A stretch of DNA of 62,314 nucleotides, filler included. It is 9 parts of 9 records of this genome, joined end to end, with 100 filler letters (N's around TTAATTAATTAA, not from the genome) between each part and the next. Parts side by side here need not be neighbours in the genome. Positions count along the whole stretch, not along the records: positions 41,830 to 50,575 come from SRR31147125_161563; 8 more parts are not named here. One strand, 5' to 3'. The notes below the pieces were generated by a model. The model was not told the origin of the DNA and searched no databases. It saw only the letters and a list, made by a program, of their open reading frames with translations. A program made the translations under genes and the position numbers. Positions 1-62,314 of this stretch are shown here, in pieces. Within the stretch, counting starts at the first letter, position 1; the number at the start of each line of letters is the position of its first letter.

Positions 1-91
1 GCCTGCGGTAAAATTTCCATACGCGCCTTGTTTTTGAACCAAAATCCTACTCATTACGGAAGTCACTGTAGCACTGTAGGAATGGGATTCA

Positions 92-583
92 ATGTCTGAA
101 GAGAACGAACAGAAACTGACTCACTTCGACGCGGACGGCAAAGCCGTGATGGTTGATGTGGGTGGCAAAAAGGAGACCCAGCGGGTCGCCGTTGCCGGCG
201 GAAGCGTCTCGATGAGTGAAGCGGCGTTCGAACTGGTAAAGAGAGGCGGCATGGCCAAAGGTGATGTTCTGGGGATTGCCCGGATCGCCGGAATCATGGC
301 ATCCAAGCAAGTGGACAGCCTGATTCCGCTCTGCCACCCGCTATTGATCAACAAGTCGGAAATCGACTTCAGCTTCGATGATGCACTCAGAACGGTGCAT
401 ATCGAGGCGACGGTGGCAATCACCGGTAAAACCGGTGTCGAGATGGAGGCGTTGACAGCTGTTTCCATTGCCGCTCTGACGATTTATGATATGTGTAAGG
501 CCGTGGACAAAACGATGGTAATTAGTGATATTCGCCTGTTAAAGAAATCAGGAGGGAAAAGCGGCGACTTCAGTCGAGACTGA
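92..583 (+). CDS. moaC: cyclic pyranopterin monophosphate synthase MoaC
   Basis: Motifs [51 protein letters not shown]. Confidence 0.97.
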
Positions 584-628
584 TTGAAGATTATCCGAAT
601 CCTGTTTGTGCTGAATCGAGGAGATAAG

Positions 629-994
629 TTGGATGGAAAAAAGGTACTTGAAAAATTTAAAAAGCAGCTGATTGACAAGCGCCAGGAAATCCTCAACGAA
701 GCGGACAAGACGCTTGCGGAGATGACCGATCAGAACTCCAATGTTCCTGACCCGAACGATCGTGCCTCCATTGAATCGGACCGCAGTTTCGAGCTGAGAA
801 TCAGGGACCGGGAGCGTAAACTGCTGTCCAAGATCGAAGAGGCGCTGATCAGGATAGAAGAGGGCGAATACGGTATCTGCGAAGAGTGCGGCTGCGACAT
901 CAATGTCAAGCGTCTCGAAGCACGACCGGTGACGACGCTCTGCATCGACTGCAAGACCATGCAGGAGAAAAAGGAAAAATCCACGGGGCAGTAG
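629..994 (+). CDS. dksA: RNA polymerase-binding protein DksA
   Basis: DPNDRA coiled-coil tip and C4 zinc finger (CEECG...RLEARP..LCIDCK). Likely TTG start at 629 after a GAGGAG RBS. Confidence 0.93.
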   Translation: MDGKKVLEKFKKQLIDKRQEILNEADKTLAEMTDQNSNVPDPNDRASIESDRSFELRIRDRERKLLSKIEEALIRIEEGEYGICEECGCDINVKRLEARPVTTLCIDCKTMQEKKEKSTGQ

Positions 995-1003
995 CACGCT
1001 TTC

Positions 1004-2014
1004 ATGCCCGAACTGAGAAGAGATCCTGTTCTCGGCAGGTGGATTATCATTGCCAGGGAACGACGCAAGCGTCCGACCGATTTCGTGATAGACAAGTCGG
1101 AGGTACTCGGCGGATTTTGCCCGCTCTGTCCGGGAAACGAATCGTTTACCCCACCGGAAGTCCTGGCCTTCAGGGAAGGGGGCTCGATGGAGAAAAACGC
1201 TCCCGGCTGGCAGGTGCGGGTCGTGCCGAACAAGTATCCCGCCCTGCGGATCGAGGGGGAACTCGGCAAGGAGGCAGAGGGTCTGTACGACCGGATGAAC
1301 GGAATCGGTGCACATGAGGTTCTCATCGAGTGCCCCGGTCATCATGACATCTTCTGGGAACTTCCGCACGACCATATCGCCCTCGTATTCAAGGCGTATC
1401 GCGATCGACTGAAAGACCTTGAGCGTGATCCACGGTTCCGCTACGTGATGATTTTCAAGAATTTCGGCCAGGCCGCCGGCGCATCGCTGGAGCATTCTCA
1501 CTCCCAACTCATCGCGCTGCCTGTTCTTCCGAGGATGCTCGTTTCAGAATTCGAAGGAGCCGAATCCTACTATCGTTACAAGGATCGGTGCATATTCTGT
1601 GATATTATCAGGCAGGAGATTCAGCAGGATGTCCGGGTGGTCTGCAGTAATGAACACTACGTTACTATTTCACCGTTTGCGCCGCGCACGCCGTTCGAGA
1701 TGTGGATTCTGCCCAGGGAACATGCATCCGGATTCTGCGCTCACACCCAGACGCACGAAATGCTGCTGAGTCTTGCTGATATCTTTTCGGAGACATTACG
1801 GCGACTTGACACATGTATCCCCAATGTCCCGTACAACTTCGTACTCCACACGCAGCCGCTCCGGTCCGGGCTGATGGAGCATTTCCACTGGCATTTTGAG
1901 ATCGTCCCGAAACTGACCTCGATCGCCGGGTTCGAGTGGGGATCAGGATTCTACATCAACCCGATGCCGCCCGAAGAGGCGACCAGGTATCTACGCGATT
2001 GCCTGGATGATTGA
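1004..2014 (+). CDS. galT: galactose-1-phosphate uridylyltransferase family (GalT/HIT) nucleotidyltransferase
   Basis: ELRRDP, CPLCPGNE, VPNKYPAL and active-site GASLEHSHSQ. Confidence 0.9.
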   Translation: MPELRRDPVLGRWIIIARERRKRPTDFVIDKSEVLGGFCPLCPGNESFTPPEVLAFREGGSMEKNAPGWQVRVVPNKYPALRIEGELGKEAEGLYDRMNGIGAHEVLIECPGHHDIFWELPHDHIALVFKAYRDRLKDLERDPRFRYVMIFKNFGQAAGASLEHSHSQLIALPVLPRMLVSEFEGAESYYRYKDRCIFCDIIRQEIQQDVRVVCSNEHYVTISPFAPRTPFEMWILPREHASGFCAHTQTHEMLLSLADIFSETLRRLDTCIPNVPYNFVLHTQPLRSGLMEHFHWHFEIVPKLTSIAGFEWGSGFYINPMPPEEATRYLRDCLDD

Positions 2015-2025
2015 AGGAGGGTTTC

Positions 2026-2376
2026 ATGAAGACCATACTGCTCGTTGATGATGACGAATCCATCCAACTGCTCTATCAGGAAGTACTACGGGAGGCCGGG
2101 TATCTTGTCGAATCTGCTTTCACCGGTGATGAGGGGCTGGTGAAATTTAAGGAAATAGATCCTGACCTCGTCATTCTCGATATCCAGATGCCGGGTCTCA
2201 ATGGAATCGAGGTGTTGCGGCAGATCAAAATGCTCAATCCGGAAAAGCCGGTTATTCTGAGCAGCGCCTATCACGAATATAAACAGGATCTCGGGGCGTG
2301 GGCGTCTGATGAGTATGTCGTCAAGTCCTCTGATTTGAGCGATCTCACGGATGCCGTCAAGAGGTTACTCTCCTGA
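2026..2376 (+). CDS. single-domain response regulator (CheY-like receiver)
   Basis: ILLVDDD, DLVILDIQMP (phospho-Asp), SSAY and YVVKS. AAGGAGG RBS before ATG 2026. Confidence 0.92.
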   Translation: MKTILLVDDDESIQLLYQEVLREAGYLVESAFTGDEGLVKFKEIDPDLVILDIQMPGLNGIEVLRQIKMLNPEKPVILSSAYHEYKQDLGAWASDEYVVKSSDLSDLTDAVKRLLS

Positions 2377-2392
2377 TACCCCATTGGCTACA

Positions 2393-3175
2393 ATGAAAGA
2401 TATTCAAAATCAGGTCGATAACCGGCGAATCGACATCAAAAAAGTCGGTGTAAAAACGATCACGTACCCGATTACCGTACTCGACAAGGCGCAGAGCAGT
2501 CAGAAGACGGTGGCCACCGTCAATATGTACGTGAATCTTCCGCATCAGTTCAAGGGCACGCATATGAGCCGGTTCATCGAGATCTTGAACCGGTATCACG
2601 GCAAGATCGATATCAGGCAATACCATCTGATTCTTGATGAGATGAAGGAGAGGCTCAATGCCGAGTCCGCCCACCTGGAAATGATTTTCCCGTTTTTCCT
2701 GCAGCGGAAGAATTCACACGACGCGTTGCAGATACGCCAGTACGACTGTGCAATGCACTGTTTTCTCGAACAGGAAAACCACCTGCGGCTGGACATCAAG
2801 GTGCCGGTTGCCGCCCACCCGGCGGAACCTGTTGGTGACAGTCACAAAGGAGACAACTATACTGCCGGGGAGAGCAGGGTGCCGGTGGTCGGGTTGTGGG
2901 GTAACGTGCTGATCAGCGTGAGGTTCAACCGATTCATGTGGCTGGAGGATCTGATCGATATTGTAGAGGATATCATTAGCTCGGAGGGCGGGTTCAGACC
3001 GAACGGGGCGAATGCCAGACCGGTCGAGATGCTGCTTGATAAGCTCGAGCAGACGTTTGCCGGGCGGGAAGAACTGGCCTGGTATGCAATTACCGTTGAA
3101 GATGAGTCGCAGGGCTATTCGCTTTTTGCTCGTTCTTGCAGCGGAGACGAGCATCTCAAGGCAACTGAAATTTAG
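2393..3175 (+). CDS. folE2: GTP cyclohydrolase IB (FolE2)-family protein with degenerate C-terminal half
   Basis: N-half is typical (MKDIQ..D.RRIDIKKVGVK, KGTHMSRFIEIL). C-half lacks the LCPCS, AHNQR, KRPDE and ESIH motifs. Confidence 0.8.
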   Translation: MKDIQNQVDNRRIDIKKVGVKTITYPITVLDKAQSSQKTVATVNMYVNLPHQFKGTHMSRFIEILNRYHGKIDIRQYHLILDEMKERLNAESAHLEMIFPFFLQRKNSHDALQIRQYDCAMHCFLEQENHLRLDIKVPVAAHPAEPVGDSHKGDNYTAGESRVPVVGLWGNVLISVRFNRFMWLEDLIDIVEDIISSEGGFRPNGANARPVEMLLDKLEQTFAGREELAWYAITVEDESQGYSLFARSCSGDEHLKATEI

Positions 3176-3208
3176 AATAATTAATGATACGGGGTAGAGA
3201 AGGTTAAC

Positions 3209-5284
3209 ATGGGTGACTTACTATTTGAGATCGGTACTGAAGAGTTGCCGGCAGGTTTTATCAGGCCGGCGACAGCCGATCTGGAGCGGTTGTTCACGAC
3301 AAAAATGAAAGGGCTGGGACTCGGGTTCGACTCGATCTCCCAGTTTGGAACACCGCGCAGGATCGCACTGGTGGTAACCGGTATCGAGGATCAGCAGCAG
3401 GACAAGGAGGAGGTGTTGCTGGGCCCGTCCAGAAAAGCGGCCTATGATGCTGACGGCAACCCGACAAAGGCCGCGCAGGGCTTTGCCCGGTCAAAAGGCG
3501 CGAGCGTCGAAGACCTCGTTCTTGTCGAGACCCCCAAAGGTGAGTATCTGCAGCTGACCAGAACGGTTCTGGGCAAAAATAGTTCTGAGTTGCTTCCGGC
3601 GGTGCTCAAGGAGATGATTCTCGAGCTGCCGTTTGCCAAGTCAATGAAATGGGGGCGCAACCAGCACACCTTCGCCCGTCCGATTCAGTGGCTGACAGCC
3701 CTGTTCAACGAGAGCATTGTTGAACTGGAGCATGAGGGCATCGTGTCGGCGAACCGGACTCGAGGACACCGTTTCCTGGCCCCGGATTACGTCGAAATTT
3801 CCAGGCCCCTGGATTATGAGGAAATCCTGCGCTCGATTCACGTGATCGGCGATTTCGACACGCGCCGGGAACTGGTTCTTGAAGAGATAACGGCGGCGAT
3901 GGAGCAGACAGACTTTGCTGAAGCTGCCCGGGTTGCCGTAGACGACGGCCTGCTTGATACGGTTACCAACCTGGTCGAATACCCGTTCGGTGTGTGCGGA
4001 CGATTCGATGACAAGTTTCTCGAAGTACCCGAGAAGGTGTTGATCACCTCGATGCGTGAGCATCAGAAATATTTTCCGGTAGTCAGAGCGGACGGCAGCC
4101 TTCTGCCGGGGTTTGTCGCGGTAAACAATACCAGAGTCCTGCAGACCGACCTGACCCGTGAGGGACACCAGCGGGTTCTCAGGGCACGCCTCGAAGATGG
4201 ATTGTTCTTCTTTGAATCAGACAAAAAGAGACGACTTGATGATCGGATCGACGATCTCCAGGGGGTCATCTTTCAGGCCAAGCTTGGTTCCATCAAGGAG
4301 AAGGCAGAGCGCGTCGTGAAGCTCACACGGATGCTGGCTGAGGCCCTGGAGCCTGATCTGGTTGACAGTGCGTGCCGTGCGGCACTGCTCTGCAAGGCCG
4401 ATTTGACCACGGACATGGTTGGTGAATTTCCGTCCCTGCAGGGTGTGATGGGCTCCGCTTATGCGGTTCATGACGGCGAGGACGCCGCGGTTGCCGCGGC
4501 CATACGGGAACACTACATGCCGCTGCGCTCGGGTGCGGAGCTTCCGCCAGGCGGAGCTGGCGCGCTGGTCGGTATGGCCGATCGGATCGATACCATTGCC
4601 GGTTGCTTCGGCATCGGGCAGACGGCTACCGGAACCGCGGATCCGTTTGGTTTGAGGAGGCTCTCTCTCGCGTTACTGCACATTATTACGGATCGTTCGT
4701 ATAGGGTTGAGCTGCCGTCGTTATTCGCCAAGGCGCTGGCGCTGTATGGTGACCGGGTGGATGGCAGCGGCCGGACAGTGGAGCAGATTGTTTCGTTTGT
4801 TCAGGGACGGTTCGTTAATGACTGCGTACGACTGGGAATGGAGCAGAGCGCTGTCGATGCGGTTGTGTCGGTGGAGTTTGTCGATGTTATTGACTGTCTC
4901 AAGCGGATCGATGCATTCGGCGAGGTTCGGAAAGATCAGTCCTTCGATATGCTTGCCGGATCATTCAAACGGATCAGAAATATCATCAAAGACAATGCGG
5001 ATGTCTCAGTGTCGGCCGATCTGTTCCAGGACGAAGCGGAAACGATGTTGTACGATATCTATCTGCAGCTGGAACAGGCTGGAAGCGATAAACTGAAGTC
5101 TGGAGACTACCACGGCTTTCTCGGTGATATGCTGAAGCTGAAAGAGCCGGTTGACCGCTTTTTCGATGACGTCATGGTTATGGCGGAAGATGAGGCTGTA
5201 CGAAGCAATCGGCTAAACCTGCTTACCGCCGTCAACCAGCTGATCCTCAATGTGGGAGATATCTCAAGGATGCACAAGGAGTAA
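3209..5284 (+). CDS. glyS: glycine--tRNA ligase beta subunit
   Basis: LLFEIGTEELP, TPRR, FARPIQW, HQKYFP, VLRARLEDG, MVGEFPSLQG, DPFGLRR and NRLNLL. Confidence 0.97.
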   Translation: MGDLLFEIGTEELPAGFIRPATADLERLFTTKMKGLGLGFDSISQFGTPRRIALVVTGIEDQQQDKEEVLLGPSRKAAYDADGNPTKAAQGFARSKGASVEDLVLVETPKGEYLQLTRTVLGKNSSELLPAVLKEMILELPFAKSMKWGRNQHTFARPIQWLTALFNESIVELEHEGIVSANRTRGHRFLAPDYVEISRPLDYEEILRSIHVIGDFDTRRELVLEEITAAMEQTDFAEAARVAVDDGLLDTVTNLVEYPFGVCGRFDDKFLEVPEKVLITSMREHQKYFPVVRADGSLLPGFVAVNNTRVLQTDLTREGHQRVLRARLEDGLFFFESDKKRRLDDRIDDLQGVIFQAKLGSIKEKAERVVKLTRMLAEALEPDLVDSACRAALLCKADLTTDMVGEFPSLQGVMGSAYAVHDGEDAAVAAAIREHYMPLRSGAELPPGGAGALVGMADRIDTIAGCFGIGQTATGTADPFGLRRLSLALLHIITDRSYRVELPSLFAKALALYGDRVDGSGRTVEQIVSFVQGRFVNDCVRLGMEQSAVDAVVSVEFVDVIDCLKRIDAFGEVRKDQSFDMLAGSFKRIRNIIKDNADVSVSADLFQDEAETMLYDIYLQLEQAGSDKLKSGDYHGFLGDMLKLKEPVDRFFDDVMVMAEDEAVRSNRLNLLTAVNQLILNVGDISRMHKE

Positions 5285-5353
5285 TCTGTTTTTCTGTCGC
5301 TCTCTCCTGGTCTCCATAAAAGGTTGAGCGGGTTGAGCGTAACTGGAGAATAG

Positions 5354-5398
5354 AAAAAGGCTGCCAACGCGTGATGCGGTGGCAGCCTTTTTTCTTTT
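5354..5398. terminator. bidirectional rho-independent terminator between glyS and the cytochrome c3 gene
   Basis: AAAAAGGCTGCCA...TGGCAGCCTTTTT inverted repeat flanked by A and T tracts between convergent genes. Confidence 0.85.
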
Positions 5399-5429
5399 CT
5401 GCTTGCTGATCTCTCAGCTTACGGCATGC

Positions 5430-5840
5430 TTACTTCTTTGGGTGGCAGGGCATGCACTTGGCGAATTTTTCTTTCATATCCGGGTTTTCTTCAACGTGTT
5501 TCTTGTGGCAGTCTTTGCAGTTAACGTGAGCTGCTCCCTTGAAGGTCTCTATTTTTTTCGGCAGTCCGGAACCCTTGTAGTGACAATCCTCACACTTGCC
5601 GATTTCCTGACCCTCGGTGTAGGGAACCTGCTTTCCGTCAGTGGCACTGTGATGACAATCGGCGCAGGTAGCTACTTCCTGATGCTTCGCATGCGGGAAG
5701 ACTGCTGGCTTCGGCTTTTTCGCCTTGTCTTTTTCAGCCTGGAGAACCATGTCGGCGGGACCGTTGTCCACTGCCACACAGATACCGGCTATACTGAGAC
5801 AGGCGGCAGCAAAAATGCAGATCAATACTTTTTTTGTCAT
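5430..5840 (-). CDS. periplasmic tetraheme cytochrome c3 (class III)
   Basis: Signal peptide; FPHAKH; four heme motifs CADCHH, CEDCH, CKDCH and CMPCH. Confidence 0.92.
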   Translation of the reverse strand: MTKKVLICIFAAACLSIAGICVAVDNGPADMVLQAEKDKAKKPKPAVFPHAKHQEVATCADCHHSATDGKQVPYTEGQEIGKCEDCHYKGSGLPKKIETFKGAAHVNCKDCHKKHVEENPDMKEKFAKCMPCHPKK

Positions 5841-5924
5841 GACGATCACTCCTTGTTTTAATTAATATCCGCCTCTATGTGGAAACACATCGGCAACTCT
5901 GAAAATGAACCTCTATTCATTACT

Positions 5925-5953
5925 TTTATACCGGTTTTGCCGTTTGATGTCAA
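5925..5953 (-). promoter_or_regulatory. sigma70 promoter of the cytochrome c3 gene
   Basis: Minus strand reads TTGACA-17 nt-TATAAA, about 85 nt upstream of the ATG. Confidence 0.75.
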
Positions 5954-6005
5954 GTTGCGGTACCGTCTGAAACAGGAATATAATTGTCTGAATTTTAAAC
6001 TAAAA

Positions 6006-6848
6006 TCAATTGGATCCGTAGCTGTGCAGGCCTGAAAGCAGGAAGTTTACGCCGTAATAGGTGAAAATGACGGAGAGCAGCCCGATCAGTGACAGCCAGG
6101 CGATTGTCTTTCCGCTGATACCGCGGGTGTAACGGGCGTGGAGCGTGATCGCGTAGACGAACCAGGTGATGAGCGACCAGGTCTCTTTCGGGTCCCAGCT
6201 CCAGTACGTCCCCCAGGCCGAGTTGGCCCAGATCGCCCCGGTTATGATGCCGGCGCTGAGCCAGATGAAGCCGAGAATCATCGATTTATGGATAATATCG
6301 GCAAGCACATTCAAGGACGGGAGTATTGTCGGCCTATCATCCGTGTCATCTGCCCCGAAATAGGCTTTGAGCAGGTACATCAATCCGAGTGCAGCAGCAA
6401 TTGCAAAAGCCGCATAGCCGACAAAGCAGGTCACCACGTGGGCGAGAAGCCAGTTGGACTGCAGGGCCGGGACGAGCGGGTTGATCCCTTTGTTGATCGG
6501 TGCAAACGATGCATAGGCCATGGCCAGAAACGCCATGGGCACGGCAAAGGCCCCGATGGTCCGGGTCTTGAACTTCCACTCAATATAGAGATAGAGAAGG
6601 ACGATGGTCCATGCAAAAAACACCACCGACTCGTACATGTTGGTGAGCGGCGCGTGTCCGATTCCTATCTGGTATGACTCGATCCAGCGCAGACCGATCC
6701 CGACGGTCTGAACCAGCAGCGCGATAACGGTAAACGAGGTCGCGACAACCCCGATCCGGTTGCTGCGGAAGACCAGTGTCGCGGCGTAGAGAAAGGACGC
6801 GAACAGATAGGTGAAAGTCGTAATGCCGAGTAATTGTGAACTGTCCAT
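6006..6848 (-). CDS. resC: System II cytochrome c biogenesis protein ResC/CcsA (often annotated CcsB)
   Basis: HAPLTNMYES, LVPALQSNWL..HV, WWD domain WGTYWSWDPKETW, GLHSY. Confidence 0.95.
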   Translation of the reverse strand: MDSSQLLGITTFTYLFASFLYAATLVFRSNRIGVVATSFTVIALLVQTVGIGLRWIESYQIGIGHAPLTNMYESVVFFAWTIVLLYLYIEWKFKTRTIGAFAVPMAFLAMAYASFAPINKGINPLVPALQSNWLLAHVVTCFVGYAAFAIAAALGLMYLLKAYFGADDTDDRPTILPSLNVLADIIHKSMILGFIWLSAGIITGAIWANSAWGTYWSWDPKETWSLITWFVYAITLHARYTRGISGKTIAWLSLIGLLSVIFTYYGVNFLLSGLHSYGSN

Positions 6849-6917
6849 ACGGTAAGCCCTGAATTATATAAAAAGGTGGACAGGCAGCAGTGCTGCCGTG
6901 GCAAAAAGCTCCGAGAT

Positions 6918-8244
6918 TTATGCGTTCGACGTATCGTTCTGCAACTGATCAGTGAGATCGGCAAACAGTTTTTCAAAGCCGGGTCGGTTCTTATTGGCGC
7001 TGCCGGCGAGGGTTACTTCAGTGCCGTTTTCCTGTTTTTTCAACACAACCCAGATGCGTCTGTGTGACATGAAAAAGGCGACATAGAGACCGAAGAGCAT
7101 CAGGCCGCAGCCAATGTAGACCCACCAGACACCGGGATCCTTGGCAACCTGGAGACCCGTCGCGTAGAGCTGCTTGACCGCGACCCGGTACGTGCCGCTT
7201 TCCCGCTGCAGTTCAACGTTGCCTTTGTTGTCGACCCAGACCGTGTCGGGGGAGCCGGTACCGTCTGAAAACCAGAGCTTGGCGGTTACGATCTCCTGTC
7301 CTCGCACCTTTGCGTTGACGATACCGAATGTGAGCCCTGCTTCAGTCCACTCGATCTGTTCCTGGAACGGGGCGGTATAGATCCGCTCGTCTGTTCCTTC
7401 CGGCAGGGTCACGGTAATGACGAAATCCTGTGACGGCTGGTAGCTCGACTGGTAAAACGTGATCCCCTTGTACTTGAGGGGATCGTTGACCTCGATGGTC
7501 CTGGTCAGAATTTCCCGATCATCTTCGATGACGGTGAGGCTCGAGGTATATTCTTTGGGCATCCCGTTCGCGTAGAACTCGATGGCGAATTCATTGCAGC
7601 GCACGGTGAACCCCAGTTCCTCGACCCCCTTGTTGCCGAACAGAAACACCTTGTCCCGCTCCATGGTTTCAGGAATCATCACGCTGCCTTTGAACCCTCC
7701 GAGAGAACCGATGATCGCACCCACGAAGATTACCAGAATGGAGGTGTGGACGAGATAGACGCCGGTGCGGGTCCACTGTCCACGCTGTGCGAACAGCGTC
7801 TGCGCCCCGTCAGCGGTTTTTGATGCTGTCTTGAAACCTTTGCTCTTGAGCACGTCGGTAATCGAAGCTCCGGTTTCCGAGGGGGGAATCGACGGCCCAA
7901 GACGCCCGGTTGGACATTTTGGATATCCGGTCTACCGGTACTGTAAGACCGTCGCTTTTCACCTGCTTCCAGACACCGGGGAACCGGTCGATAGAGCAGA
8001 TGACGAGGTTGAAGGCGAGCAGGAAAAGCAGCGCCAGGAACCACCACGAGTTGTACATGTCCGGAATGTCGAGGATCTGGAAAATCTGGGCGGTGGTCGG
8101 GCCGAAATTGGCTATATAGAACTGGGCGGCCTCTTTCTGCGGGATTACTGTCCCAATAATGGACGTAACGGCGATGAGAAAGAGAACAAGAAGCGCTAAT
8201 TTGACCGAAGCGAAAAACTGCCACAGCGAATTACTTTTATTCAT
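6918..8244 (-). CDS. resB: System II cytochrome c biogenesis protein ResB/Ccs1, with an apparent frameshift at a homopolymer
   Basis: N-part FFASVKLA..SIIGTVIPQ..YNSWWF (start 8244). C-part YLVHTSIL, IEVNDPL.YKG.TFYQSSY, TGLQVAKDPG. Deleting one base of the G6 run at 7881-7886 joins the two ORFs. Confidence 0.9.
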
Positions 8245-8517
8245 ATCCGAGAGGTAATAATAACGATTATCATAAGCAAAAGTACTTGCTACCATGTGGT
8301 GGTCTCCTGTGCAAGTAAAATACACCGGTGATCGCCACGCCGGAAACTCTAAACGTTTTTTGGCAGGTTAGAAAGAAAATTCTTAAATACATGGGAAATT
8401 GCTCGAAGGGAATTATGGTTACCCTGGTCAGTTTCAATTACCCGATATATTCGCGTTTCATGATTTCTCTAGTTTCCATCCGAAAATGCAGCATTTTGTT
8501 CAAGATCGAGGCGCATA

Positions 8518-8617
8518 NNNNNNNNNNNNNNNNNNNNNNNNNNNNNNNNNNNNNNNNNNNNTTAATTAATTAANNNNNNNNNNNNNNNNNNNNNNNNNNN
8601 NNNNNNNNNNNNNNNNN
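8518..8617. other. artificial contig spacer
   Basis: N44-TTAATTAATTAA-N44, with stops in all six frames. Confidence 0.99.
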
Positions 8618-11245
8618 GTCAAATTGCCTCAGATTTCCAGGCCAGCGCTCAAGAGGCCGCCGGAAGTCCAGGTGCACAGGGGACGGTGGGTGGACAGTGT
8701 TGTTGGGTCTCAGATCCCGCTTCAGACACGGCATGGGGAACACCCAAGACGTTTTCCAGCACCAGCTCGAGGAAGAAGAAGAAGAAGAAGTCCGCATCGT
8801 CCTCACCGTCCACGCCTTTGTCGATCAAGGTCCGTCCTGTGTGGCTTCCTTCCTTTGTTTGTCTCTCTTTGATCACTCGATGTCGTGGCCACAGAAGTCC
8901 CACAAGAAGAAAACTCCCGCAGCCCATCCTCCTTCTTCGCGTGATTCCTGGCACACAGCCTCACCTTCACGTCTCAAGTCCCCACTCTCAGCACCGCCTC
9001 CATCGAAACGTCGGCGATCACGCAGGTTATTCGATGATCTGCATTCTCCACGTCGTGTTGTTCCTGTGCGTGAACGTCGTCGAAAGCCTTGTGTTGTGCG
9101 TAGTTTCAGCGTGCAGATGGAGGATGAAGGGAACTAAACACCGTGTGATCAGACAACAGGCCTCTCCATGAGGTCCACAGGATCGTTCCTGAGGTTCTCC
9201 GATGGCACGTCTCCTCTGAAACAAGATACGACACCCACCAGGTTTGGATGGGCAAACTCTTTGTTCGAAGCGAATTCACCCATCTCAGCACACCCTCCAC
9301 ACCTCCTCCTGAGTCGTCTCTTCCACCTAAACTACGAGGGAAAAGAGGAAGGGGCCGAGAATCGTTTACGCCCTCTCCCGTAAGGGTTTGTCGGGGGGAA
9401 GTGTCCGCTGGAACATGACACGATGACACGGATCTGTTCAGCCCTCCACATGTCGTCATGTTGCGGGAAATGGTCTATACAGCCGTCTTCATATGCAACT
9501 TCTTCACTTTTTGTCTTGGAGAGGATTGAAATGGGTCAAGGTTCGTGTGGTTCGTCTGCATGGAACACAACTCACCCCTTTCGGTGTAGTGTGAGTTCTT
9601 CTATCCTGGAATTGACAAGGTTCTTTTCCGAAATGAATTCCAGGAGTGTCTACAAGAAATAGGACTGGGCCATGTTTGTCGGGGTTGGATTCGAGGGACA
9701 GAGGGCTGATGACGCCGTGTTAGATCACAAAGCTCACTCGTACGGAGTGGTCGTGCTTGCGTTCGTCCATTGGGAGACCACGCCGTCTTTCTCGAAGATT
9801 CCTTAGCGACGAACGAACCAGGCTGGAACGAGACCGAGAGAGGGTGCGAACGGCCCTGGTTATGCGATCCTCCAAGCCCCAGGCGGAACGGGCCCTCCGC
9901 GACTTTCCGCCCTTCCTTAATGTTGGACGGCATGTAGCAGGTAAGGCAACACCCTCTCCCTGGGCCACGACTAAGTTGTTGCCTTCAGCCATCCACCCCA
10001 GAAGCGGAGAGGTGTGCACAGGTCACATCCTCACAGTTGAGCCAGGATGGCACGACTTTCGTATTCAGTTTAGCCAGCCAGACCTTGGAACGGAGCTCGT
10101 TGCGGACACAGATGTTATGGTGTGTCCTGGCTGGCTGGCTGGCTGGCTGATGTAACGTGTGTTGATTAGCCGCAATCCTCTCTCGATGCCCTGTGTGCGA
10201 AGCGACCGAAAACGGCTGGACCGCCTGAGGACTACACGGCCTTTCCCAAACCTGGCGCAGTGATGGGTATGTAAAGGGGAAAGATACCAAGGGAAGAATA
10301 CTCACGCACGGCTCCTTTCAGGGACCTCTGCTTCCGCCTCACCTTACGCAGGTTGTCTCGAAGACGATCTACCAGCACTGGCAGGGTTGATTCGTCTGTT
10401 GGAACGCAAGGAGCGACTCGTAGCCGAATTGCGTGCGATGAATGATGAGGGAGAAACATCGGTTCGTGGGTTGTGTGGTTGGTTGTGTCTCATTCTTCTC
10501 CCCTTGTAGGGATCCCATTCTTCTCTGTTTCAGAAACAATACGCATGGCTTATTCTTCAACTGGAATCACTGAATCGCGCCTTGGAGACCTACACAACGC
10601 GTATGCGGACACGCGTACGAGCATCCATGGTTCGTTTCATTCGAAGCTACGTGTCGTCATGTATTCTTGTCAGGCTCGAGGCATAGCAGCGGGACCTTCG
10701 GATCCCTGGTGCCATCATGCAGCAGAGGCGGTACTGGCCGATACCCGAGGAACGGTACAATCCCTCCAACGGGAACTCGAACAACAACACGTTGTGGAAG
10801 AGACTGAGGTGTGTTCAATAGGGCTGATGGAAGAATGAGCAGCAAGGATGAACTGGTGTTACAGATGGAGTCAGGCGTTACCATTGGCCCGACGGAAATC
10901 GATCGAAAACGGGTGAACGAACTTGTTTCCGCATGCTACAGTCTGGTTCAGGTGTGTAATGGTCGTCCGTAACCAATAATGATGACACCCCCCCAAAAGG
11001 CCGTGCGTGCATGTTCGGGGCGTGCCTCGGCCCCTAGTGAAGTGGATGCAGCACTGGACAATGCCGTCGCATTCTTGCGTCCGCGTGCCTCGTGTAACAT
11101 GCCGTACGGGAAACAGGGAAAGGGAATGGCCTTTACGCTCCTCCTCATCTCCATGCTATGCAGTTTGTATCAGGATATCGAAAATAGTGTGGCTGCCCTG
11201 AAAGCCGTGCTGTGTGCGTCACGTTTTCAACCTCTTGTCACGTAA
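8618..11245 (+). CDS. LIN9: eukaryotic LIN9/ALWAYS EARLY (ALY) DREAM-MuvB subunit, multi-exon, 5'-partial
   Basis: Splicing GT-AG introns (e.g. 9541-9588, 9674-9723) gives the DIRP domain KWVK|CEFFYPGIDKVLFRNEFQECLQEIGLGH|ITKLTRTEWSCLRSSIGRPRRLSRRFLSDER. It is followed by a Tudor-like AIHPRSGEVCTGHILTV..DLGTELVAD and a coiled coil LERKERLVAELRAMND...FQKQYAWLILQLESLN. Stop at 11245. Confidence 0.85.
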
Positions 11246-11276
11246 AGAAAAGAAAGTCCTCCCAGCATCTGGTTGC

Positions 11277-13627
11277 TCACTTCTTGACAGCTCCACATGT
11301 ACAGCGCATTTCAAGATGTCGCAGTTGCTCGCCGGCCTCTCTCTCCAGGCGTTGCAAACCAAGAAGGTATTGTTCCTGCAAGACATGGCGTGAATTCGTC
11401 CGTTGTGTGGCACATCGATCAGAACAGACCTTCAGTGAGGCGGCAAGCCGTGATTTCTCTTCTTCGTGACGTTTGTGCATTTCACGCAACTCTTGTTCGT
11501 ATCGTTGCATCGCTGTCTCCAGAATACTCTTCTCGCGCAGAGCATTCTCTAAACGGTAGGCATAGTGTTGACGCAGACGTCCGAGATCCGCCGCCACAGA
11601 CGTCACAATGTTGTGAAGGGACACCCTTTGAGTCAGAAGTGTACTACTTCCCATATCGGCTCCAACATAGAAGGAGAGCAGGGGAGGAGGCCATTCACTT
11701 GTGTCCGGCACCGGGGGCGAGTGAGTCTGCGTGATGCACCCCCGTCATACAACATCCCCTCCCCGCCTCACGAACGAACGTACCGTGCGCGGCCTAGACA
11801 CAGATTCAAGACTGAGACCATCCTCTCCTTCGTATCCAGTCATGGAAACCGATGAAACAGAGAGCGAATCACGCAGAGAGATGCCACCCCCACCGTCGGA
11901 ACCCTCGTCCACAACAGGAAGCGTCCAACGTTTCCCATCCTACACCACAAGGCATCGAGTTGGAAACAAAGAGTGGGAGAACATCCATGAACGAACACGA
12001 CTGCTTAGGCGAGAGGGCAGGGAAACACTTGTAGGTCGATTTGGGGTCGTATCGCTGTCCTCATCGGTGACAGCCACACCCATTGGGACAGAGACACCAC
12101 TTGAAGAGGAAAAACGGAGGGAGGGTCGTTGCGATGCATCGGATCGACGATGGCCAAAACGAGATCGTTGCTTGCCCTCTGTGTGCGGATGTGAGTGCGA
12201 GTGTGGGTGTGTTGTATACAACACATACGAATCGTATCAGGCGATTGCCGGCCACGAACATCCGCTTTTCCCTTTGCACGATGCTCTGGTAGAACATCAC
12301 ACCCCATCCATCATTTCCTTCTCACAACCATACGCACCGCGAGCGAGTAAGTTATCCTTGCACTCCGCAACGACTCGAGACACCTCTGACAACCATGTGT
12401 TCCCTTCGTCTTGTGTCTCGAACACCAAGCGCAAGGCAACCGCTGAGGACTGAATCAATAAGCCCGTGTCGCTTGCATCCTCAAACGGATCGACGGAAGC
12501 ATTGAGAAGGCCAATATGGGACTTGAACACGAGATTCCGTTTCGTTAGGACAAGAATATCATTGAAGAGGAAGATGTAGCGTTCAAGCCTCTTTCCAAGG
12601 CTCGAGAGTCGGAATGCGGCTCCCTCGCGTACATATCGTCGGTGTGGTTCCACAAGGTTCTTTCTCACCCGTGAGCTTATGCGTAAAGGTATCACCACCA
12701 CGCACTGGAATGCGCCCACTGAGACTGTTCTGAATGTTGAGCACCTTCTGTAGATTCTCCGCCTTTTTCACATTATCATTCACAAACACCACCAGTCCTT
12801 TCATGAGTTCTGTTGCTTGGCGCACAGGTTCATGATCGGGATGGTACTCGGGAGTCTCTTTCAACAAGTGCTAGGAAAAGGGAAAGGTAAGAACGGGGCA
12901 ACCATTCATCCCTCTACAAACCTCTAGCAGGAGTTTGTAGCGAGGGAGTCGTTGTACAGGCATGATTAGGTAGGAGACAATGTCCAGACCACCCGACTCG
13001 GGTTTGTCACGAACGTCCTGGGCCGGGGCACGTGGGACAAGGAAAACGATCCACATCTCTATGCACCGAAAGGAAATTCGCAAACGGGGGCTGCTTACGT
13101 AACTCCGAGACCGTAGAGATGGCATTGTGATAGTTAGAAACAAATGCCGAGTAGATCTTCAGGAAGGGTGCCTAAGGAGAAAGAATGTCATACCAAACGC
13201 AACACACAGGAGAAGTTTGCATACCCGCGCCTTGAAAACATCACCCAACATGACATTAGGCCATTCACGCATACGTTGCTCAAATTCAGCCAACATATCA
13301 CGATTCACAGTCAGAACGATTTCCACGTTGGAAAAGATCTTGTTAATGGCGTCATGAGGGATAATGGGGTCTCTGGACTTGGCAAAGCGTCGTAGAGGAT
13401 TAAGAAAGAGCTGGCCCCGCAACAAATGTCCGTCACAAGGGCGTGATGGCAGGTGGCCGCGTCCCGTACCTCTACAATGTTCTCAAGAGACTTGACATAG
13501 TTCTGTTCCGACTCATAGATCTCCTTGAGCACACTTCCTCGCTTAAACAAATCCAATCCAGCGGCCACCGCACGAAAGGGACTTCCCTATACATGTATAC
13601 ATGCACGCACGTGTGTGTGTGTGTGTG
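11277..13627 (-). CDS. eukaryotic Dbl-family RhoGEF (DH-PH) with C-terminal coiled coil, multi-exon, 5'-partial
   Basis: Introns 13411-13469, 13172-13224, 13018-13066, 12871-12921 and 12660-12705 join in frame to KEIYESEQNYVKSL...IFSNVE...APFLKIYSAFVSNY...SYLIMPVQRLPRYKLLLEHLLKETPEYHPD (DH), then RRYVREG...RYIFLFNDIL (PH). The 3' exons down to 11277 are less certain. Confidence 0.88.
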
Positions 13628-13727
13628 NNNNNNNNNNNNNNNNNNNNNNNNNNNNNNNNNNNNNNNNNNNNTTAATTAATTAANNNNNNNNNNNNNNNNN
13701 NNNNNNNNNNNNNNNNNNNNNNNNNNN
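13628..13727. other. artificial contig spacer
   Basis: N44-TTAATTAATTAA-N44. Confidence 0.99.
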
Positions 13728-14796
13728 GAACAACCCTTTCCCACCTCATAGGATCTTCCGCCAAGGGATCGTCGTCCAGGGGATCGTCGTCCAGGGGAAC
13801 TTCGCAAGAGAGGAAGAATATATTGGGTGCAGAATCGTTTCACAGCCTCAGGGAAGGCAAAGCGCTAGTGACACACAATCAACTGGGCCGCAGTCGTCCC
13901 ACACGAACCTTCACACGAAGAAAATCTGCGCGATATGCCAGTCCTGCCAGAACACCAGCGAGAGCCGCATATAAGGAATCAGGGAAATTAGAGAAAGCGA
14001 GCTGGCGGGTTGGTGGTGGTTGGTTGGGAAGAAGAGAAACACTCCCACCCCCACACACCTGTACACCGAGAAGATAGGAAATGTACTTATCTGTGAAGGA
14101 GAAGCCCATCACACGACAGGAAAACGTATGAGGAATGTCAAAGGCGAACTGCGTCTAGGTCGGGCACAGGAGTCAAAGGTGGTGCTGACGCGTCACCACA
14201 CACACACACACACACCAACGCCGCAAAGATCAGCCCATGGGGACCTGTGAACATGTTGGACCTGCCATGCCATGCCGTGAAACTCAGACTTGCAAGAGTC
14301 GAAAGAAACATGGAGACGACAGCAAACGCCTAGCCCGACGCGTTTCCACACCCATGCCCGAACCTTAATCCTCGATAGAATAACGCACCGCATATTTGGG
14401 CGTCCCATACTGGCGCTCAAACAGACGGAAGGAGTAGAGGAGAAGCAGCGACACGATCAGTTCCCCAGGGCTTGGGACGAGGAAGGCATGGGTAACAAGG
14501 CGCCAGAGCTCTCCATGTCGTAGAATGGCTGGTAAACTCAAACCCAACTTCTGGGAGAGTGGGTGTGCGTGAGGGGGGCGGGACCAAAGGACGGATAGAC
14601 AGACGGAACCAGAACCACGCACAGCATGTTGCCCCACGAAGGGGGACAGGAAAAAGGTGACGAGTGTGATGAGTACGAGGAACTTTGAAAAGCTTGCGTG
14701 GTCTGAGCAAAGAAGGAGATCGAGTGAACAATCCACAACCCCCGTCGGGGTGTTGCGTGTCGACGCACTGAATCCAGAGGGTCCTGCGCTGAACAT
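13728..14796 (-). CDS. eukaryotic UBAC2/DSC2-like rhomboid pseudoprotease (plant RBL18-20-like), multi-exon, 3'-partial
   Basis: Exons read MFSAGPSGF..., GELWRLVTHAF..SPGELIVSLLLLYSFRLFERQYGTPKY, FDIP...GFSFTDKYISYLLGVQ and LAGVLAGLAYR, recalled as characteristic of this family. Confidence 0.75.
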
Positions 14797-14889
14797 GATG
14801 CCCCAGGGTAGGAAGGCAGACAGGGAGGTGAAGGGAAGGGAAATGACTTCCTACATTCTGTCGTTCGGTTCTTCCCATCCCTGCGTGCG

Positions 14890-17703
14890 ATGTTGCGGCA
14901 GGATGTAGGACGATGCCTTCGCATAGTACCTGTTGTGCGTTGGTGTGCCCTGTCTCTTTTGAGACGTACATCCTGTCGTGCTGCGTTGATGTTCTCTCTT
15001 TCCTCTCTTTCTCAACGTCCCTACGTGGATGCGAACCATCCGCACCGTAATGGTATGTGTCTTGGGTGGGGGTTGTGCGAAACAGAGAGGTTGAATGGGG
15101 GTGTAGTGAGTGTCAATGTCCGAAGCGACCCTGTCACCCACTTGATGAATACGATGCACATTCATCCAGTGGATGTGTGCAAGGTAGAGGACCTGTTACG
15201 AGAGATTCTCCGTTCACACACTCACAACCCGCACCCACAAAGGCCATGAAGCAAGCGTTCACCTCAAAACTCGGAAAGGACTGTTCGAGTGTCGATGAGC
15301 TCGTCAACGTGGTATGTCGGCACGGAACCGAAGACGCTCTATCTGACGTTCTGGCTAAGACGGCGGCCTTTGCCCATGTCAAAGAAGAGGCACTGCATCG
15401 CCTCGTTCGTACGATTATTCAACATGTACGTTGCGTTTGCTTGCTCTTCTTGCCGATCATGACCTACACAACACGTCAGCATAACAAGTTGAGGGATCTT
15501 CCGGTTGGACCTCTGAACGCTCGAGAATTTGCTATTGCTATAACACACTTGGAGACGCGCGCTGTGTGTGACGAACATTCACTCTGCTTTTGCCTTTGTT
15601 TTTACTTGTGATTTCAATTCTTAGAACATGAGTCCGTTTGTAAGGGAACCTGCTGAGGGGGAAGATACGACAGAAGAGGACTACGAAACCTTCACACGGG
15701 GAGACATGTTCGAGACTGAGCGGACTATAGAGTGAGACTGGCAAATGGATCCATCTTCCGGGCACTGATAGATGAATATTGCTAGAGACGTACCCATCTT
15801 ACCGCTCAGATCAAGAAGATGGCCTCGGGTTCGAGGCCCAGGCCACACGGTTCCCAAATCCAAATGCCCTTTTAATCGACCGGACTCTCCTGTCCTGGAC
15901 TACCGGGTTTGTGGGCAGGAGCGCTCTTGTTCCTTGTGGTTCATATGTTTTCAGGCTTCGCGACTGCTCACACGCTTCACCTCCAATTCGGGACGTATCC
16001 TCCCTGCCTCACAGACGGGGATCAGCAGCAAAACGCAGGTTGTTCTGGTGATGATGATGATGACGATGACGATAATGATGGAGGAGGAACTGATCATCCC
16101 ATGTGCAGCGTCAAGTAGCTAAATGTATTAAGCGTTCGCGTCAAATGGCGATCATCCCCTACATTCGTCGGCTGGAGCACCTGGAGTATCTTCGTTCATT
16201 TGGTCGCCTCTTCTGGAAGCGAACCGATCTACAACGACGACACAGGGAACCCTTCCCCCTTCGCTTCGTCGGCGCTGTAGATGCGGAGAATGTGTGTAGA
16301 TTTGATTGCGTGTGTGGCATGTGTGGGGTGACTGACACCGTCCCCGCCAGGCCGAAGACGTCCGACTTCAACTCCTTTTGGAATTCATCTTGTCACAGAC
16401 ATCACTGGTCGATCATCTTGGGTTTCAACGTGATCCGACCTTGTTCGTAGTGCCTCGCGTTGTCATGGGGTCATCATCTCTCATCCATCCCTACAGGCCC
16501 CCAAAGGAAGTCAACTGTCCCACTTCCGATGTTTTGGTGCGATGACGGCTGGGATGTGTGTGTGTGTGTGCAAAGGACTCACTCCTCTTAGGCGGATAAA
16601 ACCAGTGTGGATGCAGTGGTGCGACTCTGGGCACCAACAGCAGAGAGGGAAGCGTTTACAGAGAAAGAGGTTTCTTGAGGGGGTGGTTTGTTTGATTGAC
16701 TCGTGCTCATTCGCATCCACGTACAGGAAGGAATGGCACGTATAATGCTCAAGTACTTTGCAGAGTTACCACGCCATATGCGGGACGAGTTTGCACTTCT
16801 GAAAGTAACAGATGGACAGAACATTCAGCGACAGGTGGGTGGGATAGATGGAACGAGGGACACACCCGACCAAGACCTCCGAAATCAGGTGTTGCGTTCT
16901 CTTCCCAAAGCTCTCGCTGCCTATGCCCGCAGTGGAGGCAAGATTAAGGTACGGACTTCTTTGTTCTCCTTGTCTCACGCAGACGGAGACAGGATTTGCG
17001 CACTGTATGGCGACGATTAGAGGAACAAACACCCCTCCGTCTCATGGGCTTGCTCTCCGAACCACTGGTCCAACGAATGCCACCAGATGAAGATGAGGTA
17101 TGGAACAAAGGAAACCATCAATGAATCTAAGACGTTTCGCACTTGCTACAAGTGTGCCAAACGCATTCGTGATACGATTCTTGTCTTGCGATTACGACTC
17201 GAGGTGCATCACGTCATTTGTTCGTTTTGGTTCGACTGAGCGTGAGTTCACAGGAAATTGTAGCGGCCCACTTGTGTGATGGGATCAACATCCAGAATGT
17301 GCCTGCACAAATACTTCTTCAACGAATAGGTACGGCTGCTGGGGTTCCCCATCTTCAGAATGTGGAATTCATGGCGAAACTTGTCGAATGTTCCCCCGCG
17401 ACGTGCGTGGAATAGTAGCACCCGCAGTTTTCCTTCTCACAAGTCTTCACAGGTTCGGCTCTACATGTTCCATGCTGCCTGAAGAATCCAAAGCCATGAA
17501 CAGCTACCTTAGGCGTCTGTACGTTGGGAGTGTTCTTAGGATTGTTCGTGTCTGATCCACTTGAGGGCAGGTGGGGAGCGTTGTTGAAGTTGAAACGGTT
17601 GGTGTTGCGAGACAGTACCGATTTCTGGTCATCTTTGAAGGAATCAGGCGAGGAGGGGAACAGGGCAACCAAACCGGCAGCCCAAGCAGAGGACAATGCT
17701 TGA
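14890..17703 (+). CDS. eukaryotic multi-exon gene for an enlarged bacterial-type (probably mitochondrial) ribosomal protein bS18
   Basis: Removing introns 15907-15954 and 16039-16108 gives KCPF...LDYR|ASRLLTRFTSNSGRILPASQTGISSKTQ|RQVAKCIKRSRQMAIIPY, the bS18 signature. Arg-rich MLRQ.. N-terminus. Exons join in frame from 14890 to ~16450; later joins to the stop at 17703 are tentative. Confidence 0.72.
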
Positions 17704-17725
17704 TGATAGATAGTACACGAAGCGT

Positions 17726-18835
17726 TCATTGCGATCCCCACACATAGCCTAGAAGGGAATGGAGACGCTTCTTGGCTACATACAGAGCGACGAGGAGGAA
17801 CACGACGAATCTGATGACAGGGATTTGCTCTGCCGTGTCTCGACAGACCACCGAACACAACGCACCCCATGAGTATTAGGAGTTTGTCTGTAAGATCACG
17901 CTGTCGAAGCTTCCCAGTAGCTGTTTCCCCGTTTGCATGGTTGCATCATAGGCTCGATGTTCTTCGAATACTGTGTGGAGTGTCGTGGAAGATTTTTCCA
18001 AGACTTTCATGGTGGCCTGGATACGCAAGGAGATGATCAGGGCCACACCATCCGCCGTGAATGAGGAATCGCACAATAGAACATTCCACACTCTCTGCTA
18101 AACTCTGGCGGGTTCTCCGTAATCCTTCTGTGCTATCCTGGGCTTTGCTCACAAGGGACAAAAACGGACTACGATCGTCGTCAGTTGTATCTCGATTCAT
18201 TCCATTCTGTCGTACCGATCTTGTGATCCTGGGACACGTCTCCTCCGCAGGCCTCCTTCGGTCGTCGTGTCGGATGACGATCCTTCAAAGAGAGCCTTAC
18301 GTTCTTCTTCTTGGCGACGAAGGAAACAAGAGCGATAGGTCAGTGTTGCCTTACGTAGAGAAGAGGAGAGTCTACGAGGTGGGGTGGGTGGGTGGGGTGG
18401 GGTGGGTGGGGTGAGTCTTTGGCCCGTGGACACCGCACGACGTGTGTTCTCGTTGGTAATGCTCTGCTCGATGAATCACCTCCTCGCGATCTGCGTCCCG
18501 ATCCTCTTCTTCTCCTACGTGGCGAAGGGACTGATGAGGACGTCAGTTTTCTCCTTGTGCGTGGGTATCTCGTCCACAGGCAACCTCAACAAGGACATGG
18601 AGGTCTCGAAGGTTTGTTTTGAGATGTGCGATACGTGCATACGCATCGGCCTCGGTATCTCCGCCTTCTTGTAACGACACAATCTGTGGTGGAGTGGAGT
18701 GGGTGGGGTTTGGTTCCTCCACCCAAGCGGACAACACCGTCCACGCACGCCTTCTTGTGTGGACACGACAAGTCTCATAATCTTTTCAAGGAGCGACGCA
18801 ACAGGAGGAGAGGGAGTCCACTCCTCATCATCCAT
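17726..18835 (-). CDS. SEC20: eukaryotic Sec20/BNIP1 ER Qb-SNARE, multi-exon
   Basis: LSSSLRKATL...EEERKALF, STEGLRRTRQSLAE, KSSTTLHTVFEEH, then RQRDLTDKLLILMG|FVVFLLVALYVAKKRL (C-terminal TM). Needs +1 base at the C3 run 17913-17915. Start uncertain. Confidence 0.78.
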
Positions 18836-18932
18836 CGATCGACAAGGAAGAGAATATGAGCCATCTCTCCCTCTCTCCTTCGTTCTTAATTGTTCCTGTA
18901 TCGACACAACAAATTCGCAACAGAGATCAATC

Positions 18933-19721
18933 TCATTCATGATAAGACTCCTCGTGAGGGAGAGAGACGTCGTTGACTGGTGCAGGAGGAGGAACAGAGT
19001 CGCCCTGATTGGTTGGCACGCGCTCTCCGGTAGATTCATCTCCTATTCCAACGCCAGCAACATCACTCCACTCAGGGGAACGTGGATCCGCGTCAAATTC
19101 AAAGGATATCTGTTGTGAAGGAAGGAAGGAATGACTTCCGCCTGCTGTGTTACACCTGTACCTCCTGCACACGTACATCTTGACGAGGGGGAATCTGAGT
19201 GAGTTCATGAACAAGAATCGAGGAAAGGTCCGCAGTTGTCTCGAGCCGATCAACGAAATCCTGATGTCATCCGCCGGTAAGGGCCACGGAGACAAGAATC
19301 GTGACGTACTTCTGTTTTGCTTTGGAGGTTAGGAGCTCGAAAGGACGCATGGAGAAGAACGAAAGACGACGTCGCTCCCAGAATCCACAACAGAGTGGGG
19401 CCCACAGAGGTTAACAGCAGTACAAGAACGGTTACTATCAGGGAGGAAATAAGACGGTATGCAGCGCGTAGAGGTGCAGAGGAGGACACAAACGTCCGAT
19501 CATGAATCCCGTTCGGTGAGCTTCAGACACCACAACCCCCGCAAGGACGATCGGTCGCCTACTATAGACGAGAACGTAGTACCAACCGGCACACAGGAGT
19601 GCCAACACAACAAGAAAGAGAGGATTGGTGATGCTGCACCACACAGAGGATCGATCGGTGACGATGGTTTTTTCTGTCAAGCACACCCATCCAACGCACA
19701 CGCAACGCACACGCAACGCAC
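18933..19721 (-). CDS. eukaryotic PRA1 (prenylated Rab acceptor) family protein, multi-exon, 5'-partial
   Basis: ITNPLFLVVL...WYYV, a second hydrophobic hairpin and the signature VLLHASFR; acidic tail exons end at stop 18933. Confidence 0.75.
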
Positions 19722-19821
19722 NNNNNNNNNNNNNNNNNNNNNNNNNNNNNNNNNNNNNNNNNNNNTTAATTAATTAANNNNNNNNNNNNNNNNNNNNNNN
19801 NNNNNNNNNNNNNNNNNNNNN
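19722..19821. other. artificial contig spacer
   Basis: N44-TTAATTAATTAA-N44. Confidence 0.99.
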
Positions 19822-19952
19822 ATCCAGGACCCTTCCTATCCGGTTCTGATCATACCGGACCGACAGAGTCGGAACTAGATCATATAGGAAATTTGCACAG
19901 TGAATCGAGTTCTTATGCAAAATATTCCGGCGACCCGGCTTAAAATGAAGAG

Positions 19953-20894
19953 ATGAATGCGACAGACAATCCGTCCACCATCGACTGGCTCCTTTCCGGC
20001 GACGTTTCGGTACAGTTCCGCGTGCGGACCGATCTTCTGGGCGATGATCCGAGGGCTCTGGATAATCTTCGGGGCCGAATCGCGAACGAAGGCTGGGGTC
20101 GAGCAATTCTGGATGCCGTCAATCCCGACGGCGGCTGGGGAGAACGGTATTACCAGCCTAAATGGCTCAGTACCCACTACACCCTCATAGAACTGATGCG
20201 ACTGGGCATGTCTCCCGATACGCCACAGCCGGTTTCGGCAGTCACCGGTGCGATCAACCGCTTTCTTGCGGACGACGGTTCTTTTCACTGTTTCGGTTCT
20301 CCTGATACCATCGACGACTGTGTCACCGGAATGTTCCTGGAGACGGCCTCTTATTTTCGGGCTTCCGTAGACGCCCTGCGGCTGATGGCCGACTGGCTGC
20401 TCGAACGGGTGATGGACGACGGCGGCTGGAACTGCCTGTCCGGCCGCAGCTCTGCTGTACATAGTTCCATGCATACTACCATCTGCTGTCTTGAGGGCTT
20501 CCGGGGATTCCGGGAGCGCTGTCCGGACTACCGGCCCCGGGATGTCGCGTCCGCTGTTGCCGCTGCCGAGGAGTTTCTGCTCCAACACCACCTGGCATAC
20601 AGCCATCGTACAGGCGAGGTGATTCATCCGGACATGCTGAAGCTCTCCTGGCCGGTCCGCTGGAAGTTTGACGTCCTCCGGGGGCTGGAGTATTTCACCG
20701 ATGCCGGCCGACCCTACGATCCGAGGATGAGCCGTGCTCTGGATATTCTGGCCGGAAAGCGACGAAAGGACGGCACCTGGCCGGTGCAGAACCGGCATGC
20801 CGGTCAGGTGCATGTCCAGATGGAGAAAACCGGCGGCCCCAGCCGATGGAACACTTTCCGGGCGCTGAAGGTGCGCTCAAGGCTGGAGTCCTGA
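19953..20894 (+). CDS. prenyltransferase/squalene-cyclase-like repeat protein of unknown function
   Basis: QW-like repeats (NPDGGWG, MDDGGWNC, RKDGTWP), YQPKWLSTHYTL and PSRWNTFRAL. Confidence 0.7.
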   Translation: MNATDNPSTIDWLLSGDVSVQFRVRTDLLGDDPRALDNLRGRIANEGWGRAILDAVNPDGGWGERYYQPKWLSTHYTLIELMRLGMSPDTPQPVSAVTGAINRFLADDGSFHCFGSPDTIDDCVTGMFLETASYFRASVDALRLMADWLLERVMDDGGWNCLSGRSSAVHSSMHTTICCLEGFRGFRERCPDYRPRDVASAVAAAEEFLLQHHLAYSHRTGEVIHPDMLKLSWPVRWKFDVLRGLEYFTDAGRPYDPRMSRALDILAGKRRKDGTWPVQNRHAGQVHVQMEKTGGPSRWNTFRALKVRSRLES

Positions 20895-21157
20895 ACCCGG
20901 AATATGGACTTCAGTGCCTCCGGACCTTCGGTGGAATCCCCTTTGGCGCTATTCATGGACCCGGCGAACTCCTCGATGATCAGGCTGCGGGCGTACCAGA
21001 GCAGTTCATCAAGGTTCCTGAAATGGTTTTAGATGCTGGCATAGGAGTACTCGGCCCGCTCGGCGATTTTCCAGATGGATACCGTCTCCACGCCGTTTTC
21101 GAGGATCATCGTCCTGGTGATTTCGGCGAAATGGAGGCGGACGCGGTCAGCATTCAT
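20895..21157 (-). pseudogene. TetR/AcrR regulator remnant
   Basis: HTH ENGVETVSIWKIAERAEYSYASI*NHFRNLDELLW has an in-frame TAA (21029-21031) at the conserved Tyr; the C-terminal domain is cut short by the convergent gene. Confidence 0.72.
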
Positions 21158-21302
21158 ATTAGTCTTCTTGTGTGACAGTGTTACAAAAAAATTACAGCGT
21201 CGCAAATCGGTTAAGTTCTCTCGTATACTGAATCGCGGGTTGCGGTTTGCTGCCGGTCTGCTGGTATACTGCCGATATCTTTCTGAGCCTCCGGAGATTG
21301 CC

Positions 21303-23063
21303 ATGCCTGTTCCCTCCCGCTGTTCGAGTACCTTCGTGGCCCTGTCATCCGCTGTCGTTGTCATCGTCCTTCTTGCCTCCTGTGGTGCCCGTGTTCCGGA
21401 GATGACTATCTCACTGGATTCACTGCCGCCGGGCAGTGCCGACCATACGAATACGGCGGACACCCTGCACGATGGCTATTTCGCCGATTCCACCTGGCCC
21501 GGTGCCCATCGGGATATCCGGAACTCCGACTACATTCCTTACCCCTCTCCTGATTCCATCGTGCCGTCCTGGCATGCTCTGGAAGGTGAGAATTTCTTCA
21601 TGGGGCCCACGGTGGATGCGTCGGGAAACGTCTACGTCACCAGTGCCGGCGGCCCCGGTTCGTCCCATCTCCACAGCTTCGACCGGTTCGGCAATCCCCG
21701 ATGGAAATCGGCACCCATGGAATCTCTGGATGATCTCGACTACGCGGTTTTCGTTTCCGCCCCGGTTCTGGGCAATGATGACGACCTTTATGTGGCGGAT
21801 GCGAACCAATTGCGCCGGTACCGGGCTTCCGACGGTGAGGAAGCCTGGGTGACCGATCTTCCGTCCATCGGCATCAACGACCTGGGATTCTCCGCTTTTC
21901 CTCTGAGCGATAATCTGCTGGGGTATGCATTCGGTGACGGGAACGTGGCCGTCTTCCATCGGCATAGCGGCGAACTGGCGTTTCCGCTGCTTCAGCTGCC
22001 TGGTGTGGACGGTCCTGCGGAAGTGGCGGCCCCGCCGGGAACTTTTGCGAATCTGGTCCATGACGCGTTCATTCAGGATACCTGGAACGCGATATTCGGA
22101 ATGGCCATAGAGATGTGCAACACACCGTGCGTGCACCCGGACACAGGCCGCATCTTCATCATTGCCACCGGCCGCCGGGCCGATGAAACAGTGCTCTACG
22201 GGATCGATCTCAAGGATGAGGGCCTGGAAATCGCTTTTGAAACGCTCATCGGCGACATCGGCAGCGGTACCAGTCCTACTCTGGGCCATGACGGGCGTTA
22301 TGTATACGTCACCGATGGCTTCGGCCGCCTCAACGGCGTGGACACCCGGACCGGCGAAGTGGCCTGGACCTCCACAGAAACCTCCGTGGTGGGCGTGTCA
22401 CCCACAACGACGCCGGACAATCGGGTGTATACCTCGGACTTCAACTACCTCAAGTGCTGGGACGGTTCCAACGGGGAGATTATCTGGAAGGCCGACGTGG
22501 CCGAACTCGGTCGGAAATACGTTAAGGGGCTTCCAGCGAAATACGGCACTCCCTGGAGCGATATCGTCTCCGGAATCCTGGCCACCGAGGACAGGCTCTG
22601 GGTGGTCGTGGTGGTGAACACCGCCATCGATATCCCCGAAGACAGGCAGCAGGGGGAAGCCAGTCCCTTCGGACACATCGATCCGTCAATCTACAAGCAG
22701 CCCCTGGGCTACTTCATGGTTTCCTACGACCTGGAGGGCAATATGATCAGCTACGCGCCTCATCCCGACTCCGGTGCCCTGATGGCCCTGGGACACGACG
22801 GCCGCATCTACTCCACATCCCTGAGTGTGGTGAACTCCATTGCCCTTGGCATCGAGGATCGTTTCCCGTTCTTCATGCGGAACACACCGGACGTACGCGG
22901 AGGTCTGACGGTGTACGAGCCGGAATCCTTCACCGCCTATGCCGAGAAAGTGGAGGCCTGGATCGCCCGGCAGCCCGGGGATGAACGCTCTTCCGAAGCG
23001 GCCCGTGCCATGGAGGCCGCCCTGCCGGTCATCCGGAAACAGGCTGAGCTCCGGGGCGAATAG
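21303..23063 (+). CDS. PQQ-like beta-propeller repeat lipoprotein
   Basis: Lipobox LLASC; repeated propeller blades (GPTVDASGNVYV, SAPVLG, SPTLGHDGRYVYV, DTRTGEVAW). GGAG RBS before ATG 21303. Confidence 0.75.
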   Translation: MPVPSRCSSTFVALSSAVVVIVLLASCGARVPEMTISLDSLPPGSADHTNTADTLHDGYFADSTWPGAHRDIRNSDYIPYPSPDSIVPSWHALEGENFFMGPTVDASGNVYVTSAGGPGSSHLHSFDRFGNPRWKSAPMESLDDLDYAVFVSAPVLGNDDDLYVADANQLRRYRASDGEEAWVTDLPSIGINDLGFSAFPLSDNLLGYAFGDGNVAVFHRHSGELAFPLLQLPGVDGPAEVAAPPGTFANLVHDAFIQDTWNAIFGMAIEMCNTPCVHPDTGRIFIIATGRRADETVLYGIDLKDEGLEIAFETLIGDIGSGTSPTLGHDGRYVYVTDGFGRLNGVDTRTGEVAWTSTETSVVGVSPTTTPDNRVYTSDFNYLKCWDGSNGEIIWKADVAELGRKYVKGLPAKYGTPWSDIVSGILATEDRLWVVVVVNTAIDIPEDRQQGEASPFGHIDPSIYKQPLGYFMVSYDLEGNMISYAPHPDSGALMALGHDGRIYSTSLSVVNSIALGIEDRFPFFMRNTPDVRGGLTVYEPESFTAYAEKVEAWIARQPGDERSSEAARAMEAALPVIRKQAELRGE

Positions 23064-23070
23064 CCTTTCG

Positions 23071-23101
23071 AAAGAAAAGGAGCCGCCCCGCGGCGGCTCT
23101 A
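23071..23101. terminator. rho-independent terminator between convergent genes
   Basis: GAGCCGC-CCC-GCGGCGGCTC hairpin with an A-rich flank (T tract on the minus strand). Confidence 0.65.
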
Positions 23102-23129
23102 TCGTCATCGATAACGGGAATGACGGATC

Positions 23130-24431
23130 TCAGCCCAGCACTTCCTTCACTGCTTCTTCGAAGACGCCGAGAACGAAATCCGCATCCTCGTCGGTGTGGG
23201 CGGTGGAGATGAACCAGGGTTCCCGGGAGTCGATGTCCGGCATGACACCATGCATCAGGCAGTAGTCGATTATCTGACCATAAGTGTCATGGTCGCCCGT
23301 TGCCCAGTGCTTGTATTCTTTGCACACCGGCTCTTCGGTGAACACGATGCCCGGCATGGAATCCGGTCCCTGGATGACGTACGGCGCGCCGGCCGCATCC
23401 AGAATCTTCTTCCAGCCTTCTTTCAACCGCCGGCCGTGGGCATCGGCTTTCTGCAACTCCCCGGCTTCGATTAGCTCCAGGGTTTTCTCAGCGGCGGCCA
23501 TGGCCACTACATTGGAGCCGTAGGTACCACCGTGGGGGATTTTTCCGGGTCCGACTTCGCCCATGATGTGCTTCTGCCCGGCGATGGCCGCGACAGGGAA
23601 TCCGTTTCCGAGACATTTGGCATAGGTGACGATATCACCCCGGACGTTGAAGTACTCCTGGGCGCCGCCGGGGGCGATCCGGAAACCCGTTTTGACTTCA
23701 TCGATGATCATCACGATGCCGTACTTGTCGCACTGCTCCCGGACGAACTGCAGGAAGTTGCCTTGGGGCATGATCGACGCCTGGTTGCCCAGCAGGGGCT
23801 CGATGATCACACAGGCGATGTTCTGCCACTGCTCGGAAAGTTTCTTCTCGAGGATTTCCTTGTTGTTGAAGGGAAGGGAGACCATCAGGTCGCCGACGGA
23901 CCGGGGCATGCCCGAACCCTGGGGAACCAGGAAGGGATCGTTCTTGTATCCCACGCCGGAAACCGGGGGATAGGTGTTCCACAGCGAGTAATCGTGGAAG
24001 CCGTGGTAGGCGCCGTCGAACTTGAGCACCTTGTCCCGGCCGGTGAAGGCCCGAGCGATGCGGATGGCGCCCATGGTGGCTTCAGTGCCGGTGTTGGTCA
24101 TCCTGACCAGATCCACACCGGTGATTTTCTTGATCTTTTCCGCCACTCTTATTTCGTATTCGTTGGTCATGGCGAAGCAGTTGCCGATTTTCATAGCTTC
24201 GGTGATGTGTTCGAGGATCTCTTGCCGGGCGTGTCCGAGTACCACGGGGCCGAAGCCCAGGCGGTAGTCCACGTACCGTGTATCGTCCTGATCCCACAAG
24301 TAGGCGCCCTGGGCTTTCTTGACGACGAGGGTGGCGTCATCACCCCAGTACCGGAAGTTGGACGATACTCCGCCCGGGATGGACTCTTTGCCCCTCATGA
24401 ACATTTCGCGGCTTAACGGTCCGCTCTTCAT
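23130..24431 (-). CDS. class III PLP aminotransferase (HemL/GSA-aminomutase-like)
   Basis: IPGGVSSNFR, NTGTEATM, KFDGAYHG, IDEVKTGFR, YAKCLGNGFP (PLP Lys) and HGGTY. Confidence 0.88.
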   Translation of the reverse strand: MKSGPLSREMFMRGKESIPGGVSSNFRYWGDDATLVVKKAQGAYLWDQDDTRYVDYRLGFGPVVLGHARQEILEHITEAMKIGNCFAMTNEYEIRVAEKIKKITGVDLVRMTNTGTEATMGAIRIARAFTGRDKVLKFDGAYHGFHDYSLWNTYPPVSGVGYKNDPFLVPQGSGMPRSVGDLMVSLPFNNKEILEKKLSEQWQNIACVIIEPLLGNQASIMPQGNFLQFVREQCDKYGIVMIIDEVKTGFRIAPGGAQEYFNVRGDIVTYAKCLGNGFPVAAIAGQKHIMGEVGPGKIPHGGTYGSNVVAMAAAEKTLELIEAGELQKADAHGRRLKEGWKKILDAAGAPYVIQGPDSMPGIVFTEEPVCKEYKHWATGDHDTYGQIIDYCLMHGVMPDIDSREPWFISTAHTDEDADFVLGVFEEAVKEVLG

Positions 24432-24515
24432 TAGAATTACTCCTGTTGTTTTTTTCGTTTCTATTTCTCGCACGTCCGGGTGACATCTCTCTGACCTCCC
24501 GGTGTCGACATCCTG

Positions 24516-25553
24516 TTATATCTGCGGCTGCTGCTGGGTGAGGCAGTGGATTCCTCCACCACCGTGGAAGAGGATGTGCGGATCCTCGAACCACACGAGC
24601 TCCCTGCCCGGGAACTCATTCTGGAAAATCTCGGCAGCGGTTTCATCTTCATCGACGCTGAAACGGGGAAGTACGACAGCGCCGTTGGCCGGATAGTAGT
24701 TCTGGTAGCTCAGGTCAAGCCGGCGATCACCATCGTAGAATGCCGGCGGCTGGGGTACCTTCACCACCTCCAGCTTCCGCCCGGCCGCGTCAGTCATCGA
24801 TTCAAGGTCGGCGATATTCTTCCGGAATGTCCGGTAGTTCGGATCCGATTCATCCGTGCAGTCCAGGTGCATTACCCGGCCCGGACGAACGAAGGAGGCG
24901 ATGATGTCGATGTGACCCCCGGTTTCATCCTGTTCGTATCCCTCATCCAGCCAGAGCACCCTGTCTGCGCCCAGGCAGGCACACAGCAGTTTCTCCACCT
25001 GTGCTTCATTCAGGTTTGGATTCCGAGCCGGATCCAGCAGTGTGGGGCGGGTGCACAAAACCGTACCGTCGCCGTCCATATGGATGGCGCCACCCTCATT
25101 CACCAGCTGCGGCCGGAATACCGGCAGGTCGAGGTACTCGGCCAGCCGGCCGGCCACATACCGGTCCTTCTGCCAGTCCATGTCCGCCATGTCGCCCCAG
25201 CCGTTGAAGATCCAGTCCACGACGGCGGCTCGGCCGGCCCCGTTGGTCACGAATGTGGGGCCCGAATCCCGCAGCCACCCGTCATCGATATCCATTGCCA
25301 CCAGTTCAACGTTGCTGCCGCAGAGACTGGCGGCTTCACCGTGCAGCTGCTCAGGCACCAGCAGGCGAACCGGTTCGAACTCACTGATCGTATTCGCCAG
25401 TCTGGCGACAGCCGACTTCGCCTCTTCATGGCGGCCTCTCCAGGCCAGGGGCGAGACCGGCCAGCCCATCCAGCAGCATTCATGCGGGCCGGTTTCCGGC
25501 GGCATGGTGTATCCGGCTTCCTTTGGCGTCGTGCCGTGCATCTCCCGGTACAT
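24516..25553 (-). CDS. aguA: agmatine deiminase
   Basis: MPPE..PH..CWMGWP, WLRDSGP, FNGWG, EGGAIH.DG.GT, TGGHID and GGGGIHCLTQQQP. Confidence 0.93.
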   Translation of the reverse strand: MYREMHGTTPKEAGYTMPPETGPHECCWMGWPVSPLAWRGRHEEAKSAVARLANTISEFEPVRLLVPEQLHGEAASLCGSNVELVAMDIDDGWLRDSGPTFVTNGAGRAAVVDWIFNGWGDMADMDWQKDRYVAGRLAEYLDLPVFRPQLVNEGGAIHMDGDGTVLCTRPTLLDPARNPNLNEAQVEKLLCACLGADRVLWLDEGYEQDETGGHIDIIASFVRPGRVMHLDCTDESDPNYRTFRKNIADLESMTDAAGRKLEVVKVPQPPAFYDGDRRLDLSYQNYYPANGAVVLPRFSVDEDETAAEIFQNEFPGRELVWFEDPHILFHGGGGIHCLTQQQPQI

Positions 25554-26404
25554 CAGAGGCTCCCTGTCCGGTTGTAGCAGTCCGGCCGTCGGTCGCGGAA
25601 CAGACCCCAGCCGGCCCTGTCCCGGGCGATCTCCTCCGTGTCGAACTCGGCGTAGATAATCGTCTCCTCATGCCGGCCGGCTGCAGCTGCGAGTTCCGCC
25701 CTGGAGCCGGCAATGAACGATGATCCATAGAATTGCAGTTCTACCGGACCCTGCTGCTCACGGCCTATCCGGTTCGCGGCGATCACCGGCACCATGTTTG
25801 CACCGGCATGTCCCCTCTGGACGGTCATCCAGTGTTCTACGCTGTCGAGTTCCGGCTCGTCGGGTTCCGATCCGATGGCCGTGGGATAGAACAGGAAATC
25901 CGCTCCCATCAGGGCCATGGTCCTGGCCGCTTCGGGGAACCACTGGTCCCAGCAGATGCCGACGCCGATGGTGCCGTACCTTGTTTCCCATACCTTCAGG
26001 CCCCCGTTCCCCGGGGAGAAGTAGAATTTCTCCTCATAGCCCGGACCTTGGGGAATATGGGTCTTCCGGTACACGCCGAGGGTGCTGCCGTCCGCGTCAA
26101 TCACGGCGACGGAGTTGAAAAATGCCCGGCCGTCCTTCTCGAAAAAACTGACCGGAAGGACAACCTCAAGTTCCTCCGCCAGTGATTCAAAATCTGCTCT
26201 GCCCGGATGATCCTCCCAGCTGCAGGCATGGCTGAACCAGGCCGAGTCCTGGATCTTGCAGAAGTAATGTCTCTCGAACAATTCCGGCAGCAGGATGATT
26301 CGGGCACCCGTCTCGGCGGCTTCCCGTATCCGTACCATCGCTTTCTTCCTGTTTTCACCGTCATCGGCGGAGCAGGTCATCTGTATCGCGGCTACTTTCG
26401 TCAT
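25553..26404 (-). CDS. aguB: N-carbamoylputrescine amidase
   Basis: Nitrilase fold: LPELF, YRKTHIPQGPGYEEKFYF, ICWDQWFPEAAR, YPTAIGSEP and FRDRRP. Confidence 0.95.
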   Translation of the reverse strand: MTKVAAIQMTCSADDGENRKKAMVRIREAAETGARIILLPELFERHYFCKIQDSAWFSHACSWEDHPGRADFESLAEELEVVLPVSFFEKDGRAFFNSVAVIDADGSTLGVYRKTHIPQGPGYEEKFYFSPGNGGLKVWETRYGTIGVGICWDQWFPEAARTMALMGADFLFYPTAIGSEPDEPELDSVEHWMTVQRGHAGANMVPVIAANRIGREQQGPVELQFYGSSFIAGSRAELAAAAGRHEETIIYAEFDTEEIARDRAGWGLFRDRRPDCYNRTGSL

Positions 26405-26433
26405 GGCTGTTCTCTCGTACTGTTCGTGGACCG

Positions 26434-26470
26434 AAAAAGACTCCGCCGCCGAAGCGGCGGAGCCATAAAA
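26434..26470 (-). terminator. hairpin/terminator after potD
   Basis: CTCCGCCGC-CGAA-GCGGCGGAG stem followed by a T tract on the minus strand. Confidence 0.65.
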
Positions 26471-26494
26471 CGGTAGGTCCTGATGAGCCTGGTC

Positions 26495-27571
26495 CTACCG
26501 TGTTTTCACCATCTGCCAGAGCTCGGAGTGGATTGCGGTGTCGTCACCGAGATCTTCGATATACTCGAGCATTTTGAAGGCTTCTTCTGTGGGATAGATC
26601 GCCGGATCAGCGAGCTGCTCCTCGGGAATCATCGGCAGGGACGCCTTGTTGGGCGTGGCATACCAGTTGTAGGTGGACAACCGGGCACCGATTTCCGCAT
26701 CCAGGATGAAGTTAATGAATGCGTAGGCCATCTCCAGATTGGGTGCTTCGGCGGGAATCACCATGTTGTCGCTCCAGACGACCGAGCCTTCCTTCGGAAC
26801 CAGGTAACCCAGGTTGGGGCTTTCCTCCATCGCCTGCAGGACATCGCCGTTGTAGGCGATGGCCATATCCGCGGTGCCGGCGACGACCTTCTGCAGTCCG
26901 CCCACATTGGCCTCGAAGCCCAGGCAGTCATCGGCGTGCTTGGCAGCCAGCATGACATCCAGAGCTTCCATCAGTTCATTCTTGTCCACCGAGTTGGCGC
27001 TGTAGCCCAGGTACTGGAGGGTGAAGGCCACCTGCTCTCTGGGGGAGTCGAAGAGGTAGTAGCTGTGACCTTTGGAGTCATCCATCACGATGGACCAGGA
27101 ATCGCCGACATCGCTGACCTTGTCCATGTCGTAGACGATGCCCAGAGTGCCCCACTGGTAGGCTATCGAGTACCTGTTGCCCGGATCAAAGGAGGGATCC
27201 ACGAAGGGATCGTCCAGGTTCACGATGTTGGGGATCTTCGAGTGGTCCAGTTCCTGAATTAGACCCAGTTCAGCGAAGCTCGGAATTATGTAATCCGATG
27301 GGACGCAGATGTCGTACTGGCTCACGCCGCCGGCCTCAAGTTTCGCCAGGGCCTCCTCCGGTGTGTCGAAGTAGGTTTCGATGACGTCGCAGTCGTACAT
27401 TTCCTCGAATTCGGTGATGAGATCCGGATCCATGTAGTTGGCCCAGTTGTAAAGCCGCAGCTCCCTCTTGCCCGGGTCCGCTGGATCAGTGCTGTCAGTT
27501 CCACCATTGGCGAACGCCAGGGTGCCGAGAGTGATCAGGGCCAGGACGGCCAGGGTGATCTTCTTCTTCAT
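26495..27571 (-). CDS. potD: polyamine ABC transporter substrate-binding protein
   Basis: Start MKKKITLAV..AFANG (spirochaete-style leader); LYNWANYMDP, YDICVPSDY, YQWGTLGI and PKEG...WSDNM. Confidence 0.9.
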   Translation of the reverse strand: MKKKITLAVLALITLGTLAFANGGTDSTDPADPGKRELRLYNWANYMDPDLITEFEEMYDCDVIETYFDTPEEALAKLEAGGVSQYDICVPSDYIIPSFAELGLIQELDHSKIPNIVNLDDPFVDPSFDPGNRYSIAYQWGTLGIVYDMDKVSDVGDSWSIVMDDSKGHSYYLFDSPREQVAFTLQYLGYSANSVDKNELMEALDVMLAAKHADDCLGFEANVGGLQKVVAGTADMAIAYNGDVLQAMEESPNLGYLVPKEGSVVWSDNMVIPAEAPNLEMAYAFINFILDAEIGARLSTYNWYATPNKASLPMIPEEQLADPAIYPTEEAFKMLEYIEDLGDDTAIHSELWQMVKTR

Positions 27572-27621
27572 TTTCTTTGCTCCTTTGTTGATTCCTGTAT
27601 TTCCAGGGTCGCCGGCCGGCC

Positions 27622-28439
27622 TCAGCCGATCAGCGACGCCGCTTTTTCCGTTCCGATCATTCGCTGGATCACCAGTACCGTCGCCACTGTCGCCCCCATG
27701 ATGAGCGTCGACAGAGCGTGGATCTCGGGGGAGACCCCCGCCTGAGGGATGCGTATATGAACAGCGGCAGGGTCGTGGACTTCGGCCCCGCGGTGAAGAA
27801 GCTGATGACGAAATCGTCCAGGGACAGGGTGAACGCCAGCATGGCGCCGGCCATGATTCCCGGGACAAGCATGGGAAGCAGCACTTTGGTGAGCATCCTC
27901 CGGTAGTCGGCATACAGGTCGTAGGCTGCTTCCTCAATATCGAATCCGATGATTTCCAGCCTGCTGTACACAACCAGGGCGACAAAGGCCACCTGGAAGG
28001 TGATATGGCCGACCACCATGGTGAACATTCCCATCTCAAAGAGTCCGGAAACCGTCCTGAGTACACTGAACACCAGGATCAGAGCGACGGCGAACACGAT
28101 GTCCGGGGTAATCACCGGCAGGTGCATCACTATATCCAGCAGACGTTTCACCGGTCGGGGCCAGGGGTGCCGGTAGAGACCGATGGCCGAGATGGTTCCC
28201 AGGAACGTGGAAATGACGGTGGAGACGATGGCCAGGAAAAGGGTGTTCAGTGCGGCGCGCTGAATGTACTCGTTCCGGAAGAGCTTCAGGTACCAGTCCA
28301 GCGTGAATCCCGTCCAGTTCAGGCCGTTCTTCGACGCATTTACAGAGAATACGGCGATGGAGAACAGCGGAACGTAGAGGAACAGGACGCAGAATATCGC
28401 GATAAATGTGGTCAGGGTACTGCTGCGTTTCTTCTTCAT
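27622..28439 (-). CDS. potC: polyamine ABC transporter permease, with an apparent homopolymer frameshift
   Basis: FLYVPL, WTGFTLDWY, IEEAAYDL and AFTLSLDDFVIS. +1 base at the C5 run 27735-27739 restores RRGVSPEIHALST...stop 27622. Confidence 0.88.
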
Positions 28440-29431
28440 GATCTGCTCTCCCTGCCGGAGACTTCCCGGGAGCGGGTAATGAACAGGATTACCAGGGTGA
28501 GGGCCATGAGACTCAGGGACACCATCGAGCCGAAGGGCCAGTCCCGGGTTTTGCTGAACTGCTGCTGTATCAGGTTCCCCACCAGCATGAAACGCGCTCC
28601 GGAGAGCATGTCGGGTACGACGAACATGCCCATGGCCGGAACCAGGGTGAGGGTGATACCCACTGACAGGCCGGATTTCGTCTGCGGCAGGACAGCATGG
28701 CGGAAGGTCTGCCATCCCCGGCCGTATAGGTCGGATACGGCCTCTACCAGGCTCCAGTCCAGCTTCTCGACTGCCGAGTACAACGGCAGGGCCACAAAGG
28801 GAAGGAAGGTGGATATCATTCCCAGATAGACGGCAAAGGCGCTCGGATAAAGGGCCTCGCCGGCCTCGATGATTCCCAGGTAGGAGGCGATGTCGGCCAT
28901 TATGCTGCCGGGGCCCAGGACCAGATACCAGGCGTAGGTCCGGATAACCAGATTCGTCCAGAACGGAACCAGGATCATTGTGAGCCAGAGTCCCCTCTGC
29001 TTCACCGGCCGCCCGGCGATGTAGAAGGCAAGCGGATAGGATAGCAGGATGCAGAGTGTGGTGGTCACCACCGCCACCAGCAAGCTGCGGAAGATGATGG
29101 TGAGATTGTCCGGGCTCCAGCCGAAGAAGCCGAAACCCAGGAAACGGGTGAGGTTGTCGAAGGTGAACTTCCATACCACGTCGCCGTAGGTTCCCCGGGA
29201 GGCGAAGCTCATTGCCACCAGGTACAGCAGCGGTACGGCCAGGAAAACGGACACCCAGACGAATCCGGGCGTGAGGAATCCGCTGCCGCGGCTGAGAATT
29301 TTTCCCCGCCGGTCCAGTTCGCCGTGATACACCGTCATTCCCGGATCAACGGTATGCTCGTCGACCGGAGGGACGGAGCCCTCCTTTCCTATGGCGGCGA
29401 CATCTCTGCCTGGCCTGTCGGAGCTATTCAT
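28436..29431 (-). CDS. potB: polyamine ABC transporter permease
   Basis: [28 protein letters not shown] and RDWPFGS. Confidence 0.9.
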
Positions 29432-30053
29432 ACAGCACCACCAGCGCATCGGCGGGGAACTGCAGATTCACCCTGTCGCCGGAGGTCAGCGATGTCGTCC
29501 CGTTGATGCGGATACTCAGGTCGTCCCGGGTAAGTACCAGCTGTTGGGCTCCCTGATAGATGACCGTATCGACAACAGCTTCGAAAGAGTTGGCGCTGCC
29601 TTTGGATACGATGCTGATATCTTCGGGACGGATCGCCAGCCGGCAGTCCACCAACGGCATCTTCTGATTCACCGAGAACTCGCCGAAGCGGGTTTTCGCG
29701 CTGTGGTCGCCGGCAGGCTCGGCATCGAAGATATTTTCCATGCCCAGGAAGTCGGCAACGAACTCCGAACGGGGAGTGGAATAGACCTCCCTGGCGCTGC
29801 CCATCTGGGCGATCAGTCCTTCCTTCATCACCGCCATGCGGTCAGAGACAGTCAGCGCCTCGTTCTGGTCATGGGTGACCATCAGGAAGGTCCGGCCCAA
29901 TCGCTGCTGCAGCTGCCGGAGTTCCACCTGCACCTGCATCCGGAGTTTGGCATCCAGGGCCGACATGGGCTCATCAAGAAGGAGAACTTCCGGTTCGTTC
30001 ACCAGCGCCCGGGCCAGAGCGACCCGCTGCTGCTGGCCTCCGGAGAGCTGGGA
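29424..30053 (-). CDS. potA: polyamine ABC transporter ATP-binding protein, 5'-partial
   Basis: [34 protein letters not shown] and TOBE tail. Confidence 0.9.
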
Positions 30054-30153
30054 NNNNNNNNNNNNNNNNNNNNNNNNNNNNNNNNNNNNNNNNNNNNTTA
30101 ATTAATTAANNNNNNNNNNNNNNNNNNNNNNNNNNNNNNNNNNNNNNNNNNNN
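30054..30153. other. artificial contig spacer
   Basis: N44-TTAATTAATTAA-N44. Confidence 0.99.
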
Positions 30154-30417
30154 CCGGAGAGCCGAACCGGGCCGGAACATCCCAGCGAGGTATAGCAATA
30201 CCATAAAACCCGGATGAGAGCCAGAAGAAACCCCGGAGGCGGGCAGGAAGCGCCGAAAACAAAAGGGCCATGCCCGGACATGGCCCCTTATCTGCCAAAA
30301 TCATAGGAAAGGATCAGGGCAAAAAGGAATTATATGAAAAACAAATCCAACCGAGGGGTTTCTTTCATGATTTATTGTGGGTCCCCCTCGGTGAAAAACC
30401 AGGCCGGCCCATGGCTG

Positions 30418-30801
30418 CTACTCAGAATAGCCGCTGCCCACAATCAGGCCGCTGGTGGTGGTCTTCACATAGGAATGCTTCTGCTTTTCCTTCCAGATAT
30501 AGTCCACCCAGACCCCTGTCGACTTTGATTTCATCAAGGCCTTATAGACCGGTGGCGCCTTGACCTTCAGGCTCTTGCCGGTCAGGGATGGGTGAACCAC
30601 CAGGATACCGTTCTTCTTCATGACAAAGGCATAGGGGGTATAATCATTTGCCTTAAAGGAATCCGCGGCCTTCCCCTTATTGATTTCATTGACAATGGTG
30701 TCCACGTTCTTTTTTATGGCCCCCCTGTCCGCAGCCATACTGCCGGTGGCACAAACCAGAATTACACACAAAATGCCCACAGCCAAACGAACTAGCCTCA
30801 T
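30418..30801 (-). CDS. small exported stand-alone single-Cache-like domain protein
   Basis: Signal peptide; YAFVM..NG.LVVHP.L.GK and GVWVDY.W...KHSYVK....LIVGSGY. GGAGG RBS. Confidence 0.75.
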   Translation of the reverse strand: MRLVRLAVGILCVILVCATGSMAADRGAIKKNVDTIVNEINKGKAADSFKANDYTPYAFVMKKNGILVVHPSLTGKSLKVKAPPVYKALMKSKSTGVWVDYIWKEKQKHSYVKTTTSGLIVGSGYSE

Positions 30802-31224
30802 GATGCAACCTCCTTTTGAAATATAATTGTCATCCGGCAGGCAAGGATACGCCTTTGGCCCACGTCCGGGTCAGGAATATCCGGGCCGGGACCTGCCGCT
30901 GATACGCCCGGGATAAGGAACAATACCCGGGACGGAACCTTAGGATTCATCTATTCAGACATTATGGTCAGACATTATGGTCTAACGCTGCGGGAGACAA
31001 AGGTCGGATGCAATTCAGACTGCCTGGGAAAAAGCCAAACCATGCTAAAAGAAAATCAATTAATGAAGGCCGTTCAAATACCCCCTGATAGTATGAAACC
31101 TGTAAAAAATCAAGGGTTTTCTCATGGTCCGAAAAAAAGGGGGAGAGGACGATTCCCCGGGGATGGGCCCGACGAAAAAAGGATCTGGCGGCCCGGACAG
31201 GGAAAAAGGCGGATTCAGGCAGTG

Positions 31225-32286
31225 TCAATGGCCGCCATATAGGGCGGTATCATCCATCTGGTGATATTCTTTTTCAGGCTCGGGAAAAGGTTCGTCCCTG
31301 TATATCATTTTTCGACAATCCATTTTCCCGCCAAGGGCCCCATTGAAAACTTGGGTATCCAGACATTTCCTGTAACTGATGTATTTTTCGGTTCTTTCAA
31401 TATCCCGGATCAGGCTTTCTTTGATGATTTTAAGGTCTTTTCTGTCTTTTTCCAAAAAGGTATGGGTCTGGGCCTGACGCATATGATCCAGGGCGAGTTC
31501 AAGTGCGACTTCGATTTCGTAGAACCGGGCGGCCAGCCTTTCCCATGCATCTCCATTCGCCTTTTCCAGATTCCGTATCAGGGCATGTGTCCGATTTATA
31601 ACCATTGGCAAATCCCTCTGGCTTTTCATTGCGTCTGCACGATCATCAACGGCCCTGATAATTCTTTGCTCGGCATGGTCAAGATGCTGAAGAATCCCGG
31701 GGGTGCTATACCCATGGCCCGGCGGTAATGAACGACCAGGGTCCGGCAGATTGGAGAGTCCGGCCTGCACAGCAATAATTCTTTGTTCAAGGTCCCCCAA
31801 CCGGTCTAAAATGCCCAGATTAACTTCAGGTGCATCCCCATTGCCCAATCCCTGATTTGAAGCCAGAATTTCCATTTTAACCTGGTCAAGCTTTACCATG
31901 ATCTTTCCTAAGCCATCCGGATCGTGGGTCCCCCCGCGGCCTCCGATTCGCTTCAGTACAGGCATAAGGCCGTCTATTTTTTCCTGGGAATACCCCAAAG
32001 TTTCAAGAATGCGCCTTAACCCCGTTTCGGTAGTGTCCTGCTCATTTGCGATTTTGTTCAGAATAGCTGCCACGCTCTCATCTGCTTTTTTCTGTATTGC
32101 GTCCGCATTGATTAACTCGTAATACTTTAAACCAAGAGAGCACCCCACAACCAGAATGGCGAAAAACGGTTTCCATTTTCTGGCAATATCTTTAAATGTT
32201 GTTACGGCCACGGAAACGGTGAATAAAATAAATAATATATAGCTGACAGGCCCCAACTGACCCAATAGTGACATTATTTCTTTCAT
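31225..32286 (-). CDS. hypothetical membrane-anchored helical protein
   Basis: ~350-aa ORF with two N-terminal hydrophobic segments and repeated amphipathic helices; no family recognised. Confidence 0.65.
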   Translation of the reverse strand: MKEIMSLLGQLGPVSYILFILFTVSVAVTTFKDIARKWKPFFAILVVGCSLGLKYYELINADAIQKKADESVAAILNKIANEQDTTETGLRRILETLGYSQEKIDGLMPVLKRIGGRGGTHDPDGLGKIMVKLDQVKMEILASNQGLGNGDAPEVNLGILDRLGDLEQRIIAVQAGLSNLPDPGRSLPPGHGYSTPGILQHLDHAEQRIIRAVDDRADAMKSQRDLPMVINRTHALIRNLEKANGDAWERLAARFYEIEVALELALDHMRQAQTHTFLEKDRKDLKIIKESLIRDIERTEKYISYRKCLDTQVFNGALGGKMDCRKMIYRDEPFPEPEKEYHQMDDTALYGGH

Positions 32287-32774
32287 GTTTACACCCCGGG
32301 GTAATGGCATTGCCTAAGGCTTGATCATGGACAAAGATGGATAACAAAAACCCAATGGGGTCCGACCGGACCGGACAGATACAGAAACGATCAATGCCGT
32401 GAATATTAAGATTTTGGGATTATATCAATTCCGGCCGGGCCTGTAAATCTGATCCCCCCATTTTAATGAATATCCACACACACCACCCGGGAGAGTAAAG
32501 GTGCAACGCACCGACTGGGGCAGGACTGTCATGGACGACCAGGGCCGGTCCCATCCCTGAAACCTGGCGGCCCACCTTTGCCTGAACCGCGTCCGTGTAA
32601 AGGCTGAAGCCCCGGCAATATATATGCGTTGGCCCGGCTGCCGCCTGCGGTTGCCATTTGGCAGCACCCATGGTATGTGATTTGTAATTTTATTTGTTAT
32701 CGCTAATCAAAAAATATCCAGCGATACATGAGCCCCGGGACCGGGGGATGTCAAACCTTTCAGGAGGGATCGTT

Positions 32775-34715
32775 ATGTCAATCCGATGTCTATTGTCTCT
32801 GTTCATGGGTTTAACGGCGCTGGCCATTGCCGCGTCTGCTCCTGCCGCTACAAGGCTGACCCTTCTCCACACCAATGACCTCCACTCCCATGTCATGGGG
32901 TTCTCCCCCAACAGGGACTACACCCCCATGACCACCGGGGATGACGATACGGTGGGGGGATGGGCCAGAATCGCCTCGGTGATCAAGGCGGAAAAGGCCA
33001 AAAGAAACCATCCGGTTCTGGCCCTGGATGGCGGGGATTTTCTCATGGGCACCCTCTTTCACATGGTCAGCCGTGAAGAAGCCCTGGAACTTGTGCTGAT
33101 GAAAAAAATGGGGATTGATATCACCACCCTGGGCAACCATGAGTTTGACCTGCGGCCCGAGGGGTTGGCCCGGATCCTTGAGGCGGCAGGCCGCAAGGGC
33201 GCCATGCCCCAAATTGTGGTCTCCAATCTCATATTCGACCCGGAAGACCCCAGGGATGACCGCCTGGAAGCGCTCTTCCGCCATGGGGTGGTCAAACAAT
33301 GTCAGATCATTGAACTGGGGGATATAAAAATCGGCGTATTCGGCCTGATTGGAACGGATGCGGCCGAAGTGGCCCCCTTTGCCAGCCCGGTCACCTTTGG
33401 CGACCCTGTCCAGACCGCCCGGGATATGGTGAAGCAGTTGAGGGAGGACCAGGGGGCAGACCTGGTCATCTGCCTGTCCCACAGCGGGCTGAGCCAGGAT
33501 CCGGAGAAGTCCGAAGATGAAATTATCGCCCAGAATGTGGCGGGGATCGACGTCATCATCAGCGGCCATACCCATACCCGGATGGAAAAACCCAGGGTCC
33601 GAAACAATACCGTGATCGTCCAGTCCTGGGCCTACGGCAGGCAGGTCGGGGTTCTGGACCTGGAGCTCGGGCCCAAAGGGGCGTCCCTGGCCGGGTATCA
33701 CGTCATTCCCATTGATGACACCATTCCAGGGGATGCCGGAATGACGGCCATGATCGATGCATCCGTCGACATGATCAACCAGAAGGTGCTTGCACCCTAC
33801 GACCTTAAATTTGACCAGGTGCTGGCCGAAACCGGCTTCGACCTCACCCTGGCCGAAAAGGAGACCAACCTGGGCAACCTGATCACCGATGCCATCCGGT
33901 GGAAGGTGAACCAGGTCGATACCGGTGACCGTGTGGATGTCGCCATCCAGTCCAACGGGGTAATCCGGGATCATATCATCCGGGGCAAAACCGGGGGCGT
34001 CACGGTCAGCGACCTGTTCAGGGTGGTCCCCCTGGGCATTGGCTCGGACGACACCATGAGTTACCCCCTGGTGGCCATCTATGTCACCGGTGAAGAGATG
34101 AAAAAGACGTTTGAGGTGCTGACCACGGTCTACCCTTTAAAGGGAGATGACTATTATCTCCAGGTATCAGGGGTAAAAATGACCTATAATCCGTTCCGGA
34201 TGCTCTTTGACCGGGTCACCTATCTAGGCGTTAAAGACGAAAAGGGCAATGTTCATCCCGTGGATTACTCAGGCACGGATCCCAGGCTGTACAAGGTGGT
34301 CACCAATATCTACAATGCCACCTTTTTGAAGATCATCGGCAGTTTTACCAAGGGCATCCTCACCATCGTCCCCAAGGACAGGGCGGGAAATCCCATTGAC
34401 GATCTGGCCCGGGCCAGAATTGACGGTGACAGTGATATCCCCGGTATCCAGGAGGTCAAAGACTGGACTGCCCTGATGGACTATGTGCAGACCTTTACGG
34501 ACAGGGACGGCAACGGGATACCGGAAATCCCGGACGCCTACCGCTCAGATCAGGACCGGGTGGTTGCCCAGGCCAGTATCAGCCCCCTGAAGCTTTTGGC
34601 CCGGGGCAATTATATGACCTGGCTGGCCTTTGGGGCCATTTCCCTGGGGCTTGTGTTCCTTGGACTGACCATTTACCTGCCCATAAAAATCATCCGGAAA
34701 CGAAACAATAGATAG
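32775..34715 (+). CDS. bifunctional UDP-sugar hydrolase/5'-nucleotidase with C-terminal membrane anchor
   Basis: Signal peptide; LHTNDLHSH, LDGGD, LGNHEFD, SGHTH and ETNLGNLITDA; C-terminal TM with basic tail. Confidence 0.92.
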   Translation: MSIRCLLSLFMGLTALAIAASAPAATRLTLLHTNDLHSHVMGFSPNRDYTPMTTGDDDTVGGWARIASVIKAEKAKRNHPVLALDGGDFLMGTLFHMVSREEALELVLMKKMGIDITTLGNHEFDLRPEGLARILEAAGRKGAMPQIVVSNLIFDPEDPRDDRLEALFRHGVVKQCQIIELGDIKIGVFGLIGTDAAEVAPFASPVTFGDPVQTARDMVKQLREDQGADLVICLSHSGLSQDPEKSEDEIIAQNVAGIDVIISGHTHTRMEKPRVRNNTVIVQSWAYGRQVGVLDLELGPKGASLAGYHVIPIDDTIPGDAGMTAMIDASVDMINQKVLAPYDLKFDQVLAETGFDLTLAEKETNLGNLITDAIRWKVNQVDTGDRVDVAIQSNGVIRDHIIRGKTGGVTVSDLFRVVPLGIGSDDTMSYPLVAIYVTGEEMKKTFEVLTTVYPLKGDDYYLQVSGVKMTYNPFRMLFDRVTYLGVKDEKGNVHPVDYSGTDPRLYKVVTNIYNATFLKIIGSFTKGILTIVPKDRAGNPIDDLARARIDGDSDIPGIQEVKDWTALMDYVQTFTDRDGNGIPEIPDAYRSDQDRVVAQASISPLKLLARGNYMTWLAFGAISLGLVFLGLTIYLPIKIIRKRNNR

Positions 34716-34720
34716 AACCC

Positions 34721-34750
34721 GGGGCGGCAGGTGCACACACCTGCCGCCCC
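34721..34750. terminator. hairpin between convergent genes
   Basis: GGGGCGGCAGGTG-CACA-CACCTGCCGCCCC perfect 13-bp stem. Confidence 0.7.
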
Positions 34751-34765
34751 CTCTGTCACAGGTGA

Positions 34766-35773
34766 TCAATTCCCTGAGGTGCTGTTGCTGACCGATGTTT
34801 TCAGGTATTGCTTGGGCAGAATGCCGAACCGCTTCTTAAAGGCGGAAGAAAAATGGCTGACATTCACATAGCCCACCTGCCAGGCGGTTTCACTCACATT
34901 GGTTTCGGCCCTGTCCAGCAGGGTCTTGGCCTTTTGCAGCCGGTATTCCCTGAAATAATCATACACGGTTTTTCCATACACCTCCCGGAATCCCGCCTGG
35001 AGCTTGGCCACACTCATCCCCATGGCAGAGGCCAGGTCTGCCAGGGTAGGCGGGGCATTCAGGTCTTCAACCAGGAGGGCCTCCGCCCTGGGAATCCGTT
35101 TTCGTTCCCCTTGACTTAAGCCCATCCTGGCCGGGTCCGATCCATCCATGCTCAGTTCCGCCAGGTAAAGAGAAATCAGTTCCAATACCTTGGCTTCCAG
35201 AAAAAGATGCCTGGGAAAGGCATTTACCGAATTATTCAGCACCTGGTACACCACAGCCTGAATGGCCGGGGACATGGGCCTGAAGCTGGAAATTTCCTTT
35301 TGGGGAGAGGCCCCCATCAGGGTCTTGAACACCGGCGGAAGCCATTGGGGATCATCACCCATGATGCCCTTAAAAAACGGCAGGCTCATGTGAATATGAA
35401 GAATCTGGAGGGTTTCCCGGGCAGGCACCCTGAACATGCCGGTGCGGTTGCTGGAAAAGCCGAAACCGCAGATTTTGCTGACCACCTGGATCTCCTTGCC
35501 CTGGCCTTGGGCCCTTCCCATCTTTTTATTAATATTACCGGAGATCACGAATCCGAAATCAATGACAGCGGACTCCTTTTCATATTCAAGGCAGATGGGG
35601 CCGTCAGGGGAAAAATTAATCATACTCATCCAGAGGCCCGGCCTGATGGGAATCTCCTGCCTTCCCTGGGTTTCAAAGGTGCCTAAGCCGCTTTCACCGG
35701 CGCCGGGCAGCCGCCTGAACCGGTAAAGGGGACGGCAATCAGAGGTTTCAATATAATTCACTGCCAGCCTCAT
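34766..35773 (-). CDS. AraC family transcriptional regulator (PchR-like)
   Basis: LFLEAKVLEL, PPTLADLA, KLQAGFREVYG and NVSETAWQVGY.NVSHFSSAFKKRFG. Confidence 0.92.
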   Translation of the reverse strand: MRLAVNYIETSDCRPLYRFRRLPGAGESGLGTFETQGRQEIPIRPGLWMSMINFSPDGPICLEYEKESAVIDFGFVISGNINKKMGRAQGQGKEIQVVSKICGFGFSSNRTGMFRVPARETLQILHIHMSLPFFKGIMGDDPQWLPPVFKTLMGASPQKEISSFRPMSPAIQAVVYQVLNNSVNAFPRHLFLEAKVLELISLYLAELSMDGSDPARMGLSQGERKRIPRAEALLVEDLNAPPTLADLASAMGMSVAKLQAGFREVYGKTVYDYFREYRLQKAKTLLDRAETNVSETAWQVGYVNVSHFSSAFKKRFGILPKQYLKTSVSNSTSGN

Positions 35774-36175
35774 CCTTTATAGGTAAACTCCAAAAGATAA
35801 TTATATCCCAGATCCCAATACCCGGTTTTTTCAAATCCCATCCCCCGGATGGAGTCCTCAACCTGATCCGGGGAAAGCCGCATGTGAACCGGTGGCCCGA
35901 ATGACATCTCCTCTTTTTTGCACTCCATCACGGCCAGCCGCCCTTCATCTTTAAGGATCCGGGCCACTTCCCGGTACAGCCCCCTGCCGTGTACGGACAG
36001 GTCCAGAATATGGAGCACCGTAAAAATCAGGCAGCAATCCATCCCATGGTCTTTCACCGGCAGGGGAGGCCGGGTGATATCCCCCTGCAGGGCCTGGACC
36101 TGGGGGAGCTGCTCGGCCCGGGCCGCCGCGTCAAGGGCCTGGACCGTCGGGGGCCAGTGGTCAACAGCGGCCACA
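35770..36175 (-). CDS. class I SAM-dependent methyltransferase, 5'-partial
   Basis: AVD, GDIT, TVLH, ARILK.EGRL and FGPP; ATGA overlap with the AraC gene. Confidence 0.8.
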
Positions 36176-36275
36176 NNNNNNNNNNNNNNNNNNNNNNNNN
36201 NNNNNNNNNNNNNNNNNNNTTAATTAATTAANNNNNNNNNNNNNNNNNNNNNNNNNNNNNNNNNNNNNNNNNNNN
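36176..36275. other. artificial contig spacer
   Basis: N44-TTAATTAATTAA-N44. Confidence 0.99.
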
Positions 36276-37126
36276 CCCTCAGCCAGACTCTTCGCCCCTA
36301 AGGTACGCTGAATAATCTGCTGATTAGTACACCAGTAAAATACATTCAGCAGTAGTATTCCACTAAACAGAGTCCCGAACGGAACAGATGAGTCCTCATT
36401 TCCTATTGAGTTAAACTTCTCAGGAGCAGAACTATAAAGCGTGACCAGACCTTCCCATACTCCTTCACCACCTCCAATAATACCCAACCCATAATATATT
36501 ATCAAAAATCCTCCGACAAACAGCCCAACCCCATTTATCATGTCACTGACAGCAAGACTTTTCAAGCCGCCGAATAATGAATAGATAGACCCAATAATTC
36601 CCACTACCCAGATCACCATCCACAAGACAGTAACATCTGACTCAACCCCAAGGATACTCTTCAGGTCTAAGATACCGCTCAAGCCCATCGCACTAGAATA
36701 GAGAATAATCGGTAAGAGTATGCAGATGTATGCCAATAGAAAAATAAAGTTGGCAATTTGATGGGTCGCATGATCAAACCTCAATTCAAGCAATTCAGGT
36801 ATTGTCGATATCCCGCTCTTGAGAAACTTAGGTAGAAAGTATAGTGCCATCAATATCAATGCAATAATAGCAACCACATCCCAAGCCATAACGATAATAC
36901 CATCTACAAATGAAGCACCGTTCATGCCTACCATCTGTTCTGTAGAGAGATTAGTCAGAAAAAGTGAGAGCGCAATCATAGGATACCCTAGCGACCTCCC
37001 AGCGAGAAAATATCCACTGGCAGTACTCCTGTCATGACTTCTTGTCAGCAAGTAGGCAGCCAAACCAACCAGTCCAAGAAAAACAAAGAAACTCGCAATT
37101 ATCACCCTCACTCCTTCCAGACTCAA
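36276..37126 (-). CDS. solute:sodium symporter (SSS, YidK-like), 3'-partial
   Basis: GYFLAGRSL, TNLSTEQ.VG.NG and FYWCTNQQIIQRTLGAKSL. True start may be a GTG near 37105. Confidence 0.92.
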
Positions 37127-37225
37127 GACCTCTACACATATTACACCGACATCACGGTGTAAAAAAAATTAGCACACCTTCTCCAGATGCACTAATTTTC
37201 AAAATTCATAATTTCAGTAAAAGAC

Positions 37226-38136
37226 CTACTTCTTTATATTATTGGCCTCTTCATACTCGATCAGATGCTCCGCACACTTGAGAAAGATCTCAGGCTCGAG
37301 TTTCTGCCCGCGAATATTTGGATCAATCCCTACAGCTTCTAGAAAACTGAGTACATCTTCTTTTGGCACCAGACCTTTGAGCGCATTACGCATACTCTTA
37401 CGGCGAGAATTAAAGACAGCCACACAAACCCTGCGGAGTTCTTTCCATGGAATAGCCATACGTTCTTCCAGTGGCTTAAACTCAATCCTGATAACTCCTG
37501 AATCAACCTTCGGGCGTGGCCAGAATACCTGTGGGGGAACTTTGCGTTCAATCTTGGCTTTTTTCGCACCAATTGCTGTCTTAATAGAGAGCGAACCATA
37601 ATGCTTGCTGCCTGCTTTAGCGACCATTCTCTCAGTAACTTCTAGCTGGAGAAGATATACTCCGCTATGCCACGGCAGATCAGACTCATAAATATTTGCC
37701 GAAAATGGAGTGCCAGCAGAATACGGCAGATTTGAGATACACTTGAGATTTCCACCACGTGCATCATACATCTCACGCAGACGCTCTATTACCTCAGGGT
37801 TAATATTCGACTTACCTGAAAGAATATCAGCCTCCATCATGAAGAAGTTTGGAAAAGCCGACATCTCAGATTTCGCAATCCCTGCCATACCATGATCTAA
37901 CTCTACCGCAAAAACAGTTGCTCCGGTTTTAGCGAGTTCTTTTGATAAAAACCCTGTCTTGATTCAACTTCCAGAATGATATCATGATTATTTGCCTCAC
38001 CGGTACGGGCAATAAAATTCACCTGATTCTTATCCAGCAGAAAATTCTGTCCCCAGCGAACTCTCGGACTCATTCCATGCCTCTGGAAGAGAGCCATCAG
38101 TTTTTCTTTACGCCTCAGATGCCTTGCCTGCGCCAT
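37226..38136 (-). CDS. rsmA: 16S rRNA adenine dimethyltransferase RsmA/KsgA, frameshifted at the SAM-binding motif
   Basis: WGQNFL, ILEV, [frameshift ~37960] TGFLSKEL..VFAVELD, SNLPYS, YGSLS, FWPRPKVDS and RRKSMRNAL. Confidence 0.88.
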
Positions 38137-38139
38137 TTT

Positions 38140-38673
38140 TTAATTAATCTCCTTCATTACATCAGCTGTTAACACATATATAACCTGCCCTGTATCCTGC
38201 ATAATAGGGCAGAAAAAAGTATTTACCGTTACCTTGTTCCCAGAGCCGTCCTCACGCACATATTCAGGGCTCCAGAAATTATCACCATTCTGCAATTTCT
38301 CTACAATCATAGCTCGTGTATTACCATCTACAGAGTCATAATCATAACCGTCGATAGTGATATAAGTTGTTCCATCTTTATAAATATAGTTGAAATCCTC
38401 AGCAACATGCTGAGACTTCGCAGTAGCAAAACCAGTTGCATATATGTCCGGATTCTCATGCATGAATTTCTCCAGCATCATATACACTTCATTGCGTGAG
38501 TATCTTTCATAAGGATCTACAGAATTTGCAAGCATAATAACCTGCTCCTCCAGATCATCATTAATGCCCTGACTGTTACTGACCGAGGAAGGCGATACGA
38601 CCTGCTCACAACCAGTGAAAACCAGAATAGAAACAACAAAAAGAAGAACTGCTGAAGCGATAATTTTATTCAT
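38140..38673 (-). CDS. lipoprotein with a stand-alone PDC/Cache-like sensor domain
   Basis: Lipobox FTGC; ENPDIYA, YDY, WSPEY...TFFCPI....VLTADV resemble dCache/PDC1 motifs. Confidence 0.6.
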   Translation of the reverse strand: MNKIIASAVLLFVVSILVFTGCEQVVSPSSVSNSQGINDDLEEQVIMLANSVDPYERYSRNEVYMMLEKFMHENPDIYATGFATAKSQHVAEDFNYIYKDGTTYITIDGYDYDSVDGNTRAMIVEKLQNGDNFWSPEYVREDGSGNKVTVNTFFCPIMQDTGQVIYVLTADVMKEIN

Positions 38674-38768
38674 AACACAATCTCCTTATCCCTGACACCA
38701 CAAATAATTATAATATCCCGCACTGCCTTATTCTCTAATGCTTATCACTAGCATAACCCAAGCTATCT

Positions 38769-39326
38769 TTACGGAGTCAGGAAGAGCTGAGTAGTATAGT
38801 AATCACCTTTGGCATCTCTGATTACCCCGATACCGGTATAGACAAAGGTAGGAAAAAGCATATTTTCCATATGCTCAGGTGACTGTTGCCAGCCCCAAAG
38901 CGCAGATTGCGCTGGTTCTGCTCCTGCAGAGTTATAGGCAAGGTTCTCCCCTGCCTGTGTCCACTCACTAAGCCCCGCAGACTCAAGCCTTTCCTCCAGC
39001 ACCTCACCAGTGACACCACTATGAGATATTTCCCCATGCTGTGCCATTTTCCTGCTGTAAGTTTTAGCGATTTCATCCAGCTCAGGTTTTCTTACCAGCA
39101 CCTGCTGCTGGTGTTTCTGCCGTATTCTATTTACTCCAGCAAAGATCTCACTCTCTGCCTCGACAGTACTTACAACAACATTTCTATTATTTTCACTGCC
39201 AGTTAGCACTCTATTCTTACTCGATACCATATTTTGAGTAGTACCATTATACACGATATCTTCAGAACAGCCTATAAGAAAAACGCTTCCCGTCAAAATA
39301 ATAACAATACATAAACAATTACGCAT
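38769..39326 (-). CDS. CAP (SCP) domain lipoprotein
   Basis: Lipobox LIGC; VNRIR, YSRKMA....SH, GENLA, WQQSPEHMENML, GIGV and TQLF. Confidence 0.88.
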   Translation of the reverse strand: MRNCLCIVIILTGSVFLIGCSEDIVYNGTTQNMVSSKNRVLTGSENNRNVVVSTVEAESEIFAGVNRIRQKHQQQVLVRKPELDEIAKTYSRKMAQHGEISHSGVTGEVLEERLESAGLSEWTQAGENLAYNSAGAEPAQSALWGWQQSPEHMENMLFPTFVYTGIGVIRDAKGDYYTTQLFLTP

Positions 39327-39501
39327 AAGATATTTTCCTGTAATACATCTCTGGAGTAGAAATCTGAAAATCCACACTAGCTACTTCCACTGCTTCCAGA
39401 GTATCAGTATAATTAACGACTAAACCAGCGATTGACTTTAAATCGACTCAGTTAACTAAAAAAACTTGACCTGAGCTGCTAAAAAAAGATTATATTATAA
39501 T

Positions 39502-40392
39502 ATGGATAAAAAACAACACAAAGAACAATTTACTGATAAATCAGATGAAGAGCTTGCGGCTCTCTGCAAACAAGGCATAGAAGCAGCAGAGCGTGAACTT
39601 CTCGGTCGCTATATGCAGGCAATCTACTGGCTGCCCCAACGGGTATTTGCTGCTGCAGAAGAAGAACTCTCCGGCTTTCTCATCTATGCTCTGGAAAAAA
39701 TCAGAGAACGAGATACTTTATCCAAATACAACCCAGACAAGGGAGCCCGCTTTTCAACCTGGATGGGTACTGTCATTCGTAATCTTTACCTTGACTACCT
39801 CAGAAGCCTCCCGACAGAGCCCTATAACCTCGAACTTGAAGAGAACGCAATAACAAGTCCGGTAAACCGCAGAGAGAACGAGCGCAAAAGCCTGCTTGAC
39901 CTCATGCTGACTAAATGTCGTGTTATTTTCAAACTCCTTCTCTGTGATACCTTCTTTTTAGAAAGTGACGAGATCAAGTGGATCGCAGAAGAGAGCGGCG
40001 AATCCCTTGTAAAAACAGCCGAAAATATCGCTAAACTTGAAGAAAACCTGAGAAAAGGTGAAGAAAAACTACAACACCGCTACGACAAACTTTCCAAGGC
40101 ATATTACTGGAAGACTGTCTATGAGAAGAAACTCGGCGCATTCGAAAAATCAACCGGCAACCTTTCAGATGATCAAAAGAAAGAACTCGAAGTAGTTGAA
40201 AGAAAATTAGATAAACGAAAAAAAGAATATGATAATATTCTTGAAGATCTTTCAGGTATGGGAGGGATTGTTACTGCTCCATATCGAGAACTTGCAAAAT
40301 TACTCAACACCAGCGAAGGAACGCTTGCCAGTAATATAAGCCGCTGCCGCTCAGGTGCAGCAGACCTATTACGCAAATTACGGCAGAATTAA
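39502..40392 (+). CDS. ECF-like sigma-70 factor with a long insertion in region 4
   Basis: Region 2 SDEEL...ARFSTWM..VIRNLYLDYLR; C-terminal HTH YRELAKLLNTSEGTLASNISR. Confidence 0.82.
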   Translation: MDKKQHKEQFTDKSDEELAALCKQGIEAAERELLGRYMQAIYWLPQRVFAAAEEELSGFLIYALEKIRERDTLSKYNPDKGARFSTWMGTVIRNLYLDYLRSLPTEPYNLELEENAITSPVNRRENERKSLLDLMLTKCRVIFKLLLCDTFFLESDEIKWIAEESGESLVKTAENIAKLEENLRKGEEKLQHRYDKLSKAYYWKTVYEKKLGAFEKSTGNLSDDQKKELEVVERKLDKRKKEYDNILEDLSGMGGIVTAPYRELAKLLNTSEGTLASNISRCRSGAADLLRKLRQN

Positions 40393-40408
40393 CAGGAATA
40401 AGGATATT

Positions 40409-41194
40409 ATGGATAAACCTCTCTTGACACTGGAAGAACTATCACGTCTGCTAGACGATGAACTCTCACCCAAGGAAAAAGAAACAATCGAGAAGAAACT
40501 ACGTAATTGTACTACGTCTCAACAACTATTTGCAAGATTGAAAGAGCTTACCGAAGAGGTAGCCCGCAGTATCCTCAATGCAGAGCATGATTTTGTCACA
40601 GACAAGACTGACAACTGCCTTACAGACGATGAGATAATCAATATTGTTGAACATAAAACCTCACCAAAAGACCTCCAACGGATCGAGAAACACCTTGCAG
40701 GCTGCCGACGCTGCCTCCTGCTTACCATGCAGCATATCCGTACTTCAGTCAGTATGAACGCCAATAACTGGCAGGAACTGCCAGAAAATATCAGAAAAGA
40801 TTCCCGTGTTGCGGTAGTGAGCAAAATAAAAAGACCGGAACACTGCATAGAAATAACCAATGAAAAGATCGGCGAACTGAGTATCGATATGGATAGACCG
40901 CCTAGCAGTATCACACGTGAATTCGGCAAAGGCAATTACGGAGCAGAGCTCACAATCTCACGTAAAGGAAGTGATGTTGCCAACCTGGAAATACTCTACA
41001 CCTTCAAGAAAGAACCTCGACAGCAGATAGAATTCATCCTTACCGAACTTCCACTCGGAAAAGCAATTTTCAGAGGTCTTACAGGCACAAATGGCAAGAT
41101 GCTTATCCGCCGTATCCAGCCTGGCAGCTACCTCCTAAGCCTCAAAGAAATAGATGGCGTAATCGAGATAAATGTTATTGCTGAAAACAGGTAG
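40409..41194 (+). CDS. putative soluble zinc-finger (zf-HC2) anti-sigma factor
   Basis: Tandem N-terminal units ELSRLLDDELS...KLRNCTTS and DEIIN...HLAGCRRC; no TM; C-terminal beta-rich domain (LTGTNGK..IRRIQPGSYLL). Confidence 0.72.
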   Translation: MDKPLLTLEELSRLLDDELSPKEKETIEKKLRNCTTSQQLFARLKELTEEVARSILNAEHDFVTDKTDNCLTDDEIINIVEHKTSPKDLQRIEKHLAGCRRCLLLTMQHIRTSVSMNANNWQELPENIRKDSRVAVVSKIKRPEHCIEITNEKIGELSIDMDRPPSSITREFGKGNYGAELTISRKGSDVANLEILYTFKKEPRQQIEFILTELPLGKAIFRGLTGTNGKMLIRRIQPGSYLLSLKEIDGVIEINVIAENR

Positions 41195-41251
41195 AGTGCA
41201 ACACAATCTGCTTGCATTATAATAAACACTCAGATAGTTTATAAATAACAA

Positions 41252-41729
41252 TTATTCTTTTCTTTTACGTGGCATTCCAAGGCGACATACAGCCTCAGGA
41301 GTTATCAGGCTGTCAAATTTCTCGCCAGTAAGATACCCTTCTGCAATTGCAACCTCCCTGACAGTCTGCCCCTCAGCAGCAGCTTTACCCGCAATTTCAC
41401 TACACTCAGAATAACTCAACTCCCCAAGCAGTGCAGTAACCACTGCCGTACTTGTCTGCACACTTCTTGCACACTCAGTTGTATTTGCAGTAATCCCGAC
41501 AACACACTTCCCACCAAGCATCCTCGCCGCTTTAGTCAAAACCTCAATAGACTCCAGTAATTTATCAGCAATCAACGGCAAAAACGGGTTGAGTTCAAGC
41601 GAACCAGCACTCACTGCCTGCGCAATAATCTGATCATTACCCATAACCAGCATCGCCGCCTGCGAAACAGCTTCCGGAATAACCGGATTGACCTTTGTCG
41701 GCATAATTGAGGAACCAGCCTGCATCGGT
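41252..41729 (-). CDS. aspA: aspartate ammonia-lyase, 5'-partial
   Basis: Fumarate-lyase signature GSSIMPTKVNPVIPE and GSLELNPF.P. Confidence 0.85.
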
Positions 41730-41829
41730 NNNNNNNNNNNNNNNNNNNNNNNNNNNNNNNNNNNNNNNNNNNNTTAATTAATTAANNNNNNNNNNNNNNN
41801 NNNNNNNNNNNNNNNNNNNNNNNNNNNNN
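41730..41829. other. artificial contig spacer
   Basis: N44-TTAATTAATTAA-N44. Confidence 0.99.
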
Positions 41830-41831
41830 TT

Positions 41832-44800
41832 TTAAGGCAGCGTGGGGTCGTCATCCACAATGGGGTTGAGTACAGGGTCTGCGCCGGCATAGTCTGATCC
41901 ATCACCCATGCTCCATTCGAACCAGGAGCTGTCGAAGTTGGAAATGTTTTCATAGCCCATCATGTACCCGTAGAACCAGGCCAGACTGGATCGCCAGGCC
42001 GTGCCGCAGTAAAAGCTCAGGTGCTTGTCGGACGTGATGCCAGCCGCAGTCCAGGTGGCTTCGATGGTGGCCGGCGACTTGAGCGTGCCATCTTCATTCT
42101 CAAAGTCGTCGGTGCCCCAAACCGCATCGGGAATGCGCCCATTGGTGGGGATATAGCTGTAGGGTTCGCTGGCTCCGATATACTCATCATAGGTGCGGAT
42201 ATCAACCAATAGGGCATCGCTCACCGTTCCGTCAACCACTTCCCGCACATAAGGGATGTCGACCTTGTACTCCGGATGCAGGGCGGTGGGGGTTCCAAAA
42301 TCGGTGACCGGCGCCCGTTCCGTGGTTTCGGCAGATTCCGTGTAACCGGCATCTGTCCAGGCATCGTAGCCACCTTCCATAAAGCGCACATCCTCGACGC
42401 CGGCATAGCACAGGGCCCACAGCACACGAGCCGCTGCCGATGCATTCTCAGCGTAGAGCACCACCGTGGTGTCCGTATCGATGCCCATGGTGGCAAAGGC
42501 CGGCAACAGATATTGATCCGGATAGATATTCCACCAGTTGCGGGGCAGGGCGTCGTCCGGTCCGAGCCCCTTGGCCGCATCCGCTTCCTCGGTGGTGCTG
42601 CGGTCCCAACAGGCGGGGTCGCCGGCATCCACCGGCCAGCTGTTGCGCGCGTTAAAGCAGTCATACTCGATTTCATCGGTGTTGATATGGATGGCGCCGG
42701 GAATATGGCCGTCGTTGAATGCGTCACCGGCCTCCCCCCAAGAAACATGGGCGATCACGTACGGGGCACCGAAATTATCGTTTTCCAGAAGCACTTCGCT
42801 GACCCAGCGGGCGTCCACGATCCGGTCCACATGGGGATAGTCGTTTGCATCCCATTCAGGATGGACACCGTTTCCGACCAGCCGCCCGGAGGGATCCTGT
42901 CTCCATCCATCCGTGGTTCCGGGAATGTCAGGATCGGCGGTGTAGCCGGCGTCTTCGATGTAGGTGGTGCTCCAGCCTTCCCAGCCGTCCGAGTAGTTGC
43001 GCGTGTTTTCAAAGCCCATCAAATAGGCGTACAATGTACTCAGGCTGGATCGGTAGCCACTGCCGCAGTAAAAGATCACTGATTTGTCGAAGTCGTCACC
43101 GGCAGCGTTGAGATCAAGGCCCGCTTGCCGCCAAAGATCGCGCACGGCGGTATGCGGCTTGAGCGTTCCGTCGGCATCCAGGTAGTCCAGATCCGGGCTG
43201 TCGGCATTGAAGGCATGGACGGCGCCGGGAAGACGACCTTTGTTGGCCACGTATCCGTAGCCGCTGACTTCTCCGGTGAATTCCTCGTAGGTACGCACAT
43301 CGGCCAGCAGCGTGTCCGCTGAGTCGATATGTGTGGCCACATAGTCGGTGGTGGCGACAAGATCGGGTTGAACCGTACCGTCATAGGAGACCGCGACCGG
43401 TTCATTGACCGTTGTCTCTGCATCATACCCGGCCGCCTGCCAGGCAGCGAATCCGCCATTTAACACCCGGACATCTATGACGCCGGCATATTTTAGAATC
43501 CACCACAGCCGGGCGGCGAAAATCGGACCGTTGCTGTAGACGATCACGGTGGTGTCGGCGGTAATTCCCATGCTGCCCACGGCCTCGAGCAATTCGTCAT
43601 CCGGCAGCATGAACCAGCGCGGAAATCCGTTCTCGTAGGTATCGGAGTTGGAATGAATCGCGCCGGGAATGTGGCCGTCCAGATAGGAGCGGTCTGCCCA
43701 GCCGTTTTCCATATCCTCGAAGCTACCCCACTGGGTCTCGAAAATAAGGTAAGGGTGCTCCCGGTCGTAAGCGTACTCGGCCGGTGCCGCGGATGTGCTG
43801 TCGTCGGCGTGATAGTCGATCAGGGCCTTGACCCAGGCCGGATAGACCAGGTCGGCATAGCTATCGAGCGCCTGCATGGGATAGCTTGCCGAATCAGCCG
43901 CGGCCCAATCCCAGATCGACGCATCATAGTTGGCCACATTGTCGAGCCCCATCAACCGTCCTAAAAAGTAGAAAAACCGCTGCGCACGCCGGCGGTACAA
44001 TAAGCGACCACCGTTTTGCCGGCGGTGATGCCGCTATCGTCGAATAGCGCCTTCAGATCCGCGTAGCTGAGAATCGATTTGTCCGTATTGAAGTAATTGG
44101 CGTAGGGGAGCTGCACGGCACCGGGAATATGCCCGCCGCGCGCCTCCTCGTAGAGAATCCAGCCGTTAAACTCCTCGTCCGTTCGGGTATCCACAATGAC
44201 GAAGTCGTCGTCCGCAAGTCGGCTTTGGATGTCGCTCTTGTCCATCACCACGCTGGTGTCGGGCTCGGCACTGAAAACCGATGCGGGCAGGGTGCGGGCT
44301 GTCGTTTGGCTGGCCAGGCCCTGATCCGCCCAGTGATCCCAGCCGCCGTTGAGAATCTGAACCTGGGTGCAGCCCAGGTATTCGAGCATCCAGAACAGGC
44401 GACCGGCCGATCCCCAGCTGTCGACGGTATCGTCATAGAGGACAATCCAGGACTCGCGGGTCAACCCTAAAGCGCCGAGCTGGCTTTCCAGGTCGGCCAC
44501 GGATTTGAGCGTCGCTTTCTGGGGGGATCATTCCAGAGCACGAAGTCTGTCCATTGGGCATTGATCGCGCCAGGAATGTGCCCGGCGGCGTAAGCCTCGG
44601 CAGACCGGGTGTCGATGATAATCGCATCGGTGGTGACGGAGGCGCTCACGCTGCCGGACGCATGGGGTACGAGCAGACCGTCGGCCGTAGCCAGCAGCCC
44701 GGCATTGGGAAAAAGGGTAATGTCGCCGGTAAGCGAATCTTCTACGGTGACCTCCTCGCCGGTCGATGTGTCGTCGTCGGTGTCATTTTTCGTGCTGCTG

Positions 44801-44874
44801 GAACTGCCGCATCCGGCCAGGTGGAATAGGGCGCTTAAAATCAGGACCATCATCAGTATGCGCAGGTGTTTCAT
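41832..44874 (-). CDS. six-rhodanese-domain sulfurtransferase lipoprotein (~1014 aa after repairing two homopolymer frameshifts)
   Basis: Lipobox LAGC. ORFs 44467-44874, 43961-44500 and 41832-44000 join by +1 base at G6 44521-44526 and at A5 43972-43976. Three active loops: CTAGVR, CGSGYR and CGTAWR. Confidence 0.88.
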
Positions 44875-44908
44875 CTTCCGTGATTCCTTTCATCGTGAGA
44901 ATATAACA

Positions 44909-44995
44909 AGTGCCCATCCAGAAATGGCGGCTCTCGCCCAATACCGGCGTTGGGCCTCGAACTGAGGCAAGATTCACCCTTTCTGGCAGACACTA
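44909..44995. repeat. short element with imperfect terminal inverted repeats (MITE/REP-like)
   Basis: AGTGCCCATCCAGAAA...TTTCTGGCAGACACT termini enclosing hairpins GCCCAA..TTGGGC and CCTC..GAGG. Confidence 0.35.
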
Positions 44996-45021
44996 ACAAA
45001 CTTGTGATGCCACGATCGCCA

Positions 45022-45924
45022 TCAGCGGGGGTCGATAGCCCCTGAGCGCTCCCAGGCTTCTGTGCCGCCTTCGTAATTTCTTGCCGTCGATGCCCGGTAG
45101 AGCTGATCGATGACCCAGGCATAGGCCGATCGAACGCCGCCCGTGCAGTAGAAAATCAGCTCGTCGGCGACCTTGATGTTTCGTTTGCCGAGCAATCGGT
45201 TATAGGCCGCCGCATCGATGGGGTGTCGATCCTTTCCCTCATAAAGCGTTGTCCATGGCAGGTGGACCGCCCCTGGGAGATGGCCGGTGAACCATTCCAG
45301 GGTGGAGCGGGTGTCGATCAGAACCTGGTTGCGGCCAAGGCTGGCCACCTGCCGGGTCGCAATGGTCACTTCATCGCGAAGCCGGACCTGATAAATTGCT
45401 CGGGGACGATGCGGGCGATCGTCCGTGGCCACAATCGCCAGATTGGCCCGCTGCCAGGCCTGCACGCCCCCGTCCAAAAGGCGAATCGGTCCCTTATGGC
45501 CCAGCCAGACGAGCGCCCAGCAGTTCCATCCCTCGCCCCCCCAGCTGGTGTCGGCATCGCCATAGACCAGGATCGGAGTTAGTTCATCGATGCCCATTTC
45601 CCCCAACGCCCCAGCCAGTTCGTCTGCCGGCCGGATTCGGTAAGGTATCTTTTGGTCGTCGATTTTGGTATAGTCCTCCCAGGAAAATGACACAGCGCCC
45701 GGCAGGTGAGAATTTTGGTACGCCGCAGGTGGACGCGCGTCCAGAATCACCCATTGATCTTTCTGGGCAGCCAGGGAACTCACATCCATCAACTCCAGGT
45801 CATAGGCGAAACCTTCCATGCCCACGGCGGCGACAATCAGCCATCCGGTCAGTGCGCCAATCAAGCGGGCGATGCGTCTGTTGTCGAATCCTCGGGTGGT
45901 TCGATGGGCACTTGCCGCCATCAT
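45022..45924 (-). CDS. exported two-domain rhodanese/sulfurtransferase
   Basis: GGAG RBS and signal-like N-terminus; LDAR...HLPGA, LDGG, IDTR...GHLPGA, FYCTGGVRS and NYEGG. Confidence 0.9.
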   Translation of the reverse strand: MMAASAHRTTRGFDNRRIARLIGALTGWLIVAAVGMEGFAYDLELMDVSSLAAQKDQWVILDARPPAAYQNSHLPGAVSFSWEDYTKIDDQKIPYRIRPADELAGALGEMGIDELTPILVYGDADTSWGGEGWNCWALVWLGHKGPIRLLDGGVQAWQRANLAIVATDDRPHRPRAIYQVRLRDEVTIATRQVASLGRNQVLIDTRSTLEWFTGHLPGAVHLPWTTLYEGKDRHPIDAAAYNRLLGKRNIKVADELIFYCTGGVRSAYAWVIDQLYRASTARNYEGGTEAWERSGAIDPR

Positions 45925-47233
45925 TGTCTGCTCCTATCTGCTTCTCGCTCTCCAGAACGATCTGCGTTTGGCCATTCCGCTATTGATTGCCGTCACCGCG
46001 ATAGTCACACTCGTGTTGGCAATTTGCCTGTATTTCTCGGAAACGGACCGGTGGTGTTTTACTCCGCGCCAGGTTATCGGGGTCGCCATCGTCATACGTG
46101 CCATGTTCGTGTTCAGACCGCCGGAGTTGTCTGATGATATCTTCCGCTATCTGTGGGACGGCTTGACGCTCCTTGGCGGCCACAACCCATACGCCCTGGC
46201 GCCGATTGCTGCCGGCCCCCATGACGGCCTGAGCGCCGGATTGCTCGCCCTGGTCAATCACAGCCACCTGACCACCATTTATCCGCCTGCCGCACAACTT
46301 GTCTTTGCCCTTGGCGCATCCACAACCGCCGGTGTGGTGGGCATCAAGCTCATCCTCGTACTCATGGATATTTTCACCTGTTTTCTGCTCATGCACCTCT
46401 TGAATCGTCTGCGAAAGCCATCCTGGCTGGTGGTTTTGTATGCCTGGCACCCGCTGCCGGTGCTGGAAATCGCGGCATCCGGGCATATTGACGCTGCCGG
46501 CATGCTGTTCGCGATCCTGGCTGTTTGTCTTTGCCTGCCCCATTTGCCGCAAGATGGTCCACCCACAGGCCGTTTGCGTCAGTACCGGCTGGTTTTGTCC
46601 GGCCTGATGTTCTCAGTGGCCGTATTGACCAAATTGTTCCCCTTGGTATTCTTGCCCGGCCTCTTGATCATGGCCGGACGGTCCAGCGGGAAGTATTTTG
46701 GGCTGGGCATTGTCGCCGGCGCATTTCTTCTGTTGATGCCGTTTTGCCCGGATATCCGGCATGCATGGACCACACTGTCCCTGTACGCCCGAACCTGGGA
46801 ATTTTCCGGGCTTGTCTACCGGTTGCTGGCCGTAACACCACTGGGAGGCATTTGGACGCGCTGGCTGCTTGGGCTTTTGTATGCAGTGGTCATGCTCATC
46901 AGCTATCGATCTGCCGGGGGCTGGCATGCGTCCCCAGCGGATTTGCTGTGCGTTTTTTATCGCCTGTCTCTGGCTTTTCTTTTACTGACGCCTACCTTGC
47001 ATCCCTGGTATGCGCTTTACCTGGTGCTCTTGGTGCCGTTTTCGGCAGGTCCTGCCGGCTTGGTTCTTTCCTGGGCCGTTTTTCTCGCCTATCGCATATT
47101 GATTGCCTCGACCGTGCTGGGCGTCTGGGCAGAGGACGATCGAAGCGCACTGATGATTTTTGCAGCGCCGGTGGCGGCCGGGTTTCTATCGCGCCTTGCG
47201 CGTTACCACCCATCCGCGTCAGCCACCGGATAA
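45872..47233 (+). CDS. GT-C fold membrane glycosyltransferase (GT87/DUF2029-like)
   Basis: LSDDIFRYLWDG....G.NPY, TIYPP.AQ, YAWHPL...E....GHID and PTLHPWY; about 10 TM helices. Start at 45818 or 45872. Confidence 0.85.
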   Translation: MRLLSNPRVVRWALAAIIVCSYLLLALQNDLRLAIPLLIAVTAIVTLVLAICLYFSETDRWCFTPRQVIGVAIVIRAMFVFRPPELSDDIFRYLWDGLTLLGGHNPYALAPIAAGPHDGLSAGLLALVNHSHLTTIYPPAAQLVFALGASTTAGVVGIKLILVLMDIFTCFLLMHLLNRLRKPSWLVVLYAWHPLPVLEIAASGHIDAAGMLFAILAVCLCLPHLPQDGPPTGRLRQYRLVLSGLMFSVAVLTKLFPLVFLPGLLIMAGRSSGKYFGLGIVAGAFLLLMPFCPDIRHAWTTLSLYARTWEFSGLVYRLLAVTPLGGIWTRWLLGLLYAVVMLISYRSAGGWHASPADLLCVFYRLSLAFLLLTPTLHPWYALYLVLLVPFSAGPAGLVLSWAVFLAYRILIASTVLGVWAEDDRSALMIFAAPVAAGFLSRLARYHPSASATG

Positions 47234-47956
47234 GCGCTTGCAGGGTGACACGCATCGGTCTGAGCACGTATCGACCGCCTCACGCAGAATAACCCAGAGA
47301 ATTTTAACGCCGGCCCGGATAACGCCTTGAAATGTTCCACTCACCTGAGAACGGCCGGCGACTCTGGGGCGATAGGGCATGGCCACTTCCATGATGCGCC
47401 ACTTGCGCCGCACGGCTCTGACTTGCATCTCAACGGTCCAGCCGTAATCCGGATCCTGCATGCGCAGGTCGACCAGTGTATCCCATCGAATGGCCCGCAT
47501 GGGGCCCAGGTCCTGATAGGGCCAGCCCCAGACCATGCAAATCAAACCGGTTGCCAGCCAGTTACCGAACCGTTGTTGCGGGCTCAAGGCACGCGAAACG
47601 CATGGCATGCGCCGGGCCAGAACAAAGTCTGTGCGGCCGGCGCATAGGGGAGCGATGAATCGATCGAAACGCGACAGATCATCACTGCCATCGGCGTCGG
47701 CAAAGGCAACAATATCAGGCGGGGATTGATTGAGTCGGGATAGGCCCTTAAGACAGGCGCGCCCGTAACCGGGACGCGGTTCCTGGACCACCTCGGCACC
47801 GAATTGCCGGGCAATTCGCGCGGTGGTATCGGAAGAGCCGTTATCGATGACGATCAAGCGGTCGATACAGTCCGGTATTGCGGCAAGCACATGGGGAAGC
47901 GCAGCCGCTTCATTGCGGGCCGGGATGAGCAATGCGATCTGTTGGCGCTGGAACAT
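47219..47956 (-). CDS. GT2 glycosyltransferase (polyprenol-phosphate glycosyltransferase-like)
   Basis: LIPARNE, IDNGSSD, GYGRACL.G, FADADGSD, QRFGNWLAT, DLGPMRAIR, YGWTVEMQ and SQVSGT. Confidence 0.9.
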   Translation of the reverse strand: MFQRQQIALLIPARNEAAALPHVLAAIPDCIDRLIVIDNGSSDTTARIARQFGAEVVQEPRPGYGRACLKGLSRLNQSPPDIVAFADADGSDDLSRFDRFIAPLCAGRTDFVLARRMPCVSRALSPQQRFGNWLATGLICMVWGWPYQDLGPMRAIRWDTLVDLRMQDPDYGWTVEMQVRAVRRKWRIMEVAMPYRPRVAGRSQVSGTFQGVIRAGVKILWVILREAVDTCSDRCVSPCKRLSGG

Positions 47957-48042
47957 GGTTAACCCGCTTTTTTGCAGTCGACTACAAGCCATCTCGAAGA
48001 TGGCTTGTAGTGAAATTGAATGTTTTCAGATGATGCTGACCG

Positions 48043-48888
48043 TCAAGGCTGTAACACAACGGCGATGGTCCAGGTGGCTCCACTGGCTGTGTTCTCACCG
48101 TACAGGGTCGGGGTGCAACCCGCTTCGATGCCCCACCGGTCGTTGATTTTGAAACCGACGGCTACGTCGAGTTTCCCCAGGTCGTAATTCGATGTTGCGG
48201 TCGGGTTGCCCTGGTCGTCGAGGACATCGTCGTCATCGTAAAGACCGGCGGTACCATCCAGCTTTATCCGGCCGTACCATTTTTGCCCGAAATCCGATCC
48301 CAGTTCGATCACGTAGCGGATTTGATCCTTGGCATCCCCTTCACGAAAACGGTAGCCCACCTCGACGTTCGCGTAGCCGGGAAACAGTTTCCATAGCGAT
48401 TGGCCATAGAGCAGACGAATCTCACCGTCATAGCCGCCATCGCCCAATGGTAGCGTTTCGTCGTCATCATAGGCTTCCGGGATCTTGACCAACCCCTGCG
48501 TGGATAATACGCCACCGGCGCGTTGCCAGAGCCTATGCTTGAGACCCAGCTCAATATCGCCGATGCCCCAGGTTTCGTCCTTGCGAAAGTCATCTTCCTT
48601 TGTCAGGTATTTATAATATAGGGATGAAACCAGTGTGGTGTGATCAAAAATACCGTATTCCAGGTAGTATTTGAGATTAATGTCACGGAAGTCGCCATTG
48701 TCGGCCATGGCAGTGGTATCGCCATCCGAATCATAATTTTCATCTGCAGAGAAAACGTTCAACTCAAGGCGGTGATAGCTTTTCCCCTTGTCGAACGTCC
48801 ACGCTCCGGCAAGCACTGTTGCAGCTGAGAAAAATAGTACCGGCAACACTGCCATTACACGCCATACCATTCGTTTGCACACCATCAG
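48043..48888 (-). CDS. putative outer-membrane beta-barrel/transporter-like protein
   Basis: Signal peptide ending LAGAWT; alternating beta strands (YYLEYGI, GIGDIELGLKH, ANVEVGYRFR). Start uncertain. Confidence 0.7.
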   Translation of the reverse strand: MMVCKRMVWRVMAVLPVLFFSAATVLAGAWTFDKGKSYHRLELNVFSADENYDSDGDTTAMADNGDFRDINLKYYLEYGIFDHTTLVSSLYYKYLTKEDDFRKDETWGIGDIELGLKHRLWQRAGGVLSTQGLVKIPEAYDDDETLPLGDGGYDGEIRLLYGQSLWKLFPGYANVEVGYRFREGDAKDQIRYVIELGSDFGQKWYGRIKLDGTAGLYDDDDVLDDQGNPTATSNYDLGKLDVAVGFKINDRWGIEAGCTPTLYGENTASGATWTIAVVLQP

Positions 48889-49066
48889 AGCTCCAATTCC
48901 ATTTTGGGATCGCACAATTTTCCACCAAGCAAAAGGCAGAATAATTAGTCAATGGGCAATGGTGAAGTCAAATTGATAATTACGATTATAAACACCGGGT
49001 GCATAAAAAAACACAATACAGCTACCGATTGATGAGAAGTTAGCATCGTGGTATAGGCATGCCGCC

Positions 49067-50575
49067 ATGGCTAATGATTTTCTTTATATGTTTTGTATTG
49101 TGCATTTTGCCGCTTTGGTTGGTCTGGCCTGCTATGGTCTTCACCGGCTTTGGCTTTTATGGCACTGGTGGCCGGTGCGTCACCGCAGCGATCCGTTGCC
49201 GCCGGCCATGGCCTCATCCGATTCGCCCAGGGTGACCCTGCAGCTGCCGTTTTATAATGAGCGCTTCGTCGCCGCGCGGCTGATCGATGCCGCAGCCCGG
49301 ATTCGTTGGCCCGGTGAGAAGCTTGAAATTCAGGTTCTCGACGATTCGAACGACGATACCGTTGACATTATCGACCAACGGGTGGCTTTTGGAAACGCAC
49401 AGGGGTTACGATTAACGTCTTTCGTCGGTGCCATCGCGATGCATACAAAGCCGGCGCCCTGGCGCATGGTCTGGCCTCCGCCAGTGGTGCGTTGATCGCC
49501 GTTTTCGATGCTGACTTTCTACCGGCTGAGGATTTTCTGGAACGCACCGTACCGTATTTCAGTGATCCGCGTATCGGCATGGTGCAGGCGCGCTGGTGCT
49601 TTCTCAATCCCGATCAGTCCTGGCTGACCCGGATACAGGTATTACTGTTGGGCCCGCATTTTTCCATCGAACATCGTGTCCGGCACCTTCGCCGCCTGTT
49701 TTTCAATTTTAATGGCACGGCTGGTATATGGCGCCGTCAGGCCATTGTCTCCGCCGGCGGTTGGCAGGCCGATACAGTCACCGAGGACCTGGATTTGAGC
49801 TATCGGGCCCAACTGGCCGGCTGGCGCTTTGTGTATCTGAACGACTACGCGGTCCCATCGGAGCTGCCGGCCACGCTCGGTGATTTTCGGCGTCAACAAC
49901 ATCGCTGGGCCAAGGGGTCGATCCAGACCGCGCGTAAAATTCTGCCGCGACTGCTTGGCGCGACGTTGCCGCTTGAGGTTAAAGCCGAGGCCATCTTTCA
50001 TCTGATGGCCAATGTCGGCTGGCTTTTGGGTGCCCTGGTGACATTGACCCTTTACCCGACAATTCTTTTACGCGCCGGCATCGGGCCTTACCAGATGCTG
50101 CGCCTTGACCTGCCGCTCTTTTTCGGGGCAACCCTGGCGATGATGGCCTATTTTTTCTTTACACCATCAACCGTGGCCGCCGGCGGGCCCTGACCAGCCT
50201 GCTGGTATTGCCCATTTTGACGATCGGCCTGGCGCCGAGCCTGGCCCTGGCGGTCGTCCAGGGGTGTTTTCAAAGCGGCGGGGTGTTCGAACGCACTCCC
50301 AAGTACGGTATAGAGGGGGGACAGCGGTTGTCGGCGATTTCGTTGTCCAACGGTCACGGTAGCACCGGTTATCTGATGTTGAATTTGATGGGAATGGTTT
50401 ACATCCTATTGCCGTTGGTTTTTGCATGGCAGCACCGCACCTGGTTGGCCGTTCCGCTGCTGGTGCTGTTTCCTTTGGGATTTGCGTTGGTGTTTGTGCA
50501 GGAATGCCGTGAATGGTGGCGCGACCGTAAAACCAAGACTCATCTGAAAACCACTGCCGACAAACGCCATGGCTA
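49067..50575 (+). CDS. cellulose-synthase-like GT2 membrane glycosyltransferase, with two homopolymer frameshifts
   Basis: VTLQLPFYNE, QVLDDS.D, (repaired) YKAGAL, FDADF, FNGTAG, TEDLDL, QQHRWAKG (QxxRW) and FERTPK. +1 T needed at 49387-49390 and at ~50151-50160. Confidence 0.9.
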
Positions 50576-50675
50576 NNNNNNNNNNNNNNNNNNNNNNNNN
50601 NNNNNNNNNNNNNNNNNNNTTAATTAATTAANNNNNNNNNNNNNNNNNNNNNNNNNNNNNNNNNNNNNNNNNNNN
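50576..50675. other. artificial contig spacer
   Basis: N44-TTAATTAATTAA-N44. Confidence 0.99.
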
Positions 50676-50698
50676 CCAGACAACTTGTGTCCAGGTAC

Positions 50699-51802
50699 TT
50701 ACATGTGCTTGAATAGATTTTTCAATTTATTGGAAATCTTATCCGAATCCAGCTGATCGAATTCCCTGAGCAACTTCTCCTGTTTCTTGGATAGACGCGT
50801 AGGGGTTTTGATATTCACCTGAATGATCTGATCCCCTTTCTGCCCGCTTCGCAGTGAAGGAATTCCTTCTCCTTTGAATCGAAAGGTCTCACCGAATTGT
50901 GTGCCTTTAGGAATTTTCAATGATTTTTCTCCGTCAAGGGTGTGAATGGTGATCTCATCTCCCAATGTGGCTTGAATAAAAGAGATATCCACCGCGCAGA
51001 GGACATCGATTCCGTCTCTTTGGAAAAATTTGTGGCGTTTCACAGAGATGAAAACGTAGAGGTCTCCGGTCGGTCCGCCACCGGTACTGGGCTCTCCCTC
51101 ACCGGTCAGTCTCAGCCTGGCACCGGTATCCACACCCGCCGGAATTTTTACCGATACTTTCTTGGACACCTCCATTCGTCCCGAGCCGACACATTTGCTG
51201 CAGGGGTGAGGAATGGATTTTCCTTTGCCTCGACAGTAGGGGCAGGTACTTTTGACTTTGAAAAATCCCTGACTCTGGATAAATTGACCTGTTCCCTGGC
51301 ACTGGCTGCACGTCTCGGGTCGGGTGCCTTCCTTGCATCCACTGCCATGGCACATGTCACAGATGTCATATTTGTTGACATCGATCTCTTTTTCGACACC
51401 AAATACGGCTTCCATGAACTCCAATGTCATGTCGTAGCGAAGATCCGCCCCTTTTTGTACACGGCTTCGGCCGCCTCTGGATCCGCCACCGCCAAAACCG
51501 AAAAAATCTTCAAAAATATCACCGAAACTGGAGAAAATGTCTTCAAAACCGGCTGACCCGGAAAAGTTGTTCCCTTCTAGTCCTTGGTGCCCGAATTGAT
51601 CATAAACCGAGCGTTTTTGATCATCGGATAGAACCCCATAGGCTTCCGATGCTTCCTTGAATTTCTCTTCGGCGTCTTTATCTCCCGGATTTTTATCCGG
51701 ATGATATTTGATGGCCAGTTTTCGATATTTGGATTTCAGCTCATCTTTGCCTGCATCCTTGGATACACCCAGCACCTCATAGTAATCACGCTTATTTGAC
51801 AT
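50699..51802 (-). CDS. dnaJ: molecular chaperone DnaJ
   Basis: J domain with HPD, G/F region and four CxxCxGxG repeats. Confidence 0.97.
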
Positions 51803-52048
51803 AATATTCCTGTGTCATCAAAAATGTTCATATTTCATCAACAGCCCATAATGATTGTGAAACGGACGCTATTATGGTACCTGTTGTCGGCACCCTCCAC
51901 AAAAGGTCCCCAAAAGGTACGGCCTTTTCAGGATAGTCCTCCCTGCTGAGGGGAGTGTTGCGGACGTAAAAAATCGATCTAAGAGGGATGCCGGTGAATC
52001 GCTGATTTTTAAACAAATTAAATTAATTCATCATGCAGGATTGTCAAC

Positions 52049-52858
52049 ATGGACAAGGAACTTGATTTTGTAAAAGAGATGTTTGACAGCATCGCGCCGA
52101 AATATGATTTTTTGAACCGCTTTTTAAGCCTGAGGCAGGATGTGATGTGGAGAAAAGAGATGGTCCGGGCCGCCTCTTTACCCCAGGAGCGCTTTCTGGT
52201 ATTGGATGTGGCGTGCGGCACTTGCGATGTTGCGCTTGAAGTGACGCGTCAGCGGGGAGAGCGGGGAAATGAGGGCACTGTCATTGCCACCGATTTCTCT
52301 CCGGGAATGCTGATGTTGGGGAAGCGTAAGGTAGAGGCGGTTGTCGAAATGTCGTCCGGTTCTTCATCTTCACAACTCTCGACTCATCTCCCACGCCGGC
52401 CCTCAAAGGGCGCTTCATTTGAATTAAAGAAGCCGGGGAATACGAATATCCACCTTACTGCAGGCAATGCGCTTTGCCTACCTTTTAAAAAAGGTCTTTT
52501 CGATGCCGTATTCATTGCGTTCGGCATTCGAAATATTATGGATCGACAAGGGGCGCTGGAAGTCTTCCACAGCATGCTCAAGCCTGGTGGGCGAGTGGTT
52601 GTGCTGGAATTGACCTCACCGCCGAAGGGAATCTTTCGAGATCTGTATATGCTCTATTTCCAGCGGATTTTACCGATGATCGGAGGGCTTTTTTCCAAAA
52701 ATGACGGCGCATATCACTACCTTCCGGCGTCGGTATTGAAATTTCCAACACCCAAAGCGTTTGCCCGATTGATGATGGATGCCGGATTTGAAAGCGTCAA
52801 ATGGAGAGGGATGACGTTGGGAATTGTGACCTTGTTTGTCGGCCAACGGGTGAGATAA
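52049..52858 (+). CDS. ubiE: ubiquinone/menaquinone biosynthesis C-methyltransferase (UbiE/MenG)
   Basis: MFDSIAPKYDFLN, LDVACGT.D, DFS.GML, FGIRN, LKPGG and AYHYLP.SV..FP. Confidence 0.92.
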   Translation: MDKELDFVKEMFDSIAPKYDFLNRFLSLRQDVMWRKEMVRAASLPQERFLVLDVACGTCDVALEVTRQRGERGNEGTVIATDFSPGMLMLGKRKVEAVVEMSSGSSSSQLSTHLPRRPSKGASFELKKPGNTNIHLTAGNALCLPFKKGLFDAVFIAFGIRNIMDRQGALEVFHSMLKPGGRVVVLELTSPPKGIFRDLYMLYFQRILPMIGGLFSKNDGAYHYLPASVLKFPTPKAFARLMMDAGFESVKWRGMTLGIVTLFVGQRVR

Positions 52859-53091
52859 AACCGTGAACTTGTTGGGCGATTGTTGAACCCCTTTAAAAAC
52901 CGCCGTTTTCTGTGACCGCCAAAGAGGTTCGGCAATAAAAAAACAAAAGCATGTGAGGCGCTGAATTTTCAAACCGGTTTTTATAGAACTCATCCGCCAT
53001 GAGTTCTCAGAATTGCTACCATAAATCGTATTTTCAAAGAAGTTGAAGGTACAATGTCTGGGGGAAGATATGAAAATTTACGACGCTTGAT

Positions 53092-53712
53092 TTATAAAAG
53101 AGAGTTGCGTTTCTCTTTTTTGGCACTCACTCCCAGAATAATTCCCACCATCAGTACACCGGCACCGCTTAAAAACCAGATCATATCCTCATTTTTCAAC
53201 TGACTCTCCAAGGTTTCGATACGTGCCTTCTGCTCTTCCATTTTTGTGGTGGCTTCAATGTATTGCTGTTCGATTTCAAGAAATTTAGACGATTTATCTT
53301 TGAGTGAGTTATATGAGGTCTCCAAATTGATCAGTTTCTCTCGGGTTCCGGAGAGGGCTTGATTTTCCGCTTTGACCTTGTCCAACACGGCAGTGAGACT
53401 CTGATTTTTCTTTCTCAGCTCATCCACAATCATGGCAAGGGGCCGATTTTTTGTGATGAACCGAGTCAGCACCCATCCTTCCTTACCGTTTGGCGCCTTT
53501 ACCCGACACCACTCTTTGGTATATTCCAGCATGGTCAGCAAATCTCCGGATGAGACCATGGCAATGACTTTATGACTGACACCGGGACCGGTGCGCATGG
53601 TGATTTTCATTAGTTCACTGACATAATATTTTTCCGCTGCAGCCGGAAAGGTAAAAGCAAGACATATAAACAATATAATAACGATTTTGGTAATGACTTT
53701 CACAGTATTCAC
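53092..53712 (-). CDS. SH3-domain protein with coiled coil and C-terminal TM (YgiM/TIGR04211-like)
   Basis: Signal peptide; YVSE..KITMRTGPG, EGWVLTRF and WFLSGAGVL..GIILG. Confidence 0.88.
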   Translation of the reverse strand: MNTVKVITKIVIILFICLAFTFPAAAEKYYVSELMKITMRTGPGVSHKVIAMVSSGDLLTMLEYTKEWCRVKAPNGKEGWVLTRFITKNRPLAMIVDELRKKNQSLTAVLDKVKAENQALSGTREKLINLETSYNSLKDKSSKFLEIEQQYIEATTKMEEQKARIETLESQLKNEDMIWFLSGAGVLMVGIILGVSAKKEKRNSLL

Positions 53713-53947
53713 CTACTACAATTTGATGTCTGATTGAAATAACCGCCATGACACACCACCCACCCGGCATACCAATGAAAAACTCTACCGATCCCGGTGA
53801 GTTTTGGAAGGGCATCGCCATGAAGTATGGCAGCGTGCCGAATTGAAACATTGAGTCGATTACTAACATTGCCATGGGAATTGATCAATATAAAATTATG
53901 GGGAAATCTCGGGTATTGCGTCGTTTATCCAGCACCCTTTTCTTCAC

Positions 53948-54802
53948 TCATTTTGAAAGCGTGGCGGCGATGTGGAACGCCAACACCGCTGCCGCACATC
54001 CCACGTTGATGGAGTTCTTTTTTCCGGCCATGGGAATGTGGACAAACTGATCGCAAACACTCAAAACATGACGAGAAATTCCATACTCTTCGTTGCCCAT
54101 CACAATGACGCCCCGCTTCGGCCACGGATATGTAAAGTGGGGCAAAGAGTCTTCCACCGTCTCCACACCGATGATGGGATAATGATGCGTGGTTTTCATT
54201 TGAATGAGCCGATCCGCCAGGTCGTCGGTATGGGTCGAGGGCACCCAGTCGCAAGTTCCCATTGACGTCTTCTTGACTGCGGGATGATCGTTGACGGGCG
54301 CATTTCCCAGGATGATGGATTTGAATCCGGCAGCATCACAGGTCCTGAAGATCGAACCGATGTTGAAAAGACTGCGAAGACCGTCGAGCGCCATATGATA
54401 ATCCGGCCTGTCGGACTTGGACGGATCGGAAACATCGCGGTCGCTGCAGCTGAACGGTAAGTCGGAAGCGTCTTTTTCCAAGACTCTGATATCCGGCAAT
54501 AGATCATGATCCTTGGGAATCGATCCTGCCTTCGAACGATGGCTCTGGATGGCATTTGAGACAAACTCCAACAGCGCCCGATGATCGTTTCCTTCACTGG
54601 GCGGGTAATGAAACGGGTGGGAAATCCATCCGCTAATCTCATTGTATCTCACTAATCGATGATGAAGCGCATCTAAAGAGATTCTGTTGGTAACAAGCTC
54701 CTGGTAGAGTTGGGAGAGCCATTTGATGATCCACCGGTGTTGGGTGATTGATGAGAGCGATGTAAACTTTTTGGGAGTAAAAGGAAACTCATTGGATGGC
54801 AT
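53948..54802 (-). CDS. TrmH/SpoU family RNA methyltransferase with N-terminal extension
   Basis: LRSLFNIGSIFRTCD, GNEEYGI and IPM.GKKNSINV. Confidence 0.9.
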   Translation of the reverse strand: MPSNEFPFTPKKFTSLSSITQHRWIIKWLSQLYQELVTNRISLDALHHRLVRYNEISGWISHPFHYPPSEGNDHRALLEFVSNAIQSHRSKAGSIPKDHDLLPDIRVLEKDASDLPFSCSDRDVSDPSKSDRPDYHMALDGLRSLFNIGSIFRTCDAAGFKSIILGNAPVNDHPAVKKTSMGTCDWVPSTHTDDLADRLIQMKTTHHYPIIGVETVEDSLPHFTYPWPKRGVIVMGNEEYGISRHVLSVCDQFVHIPMAGKKNSINVGCAAAVLAFHIAATLSK

Positions 54803-55175
54803 GGGAAGGTCTTCCTGGGATATGTTGTAAGTTTTTTTAACAATAAGTGTTGTGTTTGGTTTACACTTTTTCAAAGAAAAAAACTTGAAAAAGCAATGAA
54901 TAAAAATTAGAGTGAATTCAGCTAACAGAGTTTAGGCGTTCTCGACGGAAACCTTTGACTTTTAGTGATCTCATCTACGCATCATACCCCTAACGCATTC
55001 TTATCGGGATTTCCAGCCTTTAGATCTTTCTCACCTTACCGTCTCATGGGGGGGACGAAATCCGGACGGCAAATAAAAGACGCATGGGATATAATTTTTT
55101 CTCATCCGGTATAGTAAATGCTTTATTTTTGGGTTAACCCGTCAACCCTCACCTCTTAGGGGAGTATTCCGAATC

Positions 55176-56786
55176 ATGGAAAAAACGATTGCCTTGAACC
55201 AGCGTCTTTCCGAGTTGAAAAATCGATTGGATCAGATTGATTCCGCATGGACTGTTGCCGATCATGAAAAGAGCTTGGAGTTCTTTGTAAAATATATTCC
55301 GGCGCTTATTTCTGCCGAGCGATGCAGCATCTTTGTATCGGAAGCGGGGTCGGATAAAATCTGGCTCAAGTACGGCAGTGGACTGGGACAGGAAAAGATC
55401 GAAGCGCCCCGTGAAGGCAGCATTGTCGGAGAGTCGGTATCCAAAGGCATCGTGGTGGTGGAGAATCAGTTGGTCCACAAGAACGGGTTTCATACCGTAT
55501 CTGATGTTCAAACACAATTTTTAACACGGAATATTCTCTGTGTTCCCATCAATAGTCTGGTGACCAAAGAGCGCATCGGGGCCATTGAGGTGCTGAATAA
55601 AAAGGAGAATAAGGACTTTGATGACAACGATGTGGCGCTTCTTTTGACCATAGAGAAGTCTCTTGCCCTTGCGTTGGAGAGCTCCCTGATCAACACCCGT
55701 CTGAAAGGAATCTCCAATGAATTGTCCAACAGTATCGACTACATGACGCATGAGAAGATCGGAGATGTCTCATTTGTCGCCAACAGCCATGCCATGCGCC
55801 AACTGCTGGATACGGTTTCCCGGATCAGTCAAGTGCCGGTCAATGTGTTGATTACAGGGGAGAGCGGCACCGGTAAAGAGGTGATCTCCCGCCTGCTTCA
55901 CAACAGCAGCGAGCGATACGATGGGCGATTTGTTGCGGTGAACTGTTCCGCCATTCCGGAAAATCTAATGGAAAGCGAATTTTTCGGCCATAGCAAAGGA
56001 GCTTTTACCGGTGCCATCTCCAATCGGTCCGGGCGATTTGAAGAGGCCCATGGGGGGTCTCTCTTTTTAGATGAGATCGGTGAAATGCCGTCAATTATTC
56101 AGCCCAAATTTTTGCGGGTGCTTCAGGAGAATGAAGGGTCCCGCATCGGCAGCAACACCGTCGATAAATACGATTTCAGGCTGATCAGCGCTACCTGCCG
56201 AGATCTCAAAGAGCTGGTGGAAGAGGGCTCATTTCGGGAGGATCTCTATTTCCGATTGTTTTCTGTGGAGCTTCACATTCCTCCGCTAAGGGAGCGGGTG
56301 GAAGATATTATTCCCATGTCGCTGATGTTTGCATCCCGGATATCCCGACGCTTCAAGCGGAAGATGGCCGGGTTTGACAACGAAACCCTAAAGCTGTTTG
56401 AGAAATTTCCCTGGCCCGGTAATGTTCGTCAATTGATCCACGAGATCGAACGACTCATCGCCCTGACCCCTGAAGGAGAGTCGTTGTCATTGGAAAACTG
56501 TTCTCCACAGATACAGAGCTTTGGTGAAGGGAAAACGGTCCTGAACAATACCGGACCTGAGTCTTTGGAAGCTGGTTCGTCAGCCTCATCGACTTCATTC
56601 GCTTCACCGGCATCACCGACAGCCTCAATTGATATCTCCATCGGACTGAAAGCCTATCTGGAATCTTCGGAAAAACAATTTATCCAAAAAGTCCTTGAAA
56701 ACTGCGGAAACAACAAAACCAAAACCGCGGAGTTGCTTGGGATTTCCAGGCAGGCTCTCTATAAAAAAATGAACCAGTTCACTTAG
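55176..56786 (+). CDS. GAF-domain sigma-54-dependent transcriptional activator
   Basis: GAF (AERCSIF..IGAIEVLNK), GESGTGKE, GAFTGA, FLDEIGEM, WPGNVRQL and Fis HTH. Confidence 0.94.
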   Translation: MEKTIALNQRLSELKNRLDQIDSAWTVADHEKSLEFFVKYIPALISAERCSIFVSEAGSDKIWLKYGSGLGQEKIEAPREGSIVGESVSKGIVVVENQLVHKNGFHTVSDVQTQFLTRNILCVPINSLVTKERIGAIEVLNKKENKDFDDNDVALLLTIEKSLALALESSLINTRLKGISNELSNSIDYMTHEKIGDVSFVANSHAMRQLLDTVSRISQVPVNVLITGESGTGKEVISRLLHNSSERYDGRFVAVNCSAIPENLMESEFFGHSKGAFTGAISNRSGRFEEAHGGSLFLDEIGEMPSIIQPKFLRVLQENEGSRIGSNTVDKYDFRLISATCRDLKELVEEGSFREDLYFRLFSVELHIPPLRERVEDIIPMSLMFASRISRRFKRKMAGFDNETLKLFEKFPWPGNVRQLIHEIERLIALTPEGESLSLENCSPQIQSFGEGKTVLNNTGPESLEAGSSASSTSFASPASPTASIDISIGLKAYLESSEKQFIQKVLENCGNNKTKTAELLGISRQALYKKMNQFT

Positions 56787-56807
56787 GAATGAGTCCGAAA
56801 TAACTTA

Positions 56808-56907
56808 NNNNNNNNNNNNNNNNNNNNNNNNNNNNNNNNNNNNNNNNNNNNTTAATTAATTAANNNNNNNNNNNNNNNNNNNNNNNNNNNNNNNNNNNNN
56901 NNNNNNN
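56808..56907. other. artificial contig spacer
   Basis: N44-TTAATTAATTAA-N44. Confidence 0.99.
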
Positions 56908-57478
56908 GATTCACTCCCTGATCGGTAACCTGAAGCCCGGCGACATTCCGGCACCGGTTCGGATCAAGGCTATCGACATCCTGATCGACAAGTACTTTGT
57001 AGCAGAGAACGTATACTCCGCCGGTTATCCGCTGGATATGCGCTATGCCGGTCCTCGCGAAGGCCTGCTGCACGCTACCTTCCGCCAGAACTACGGCGTC
57101 AACAACATGCTGATCGGTCGTGACCATGCCGGTGTTGGAGACTTCTACGGCCTGTTCGAGGCTCAGGACATCTTCGATCGCATCCCCGAGACCGGTGATC
57201 CGGCAAAAGATCTGCTCTGCAAGCCGATGAAGATTGACTGGACCTTCTACTGCCACGAGTGTGACGGTATGGCTTCCCTGCGCACCTGCCCGCATGACAA
57301 AGAGTCCCGCGTGATTCTGTCCGGCACCAAGCTGCGCAAGGCACTGTCCGACGGCGCCGAGATCGTTGACCATTTCGGTCGCGACGAAGTTCTCGATCAC
57401 CTCCGTGAGTACTACGAAGGCCTGACCGAGAAGGTAGAGGTCAAGATGCAGGGTGCCGCTTCCGGCGACTCCATGTAA
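56908..57478 (+). CDS. sat: sulfate adenylyltransferase, 5'-partial
   Basis: [44 protein letters not shown] and LSGTKLRK. Confidence 0.96.
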
Positions 57479-57508
57479 TCTGACTCACCTGAGTAGTATT
57501 GTAGTTTG

Positions 57509-57552
57509 AGGGAGAGCGGGCATATGCCTGCTCTCCTTTTTTTGGTTTTTTA
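57509..57552 (+). terminator. rho-independent terminator after sat
   Basis: GGAGAGCGGGC-ATAT-GCCTGCTCTCC followed by T7. Confidence 0.85.
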
Positions 57553-57627
57553 TGTGAAATTTCTCCTGTAGTGCTTATAACAGAGAACAATTTTAAACAA
57601 TTAACTGTTAAGGCACTGGTACATCAT

Positions 57628-58716
57628 ATGAGCATTCTTCACGTAGGCCTCGGCGAACGAAGTTATCCAATCACCATCGAATCGGGATGCCTCGAATTGG
57701 TGGCTTCTGATCTCGCTGCACAGTTTCCCGCCAGCAGGTACGGCATCATTTCAGACGACAATGTGGCCGGCCACTACGGTGAAAAGCTGCGCGCATCACT
57801 TCGCCAGGCCGGTCTGGAATGCGATCTCTTTGTGTTCGAGCATGGAGAAGCCAATAAACACCTCGGCACCATCGGAACGCTGATCAGCCAGGCCGCGCAG
57901 AACGGGTATGACCGGAAATCGATGTTCATCGCGCTGGGTGGCGGGGTAAGCGGTGATATTGCCGGTTTTGTCGCGGCCACCTATATGCGCGGCGTTCCCT
58001 TCATCCAGATCCCGACCTCGTTGCTTGCGCAGGTTGACAGTTCTGTGGGTGGCAAGACCGGCGTCGATATTCCGGAGGGCAAGAACCTCGTCGGTGCCTT
58101 CTATCAGCCGAAGGCGGTTTATATCGACCCGGATGTACTGAAGACGCTGCCGGAGAAAGAGTACATCAACGGCATGGCCGAGGTGATTAAACACGGGATT
58201 ATCCGCGATCCGGACTATTTCACCATGCTTGGCGAACGCTACGACGACATCATGGCGCTCGCCCCCGACGCGGTAAGAGACGTCGTTCTCGGCAGCTGCC
58301 GCATCAAGGCCGACGTGGTGGCCGCTGACGAGCAGGAGTCCGATATCAGAAGGATTCTCAATTTCGGCCACACTATAGGCCACGCGGTCGAAGCCGCCTC
58401 TGATTTTGCAATCGCGCACGGCTTCGCCGTCTCGATCGGGATGGTGGCGATTACCCGGATCGCGCTGAATAAAGGGCTGGTCGAATCCGAACTGCTCGAC
58501 GAGGTGTGTGCGATGCTTACCCGCTATGGCCTGCCCCTGGATGTCCCTGCCGGTCTTGACCGGGCGCAGATCAAGTCGTATCTGCTGACCGACAAGAAGC
58601 GGATTGGCAGCCGGACGTCGTATATTCTGCCACGGACCATCGGGGAGGTTTTTATAACCGACGAGGTCAGCGAGGAGGAAATTGATGTTGTGCTCTCGGC
58701 CGGGGCCGGGGACTGA
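57628..58716 (+). CDS. aroB: 3-dehydroquinate synthase
   Basis: ALGGGV.GD.AGF.AATYMRG, PTSLLAQVDSSVGGKTG and LNFGHTIGHAVE. Confidence 0.97.
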   Translation: MSILHVGLGERSYPITIESGCLELVASDLAAQFPASRYGIISDDNVAGHYGEKLRASLRQAGLECDLFVFEHGEANKHLGTIGTLISQAAQNGYDRKSMFIALGGGVSGDIAGFVAATYMRGVPFIQIPTSLLAQVDSSVGGKTGVDIPEGKNLVGAFYQPKAVYIDPDVLKTLPEKEYINGMAEVIKHGIIRDPDYFTMLGERYDDIMALAPDAVRDVVLGSCRIKADVVAADEQESDIRRILNFGHTIGHAVEAASDFAIAHGFAVSIGMVAITRIALNKGLVESELLDEVCAMLTRYGLPLDVPAGLDRAQIKSYLLTDKKRIGSRTSYILPRTIGEVFITDEVSEEEIDVVLSAGAGD

Positions 58717-58797
58717 TTTTATTTTTCCTTACCGTAAATCCGGGGACGGAATGATTTTCGATTGAATATGAAAAAAGCAAACCACTAGAGAACCGCA

Positions 58798-59313
58798 ATG
58801 CCGATCTACGAGTTTTACTGCAGCGATTGCAATACCATCTATAATTTCTATTCAAAACGGATCGATACCGAAACTCGACCCGACTGCCCGAAGTGCGATA
58901 AAAAGGAGCTCGAGCGGCAGGTGTCGATGTTTGCCACCATCGGTAACGCCAGCGAAGAGGAGGACCAGCTTGCAGGTATCGATGAATCGAAAATGGAGCA
59001 GGCGCTTGACTCGCTGATGCGCGAATCGGAGCACATCAACGAAGACGATCCGAAGCAGATGGCCACCCTGATGCGCAAGTTTTCCGAACGCACCGGCGTG
59101 AACCTCGGCGACAGCATGGAGGAGGCGATCAGCCGGATGGAGAAGGGTGAGGATCCGGAGCAGATCGAAAAGGAGATGGGCGACCTGATGGACGGGGACG
59201 ACTTTTCGTTCGAGGCAATGAAGAAAAAGGCGCTGTCAAAGGCTGCCCCGCCGACCCACGATGAGACCCTCTACGATCTCCACCCGGAGAAAGGAGGAGT
59301 ACCCGCCGATTAG
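58798..59313 (+). CDS. FmdB-family zinc-ribbon protein with acidic helical tail
   Basis: MPIYEFYC.DC....CPKC..LERQVS.F. Confidence 0.85.
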   Translation: MPIYEFYCSDCNTIYNFYSKRIDTETRPDCPKCDKKELERQVSMFATIGNASEEEDQLAGIDESKMEQALDSLMRESEHINEDDPKQMATLMRKFSERTGVNLGDSMEEAISRMEKGEDPEQIEKEMGDLMDGDDFSFEAMKKKALSKAAPPTHDETLYDLHPEKGGVPAD

Positions 59314-59346
59314 TTTTCACCGATTACAACAGGGACTGGAGTCGGA

Positions 59347-59694
59347 TCAATGCACCGTCTGTGATCCGCCGTCGTAGACGAAGTGGGTCGATTTGTTCTT
59401 TTTCTGTTTGTCACGCAGTATCTTTTCCACCTCATCCTCGCTCATCTGGAGCGATTCGGCCAGGCGCGCCATGTCGTAAATCGGCTGGCCGTCCTCGGTG
59501 TAGTCCGTCGGGGTGAGCTCAGGATAGGCATGTTGCGTCGCATGGCCCGAGGCCTGCAGCAGGATCGATACGACTTCCGGCGGTCCGTGCAGCAGCAGCC
59601 ATTCGACCGCCTCAGCCCAGAGTTCGGAGTCTACGGTTTTATTTTGAACGACGTTGAGCGCCGTTTCGAGGTCCCAGTGATCTTTGAAGTCCAT
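59347..59694 (-). CDS. hypothetical protein
   Basis: 115-aa ORF with protein-like composition, convergent with the zinc-ribbon gene. Confidence 0.65.
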   Translation of the reverse strand: MDFKDHWDLETALNVVQNKTVDSELWAEAVEWLLLHGPPEVVSILLQASGHATQHAYPELTPTDYTEDGQPIYDMARLAESLQMSEDEVEKILRDKQKKNKSTHFVYDGGSQTVH

Positions 59695-59829
59695 TGTTGT
59701 TGTCTCTGTCTGTTACTTTTTGATAAAATCCTGCTACACTATAATGAACAATTGCCCGATGGCAATCGTTGATGCGTTATCGGTGAATCAAATACCATTT
59801 TCCAGCAACAATAGTGTGGGGAGCATGAT

Positions 59830-60966
59830 ATGAACAGGTTTGACGGCGGAATTTTTCTTGAAAATATCGAATGGTTTGATGAAACGGGGCAGGAACTGGT
59901 GCACCGGCTGCCGGAGTCAGGGTCCGGAGAGATCAAGTGGGGTGCCCAGCTCACCGTGCGGGAGAGCCAGGCGGCGGTCCTGTTCTACCAGGGCAAGGCG
60001 AGGGACGCGTTCGGTCCCGGCAGACATACGCTGAAAACGGCGAACCTGCCGATCCTCACGAAGATCCTGTCGATACCGTGGCGTATGGACAGCCCGCTGC
60101 GGGCCGAGGTCTACATGGTCAACCTCAAGTACTTCACCAACCTCAAGTGGGGAACGAGGAACCCGGTCGCGTTCAGGGACAAGGAACTGGGGCTGATCCG
60201 CATCCGCGCGCACGGCATCTTCAATATCCAGGTGGTGCAGCCGGTGCTGTTTATCAACTCGCTGGTTGGCACGATGGGCAAGATCGGTACCGACGAGATA
60301 TCGAGCTACCTGAAGCGCGTGATCGTGTCACGCCTCAACGACTTTCTCGGTGAACGGCTGGACACGATTATCGATCTGCCCGGCAAGTTCGACGAATTCT
60401 CCCTGGAGATGCAGCAGCGGCTGACGCTCGACTTCGCCCATTTCGGACTGCGATTGAGCCATCTCTACATCACGTCGATCACGCCGCCGGAAGAGGTGCA
60501 GAAGGCCATCGATGACCGTTCGCGGATGAACGTGATCACCGATATGGAAAAGTTCGTGCGCATGAAGGCTGCAATGGCGATGGAGAAAGCGGCCGAAAAT
60601 CAGGGCGAGGCAGGTGCCGGCCTGGGCATGGGGATCGGCATGATGATGCCGGCGATGTTCAACCCGGTCGCTGCCGCAGGCCAGGGACAGGGACAGGCCC
60701 AGGCTCAGGCCGCCGCGATGATCCCCTGTCCCGATTGCGGCAACGAGATCGACCGCGATTCGCGTTTCTGTCCGAAATGCGGTCACCAGCTCGTGGTGTT
60801 GAGCCAGTGCCACGAGTGCGGAAAGAACCTCTCCCCCAACGCCAAATTCTGCTCGCGCTGCGGTTCCGCGACGGAAACGCAGGTGACGGAGGTCTTCTGC
60901 AGCGAGTGCGGTGCGGAGAATATCGCCGGCGCGACGTTCTGCAACCAGTGCGGCACCAAACTCTAG
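59830..60966 (+). CDS. SPFH/band-7-like (YdjI-like) protein with C-terminal zinc ribbons
   Basis: GAQLTVRESQAAV, FGPGRHTL.T.N.P, KWGT..PV, ITPPEEVQKAID, and six CxxC motifs (three ribbons). Confidence 0.88.
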   Translation: MNRFDGGIFLENIEWFDETGQELVHRLPESGSGEIKWGAQLTVRESQAAVLFYQGKARDAFGPGRHTLKTANLPILTKILSIPWRMDSPLRAEVYMVNLKYFTNLKWGTRNPVAFRDKELGLIRIRAHGIFNIQVVQPVLFINSLVGTMGKIGTDEISSYLKRVIVSRLNDFLGERLDTIIDLPGKFDEFSLEMQQRLTLDFAHFGLRLSHLYITSITPPEEVQKAIDDRSRMNVITDMEKFVRMKAAMAMEKAAENQGEAGAGLGMGIGMMMPAMFNPVAAAGQGQGQAQAQAAAMIPCPDCGNEIDRDSRFCPKCGHQLVVLSQCHECGKNLSPNAKFCSRCGSATETQVTEVFCSECGAENIAGATFCNQCGTKL

Positions 60967-61023
60967 CCGTCGTGCCTGATCGTGCATGAACCGCTGTGTG
61001 AAATGAAAGGGAGGGCGCGGTAG

Positions 61024-62276
61024 ATGGACCTCAGGATAAGCCACTCCTGCCCGTCCTGCGGAGGTCCGGTGGAGATGCTGGAGGCCGACCGGCTGACCCG
61101 CTGCCCGTACTGCGATGTGCACAACTACATGGTCGCGGACCGGATGTTGCGGTTTGTGCTGCCGGATACAATTCCGGAACATATCAACAGCACTTCCATT
61201 ATCTATTTTCCCTATCTCCGTTTCAAGGGGAATATCTATACCTGCACACACCGTAAAGTCGGGTCCAGAGTGCTCGACACGACGCACCAGGGGATCGAGG
61301 CAAAGATGCTCCCGCCCTCTCTCGGGCTGAGGCCGCAGGCGATGACGGTGGCGATGGTCAACGAGCGGTTGGGAGGACGCTTCGTCAAGCGCAGAGCAAC
61401 GCCAGCCGAGGTGCTGAAGCGGGCCGAGCGTCTGGCCGACAGTGTCATTGACGGGGTCGGGGATGAAATCTTTCACCGCGCCTTTATCGGCGAATCGGTG
61501 AGCTGCCTCTACCTCCCGCTCTATGTCGAGGATGGGGTGATCCATGATGGGGTGCTGAACCGCAGGGTCGGCAGCGTTGAGCAGGTCGGAGAATGGCTTG
61601 GGAAAGAGGAAAATCTGACATTGTACAACCGCAGCTGGCAACCAGGCTTTCTCGCAATGATCTGCCCTCGCTGCGGCGACGCGATGCAGGGGGAGCCGGA
61701 CAGCCTGGTCGTGCACTGCTTCAACTGCGACAGCAGCTGGGTAGAGAGCGGGGGCGGTTCAGGTGGATCGAATACGAGGTGGTGCCCGGACGGGGGCGCT
61801 CGGTTTTTCTACCGTTCTGGCGCATCCGGGTGGAATCGGACGGGATCGACATGAAGACCATGGCCGACCTGCTCGATGTCTCGAATCAGCCGGTCGTGGT
61901 CAGGGAAGTGCACCGCAGTCAACCGCTCGAGTTCTGGGTGCCGGCGGTGAAGATCAGGCCGAGGATATTCATCACTTTCGCGAAAAGCGCCACCTTGTCC
62001 CAGCTGAAAATCCCTGCTGGAGAACCTGTGCTGGAGAGAGGTCTACAGCCGGTAACGCTGCCGCGCCGAGAGGCGGTGCAGGCGATCACGTCGGTGTTCG
62101 CCGAGCTGACAGTGAACAAGAGGGATGTGCTGCCGCTGCTGCCATCCGTGAAATTCACGGTGGTGGACTCCAGCCTCGTGTTCCTCCCCTTCACCGACAC
62201 CGGTCACGACTATGTGCAGCCTCACACGGGGCTTTCGGTAGCGTCTTCGGTTATTCGGTTCGGGAGGAAGCTGTAG
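61024..62276 (+). CDS. zinc-ribbon-containing hypothetical protein (YdjG-like), with a homopolymer frameshift
   Basis: CPSCGG..CPYC, YLPLY, CPRCG..CFNC and FLPFW. +1 G at 61750-61754 joins ORFs 61024-61854 and 61593-62276. Confidence 0.75.
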
Positions 62277-62314
62277 GAGGCCAGTAACTAGTTTCGATCC
62301 GAAAACGATCATTT

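Follow-up and report, generated by a model that had tools for sequence, protein, structure and literature searches.

Several described systems resemble parts of the locus reported here. Lipid-carrier glycosylation by three-component systems is represented by GtrA/GtrB/GtrC, CsbB/GtcA/YfhO and ArnC/ArnT, and the arsenite methyltransferase ArsM is likewise characterised. Among rhodanese-fold proteins, a six-residue CX4R loop marks the sulfurtransferase type and a CX5R loop the phosphatase/arsenate-reductase type. The E. coli rhodanese gene ynjE lies in the region ydjXYZ-ynjABCD-ynjE-ynjF, with ydjX and ydjZ flanking ynjE. For ArsS, adenosylation of dimethylarsenite is demonstrated (PMC13598754); among the arsenosugar-type families of the clusters described below, this is the only step for which we found a demonstrated reaction (PMC13598754). 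The other families carry NCBIfam names given by association. The VTT/DedA family, present in relatives of our locus, is proposed as a polyprenyl-phosphate transporter (10.1101/2022.02.03.479048). Literature searches found no paper combining ‘rhodanese’ and ‘arsenosugar’, and searches on TIGR04167/04282/04283/DUF547 and on ArsS plus glycosyltransferase found no account of the cluster.

Gene content and integrity of the contig

The window, by which we mean the whole 62,314-nucleotide stretch of DNA that was analysed, is made up of several contigs with N spacers between them. Positions 41830–50575 are one entire contig of 8.7 kb and ~59% GC, flanked by contigs of 42–48% GC. From ORFs, Pfam and NCBIfam, this contig carries six genes, and all six gene types named in the first-pass annotation (two exported rhodaneses, a GT-C, two GT2s and a beta-barrel) are found on it:

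44874 to 41832, minus strand: RhoA, a six-domain rhodanese lipoprotein (lipobox, six Pfam rhodanese domains)
45924 to 45022, minus strand: RhoB, an exported two-domain rhodanese (hydrophobic N-terminus, two rhodanese domains)
about 45875 to 47233, plus strand: GT-C, a GT87-like membrane glycosyltransferase (PF09594)
47992 to 47219, minus strand: GT2D, a small polyprenol-phosphate-type GT2 (PF00535)
48915 to 48043, minus strand: outer-membrane 12-strand beta-barrel (signal peptide, predicted model)
48916 to 49066, no strand: intergenic stretch separating the divergently oriented barrel and GT2F genes (from gene coordinates), the presumed promoter region
49067 to 50575, plus strand, running off the contig end: GT2F, a membrane CesA-like GT2 (PF13632, QQHRW)

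The contig ends fall within RhoA and GT2F. As read in the window, these two genes are each broken across three frames by two frameshifts apiece, and all four breaks lie at homopolymer positions. An independent assembly, used to check these breaks, provided a comparison contig (9280 bases, public run X1, which may be the sample of origin, depth 30) with one additional base at each of 43971, 44520, 49386 and 50150. With the extra bases at 44520 and 43971, RhoA is one 1014-aa ORF; with those at 49386 and 50150, GT2F is open for 503 codons, up to the contig end. Both genes are thus intact, and we reject their reading as pseudogenes since the breaks are assembly errors, homopolymer under-calls without counterpart in the X1 contig. 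Intact homologues exist in other loci: the RhoA alignment spans the entire length of a 977-aa protein (L006), and a 517-aa protein (L001) is 67% identical to GT2F.

Predicted functions of the encoded proteins

All six proteins of the contig score below the curated cut-offs of NCBIfam, so all functional names used here denote family-level similarity. RhoA begins with a lipobox signal (MKHL...LAGC) followed by an S/T/D-rich linker, and its six rhodanese domains form three tandem pairs with one CX4R-type active-site loop per pair (CTAGVR, CGSGYR and CGTAWR). In RhoB, domain 1 lacks the active-site Cys (GDADTSWGGEGW) and domain 2 has YCTGGVRS (loop CTGGVR), the catalytic Cys loop being conserved in 15 of the 15 orthologues listed. 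The PF00581 cut-off of 22.2 is exceeded by the RhoA pieces (30.7, 64 and 187 bits) as well as by RhoB (108.6 bits); by domain score and CX4R loop both fit the rhodanese sulfurtransferase family, and this activity is predicted for them. Among solved structures RhoA comes nearest to the sulfurtransferases 6ktv/6h98, with 174 bits, and then to YnjE of E. coli, with 160 bits. RhoA is not of the YnjE type proper, which has three domains with one active at the C-terminus, as opposed to six domains and three Cys loops, nor is it ExtH (NF040901; 50.1 bits against a cut-off of 200); RhoB matches NF045521 ‘rhoda_near_glyco’ only partially (37.7 bits against 145). Two RhoA-like genes in another genome, G247, have an in-frame TGA at the catalytic Cys position, SelB is present in that genome, and selenocysteine probably replaces the catalytic Cys there.

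The GT-C protein, whose start codon is uncertain (45818–45875), scores 30.7 bits against PF09594 (GT87, cut-off 25). A PDB sequence search with it gave no match; its predicted model (pLDDT 94.3) has as top folds ALG3 (9s6r), PimE (9dm5), GPI mannosyltransferase I (9wno) and ArnT, with TM 0.52–0.59 and 12–18% identity to PimE/ALG3/GPI mannosyltransferase I. In the first loop D88 is invariant and D87 conserved in at least 90% of 37 aligned sequences, and both may have a catalytic role. The Pfam score, the modelled GT-C fold and this conserved acidic position, in the first loop outside the cytoplasm, together place the protein in the ALG3/PIG-M/PimE class (GT87-like).

GT2D (PF00535, 52 bits) appears most like the polyprenol-/dolichol-phosphate hexose synthases, its best NCBIfam matches, both below cut-off, being AglJ (90.6 bits, cut-off 325) and dolichyl-phosphate hexose transferase (68.9 bits, cut-off 375, profile positions 3–206 of 213). 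It is not a TIGR04283 arsenosugar-type GT2, scoring 30.9 bits against a cut-off of 182 where true members in relatives score 228–269. GT2F (PF13632, 84 bits) has DxD, QQHRW and C-terminal membrane helices and also exceeds the threshold of the GT21 Pfam model. The solved structure nearest to it is BcsA (83 bits), yet cellulose synthase BcsA itself (TIGR03030) was rejected, at 77.3 bits against 699 and with no BcsB-like gene seen.

The barrel protein has a signal peptide ending ...VLA/GAWT, and GAW is invariant at the mature N-terminus in a 20-sequence alignment. Its predicted model (pLDDT 87.6) has 12 long strands and finds as best fold the COG4313 channel 4rl8 of Pseudomonas putida (TM 0.66–0.68), with FapF next. 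No Pfam (E 0.01) or NCBIfam family matched, and we therefore do not assign it by sequence to the COG4313/Phenol_MetA_deg family; the likeness is one of modelled fold.

Linkage of rhodaneses and glycosyltransferases in other genomes

The first-pass annotation had named chance juxtaposition as the reading that a gene-neighbourhood survey could expose. Two surveys were made, one of 27 loci with a GT-C relative from several phyla, the other of a 401-genome phylum sample in which GT-C occurs in 25 genomes; the latter gave 26 loci from 24 of these, with G001 (locus L001) left out. Bearing in mind that loci are phylogenetically non-independent, rhodanese genes lie beside GT-C in 11 of the 27 loci of the first set, GT2F in 13, GT2D in 12 and the barrel in seven; GT-C stands without any other cluster gene in seven. 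Within 9.3 kb of GT-C in the second set are rhodaneses (17/26), GT2F (17/26), GT2D (18/26) and the barrel (17/26). RhoB orthologues that adjoin the GT-C gene in other genomes are 41–54% identical to RhoB, whose own gene is divergent from that of GT-C. At E ≤ 1e-70, RhoB orthologues occur in eight of the 401 genomes and lie within 7 kb of GT-C in seven (hypergeometric P 1.2e-8, uncorrected for relatedness). Rhodaneses and glycosyltransferases thus co-occur elsewhere far above background, and we reject chance juxtaposition on the recurrence of this linkage in both sets and in seven of eight RhoB genomes.

Rhodanese domains are concentrated at the locus: G171 has eight of its 14 within 27 kb, and G157 has 10 of its 17 there. 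The linkage persists across many gene-order rearrangements. VTT/DedA proteins occur in L001, L003, L006, L008, L009, L019 and others, frequently as fusions with an HdrD-like 4Fe-4S/CCG domain; against NF045663 (‘dicluster protein near Sec’) this VTT-fused FeS protein scores about 215 bits vs 530. The modules also occur apart. One genome (G175) has RhoB and a VTT protein without the rest of the cluster; five loci (L014, L015, L017, L018 and L020, from Gemmatimonadota, Latescibacterota and Acidobacteriota) have the glycosyltransferase trio without rhodaneses and without ArsS-type genes; and in L095 the glycosyltransferase genes are broken and the rhodanese genes intact.

Linkage to ArsS-type genes

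The first-pass annotation had suggested that this glycosyltransferase trio recurs near rSAM/selenodomain (ArsS-type) clusters, and in relatives this holds with scores above cut-off. At least one of TIGR04167, TIGR04282 and TIGR04283 exceeds its cut-off in 11 of the 26 phylum-sample loci, as well as in L021: ArsS (TIGR04167) within the cluster in L070, L071 and L083, TIGR04282 in 10 phylum-sample loci and L021, and TIGR04283 in L070, L075 and L092. Fusions of rSAM and ArsM-like domains occur in L074, L075 and L091, and L024 encodes a fusion of GT-C with a TIGR04283-like GT2. In L070 the barrel, GT2D, GT-C, RhoB and RhoA stand in the order of our contig and are followed by GT2F, TIGR04283, ArsS and TIGR04282. 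Of the neighbours that the annotation had proposed to look for on an extended contig, TIGR04167/04282/04283, DUF547 and VTT/TVP38 proteins are present in relatives' clusters, but no ArsS, TIGR04282, TIGR04283, VTT or DUF547 gene is on the window contig. Among genomes with the cluster, G001, G002 and G005 carry ArsS on other contigs that have no homologue of any of our six proteins, and in G003 and G004 no ArsS was above cut-off.

A possible pathway and its alternatives

We read the contig as part of a conserved envelope cluster belonging to the neighbourhood that NCBIfam calls ‘arsenosugar biosynthesis’. Whether two separable modules of it, one for glycosylation and one for a sulfur/selenium relay, form the envelope arm of an arsenosugar-type pathway we consider about evenly balanced, and this envelope-arm reading is the most likely one. 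In a first module, GT2F (CesA/GT21-like) would act at the inner membrane to produce a short glycan or glycosyl-lipid, GT2D would load a hexose-type sugar onto polyprenol phosphate, and GT-C (ALG3/PimE class) would move that sugar to a lipid-linked acceptor at the periplasmic face; a hydrophobic or amphiphilic molecule could then pass the outer membrane through the 12-strand, COG4313-like barrel. In a second, the CX4R cysteines of RhoB and RhoA would carry a persulfide (or perselenide) in the periplasm, and in relatives the rhodaneses may partner the VTT/DedA membrane protein, often in its HdrD-like 4Fe-4S/CCG fusion. Together with relatives' ArsS/ArsM-type enzymes, the modules might assemble, or alter, an organoarsenic sugar conjugate of the envelope that bears sulfur or selenium. 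The first-pass annotation had proposed a thio-, seleno- or arseno-sugar conjugate as a candidate product. We infer the donor, acceptor and product, and the sulfur acceptor of the rhodaneses, as proposed in this scheme. A more specific version, in which the rhodaneses are a periplasmic sulfur arm (selenium-dependent in some species) that converts an oxo-arsenosugar lipid conjugate from the GT2/GT-C module to its thio form, with the COG4313-like barrel exporting the product or a precursor, seems to us rather unlikely. If true, thio-organoarsenicals and bacterial arsenosugar lipids would both gain their first enzymatic route.

The cluster could instead serve a conventional pathway for a glycolipid or glycan of the envelope, without arsenic chemistry, in which a membrane glycolipid is the product of trio and barrel and the rhodanese and ArsS-type neighbours are co-regulated (in anoxic, sulfidic settings) or historical. 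The five loci having the trio without ArsS-type genes and rhodaneses fit this, as do the unlinked ArsS of G001, G002 and G005 and the lack of an arsenic gene in the window; we nevertheless hold it to be somewhat unlikely, given the ArsS, TIGR04282 or TIGR04283 genes that 11 of 26 loci and L021 have inside the cluster, the GT-C::TIGR04283-like fusion of L024 and the rSAM-ArsM fusions in three loci, and a linkage that survives many gene-order rearrangements. It is improbable that the element handled is selenium rather than arsenic, with the rhodaneses passing selenium and relatives' ArsS-like radical SAM enzyme and glycosyltransferases yielding a selenosugar-type conjugate. The probable selenocysteine of the two RhoA-like genes, the resemblance of the VTT-fused FeS protein to NF045663 and a weak likeness to ExtH of a selenite/tellurite operon speak for selenium; however, the substrate demonstrated for ArsS is arsenic (PMC13598754), ArsM-like methyltransferase domains are fused within the clusters, and selenocysteine in an enzyme does not imply a selenium substrate.

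Slightly less probable again is that RhoA and RhoB are themselves the acceptors, O-glycosylated in the periplasm by GT2D and GT-C as a pair, for instance at a Ser/Thr-rich linker, in the fashion of Pmt-type GT-C enzymes acting on secreted proteins. In many loci RhoB lies directly next to GT-C in divergent orientation, and RhoA has its S/T/D-rich linker behind the lipobox, but the nearest folds (ALG3, PimE and GPI mannosyltransferase I) use lipid-linked acceptors and not proteins, several phyla have the trio without any rhodanese, and the rhodanese genes of L095 are intact although its glycosyltransferase genes are broken. That the genes are unrelated and juxtaposed by chance, or that the split genes are pseudogenes, is highly improbable: four frame breaks, a short contig and a bin of mixed GC could suggest it, yet the under-called homopolymers are absent from the depth-30 contig and the linkage recurs across dozens of loci.

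In anaerobes of sediments and soils, the cluster joins exported sulfurtransferases to an outer-membrane channel and a complete module for lipid-carrier glycosylation, with a link to arsenic genes in relatives, and for this reason supplies candidates, which could be deleted, for late arsenosugar-type steps. Because the same gene set adjoins arsenic-sugar enzymes in relatives, these are testable candidates for steps of organoarsenic metabolism, including sulfur addition to organoarsenicals in settings that bring arsenic and sulfide together. Cultured strains of Geotalea, Geobacter, Oryzomonas and Geomonas have GT2F relatives at 60–63% identity, which may allow a test of the idea in culture.

Comparison with known systems

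As in GtrA/B/C, CsbB/GtcA/YfhO and ArnC/ArnT, the contig would, by analogy, pair a polyprenol-phosphate-loading GT2 with extracytoplasmic transfer by a GT-C. Unlike those systems, it has no GtrA-type flippase and has in addition a CesA-like GT2, a barrel and rhodaneses, and its ALG3/PimE-class GT-C is of another GT-C class than GtrC, YfhO and ArnT. ALG3, PimE and GPI mannosyltransferase I were solved with dolichol-phosphate-mannose or are described as mannosyltransferases on lipid-linked acceptors. BcsA has in common with GT2F the GT2 core and QxxRW only, and the channel 4rl8 shares 12 strands and a similar size with the barrel at TM 0.66–0.74 and 13–14% identity.

Among sulfurtransferases, RhoA is nearest to the YnjE-type periplasmic proteins (160 bits), and VTT/TVP38 proteins accompany rhodaneses both in the E. 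coli ynjE region and in relatives, whereas the ynj operon contains neither a GT-C nor a GT2 trio and its ABC importer is absent from the window. ExtH (NF040901) and NF045521 are likewise exported rhodanese proteins encoded near envelope genes. The arsenosugar neighbourhood of NCBIfam (ArsS TIGR04167, TIGR04282, TIGR04283, TIGR04169 and ArsM) includes neither exported rhodaneses nor a barrel, and none of its named families is in the window; in relatives (L070, L071, L075, L083 and others), homologues of all six genes nevertheless stand in one cluster with ArsS, TIGR04282 and TIGR04283 scoring above cut-off.

Gene content and integrity of the contig

The window is a 62-kb chain of nine contigs whose N spacers carry a ttaattaattaa insert with stops in all frames. 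The GC content of these contigs ranges from 42% to 61%, a spread suggesting that the bin may mix organisms; the contig at 41830–50575 has a GC content of about 59%, against 42–48% in neighbouring contigs. It is filled by six genes, and these are exactly the set claimed for it in the first-pass annotation (a CesA-like GT2, a barrel, a polyprenol-phosphate-type GT2, a GT-C enzyme and two exported rhodaneses):

44874 to 41832, minus strand: RhoA, lipoprotein signal (...LAGC), six Pfam rhodanese domains, CX4R active-site loops in three of them
45924 to 45022, minus strand: RhoB, hydrophobic N-terminus, domain 1 without the active-site Cys, domain 2 with YCTGGVRS
about 45875–47233, plus strand: GT-C, Pfam GT87 at 30.7 bits against a cut-off of 25
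47992 to 47219, minus strand: GT2D, small GT2
48915 to 48043, minus strand: outer-membrane barrel
49067 to the contig end, plus strand: GT2F, membrane CesA-like GT2 with QQHRW, above the PF13632 and GT21 models

The nearest solved structures of RhoA are the sulfurtransferases 6ktv/6h98 (174 bits) and Escherichia coli YnjE (160 bits), and that of GT2F is BcsA (83 bits). The top NCBIfam matches of GT2D, both below cut-off, are AglJ (90.6 bits) and a dolichyl-phosphate hexose transferase (68.9 bits, nearly the full profile); membership of TIGR04283, an arsenosugar-type family, was ruled out (30.9 against a cut-off of 182). No window protein reached an NCBIfam cut-off, and searches of Pfam and NCBIfam matched the barrel to no family.

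In the window sequence RhoA and GT2F are each spread over three frames, and every break falls in a C, T or G homopolymer. A contig from the public sequencing run X1 (9280 bases, depth 30) spans the whole of 41830–50575, extends 498 bases past RhoA and 32 bases past GT2F, and shows, relative to the window, two substitutions and four single-base insertions (43971, 44520, 49386 and 50150); because X1 is possibly the source sample itself, it offers an independent assembly rather than an independent sample. With its four bases restored, RhoA becomes a single ORF of 1014 aa and GT2F reads through 503 codons without a stop as far as the contig end. We thus rejected the reading of the two genes as pseudogenes: the frames are restored at all four breaks, homologues of the split genes at two loci of other genomes (L006 and L001) are single ORFs, and together these indicate that RhoA and GT2F are intact and the breaks are errors. 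At four homopolymer under-calls in 8.7 kb, similar errors and false pseudogenes may affect other contigs of this assembly.

Conservation of the rhodanese–glycosyltransferase linkage

A chance juxtaposition of rhodanese and glycosyltransferase genes was the alternative raised against a shared pathway, and their co-occurrence in other genomes argues against it. Scanning one genome per species for GT-C gave 27 loci, from MAGs labelled Geobacteraceae, Desulfuromonadaceae, Nitrospirae, Nitrospinales, Desulfobacterales, Gemmatimonadota, Latescibacterota, Acidobacteriota, Verrucomicrobiae, Brocadiaceae and Bacteroidota. By tblastn, rhodanese genes adjoin GT-C in 11 of these, ten of which have a RhoB orthologue 1.0–2.3 kb from GT-C, while GT2F was found at 13, GT2D at 12 and the barrel at seven; GT-C occurs without other markers in seven loci, some of them on cut contigs. 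GT-C is also present (E<=1e-20) in 25 of 401 genomes sampled from the phylum of G001. From 24 of these (G001 was left out, its locus being L001) we took 26 loci, each reaching at most 9.3 kb to either side, which hold rhodaneses (17 loci), GT2F (17), GT2D (18), the barrel (17) and a fusion of iron-sulfur, CCG and VTT domains (8), the counts in both sets being based on tblastn markers and a simple ORF caller that may miss or mislabel genes, in related genomes that are not independent events. RhoB orthologues (E<=1e-70) occur in eight of the 401 genomes and, in seven, lie on the GT-C contig less than 7 kb away (hypergeometric P = 1.2e-8, uncorrected for kinship of the genomes). Comparison by eye of 15 RhoB orthologue sequences showed the Cys loop in every one. 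Similarly, eight of the 14 rhodanese domains of the 3.06-Mb genome G171 fall inside 27 kb at the locus, as do 10 of 17 in G157 and none of six in G115, which carries distant GT-C relatives. The linkage is not a product of chance.

The cluster nevertheless appears to come apart along one seam. The GT trio (GT2F, GT2D and GT-C) occurs without rhodanese partners in loci of Gemmatimonadota, Latescibacterota and Acidobacteriota. In genome G175 (contig C12; L096 9587–10868) a VTT-like gene comes after a RhoB orthologue, and none of the cluster's glycosyltransferases lies inside 10 kb. A second cluster copy, in G247 (contig C112; L095 7406–10324), has stops or shifts that disrupt its barrel, GT2D and GT-C; its RhoB, its two RhoA genes and its iron-sulfur–CCG–VTT gene all look whole. 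From these three patterns we read the cluster as a putative glycosylation module joined to a putative sulfur or selenium relay module.

Two RhoA-like genes of G247 carry TGA at the position of the window's catalytic Cys in the last rhodanese domain (L070 8623 and L095 13010). The rhodanese motif runs on in frame past the TGA, SelB scores above cut-off in the same genome, and these genes are probably selenocysteine rhodaneses. A third TGA match from the motif scan (L073) was dropped as an out-of-frame, low-complexity artefact.

Two further features of these loci may be recorded here. A protein of about 179 aa that is conserved but matches no family adjoins RhoB in six loci (L001 at 8630–9166, L004, L005, L009, L071 and L072) and is absent from the window contig. 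In the Geobacteraceae MAG locus L001, some 2 kb separate the cluster from a phage-type integrase and a RepA-like gene (3–2546), which hints that this copy may be on or near a mobile element.

Arsenosugar-type genes at and away from the cluster

The first-pass annotation had placed the GT trio near ArsS-type genes, and this holds for part of the relatives, whose clusters include families labelled in NCBIfam as arsenosugar biosynthesis. ArsS (TIGR04167) exceeds its cut-off in L070 (395.8), L071 (366.2) and L083 (384.7), TIGR04282 in L070, L074, L075, L078, L080, L081, L082, L083, L090 and L021, and TIGR04283 in L070, L075 and L092, with a cut copy of the last at the edge of L004. In all, 11 of the 26 sampled loci have at least one of the three above cut-off, seven of them together with rhodaneses. 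The order in L070 is that of the window (barrel, GT2D, GT-C, RhoB, RhoA), followed by GT2F, TIGR04283, ArsS and TIGR04282. A fusion of about 1000 aa inside the cluster (L074 2700–5792, L075 509–3724, L091 6426–9473) combines radical SAM, arsenite-methyltransferase-like (204–217 bits against 263) and MbdU-like metal-binding domains. Elsewhere GT-C is fused to a TIGR04283-like GT2 (L024 5431–7680; 156.8 bits against 182) and GT2D to a NapH-like membrane iron-sulfur protein (L074 932–2572). VTT/DedA (TVP38-type) proteins stand alone in L003 and L019, which also hold DUF547 and an additional GT2, and are fused to two 4Fe-4S clusters and CCG domains in L001, L006, L008, L009 and others; PF16949 is another recurrent partner. 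In L013, the radical SAM gene that comes after GT2D was rejected as ArsS (72.6 bits against 300), its top match being the Rv1681 family.

The association is not a fixed one, however. In G001, G002 and G005 the contigs that carry ArsS are devoid of homologues of the window proteins, ArsS there neighbouring cobamide genes, TIGR04169 and a flavoprotein, and G003 and G004 have no ArsS above cut-off, which together argue against an obligate link. The other window contigs contain no homologue of ArsS, TIGR04282, TIGR04283, VTT, DUF547 or PF16949, and arsenic genes are absent from the window fragment. In the Nitrospinales MAG G005 (contig C80), the unlinked ArsS adjoins TIGR04169, an arsenosugar-associated peroxidase-like protein (L038 12077–12418), and the cobamide lower-ligand genes CobT, CobS and CbiR, which also flank the split ArsS of G002.

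A possible periplasmic pathway and its structural relatives

In the library of papers searched, we found no description of this gene cluster and no paper combining 'rhodanese' and 'arsenosugar'. We suggest that GT2F would make a glycosyl-lipid or short glycan, and that GT2D would load polyprenol phosphate with a sugar, which GT-C would then move onto a lipid-linked acceptor in the periplasm. Return or relocation of the carrier would fall to a VTT/DedA protein, which the window lacks and whose family has been proposed as a polyprenyl-phosphate transporter (10.1101/2022.02.03.479048). RhoA and RhoB might carry periplasmic persulfide sulfur, and the barrel might serve as outer-membrane passage for a hydrophobic molecule. 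ArsS adenosylates dimethylarsenite (PMC13598754), and the sharing of the cluster by ArsS and ArsM-like enzymes in relatives makes an organoarsenic sugar conjugate a candidate substrate or product.

Structure models place two of these proteins beside known systems. The barrel, modelled from 20 aligned sequences (the L088 row was dropped for an internal stop), has 12 long strands at a pLDDT of 87.6, and its top fold match is the COG4313 channel 4rl8 (TM 0.66–0.74), with FapF next. GT-C had no match at E<=1 in a sequence search of the PDB. Its model (37 sequences; eight of 44 alignment rows dropped for a length above 560 aa or a stop; pLDDT 94.3) falls nearest to ALG3, PIG-U, PimE and GPI mannosyltransferase I, with ArnT following. 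Dolichol-phosphate-mannose is present in the entries for ALG3 and GPI mannosyltransferase I, both of which act on lipid-linked acceptors.
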